DNA of 14,829 nucleotides from Candidatus Enterousia sp. (GTDB taxonomy: Bacteria; Pseudomonadota; Alphaproteobacteria; Rs-D84): assembly GCA_045613785.1 (NCBI GenBank), contig JAZLBQ010000014.1:1-14829 (forward strand), given 5' to 3'. How positions within the stretch are numbered: the first letter of the stretch is position 1; every line of letters starts with the position of its first letter. A program made the position numbers and the translations under genes. The notes beneath the pieces are model-generated. The model saw only the letters and a list, made by a program, of their open reading frames with translations, had not been told where the DNA came from and did not search any database. Positions 1-14,829 of the stretch are shown here, piece after piece.

Positions 1-1
1 T

Positions 2-325
2 GGATTGGGTAATTTGGCGACGAAGAATATAGCAACTTCTGTTACATCTGCATCAACCGATACTGAGGCACCAAGTGCGAAGGCAGTTTATACTTATGTA
101 GAACAGGTTCGTGGTGAATTGAATGAGGGTGTTGCTGGTGAATTGGATGATATTGATTCGAGTAAGCAACCAAAGTCAACTGCCGATTTGCAGGCTGGAA
201 CGTCAAGTGGTGGATGGGCGACAATCCCAACGGCGTCTCCGTCGGTGGCTGGGTTGGCAAAGATTGGTGTTATCCCATCTGGGTCTGCAACATCGACAAC
301 CTATGCTACGATTTGGGTTGAATAA
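2..325 (+). CDS. C-terminal part of a Ser/Thr/Ala-rich putative fibre/surface protein (5' truncated)
   Basis: Frame is open from the window edge (GGA at 2-4) to TAA 323-325 and is followed by a terminator. Segments LGNLATK, STDTEAPSAKAV and IPTASPSVAGLAK resemble tail-fibre-type repeats. Confidence 0.65.
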   Translation, partial: GLGNLATKNIATSVTSASTDTEAPSAKAVYTYVEQVRGELNEGVAGELDDIDSSKQPKSTADLQAGTSSGGWATIPTASPSVAGLAKIGVIPSGSATSTTYATIWVE

Positions 326-327
326 TT

Positions 328-352
328 AAATCCCCCGTTTGGGGGATTTTTT
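328..352 (+). terminator. Intrinsic terminator
   Basis: AAATCCCCC-GTTT-GGGGGATTT plus T-run, 2 nt after the stop codon. Confidence 0.9.
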
Positions 353-845
353 GTTTTCATTTTATTGATTTTGTATTATTTTCTTATTTGTTTATGTTCT
401 GTATTTTCTTGGCTTTTGCGGATACTTATTTTTATGATTGTTGTTTTTTGTGGCTATGTCTTCTGTGTTTTTTTGTTTCTTGGTTTAGCAACTGACAAAT
501 AAGTTGCTTGTTGTTGTCCTGATTTGTGAATCCCTTAGGTGGAATATTTTTTTGTTTTATTGTTTCTACAATGCTAAAAAAAGGGAGAGGATTGTTGGGT
601 TGTTTTTATTCTTTCTGGTAACCAATTTTTATTCGAGCAATCTGGTTGTCTTTTGTGTCGTTATTATGGTTTATGTTTACCTTTGACAGAGGTGGAACTG
701 ATTTAGGTATTTTCATTTGTTTATATCTTAGATGGTGTTTAGTTATATTGTTTTTCAATATTATGATAATAGTCTATGATAGGTGGTGTTTTGTTTATCG
801 CTTGCTATAAAAATGTTTCTGCAATTTTTGTAAAGGAAAGGATAT

Positions 846-868
846 AAAACCCGTGGGTAGGCCACGGG
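846..868 (-). terminator. Intrinsic terminator of the YqaA-family gene
   Basis: Minus strand reads CCCGTGG-CCTAC-CCACGGG-TTTT, about 30 nt after the stop codon. Confidence 0.75.
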
Positions 869-900
869 GGGGTGATTGTCTTAAATTAAATGGGGGGCTG

Positions 901-1476
901 TTAAAATAGGCTGATTAGTCCAATGCCAAGGCCGGCAGCAACAATCGCACCGATTGTCAATGGCCAAAAGTATTTTTTTACAATGGCATTTGCACGTTCT
1001 TGGAAAAAATAAAGCAGGGCACCGACAATTGCAAAGCGGCCTGTGCGGAAAATGGCGGATACGGCAAGGAATATCCACATTGGATAACCGATAAAACCAA
1101 GCCATATCGCGAGTAATTTATATGGTATTGGTGTTACAGCAGTTAGAACGATTATCAATATGCCATATTTTGTGAACATTGGCTTTATTGTGCTGTCGAT
1201 TAGTTCCGGATTTGAAAATGTTTCTATGAGCCACATCCCAACAGAATCATACAACCACATACCAATTAGATATGCGATCGCACCACCAACCAAAGAGCCA
1301 AGTGCCGCTGCAACCGTTATCGGTAATGCACGACGTTTGTTCGCAATGATTGGTGGGGTCATAAATACTTCGGGGGGGATAAACAGGAATATGGATTCGC
1401 ATATCGTCAATAAAAATACAACCCAAGAATATGCTCGTGATTCTGATTTCTTTAAGATATATTCTGAAAATTTCAT
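901..1476 (-). CDS. yqaA: YqaA/DedA (SNARE-associated, VTT-domain) family membrane protein
   Basis: Motifs ESIFLFIPPE, GSLVGGAIAYLIG, TPIPYKL and RTGRF with several hydrophobic helices. ATG 1476 is preferred over TTG 1494 because GGGGGA lies upstream as an SD. Confidence 0.88.
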   Translation of the reverse strand: MKFSEYILKKSESRAYSWVVFLLTICESIFLFIPPEVFMTPPIIANKRRALPITVAAALGSLVGGAIAYLIGMWLYDSVGMWLIETFSNPELIDSTIKPMFTKYGILIIVLTAVTPIPYKLLAIWLGFIGYPMWIFLAVSAIFRTGRFAIVGALLYFFQERANAIVKKYFWPLTIGAIVAAGLGIGLISLF

Positions 1477-1511
1477 TCCAATCCCCCGTTTCAATCTGAA
1501 AAATTTACTTG

Positions 1512-1541
1512 ATTGTAATTTATTTTTTTATATTTTACAAT
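1512..1541. promoter_or_regulatory. Symmetric bidirectional sigma70-type promoter (yqaA / rbfA)
   Basis: + strand: TTGTAA(1513-1518)-17 nt-TACAAT(1536-1541). - strand: TTGTAA(1540-1535)-17 nt-TACAAT(1517-1512). Confidence 0.6.
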
Positions 1542-1571
1542 TAGTTTAGATCTAACAAAAGAACGAAAATA

Positions 1572-1925
1572 ATGCAAAAAAAACAATTTAATTCAAATCG
1601 TGGTGAACGTATCGCTAGTAAAGTTCAGACACTGGTTGCAGAAATTCTGCGTGATGATTATACAGACGATCCAATCGTTTCCGGGGTGTCGTTGGTCGGA
1701 AGTGTGGCACACGGTGGACTGCAATTTGTGCGGCTGTTCTTTTATTCAAGAAACGAAAATATTGAAGCTGTCCAGGCAAAGTTGGATTCTATTACACGGA
1801 CAGTTCGATTCGAGTTGGCAAGGCGTATGAATCAAAAATATGTGCCAGATATTAAATTTGCATATGATGATACGTTGGAAAAAGCATCACGAATTGATGA
1901 ATTACTGAATAATTTGGAAAAGTAA
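1572..1925 (+). CDS. rbfA: 30S ribosome-binding factor A
   Basis: 117 aa; N-terminal RGERIAS, C-terminal KYVPDIKFAYDDTLEKASRIDELL typical of RbfA. Confidence 0.9.
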   Translation: MQKKQFNSNRGERIASKVQTLVAEILRDDYTDDPIVSGVSLVGSVAHGGLQFVRLFFYSRNENIEAVQAKLDSITRTVRFELARRMNQKYVPDIKFAYDDTLEKASRIDELLNNLEK

Positions 1926-1926
1926 T

Positions 1927-2334
1927 ATGATTCGTCGGGTTTTGAAGGTTAGTGATTCTTTGCAATTGGATTGTTATAATATTGCAAATTCTTCTGTTGG
2001 TGATGCGGATATGATTTATTATACGATTCGTGAACAGGTCAATAATGATGGATATGTGCTGTTTGTTTCAGAAGAAAATAGTTATATGCGTGGATTTGTC
2101 TTAGGTCATCAAGAGCGTGATTTGGGACGGGTTGATAGGTTGTATGTTGATAAGAGATATCATCGACAGGGAATAGGAACTTCTTTGCTGAAAGCATATG
2201 AGATTTACGCTAAGGAACAAGGGGCAAAACGTGTGGTTTTGTGTTCAAGGGCATCTGTTCAAGCGAAAAAATTTTATGAAAAAAATGGCTATCTGAGAAT
2301 CGCAAAAGATAGATTTATGGGAAAAAATTTGTAA
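1927..2334 (+). CDS. GNAT family N-acetyltransferase
   Basis: Acetyl-CoA motif A LYVDKRYHRQGIGTSLL and motif B AKKFYEKNGY. Confidence 0.9.
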   Translation: MIRRVLKVSDSLQLDCYNIANSSVGDADMIYYTIREQVNNDGYVLFVSEENSYMRGFVLGHQERDLGRVDRLYVDKRYHRQGIGTSLLKAYEIYAKEQGAKRVVLCSRASVQAKKFYEKNGYLRIAKDRFMGKNL

Positions 2335-2343
2335 AAATTCACC

Positions 2344-2375
2344 TTGATAATGCGGCAATCATATACTAGTATATG
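2344..2375 (+). promoter_or_regulatory. Putative lepA promoter with overlapping 16-bp palindrome
   Basis: TTGATA(2344-2349)-17 nt-TAGTAT(2367-2372); perfect palindrome CATATACTAGTATATG at 2360-2375. Confidence 0.55.
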
Positions 2376-2399
2376 CTGGTCAAACATAGGTGTTTTTGT

Positions 2400-4193
2400 A
2401 TGAAGCAATCTAATATCCGTAATTTTTCTATTGTTGCACATATTGATCACGGTAAATCGACCTTGTCAGACAGGTTGATTGAATTTACAGGTGGGTTGCA
2501 ATCACGTGAAATGAAAGCACAAGTTCTGGATTCTATGGACATTGAACGTGAACGGGGAATTACAATCAAGGCACAAACAGTGCGATTGAATTACAGGGCT
2601 AAAAATGGTGAAGAATATCAATTAAATTTGATGGATACTCCTGGACATGTGGACTTTTCATACGAGGTTTCTCGGTCGTTGGCAGCTTGCGAAGGAGCGT
2701 TAGTTCTGGTTGATGCAACACAAGGTGTTCAGGCACAGACATTGGCAAATGCATATCTGGCGTTGGATAATGATTTGGAAATGTTGCCAGTATTAAACAA
2801 AATCGATTTGCCATCAAGTGATGTTGCAGCAACACGTGAACAAATTGCAGATGTTATTGGGTTAGATGCAGATGAAGCATTGGCTGTTTCTGGCAAAACA
2901 GGTGATGGAGTGCCGGAACTGTTAGAAGAAATTGTAAATAAGTTGCCTGCACCACATGGTGATGAAAATGCAAGCACACGGGCATTGTTGGTCGATTCGT
3001 GGTATGATTCTTATTTGGGCGTTGTGATTCTGGTGCGTGTTGTTGACGGAACGTTAAAACGTGGGCAAAAAATAAAGTTCATGGCAACAGGTGCAGAATA
3101 TGTTGTCGATAAAATCGGATACTTTACCCCAAAGATGGTCAACGTTGATGAATTGCAGACAGGGGAAATCGGATTTATTATCACAGGTATGAAGACTATT
3201 CACGACTGTAAGGTCGGAGATACAATTATTGATGCACGTTGTGAAAATGCACAAATGTTGCCCGGATTTAAGCCGTCTGTGCCAGTGGTGTTTTCGTCTT
3301 TCTTTCCAGTAGAGGCAGATGATTATCCGACATTTCGTGAAAGTGCAGAAAAGTTGGCGTTAAATGATGCGTCTTTTATGTTTACTGTTGAAAAGTCGTC
3401 TGCGTTGGGTTTTGGGTTGCGGTGCGGTTTTTTGGGACTGCTGCATATGGAAATTATTAGTGAAAGATTATCTCGTGAATTTAATCTGAATCTTATAAAT
3501 ACTGTTCCAAGTGTGTTATATAAAATCCATTTGCGTGATGGGTCCGTGATTGACTTGGAAAATCCAGCTGATATGCCAGAACCTACAAAAATTGCGTCTA
3601 TTGAAGAACCCTGGGTTCGTGCAACGATTATGATGCCTGATAAATATATGGGCGGAATTATGTCGCTGTGTTCAGAACGTCGGGGCGTTCAAGAAAATAT
3701 TTCTTATGTCGGAAATCGTGCAGTTTTGGTTTATCAATTGCCACTGGCGGAAATTGTTTTTGATTTCTATGACAGGGTAAAATCTATTTCATCAGGATAT
3801 GCGTCGTTTGATTATGTCGTGTATGGATATCAGGCTTCTGATTTGGTCAAGGTCAATATCTTGGTAAATGAGGAGAATGTAGAGCCGTTGTCGTTTATGT
3901 GTCATCGGTCGTTTGCTGAAAAAAGAGGACGTCAGATTGTCGAAAAATTAAAAGATTTAATTCCAAGACATCAATTCAAAATACCTTTGCAGGCAGCTAT
4001 CGGTGGTAAAATTATCGCACGTGAAACAATCGCAGCATATCGCAAAGATGTTACTGCAAAGTGCTATGGCGGGGATATTACTCGTAAACGTAAATTGCTG
4101 GAAAAACAAAAAGAAGGTAAAAAACGTATGCGGTCGTTCGGAAATGTGGAAATCCCACAGTCGGCGTTCATCAATGCGTTAAAGGTATCGTAA
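2400..4193 (+). CDS. lepA: Translation elongation factor 4 (LepA)
   Basis: [41 protein letters not shown] and C-terminal [27 protein letters not shown] 2400 is preferred (AGGTG upstream; matches the usual N-terminus). Confidence 0.98.
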
Positions 4194-4211
4194 AATAAAG
4201 GTAAGAAAAAA

Positions 4212-4568
4212 ATGAGTTTTTGTTCGTATGTTATTAAAACACCAATGTCTCAGATTAGAGAAGACTGGAATGAGTTTGTGTCTTTGGTGCAGAAGGGGCG
4301 TTTTTTGGATAAGGAATGTAAGTATGTTGGAAAAAAATTGTATATAAATAAATCTGAACCATATGGCTGCATCGTTCGTGTTGAACCACAGGTAAAGGGT
4401 GGTGCACAAGTCAAGTATTGTGAAAACTTTTTTAAGACATCTTGTGATTGTTTGGAATGTCCGTCTGTTTGTAAGCATAACAGATATTGGCAGTTGATGC
4501 ATGAAAGAAAAGAAGTAATTACAAAAAAAGCAGAATTCTGGGAAAAGAAATTTCAGAATGTAAAATAA
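4212..4568 (+). CDS. Hypothetical Cys-rich protein
   Basis: 118-aa ORF filling the gap between lepA and the next gene; AAGG upstream; 8 Cys, clustered in YCENFFKTSCDCLECPSVCKH. Confidence 0.75.
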   Translation: MSFCSYVIKTPMSQIREDWNEFVSLVQKGRFLDKECKYVGKKLYINKSEPYGCIVRVEPQVKGGAQVKYCENFFKTSCDCLECPSVCKHNRYWQLMHERKEVITKKAEFWEKKFQNVK

Positions 4569-4590
4569 ATATATAACAAAGGGGTGGCCA

Positions 4591-5598
4591 ATGGCACACC
4601 AGTTCTATTTTAATCCGTATATCCTGGATAACCTGCCGGCACCAGTTAGTGGCTTTGATGTTGTTCAGGATATTTCAGAACCAAGACTGCGTATGTATAT
4701 AACTAGTCGTGGTATTAAAACCTTTTTTGTGCGTAAACGTGTGCGTGGAAAAGATAAACGGATTTTAATTGGTAAGTATCCAGATGTTGATATCGAAGAT
4801 GCACGCAGTGCTGTGCCACAGATTCTGGATAATGCTATGAAAAAGCCACCCGTGCGTCGAAAAAAAATTACTTTCAAACAGTTTGTTGATTTGTATCTGG
4901 CTAATAAGGTTAGAAGAAGTGAAGATTCGTATGTGAAACTTGTTCGGGCAATAAATCGTCATTTGTCAGGACTGTTTCATAAAAGAATTTGCGAAGTAAA
5001 TTCGATTGATATTAGGGCAACAGTTGCAACTATAGAAGGCAAGGCGATTGCAGCAAGAATGCAGGAATTGCTGCAGAGTATTTTTAACTATGCAATTGAA
5101 ATGGGCTATGTAAAAAATAACCCAGTTTTAGAAGTTGAAAAAATCGTTCAAAATAGACGACGTCGCCCGTTAAACAGGGCAGGGTTGCAACGTTTGTTTC
5201 AGAAGATTGATGAAATGACTGACCAGACGTTGAGAGCTGCTTTCTTGATGTTGATATATGGCTTTGCACCACGTTCGAAAATATTTTCTATGGCGTGGGA
5301 AGATTTAGATTTTAATCACGATATGTGGAATGGTTGGCCGTTGTCAGACAGGGCAATCGTATTGTTACAAGATTTGCCACAAGATGGTCAATGGGTCTTT
5401 CCTGGACGGGGTGGAATGCATTTGATGGATCCACGGACTGCGTGGCGACGGGTCGCAGAAAGTGCGGGAATCCCTAATTTGACAATGGATGATGTCTATA
5501 AATTCTTAATGCGACAGGTTCGTTGGGCATCGGATAAAGACGATTTTAGAGCAAACTTAAATACCTTGTTAGATGATATTTTTATCGAAGAATTTTAA
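4591..5598 (+). CDS. Tyrosine recombinase/integrase-like protein with arm-DNA-binding domain; catalytic site degenerate
   Basis: Arm domain (LRMYITSRGIKTFFVR...RILIGKYPDVDIEDAR), core-binding end (LQSIFNYAIEMGYVKNNP), catalytic scaffold (WEDLDF, PLSDRAI, WVFPG, AGIPNL); SD AAGGGG upstream. Confidence 0.88.
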   Translation: MAHQFYFNPYILDNLPAPVSGFDVVQDISEPRLRMYITSRGIKTFFVRKRVRGKDKRILIGKYPDVDIEDARSAVPQILDNAMKKPPVRRKKITFKQFVDLYLANKVRRSEDSYVKLVRAINRHLSGLFHKRICEVNSIDIRATVATIEGKAIAARMQELLQSIFNYAIEMGYVKNNPVLEVEKIVQNRRRRPLNRAGLQRLFQKIDEMTDQTLRAAFLMLIYGFAPRSKIFSMAWEDLDFNHDMWNGWPLSDRAIVLLQDLPQDGQWVFPGRGGMHLMDPRTAWRRVAESAGIPNLTMDDVYKFLMRQVRWASDKDDFRANLNTLLDDIFIEEF

Positions 5599-5607
5599 TT
5601 TTGCTTT

Positions 5608-5636
5608 TTGTCAACTTTGTTATTGTTTGTTATAAT
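5608..5636 (+). promoter_or_regulatory. acpP promoter P1
   Basis: TTGTCA-17 nt-TATAAT with extended -10 TG at 5628-5629. Confidence 0.7.
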
Positions 5637-5639
5637 TCC

Positions 5640-5668
5640 TTGACAGGCCCTTTGGAAAATGATAGTTT
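5640..5668 (+). promoter_or_regulatory. acpP promoter P2
   Basis: TTGACA-17 nt-TAGTTT with extended -10 TG at 5660-5661. Confidence 0.65.
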
Positions 5669-5727
5669 AGTGGGTAATGACGGTCATGGTATGGACCAAA
5701 CAATTTAACAAAAATAAAGGAAAAGAA

Positions 5728-5964
5728 ATGACAACTTTTGAAAAAGTAAAAAAAATCGTAGCTGAAAAACTGGGTGTGCCAGAGGAAAAAGTTACAGAAG
5801 AAGCAGCATTCGTTAATGATTTGGGTGCAGATTCTTTGGACGTTGTTGAATTCGTTATGGAAGTTGAAAAAGAATTTGATATCACAATTCCTGATGATGC
5901 AGCTGCAAAATTGGAAAAAGTTGGTGATGCAGTTAAATATATCGAAGAAAACAAGAAAAACTAA
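5728..5964 (+). CDS. acpP: Acyl carrier protein
   Basis: 78 aa, acidic; phosphopantetheine motif [11 protein letters not shown]; SD AAGGA before ATG 5728. Confidence 0.97.
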
Positions 5965-5989
5965 TTTTTGTTTCTAGATGTTTAATTCC

Positions 5990-6024
5990 CCGTCTGCGCT
6001 GGTTGGTGCAGACGGATTTTTTTT
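5990..6024 (+). terminator. Intrinsic terminator between acpP and fabF
   Basis: CCGTCTGCGCT-GGTT-GGTGCAGACGG followed by A and T8. Confidence 0.88.
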
Positions 6025-6101
6025 CTGTATTTTCGGCAATAAAATGTTTATCATAGTGCTGTATGTTAGTTATGTTGAACGATTATAAAGGAAACTAAAT
6101 T

Positions 6102-7349
6102 ATGAAAAGAGTTGTTATTACCGGTATGGGAATTGTTTCACCAGTGGGAACTGGACTTGAATATGCATGGAAAAATGTTGTCGCCGGTAAATCAGGGGTT
6201 AAAAAAATTGATTCTTTTGAAGTGTCGGATTTAGCATCGCAAATCGCAGGTCTTCCACAGGTCGGAACAGAACCAGGACAGTATAATCCAGATGCAGTCG
6301 TTGAACCTCGTGAACAGCGTAAGTTGGATAAGTATGCGTTGTATGGAATTGTTGCAGCAGACGAAGCAATTAAGGATGCAGGTCTGGATAAATACGAAGG
6401 TGATAAAAATCGTATCGGTGTAGCAATCGGCAGTGGTATCGGTGGGTTTAATACAATTTATGAAAATTGTATCGAATTACACGAAGGTGGACCACGCAGA
6501 GTTAGTCCGTTCTTTATCCCAAAGGGGATTATCAATATGGCTGCTGGTAATATTTCTATTAAATATGGATTAAAAGGTCCAAATATTTCTGTGGTGACTG
6601 CTTGTGCAACAGGGGCACACTCAATCGGTGAAGCAATGCGTATGATTAAATATGGCGATGCTGATATTATGGTTTGTGGTGGAACAGAAGGTGCAGTTAG
6701 TCGTATTGCATTGGCTGGGTTTTCATCAATGCGTGCATTAAGCACACGTAATGATGTACCAGAGGCAGCATCACGTCCATGGGATAAAAATCGTGATGGA
6801 TTTATTATGGCAGAAGGTGCTGGTGTTCTGGTTTTGGAAGAATATGAACATGCTGTTGCACGTGGGGCAAAAATCTATGCTGAGGTTGCAGGCTATGGTA
6901 TGTCAAGTGATGCATATCATATTACAGCACCTGCACCAAATGGTGAAGGGGGCAAGCGTGCAATGATTGCGGCATTAAATGATGCAGGTTTAACGCCAGC
7001 AGATGTTGATTATGTCAATGCACATGGGACTTCGACTGGTTTGGGAGATGTTGGTGAATTGGCAGCTGTTCAGGAATTGTTCGGTGATATGTCAGTGTCA
7101 ATGTCTTCAACAAAGTCTGTGACAGGACATTTGTTAGGTGCGGCCGGTGCAGTAGAAGCAATCTTCTGTGCGTTGGCGATTCGTGATGGTGTTGTGCCAC
7201 CAACAATCAATCTGGATGAACCAGAAGATGTGGTTGGTAATTTTGACTTGGTTCCGCACAAGGCTAAAGAACGCAAGGTTGATGTTGCAATCAGCAATTC
7301 GTTTGGGTTTGGTGGAACAAATGCCAGTATTGTTCTGAAAAAAATCTAA
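6102..7349 (+). CDS. fabF: Beta-ketoacyl-ACP synthase II
   Basis: RVVITGMG start; Cys-His-His triad contexts TACATG, NAHGTST and GHLLGAAG; C-terminal SNSFGFGGTN. Confidence 0.97.
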   Translation: MKRVVITGMGIVSPVGTGLEYAWKNVVAGKSGVKKIDSFEVSDLASQIAGLPQVGTEPGQYNPDAVVEPREQRKLDKYALYGIVAADEAIKDAGLDKYEGDKNRIGVAIGSGIGGFNTIYENCIELHEGGPRRVSPFFIPKGIINMAAGNISIKYGLKGPNISVVTACATGAHSIGEAMRMIKYGDADIMVCGGTEGAVSRIALAGFSSMRALSTRNDVPEAASRPWDKNRDGFIMAEGAGVLVLEEYEHAVARGAKIYAEVAGYGMSSDAYHITAPAPNGEGGKRAMIAALNDAGLTPADVDYVNAHGTSTGLGDVGELAAVQELFGDMSVSMSSTKSVTGHLLGAAGAVEAIFCALAIRDGVVPPTINLDEPEDVVGNFDLVPHKAKERKVDVAISNSFGFGGTNASIVLKKI

Positions 7350-7375
7350 GTGATTGTTTTTGAACGGAGTTTGAA

Positions 7376-7696
7376 ATGAATTATGAAACATTGAAGAAGT
7401 TGTTGACTGTGTCAAACCCAAGATGTTGGGTTAATGGCAAGAAGGTTGCGATGGATAATGGTGTGGCTGTTTGGGAATATGACTTTGGTGGTATAGGCAG
7501 TCCGCATGTTGTTGTTCGTGGCGTGGATTCAAATAATCCTAAATTGCAATTTTCTTCAAGTGCATACGGTGTGTTTGTAGATGGAAAAAAGTTGGAAATG
7601 GAAAAATCGCAGTATCTGGAATTGTTTGGTCAGGCGGGATATTTGTTTTCTGTTGTCCAGCCAACAAAATTAAAACAGCAAACACAAAATCGTTAA
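7376..7696 (+). CDS. Hypothetical protein
   Basis: 106-aa ORF with GGAG SD, immediately followed by a terminator; no family recognised. Confidence 0.75.
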   Translation: MNYETLKKLLTVSNPRCWVNGKKVAMDNGVAVWEYDFGGIGSPHVVVRGVDSNNPKLQFSSSAYGVFVDGKKLEMEKSQYLELFGQAGYLFSVVQPTKLKQQTQNR

Positions 7697-7698
7697 AG

Positions 7699-7723
7699 AA
7701 ATCCCCGTTTGGGGATTTTTTTT
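7699..7723 (+). terminator. Intrinsic terminator
   Basis: AAATCCCC-GTTT-GGGGATTT plus T-run. Confidence 0.9.
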
Positions 7724-7727
7724 GCGG

Positions 7728-7756
7728 TTGATTTTTTTATGACTTGGTTGCATAAT
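7728..7756 (+). promoter_or_regulatory. tRNA promoter
   Basis: TTGATT-17 nt-CATAAT followed by GC-rich discriminator CGTGGCG. Confidence 0.65.
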
Positions 7757-7772
7757 CGTGGCGTTTGGTTTA

Positions 7773-7849
<77 letters not shown>

Positions 7850-7858
7850 GATTTTTGT

Positions 7859-7883
7859 GCATCGTGTTTTACGATGCTTTTTT
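7859..7883 (+). terminator. tRNA terminator
   Basis: GCATCGT-GTTTT-ACGATGC-TTTTTT. Confidence 0.85.
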
Positions 7884-7904
7884 AAAAAAAAATTTGTTTT
7901 TTAT

Positions 7905-7933
7905 TTGTATTTTGACATATCGCACATTATATT
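7905..7933 (+). promoter_or_regulatory. Putative promoter of the acyl-CoA synthetase gene
   Basis: TTGTAT-17 nt-TATATT; very AT-rich context weakens the call. Confidence 0.4.
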
Positions 7934-7961
7934 ATTTTCTGCATAGGAAAAAGGAATAAAT

Positions 7962-9653
7962 ATGTTTTTTAAACGGTTCTTGAAAAAAGATAATTTTGAA
8001 AATTATGATGATTATCTTCAAAATGCAGCTCCGGTTGTTCCAGATAACTTTAATTTTGCGTATGATGTGTTGGATGAGATTGCAAATGAAACACCAGACA
8101 AGGTTGCACTTCTGTGGGTAAATGATAGTGGTGAAAAGAAAAGTATTACGTTCAAAATGTTGTCGCAATGGTCAAATTCGGTGGCAAATTTTTTAAAGGA
8201 ACGTGGGTTAAAACGTGGTGATACTGTTTTGTTGTTTATGCGTCGCAGATGGGAATACTGGGTCTTGATGATGGCGATGCATAAATTAGGTGTGATTCCA
8301 ATCCCGTCAACAAATCAATTAAAGTTTAAGGATATTAAATACAGGCTGGCTAGTGCAGAAGTTGCAGCTGTTATCGCTTTTGATGATGGGGTGATTGTAA
8401 ATGAAATTAAAACCGCAATCGGTGAAAATGAAAATATACAGTTGATTGATTGTGCTGATGTTGAACGGGCTTGTTATGATTATCCAGCAGAATTAGAACG
8501 TGTGCCAAATGAAAATACCGATACGATGGTTGTCTATTTTACCAGTGGAACAACAGATATGCCGAAAATGGTGGCTCATAATTTTGCTTATCCGTTAGGG
8601 CATATAAATACAGCTGTTTTCTGGCAACGTTTACGTGATGGTGATATTCATTTTACGTTGTCAGAATCGGGTTGGGCAAAATGTTCGTGGGGTAAAATGT
8701 ATGGGCAGTGGTTGGCAGGGGCAACTGTCTTTGTGTTCGATTTTAGCCGGTTGTTTACTGCACACGATTTGTTGAGTGCGATTAGTGAAAATCATATTAC
8801 GTCTTTTTGTGCACCGCCAACGGCATACAAGATGATGATAAACACTGATATGAGTCGCTATGATTTAAGTTCTTTGAAAAAGGCAGATGTTGCAGGTGAG
8901 GCGTTAAATCCAGAAGTCTATGAAAGATTTCTTGCAAATACGGGTGTCAAACTGCGTGAGGGGTTCGGACAGACTGAAACTTGTGTAATGATTTTTACAA
9001 ATGAATGGCTTGAACCAAAACCAGGTGCAATGGGTATGCCGGCTGCGGGTTGGGACGTTCAGTTGTTAGATGAACGTGGACGACCGATTGTAGAACCAAA
9101 TGTGGTTGGTGAAATTTCTGTGATGGTTAAAGATGCAAAACCGTTGGGTTTGTTCCAGGGGTATCATAAAAATGAAAAGCAGACGGCGGCTGTCTATCGT
9201 GATGGAGTTTATCATACCGGTGATATGGCATATCGTGATGAAGACGGATATTTCTGGTTCGTGGGACGTAATGACGACTTGATTAAGACCAGTGGTTATC
9301 GTGTTAGTCCGTTTGAAGTCGAATCGGTTTTGTTAGAACATCCAGCTGTTCGTGAAGTGGCTGTTACAGGTGTTCCAGATGCCGCACGTGGTCAGGCAGT
9401 AAAGGCAACGATTGTTTTGAATAAATATTTTCAGCAAACAGATGCCTTGGTTCGTCAATTGCAGGATCATGCCCGCTTAAAGGCGGCACATTATAAGTGT
9501 CCACGTGTTATAGAGTTTGTCGAAACGTTGCCTATGACAATCAGTGGCAAGATACGTCGTGCATTGATTAGAACATTGGATAGTGCCAAGGAATCTATTG
9601 TTGATCCAATTAAAAATACGATTGGTTTGGGTAAAGAAGAAGAGGATAAATAA
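7962..9653 (+). CDS. AMP-forming short/medium-chain acyl-CoA synthetase (ANL superfamily, MACS-like)
   Basis: YFTSGTTDMPK P-loop, EGFGQTET, YHTGD, GRNDDLIKTSGYRVSPFEVES, TISGKIRR; SD AAGGA. Confidence 0.93.
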   Translation: MFFKRFLKKDNFENYDDYLQNAAPVVPDNFNFAYDVLDEIANETPDKVALLWVNDSGEKKSITFKMLSQWSNSVANFLKERGLKRGDTVLLFMRRRWEYWVLMMAMHKLGVIPIPSTNQLKFKDIKYRLASAEVAAVIAFDDGVIVNEIKTAIGENENIQLIDCADVERACYDYPAELERVPNENTDTMVVYFTSGTTDMPKMVAHNFAYPLGHINTAVFWQRLRDGDIHFTLSESGWAKCSWGKMYGQWLAGATVFVFDFSRLFTAHDLLSAISENHITSFCAPPTAYKMMINTDMSRYDLSSLKKADVAGEALNPEVYERFLANTGVKLREGFGQTETCVMIFTNEWLEPKPGAMGMPAAGWDVQLLDERGRPIVEPNVVGEISVMVKDAKPLGLFQGYHKNEKQTAAVYRDGVYHTGDMAYRDEDGYFWFVGRNDDLIKTSGYRVSPFEVESVLLEHPAVREVAVTGVPDAARGQAVKATIVLNKYFQQTDALVRQLQDHARLKAAHYKCPRVIEFVETLPMTISGKIRRALIRTLDSAKESIVDPIKNTIGLGKEEEDK

Positions 9654-9654
9654 T

Positions 9655-9678
9655 AAATGCCCCATTTGGGGCATTTTT
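9655..9678 (+). terminator. Intrinsic terminator
   Basis: AAATGCCCC-ATTT-GGGGCATTTTT. Confidence 0.88.
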
Positions 9679-9733
9679 AGTTTTGTAATCTTGTCGTTGA
9701 AAATAATTTTTATTTTGTAATAATTTATTGGCT

Positions 9734-10744
9734 ATGCCAAGACGAAGAAAATTTTTCCCAAAACGTATTTTAATGCAAATTGTAATTGCACCTTGTGTTA
9801 TCGTGGTGTGTGCGCTGGTGTATATGTTCGGTGTTCATACTGTGGTAAAGCAACCCGTTGTCTTTGATATTGTTGCGGGGGATACAGTGTCAGGGGTGGC
9901 ACAAAGATTGTTGAAAAATAATTTAATCGATTCGGAACAAGTTTTTAAAATGGCCGTTCGATTAAATGGTGGTAAAATTCAAAGTGGGCAATATGATATT
10001 CCGGTCGCCGCCAGCAGTTGGCGAATCGCTGATATGTTCGCAAATGGACGGGTTGCGTCAACGACTGTTGTAATTCCAGAAGGTTTGACTGTTAAACAAA
10101 TAAAGCAACTGTTGTTGCGGTCTTCAGCCTTGACTGGGGCGGTTGAGTGTAAATCCGGTAATGATGCACCTGTTTGTAATTTGCGTGATGGACAAATCTT
10201 TCCAGATACATACACTGTTGCACGTGGGACGAATCGTTTGGCGTTGCTGGATTTAGCACGGAAAAGAATGGTTGATATAGAACATGTGCTGGCTAGGACT
10301 GTTAAAAGATTGCCAAAACCACTGAAAAATTGGAACGAGGTTTTGACGTTGGCTTCGATTGTTCAAAAAGAAACGCCTCGTGCCGAAGAAATGCCAATTG
10401 TAGCCAGTGTTTATTTAAATCGATTGAATAAAGGTATGCGTTTGCAAGCCGATCCAACAGTGGTCTATGTTTTGACAGATGGTTTGGGGGATATGCAGGG
10501 GCAACCATTGTTGCGGGGGCATTTGAAAATCGAAAGTCCATATAATACTTACAGAAATGGTGGATTGCCACCAGCACCAATCGCAAATGTTGGACAGGCG
10601 GCGATTCGGGCGGTCTTGATGCCGGCGGATACAAATTATTTCTTTTTTGTCGCAGATGGCAAAGGTGGTCATAAGTTTGCCAAGGACTATGAAGAACATC
10701 AAAAAAATCACGCTAATTGGCGTAAGATTAAAAGTAAATTATAA
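9734..10744 (+). CDS. mltG: Endolytic transglycosylase MltG (YceG family)
   Basis: Basic N-terminus plus one TM helix; IPEG, FPDTY, LASIVQKET, NRLNKGMRLQADPTV, SPYNTY, GLPPAPIAN. Start is ATG 9734 or TTG 9728. Confidence 0.95.
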   Translation: MPRRRKFFPKRILMQIVIAPCVIVVCALVYMFGVHTVVKQPVVFDIVAGDTVSGVAQRLLKNNLIDSEQVFKMAVRLNGGKIQSGQYDIPVAASSWRIADMFANGRVASTTVVIPEGLTVKQIKQLLLRSSALTGAVECKSGNDAPVCNLRDGQIFPDTYTVARGTNRLALLDLARKRMVDIEHVLARTVKRLPKPLKNWNEVLTLASIVQKETPRAEEMPIVASVYLNRLNKGMRLQADPTVVYVLTDGLGDMQGQPLLRGHLKIESPYNTYRNGGLPPAPIANVGQAAIRAVLMPADTNYFFFVADGKGGHKFAKDYEEHQKNHANWRKIKSKL

Positions 10745-10775
10745 AAAAATTCTTTCTTTCCTTAGTGGGGGGGGT

Positions 10776-10824
10776 GGAACGTGATTACGTTCCTGTTTAT
10801 ATATTTGTTTATGACTTCTAGAAT
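10776..10824 (+). promoter_or_regulatory. Inverted repeat plus putative promoter of the outer-membrane protein gene
   Basis: GGAACGT-GATT-ACGTTCC (10776-10793; operator or mltG terminator), then TTTATA(10796-10801)-17 nt-TAGAAT(10819-10824). Confidence 0.5.
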
Positions 10825-10847
10825 AGTAGTGCGAAAGGAGAGAAGTT

Positions 10848-11600
10848 ATGAAAAAAGTTTCTTGTTTAGTTGTTGGGCTGCTGTTGTTTGGAGTTAGTAG
10901 GGCAAATGCAACCAATGTTATTGATGGAAATCTATTTTATAATCCAAAGCAGGGGCATTTTTATGATGTTTTTACGCCTGTTGGTATAAATACAAAATTT
11001 GAACGCTTTGTTATGACGAATGAATTGGGCTATGGTGTCTCAGATGCGTTCTCTGTTCGGGTTGTAACATCTGGGTCGTATGATTCGTCGGATAATCCTG
11101 AATTTGGTAAGTGGTCATGGAATGATTTGAATTTTGGCTTTGATTGGGATTTGTGGCACCAAGGTGAAAGAGTCGCCGAAGTCTATGGAGATGTAAAACA
11201 AATTTATAATACCAAACATAATTTGCAAACTGTGGCGTATAATTGGAGCTTGGGGGCAAGAGTAGGGCGTTTGGCAGATAATTGGGCAATGGCAGGAATT
11301 GTTCAGGTGGACTATCTGAACGATGATTTGCCAGAAGATACATTTGACGCATGGGCAATGACCGTTGGTATGCAGGGGCAGTATATTTTGAACAATAGGT
11401 GGAACTTGGTTGCTGGCTTGATGTTTGATTTTGACTTGTTTGATAAATATTATGACGGAGAACAACTAAGATTAGAGTTTGGAGCAAACTATAATTTTGA
11501 TGCGACAAAATATATAGGCTTTGCTGTGAATAAAGATGTTGTTCATAGTTTTGAGGATGCACCATTATGGTTTAATGTTAAATTTGGTATAGATTTTTGA
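10848..11600 (+). CDS. Putative outer-membrane beta-barrel protein
   Basis: Signal peptide ending ANA; alternating aromatic/Gly strands; C-terminal beta-signal WFNVKFGIDF; SD AAGGAG. Confidence 0.85.
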   Translation: MKKVSCLVVGLLLFGVSRANATNVIDGNLFYNPKQGHFYDVFTPVGINTKFERFVMTNELGYGVSDAFSVRVVTSGSYDSSDNPEFGKWSWNDLNFGFDWDLWHQGERVAEVYGDVKQIYNTKHNLQTVAYNWSLGARVGRLADNWAMAGIVQVDYLNDDLPEDTFDAWAMTVGMQGQYILNNRWNLVAGLMFDFDLFDKYYDGEQLRLEFGANYNFDATKYIGFAVNKDVVHSFEDAPLWFNVKFGIDF

Positions 11601-11606
11601 TTAAAC

Positions 11607-11628
11607 GCCCGTTGTGTGACGGGCTTTT
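11607..11628 (+). terminator. Intrinsic terminator
   Basis: GCCCGTT-GTGT-GACGGGC-TTTT. Confidence 0.8.
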
Positions 11629-11735
11629 GTTTTGTTTGGGACAAAGTGAAAATTTGTCATTCTTGTAAAAGTTCTAAATTCCTAATTTTTCGGGCTTTTC
11701 AAGCGGATTTCTTATGTTTTTTTCCTAGATTTTTC

Positions 11736-11764
11736 TTGACAATTTGGGGGTGTGTGATTATAGT
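11736..11764 (+). promoter_or_regulatory. str operon promoter
   Basis: TTGACA-17 nt-TATAGT. Confidence 0.85.
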
Positions 11765-11770
11765 ATGTTC

Positions 11771-11878
11771 GCTTTCTGTGTAATTATGGAAAGCAGAGAG
11801 GACATGAAAACCGCTTTGGAATGCAGATTTATAATCCGGCTAAGTCGTTGAAATAAGTCTGAATAAGCGGGTTTTGTG
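11771..11878 (+). ncRNA. Candidate structured rpsL leader RNA
   Basis: Hairpin at 11771-11794 and long stem 11803-11816/11865-11878 with inner helix 11824-11832/11853-11861. Confidence 0.5.
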
Positions 11879-11915
11879 CAGAGTAAAATAGGTAAAAGAA
11901 ACAAAGAGATTTTGA

Positions 11916-12287
11916 ATGCCAACAGTAAACCAACTGATTCGGAAGCCTCGTAAAAAAGTTGCAGTGAAAAGCACTGCTCCTGACATGATGGAAAACCCAC
12001 AGAAACGTGGTGTTTGCACACGTGTTTATACGACAACACCGAAAAAACCTAACTCGGCGCAGCGTAAGGTTGCCCGTGTAAAACTGGCAAACGGCCGTGA
12101 AGTAACAGCATATATCCCTGGTGAAGGTCATAACTTGCAGGAACACAGTGTTGTTATGATTCGTGGCGGTCGTGTAAAGGACTTGCCTGGTGTAAAGTAT
12201 CATATCATCCGTGGCGTATTGGATACCAAGGGTGTTGATGCACGTAAACAGGGTCGTTCTTTGTATGGTGCCAAAACAAAGAAATAA
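11916..12287 (+). CDS. rpsL: 30S ribosomal protein S12
   Basis: [40 protein letters not shown]. Confidence 0.99.
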
Positions 12288-12367
12288 TTATGTTTAACCA
12301 CACATATGTAATGTATGTGAGTAATCTGGAAAATAAAACCAGATGAAGTGATAAAAGGAAAATAAAT

Positions 12368-12844
12368 ATGTCAAGACGTAAAGCTGCGACAAAACGTGAA
12401 ATATTGCCAGATTCCAAATACGGTAATTTGGTTGTTGCAAAATGTATTAATGTTGTTATGTGGGACGGCAAAAAAGAAGTTGCTGAAAACATTGTATATG
12501 GTGCATTGGATAAATTGAAGACATTGGCCAAAGATGGTAAAGATGAATTGACCTTGTTCTTGGAAGCGGTCGATGCATTAAAGCCTTCTGTTGAAGTAAA
12601 AGGTCGTCGTGTAGGTGGTGCAACATACCAGGTGCCTGTCGAAGTTCGACCAGCACGTCAGCAGACAATGGCGTTGCGTTGGTTGGTTGGTTTCGCACGT
12701 AAACGTGGTGAACGCAGCATGGAAGACAGACTGTTTGGCGAATTGCGTGATGCACTGAATAGTCAGGGTGGTGCATTCAAAAAGAAAATTGATACCCATA
12801 AGATGGCAGAAGCGAACAAAGCATTTGCTCACTTCCGCTGGTAA
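12368..12844 (+). CDS. rpsG: 30S ribosomal protein S7
   Basis: [14 protein letters not shown]; C-terminal [15 protein letters not shown]. Confidence 0.99.
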
Positions 12845-12871
12845 TAAATACAAAGGCAAAGGAAAGATACA

Positions 12872-14829
12872 ATGTCAGTCGGAAAAACCGCACCTTTACA
12901 TATGTACCGCAATATCGGCATTATGGCCCATATTGATGCGGGTAAAACAACTACTTCGGAACGTATCTTGTTCTATACGGGTAAGACTTATAAAATCGGT
13001 GAAGTGCACGATGGTGGTGCAACGATGGACTGGATGGCCCAGGAACAGGAACGTGGAATTACAATTACGTCAGCGGCAACTACATGCTTTTGGCGTGACC
13101 ATCGTATCAACTTGATTGATACCCCAGGACACGTGGACTTTACAATGGAAGTAGAACGTTCTTTGCGTGTTTTGGACGGTGCGGTTGCCGTATTTGAATC
13201 TGTATCTGGCGTGCAGCCACAGACAGAAACTGTATGGCGTCAGGCTGACCGTTATGCTGTTCCACGTATTTGCTTTATCAATAAAATGGATCGTATCGGT
13301 GGTAATTTCTTCCGCTGTGTTGATATGATTCGTGAACGTTTGGGGGCAAATCCATTGGTCGTCAATTTCCCAATCGGTGCAGAATCTGATTTCCGTGGTG
13401 TAGTTGACGTTATCGAAATGCGTGCAATTGTCTGGGAAGACGATATGGGTAAAGAACCACGTATCACAGAAATTCCAGAAGAATTGAAAGAAAAAGCCCA
13501 GGAACTGCATGAAAAGTTGATTGAAGAAGTTGTTACCTTGGACGATGAAATTATGGAAGCTTATATGGAAGGCAATGTTCCAGATACAGCAACTATTAAA
13601 AAGTTGATCCGCAAGGGAACAATCAATCAGAACTTTAACCCAGTTTTGTGCGGAACAGCATTTAAGAACAAGGGTGTTCAGCCATTGTTAGATGCGATTG
13701 TTGACTATTTGCCAAGCCCATTGGATATTCCTGCAATTCAGGGAACAAAGATGGACGGCGAAACAGCTGACTCTCGTAAGCCAGACGCAAAAGAACCTTT
13801 TAGTGCCTTGGCGTTTAAGGTTGCAAATGACCCATTTGTTGGTAACTTGATGTTTATCCGTATCTATTCTGGTAAATTGGTATCGGGTTCATATATTTAT
13901 AATTCTAACCGTGATAAACGTGAACGTGTTGGACGTATGTTGTTGATGCACTCAAATAACCGTGAAGAAATCAAAGAAGCGTCAGCAGGTGATATTATCA
14001 CTTTGGTTGGTATGAAGGAAACAATTACTGGTGATACATTATGCGATGAATCAAATCCAATCTTGTTGGAATCAATTCACGTTCCAGAGCCAGTTATGAG
14101 TATCGCAGTTGAACCAAAAACAAAGGCAGATATTGAAAAAATGTCTTTGGGTCTGCAAGCGTTGGCCAAAGAAGATCCTTCGTTCCGTGTTTCTGTTGAC
14201 GAAGAATCAGGTCAGACGATTTTGTCAGGTGTTGGTGAATTGCACTTGGAAATTTTGGTTGATCGTTTGTTGCGTGAATTTAAGGTTGATGTTAACGTTG
14301 GTGAACCACGTATTGCATACCGTGAAACATTCCGCAAACCTATCACCGAAGAATATACACACAAAAAACAGTCTGGTGGTTCGGGTCAGTATGCCCAGGT
14401 TAAAATCGAATTTGAACCATTAGAACCAGGTAAGGGTTATGAATTCGAAAACAAGATTGTTGGTGGTGCGATTCCAAAAGAATACATCCCAGGTGTGGAA
14501 AAAGGTTTGAAGATAGCACAACAGACAGGTGTTCTGATTGGCTATCCAACAGTGGATTTCAAGGCTACATTGGTAGATGGTAAGTATCATGAAGTTGACT
14601 CTAATGTATTATGCTTTGAAATTGCGGCACGTGCCTGCTTCCGTGAAGCGATGAAGAAGGCTGCGCCAAAATTGCTGGAACCGATTATGAAGCTTTCGGT
14701 TAATACACCGGAAGAATACGTCGGTGACATCATTGGGGACTTGAACAGTCGTCGTGGACAAATCAATGGTATCGAAACTCAGTTCGGTAATCAGTTGATT
14801 TCAGCATATGTTCCATTGGCAAATCTGTT
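12872..14829 (+). CDS. fusA: Elongation factor G (3' truncated by window end)
   Basis: Manual translation from ATG 12872: [73 protein letters not shown]; frame stays open to the window end. Confidence 0.99.

Follow-up and report, generated by a model that had tools for sequence, protein, structure and literature searches.

Why does an integrase-like reading frame lie among housekeeping genes, and how much of the integrase is left in it? The question is raised by one gene in the window (the whole stretch of DNA analysed, 14,829 nt). Its product, encoded by ORF 4591-5598, is here given the working name INTL. A first-pass annotation of the window saw losses focused on catalysis and proposed that the protein had been selected for a non-recombinase role, with a regulator, a nucleoid-bridging protein and a dominant-negative blocker of incoming integrases as candidates. 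That domestication reading is supported by the present analysis, and each observation named beforehand as able to overturn it fell, on examination, on its side. Descent from an islet integrase, loss of the recombinase chemistry and selection as a host protein that binds DNA without cutting it, in a regulatory or architectural capacity, together form an account that is moderately probable.

The locus

INTL is part of a co-oriented housekeeping run. The 5' part of the run consists of rbfA, a GNAT acetyltransferase, lepA, a 118-aa ORF and INTL itself; on the 3' side follow acpP, fabF, a 106-aa ORF, tRNA-Pro(CGG), an AMP-binding enzyme, mltG, rpsL, rpsG and fusA (Table 1). A check of the ORF and its translation found the frame uninterrupted over all 335 aa, and a Shine-Dalgarno-like AAAGGGG run lies 7-13 nt 5' of the ATG, as expected from the earlier description of an open frame with a ribosome-binding site behind lepA and a small ORF. 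For acpP, the conserved start with a Shine-Dalgarno sequence is probably the in-frame position 5728.

The setting is not that of a mobile element: the neighbours are housekeeping genes and the position is fixed across the family. The first-pass annotation had noted no excisionase, cargo or att repeat nearby. In agreement with this, the flanks, scanned for repeats of at least 15 nt, gave no att-like direct repeats around INTL, and in a Pfam scan of INTL and 18 window ORFs no neighbour was identified as an excisionase or as island cargo. The sole tRNA in the window, tRNA-Pro(CGG) at 7773-7849, is situated 2.2 kb 3' of INTL, past acpP and fabF. Rfam matched this tRNA alone on the window, and the acpP leader hairpin corresponds to no described family there.

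Table 1. Features at and around the INTL locus (window positions)
Feature	Position	Strand	Remarks
lepA (EF4)	2373..4193	+	Conserved neighbour 5' of INTL; probable operon partner
Four-Cys-family neighbour, 118 aa	4212..4568	+	Fast-evolving; occupies the lepA-INTL slot, 0-4 copies
INTL gene	4591..5598	+	335 aa + stop, ATG start; integrase-derived, catalytically dead
Arm-DNA-binding domain, P4-type, residues 1-85	4591..4845	+	Pfam PF13356; 3jtz match
Core-binding (CB) helical domain, Phage_int_M-like, residues 86-190	4846..5160	+	Strongly basic; PF22022, 2kj9
Catalytic-domain (CAT) remnant, residues 191-335	5161..5595	+	Alignment; 1ae9_B match
Tandem promoter-like region of acpP	5608..5668	+	Conserved; not specific to INTL-bearing genomes
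acpP	5677..5964	+	Conserved neighbour 3' of INTL

An integrase fold without its active site

An AlphaFold2 model of INTL, built on a 39-sequence alignment (mean pLDDT 91.4), has the core-binding and catalytic-domain fold of tyrosine recombinases. The best Foldseek match in the PDB is full-length lambda Int (1z1b_A, E 1.7e-9), and CB plus CAT superimpose on this structure with Z 14.0 over 226 residues and an rmsd of 4.6 (VIA). The arm domain is the one that Pfam recognizes outright: Arm-DNA-bind_3 (PF13356) matches residues 32-79 with 29.4 bits, above the cut-off of 27. Its structure agrees with the arm domain of the HPI integrase, 3jtz (VIA; Z 11.7, rmsd 2.0, 77 residues), and with 3rmp_C (Z 11.1). 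Phage_int_M (PF22022) on residues 95-181 stays below the cut-off of 27 at 23.9 bits; a precomputed match to it is present on most homologues, and the CB domain aligns with the IntB fragment 2kj9 at Z 14.0 (rmsd 2.9, 97 residues). The CAT remnant aligns with the lambda Int catalytic core 1ae9_B (Z 11.0, 127 aligned). Phage_integrase (PF00589) scores 16.4 bits on INTL, short of the cut-off of 27.1, and its match is limited to profile positions 7-100 of 172. What is retained of CAT is the fold core and the C-terminal helix, without Arg-I, the Lys hairpin, H-x-x-R and the His/Tyr segment. Profile and structure alignment to lambda and P4 integrases, the check that the first-pass annotation had called for, finds the fold kept and the catalytic columns lost.

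The arm is the most conserved domain, with 22 of the 33 invariant columns in residues 1-72 (mean top-residue frequency: arm 0.74, CB 0.56, CAT 0.64). The mean net charge in the family is +4.6 for the arm and +10.3 for CB, similar to the comparators described below, which agrees with the earlier impression that the arm- and core-binding domains look well preserved. In the C-terminal helix, R320 and N324 are present in 38 of 39 orthologues. The CAT remnant has a family mean net charge of +4.4 (range -3 to +12), and the INTL of the window has -3. Net charge of CAT was considered as a marker of dead copies and rejected, as dead copies and comparators overlap.

Catalytic columns were read from an alignment of 39 INTL orthologues with eight full-length integrases (386-405 aa) of the same order. 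Arg-I, the hairpin Lys and both the His and the Arg of H-x-x-R are present throughout the eight comparators, whereas His-III is present in six and the Tyr in seven (in L027 the Tyr column is occupied by His, and both L027 and L028 carry Asp for His-III). In INTL, six of six active-site positions are substituted or deleted. The Arg-I column is P227, and among the orthologues it holds P in 23, N in 4, K in 3, R, S and T in 2 each, and Q, G and C in 1 each. R228 is no displaced Arg-I, since it lines up with the residue next after Arg-I in the comparators, which is K in 4 and R in 4; a basic residue, K or R, occupies this position in 39/39 orthologues. The Lys hairpin has disappeared through a 10-column deletion in 37 of the 39, a four-residue stub being left in the other two. 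H-D-L-R has become D300-D-V-Y303: the His-II column contains D in 28 orthologues, N in 8 and A, T or S in the rest, with H in 0/39, and the Arg-II column contains H in 17, Y in 14, N in 5 and T in 3, with R in 0/39. Since the Arg-II column is varied, Y303 is not a conserved residue. K304, which comes after the old Arg-II, is kept in 38/39. His-III and Tyr both fall inside a 24-column deletion present in 39/39 orthologues; the last His of the INTL sequence is 277, and the last Tyr is 303.

The four losses that had been read by eye in the window copy (Pro227 in place of the first Arg, deletion of the Lys beta-hairpin, H-D-L-R changed to D300-D-V-Y303 and disappearance of the LGH...Y segment) therefore extend through the orthologues, where Arg occurs at Arg-I in just two of 39. 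Close homologues with an intact catalytic set would have spoken against domestication, as would an active site rebuilt from R228 and Y303. The set is missing in 39/39 orthologues and, judged from the alignment columns, R228 and Y303 are both predicted to be unable to rebuild an active site. INTL has clear homology to the P4-type integrases and lacks their defining catalytic features; it should not be filed as an integrase.

Distribution, descent and selection

Is the dead copy a peculiarity of one genome? The window's own genome (1.04 Mb, 96.5% complete) carries a single INTL. In the same genus, an orthologue is found in 23 of 24 genomes at E<=1e-137, and the remaining one (G005, 70% complete) has a weak paralogue-level match only. 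Across the family, 148 of 151 genomes, the window's own included, and 17 of 18 genera are positive at E<=1e-10. With an INTL profile, matches at E<=1e-20 were obtained in 170 of 171 other family genomes, and 167 of these reach E<=1e-120. Weaker profile matches come from G208, G068 and G172, the match in G068 sitting at a contig end in the E<=1e-10 search; G055 is the sole genome of the 171 that the profile does not match. The patchy distribution that would mark a relic is not what is seen, as the gene is near-universal and syntenic in one GTDB family.

Outside the family, the profile reaches E<=1e-20 in six of 29 genomes from five other families of the order (best 9e-75). The copies read from four of these six (G025, G026, G040 and G031) are 386-392 aa long, with catalytic motifs intact and other genomic contexts; the dead form was not found in the 29 sister-family genomes. 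Among 1.84 billion representative proteins, six full-length sequences (327-353 aa) and five fragments match at E<=3e-64 within the profile. After a step in score, the matches are mostly 378-450 aa long and are aligned to about profile position 320. So narrow a set of strong matches indicates that the dead form is confined to one narrow lineage; among the genomes sampled, this is a single GTDB family of the order. In the sources, its members are named 'integrase family protein' or 'hypothetical protein' of an 'Alphaproteobacteria bacterium' MAG.

The copies are intact and mostly in place. In the genus, 20/20 copies read have open frames of 332-337 aa; acpP is next in 20/20 loci and lepA precedes in 18/20, the other two stretches being too short to reach lepA. 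Full copies from other genera have open frames in 19/19 cases (329-354 aa, down to 34% identity). Their loci (n=20) have lepA adjacent in 13 and acpP next in 12; five have neither, with contig ends interrupting two of these five. One locus is found next to mltG-fabF, on the opposite strand. The search for single-copy orthologues and synteny, proposed in the first-pass annotation, gave one copy in the window genome and a usual position between lepA and acpP.

In the tree, the 39 dead copies are all on one side of a branch with SH-aLRT 100, against the eight full-length comparators, and genera cluster inside the dead-copy clade. Pairwise identity of INTL follows that of fabF (Spearman 0.82, 465 pairs) and of lepA (0.71, 406 pairs), the pairs being non-independent in both cases. 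With a mean identity of 0.56, compared with 0.73 for fabF and 0.90 for lepA, INTL is the fastest-evolving of the three. The gene has a single origin and has been inherited largely vertically.

Selection was assessed by dN/dS (NG86, Nei-Gojobori) on genus pairs with dS<1.5, which are 18 of 190, the 172 saturated pairs being left out. Values for the 18 pairs range from 0.069 to 0.247 overall, from 0.03 to 0.17 for the arm and from 0.03 to 0.21 for CAT. The least saturated pair gives 0.069 overall, with 0.029 for the arm, 0.104 for CB and 0.068 for CAT. INTL is under purifying selection, and this includes the dead catalytic domain; a dN/dS near 1, anticipated for a decaying gene, is contradicted by the 0.07-0.25 found in the 18/190 usable pairs. 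The INTL-bearing family genomes are small, about 0.5-1.3 Mb, and retention of the gene in genomes of this size points to usefulness to the host.

Origin, and loss in one genus

Where did the gene come from? The nearest relatives by sequence are full-length integrases of the same order, L021-L023 (386-387 aa), with 30% identity to INTL in tblastn, 32-33% in a separate search and profile E values of 9e-75 to 1e-69. The strands of their arm domains are very similar to those of INTL. These closest relatives lie directly behind, and overlap, a RhuM-family gene, and the genes around them are of the island type (RhuM, PIF1 helicase, DUF4209); no tRNA was found within about 5 kb of them. The history probably started with a small integrative islet, linked to RhuM, that inserted 3' of lepA in the family ancestor and whose integrase gave rise to INTL; the recombinase chemistry would have been lost next, through substitution or deletion of the six active-site positions. 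In L042 (genus g12), a RhuM-N/Fic ORF is located exactly in the lepA-INTL interval; it could be left over from the ancestral gene order or have come in later. In sister families, lepA is not adjacent to acpP.

Genus g24 is the one genus without INTL (0/2 genomes in the E<=1e-10 search, 0/1 in the profile search). In G066 of this genus, acpP follows 144 nt after lepA, and in G055 the two genes are separated by an ACP-like ORF. A LepA tree (a single gene, rooted with three sister-family genomes) places g24 as sister to G042 (SH-aLRT 97), nested in gene-bearing lineages in a set of eight rows. The absence in g24 reads as a secondary loss on this phylogeny. As g24 is inside the gene-bearing lineages, INTL would be dispensable in at least one lineage.

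Possible mode of action

What could such a protein do? INTL retains the arm-binding domain of P4-type integrases and a core-binding domain that is basic, together with a catalytic scaffold that has been trimmed, and would bind specific DNA without cutting it. It might clamp one site, in the way of the phage repressors MrpR and SroF, or, like lambda Int, link a site of the arm type with one of the core type, and either action could be regulatory or architectural. The lost Arg-I, Lys, His-II and Arg-II have removed positive charge from the old DNA-contact pocket. With this loss and a CAT net charge of -3 in the window copy, the CAT remnant may no longer be in contact with DNA.

Expression would probably be constitutive, by read-through from lepA. 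The gap between lepA and INTL is 7-156 nt without an ORF in 12 of 32 loci and, on the + strand of the window, the interval from lepA to INTL contains nothing resembling a terminator, and no promoter-like site in it exceeds 9/12 matches. From this arrangement, lepA and INTL are probably co-transcribed. In the one RNA run that covers part of the stretch (share 0.23), only a 63-base piece with six mismatches falls on INTL, at low depth and from contigs, which speaks neither for nor against expression.

The spacer between INTL and acpP attracts attention as it is strikingly conserved, with TTGTCA, a tandem TTGTTAT, TATAAT, TTGACA and a 5'-UTR hairpin. TTGTCA-17-TATAAT at 5608-5636 is the best promoter-like site of the region (11/12 matches); the tandem repeat lies inside it (5617-5633), and further 3' TTGACA (5640-5645) precedes an extended -10. 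Could the tandem be a binding site of INTL? This was rejected because the repeat also occurs 5' of acpP in two g24 genomes without INTL and, as a second ground, because it also stands 5' of acpP in L038, where acpP is 3 kb away from INTL. This distribution fits a feature of the acpP promoter. Genome-wide, the exact tandem occurs twice, compared with 0-1 times in five simulated genomes, and with one mismatch allowed per half it occurs 212 times vs. 96-109; a TTGTTAT regulon was rejected as well, since the excess is too weak to define one. Repeats 5' of the RhuM-int modules are AT-rich and differ between loci, and TGTTATTTGTT-like copies in L021 have a loose likeness to the acpP repeat only. The downstream spacer repeat, the genome-wide tandem and the repeats at RhuM-int modules thus yielded no DNA target of INTL.

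Other readings of the gene

Might INTL act against the elements from which it came? As an immunity decoy, it would occupy the arm and core sites of incoming islets of the RhuM-Int type, or poison mixed tetramers, and block integration or excision. Active-type relatives of the same integrase clade are present in the order and in some of the same genomes, and the arm strands are very similar to those of L021-L023, the closest active relatives. The conserved C-terminal helix is also suggestive, as in tyrosine recombinases this helix mediates protomer contacts. There is, however, no arms-race signature: the arm is the most conserved domain and dN/dS is low. Moreover, full-length paralogues coexist with INTL in many genomes (e.g. 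G004, G007, G014 and G022), and by tblastn they share only 24-27% identity with it. A decoy function is unlikely.

The small proteins of the lepA-INTL slot suggest another possibility. They form a family in which four Cys are conserved, and they number 0-4 copies across 32 loci. In three INTL-bearing genomes searched whole, a four-Cys profile matches only directly 5' of INTL (1, 3 and 3 copies), and it has no match in two g24 genomes without INTL. INTL and these zinc-type proteins might constitute one lineage-specific system, with INTL as a DNA-bound platform targeted to sites such as those of the RhuM-Int islets and the four-Cys proteins, with their variable copy number, as exchangeable modulators or effectors. 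SroF and its antirepressor Sar provide a precedent (preprint 10.1101/2025.11.27.690993). But INTL stands without a four-Cys gene upstream in 12 of the 32 loci, so that its function cannot depend on such a gene, and the adjacency may reflect a slot permissive for tandem duplication. The predicted complex of INTL with the 118-aa protein scored 0.25, 0.45 and 0.17, with a mark of 0.32, which speaks neither for nor against binding. Both the partnership and the platform role assigned to INTL in it are distinctly unlikely; if true, a captured integrase would have become the basis of a chromosomal module of a new kind, for defence or for gene control.

A non-catalytic subunit that gives arm-site binding or synapsis to an active recombinase, either of the XerC/XerD type or a visiting integrase, is very unlikely. 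The genome does encode two canonical PF00589 proteins, which score 148.6 and 124.3 bits, and INTL is its only integrase of this type; the fold and C-terminal helix are kept. However, there are no arm- or att-type repeats nearby, and the genes of XerC/XerD size are on other contigs, with no co-localization with INTL. Xer systems are not known to use arm-binding partners.

A decaying, functionless relic of a dead mobile element would be consistent with the integrase ancestry, the loss in genus g24 and an evolution faster than that of fabF and lepA, but it is already contradicted by the intact frames in 20/20 and 19/19 copies read, a length held at 329-354 aa down to 34% identity, the dN/dS of 0.07-0.25 and retention in genomes of only 0.5-1.3 Mb, and is most improbable. 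Equally hard to credit is a recombinase still at work with an unconventional active site: basic K/R228 (39/39) and K304 (38/39) might contribute to one, but the nucleophilic Tyr and His-III are without a counterpart in 39/39 orthologues, position 303 varies (H 17, Y 14, N 5, T 3) and the Lys hairpin has gone in 37/39.

Relation to known systems

As a probable domesticated, non-cutting DNA-binding protein, how does INTL compare with what has been described? With the P4, CP4-57 and HPI-type island integrases it shares the three-domain architecture, which in those integrases consists of Arm-DNA-bind_3, Phage_int_M and Phage_integrase and for which lambda Int is the structural model. It differs from them in the absence of the six active-site positions, with the 10-column hairpin and 24-column C-terminal deletions, and in having no att repeats, adjacent tRNA or cargo; it is a vertically inherited host gene. 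The RhuM-linked integrases L021-L023, unlike INTL, keep the full R, K, H-x-x-R, H and Y set and have neither lepA nor acpP adjacent.

Functionally, INTL resembles the master repressors of SPbeta-like phages, MrpR (YopR) and SroF (8a0a, 8bpz and 9rd5), which, like INTL, are dead representatives of the recombinase fold. MrpR is a protein of the tyrosine-recombinase fold that no longer functions as a recombinase and acts as a DNA-binding repressor (PMC10516654), and monomeric SroF forms a clamp on a 24-bp operator (preprint 10.1101/2025.11.27.690993). These are phage-encoded proteins of two domains with no arm domain, whereas INTL has the extra arm domain and is chromosomal, and MrpR keeps the Tyr and Lys that INTL has lost. 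The structural likeness is also lower than that to active integrases (Z 8.4 to 8a0a_A, Z 8.3 to 9rd5_H), and a phmmer search of INTL against PDB sequences did not have MrpR, YopR or SroF among its four matches at E<=1.

TnsF of the Tn6022-like Tn7 transposons derives from a tyrosine recombinase, has been inactivated and is retained for its recognition of DNA (Faure et al., 2023, PMC10293859). It has an N-terminal zinc-finger region and acts in the transposon with Tn7 transposition proteins; Pfam, on INTL and 18 window ORFs, found no zinc-finger domain or Tn7 neighbour for INTL. INTL arose independently of MrpR/SroF and TnsF, from an arm-binding integrase. The crypton-derived host genes of eukaryotes, from an unrelated lineage and with other domain fusions, represent domestication of tyrosine recombinases from mobile elements (Kojima and Jurka, 2011, PMC3212892).

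In the open-access literature searched, no description was found of a chromosomal, vertically inherited, dead arm-binding integrase. There are few bacterial cases of a recombinase from a mobile element that became a host protein unable to cut DNA, and the published ones found in these searches, MrpR/SroF and TnsF, are still on phages and transposons. In INTL, an arm-binding integrase has turned into a gene that is syntenic, under selection and near-universal throughout one family of small-genome gut bacteria, and it offers a natural case for the reuse of integrase DNA-recognition modules. It may be a lineage-specific regulator or a chromosome-organizing protein. There is also a consequence for annotation. 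Integrases with an arm-binding domain are used by some tools as markers of islands, a premise set out in PMC8138268, and such tools would mislabel the INTL locus as a mobile element.

Gene families between lepA and acpP

Upstream of acpP lies the dead integrase, which has lost its catalytic residues. The slot that separates it from lepA holds from none to four tandem genes of a four-Cys family per locus, with products of 103-166 aa. The family is fast-evolving and column identity averages 20%, with C53 and C83 invariant, C70 and C78 conserved at ≥90%, and a C-terminal motif, FW..KF..VK. Matches to the family profile were confined to this slot in whole-genome searches of three genomes, and there were none in two genomes of g24, a genus of the same GTDB family that lacks the dead integrase; Pfam gave no match for the four-Cys proteins.

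Divergent ACP-like open reading frames also occur between lepA and acpP. One is found in a g24 genome (locus L057), and another, of 100 aa, sits within a four-Cys array (L019).

Downstream of the dead integrase, the spacer 5' of acpP (window 5599-5727) is near-invariant throughout the genus. It carries TTGTCA-17-TATAAT, overlapped by a tandem TTGTTAT repeat, and, as a second element, TTGACA followed by an extended -10. A leader hairpin at ~5680-5697 shows stem co-variation among species; neither spacer nor hairpin (5599-5727) has a match in Rfam. The conserved ATG at 5728, with its own SD, suggests that acpP starts there rather than at 5677.

Integrase relatives outside the slot

A paralogous integrase (L027) has His in the column of the nucleophilic Tyr and Asp at His-III, and keeps the remaining four catalytic residues. 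It may represent a second, independent inactivation.

Other full-length relatives have a RhuM-family gene immediately 5', the two genes overlapping, with PIF1-helicase and HNH genes near. Fic, KAP-NTPase and methylase genes lie near another such integrase (L028). In one family genome (L042), a RhuM-N/Fic open reading frame is placed precisely between lepA and the dead integrase.

Features of the window

GC skew is strongly positive over the entire window (1-14829; 0.12-0.33 in 1-kb windows), and all Pfam-named genes are on the + strand, the sole exception being a VTT-domain ORF (901-1494). Skew and gene orientation are consistent with a leading-strand housekeeping block.

Several genes separate fabF from mltG in the window; mltG directly follows fabF in several other genera (L034, L039, L046), and g24 has the AMP-binding gene in opposite orientation. 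A repeated terminator-like hairpin, CCCCGTTTGGGG ahead of a T run, stands 3' of an unrelated gene at each copy.

Coordinates of features in the window and in fetched loci (L-numbers)
Feature	Position	Genome
Four-Cys family genes, lepA-dead integrase slot	window 4212-4568; loci L002-L020, L036, L037, L040	
ACP-like ORF, 172 aa, in place of missing dead integrase	L057:3031-3549	G055
Paralogous integrase, 397 aa	L027:4668-5858	G007, contig 2
RhuM-linked full-length integrase relatives and RhuM-N/Fic ORF	L021:5034-7179; L026:4048-6259; L042:3353-4339	
106-aa ORF, tRNA-Pro(CGG) and AMP-binding enzyme, between fabF and mltG	window 7376-9653	
Terminator-like hairpin, three copies	window 333-352, 7703-7722, 9660-9679
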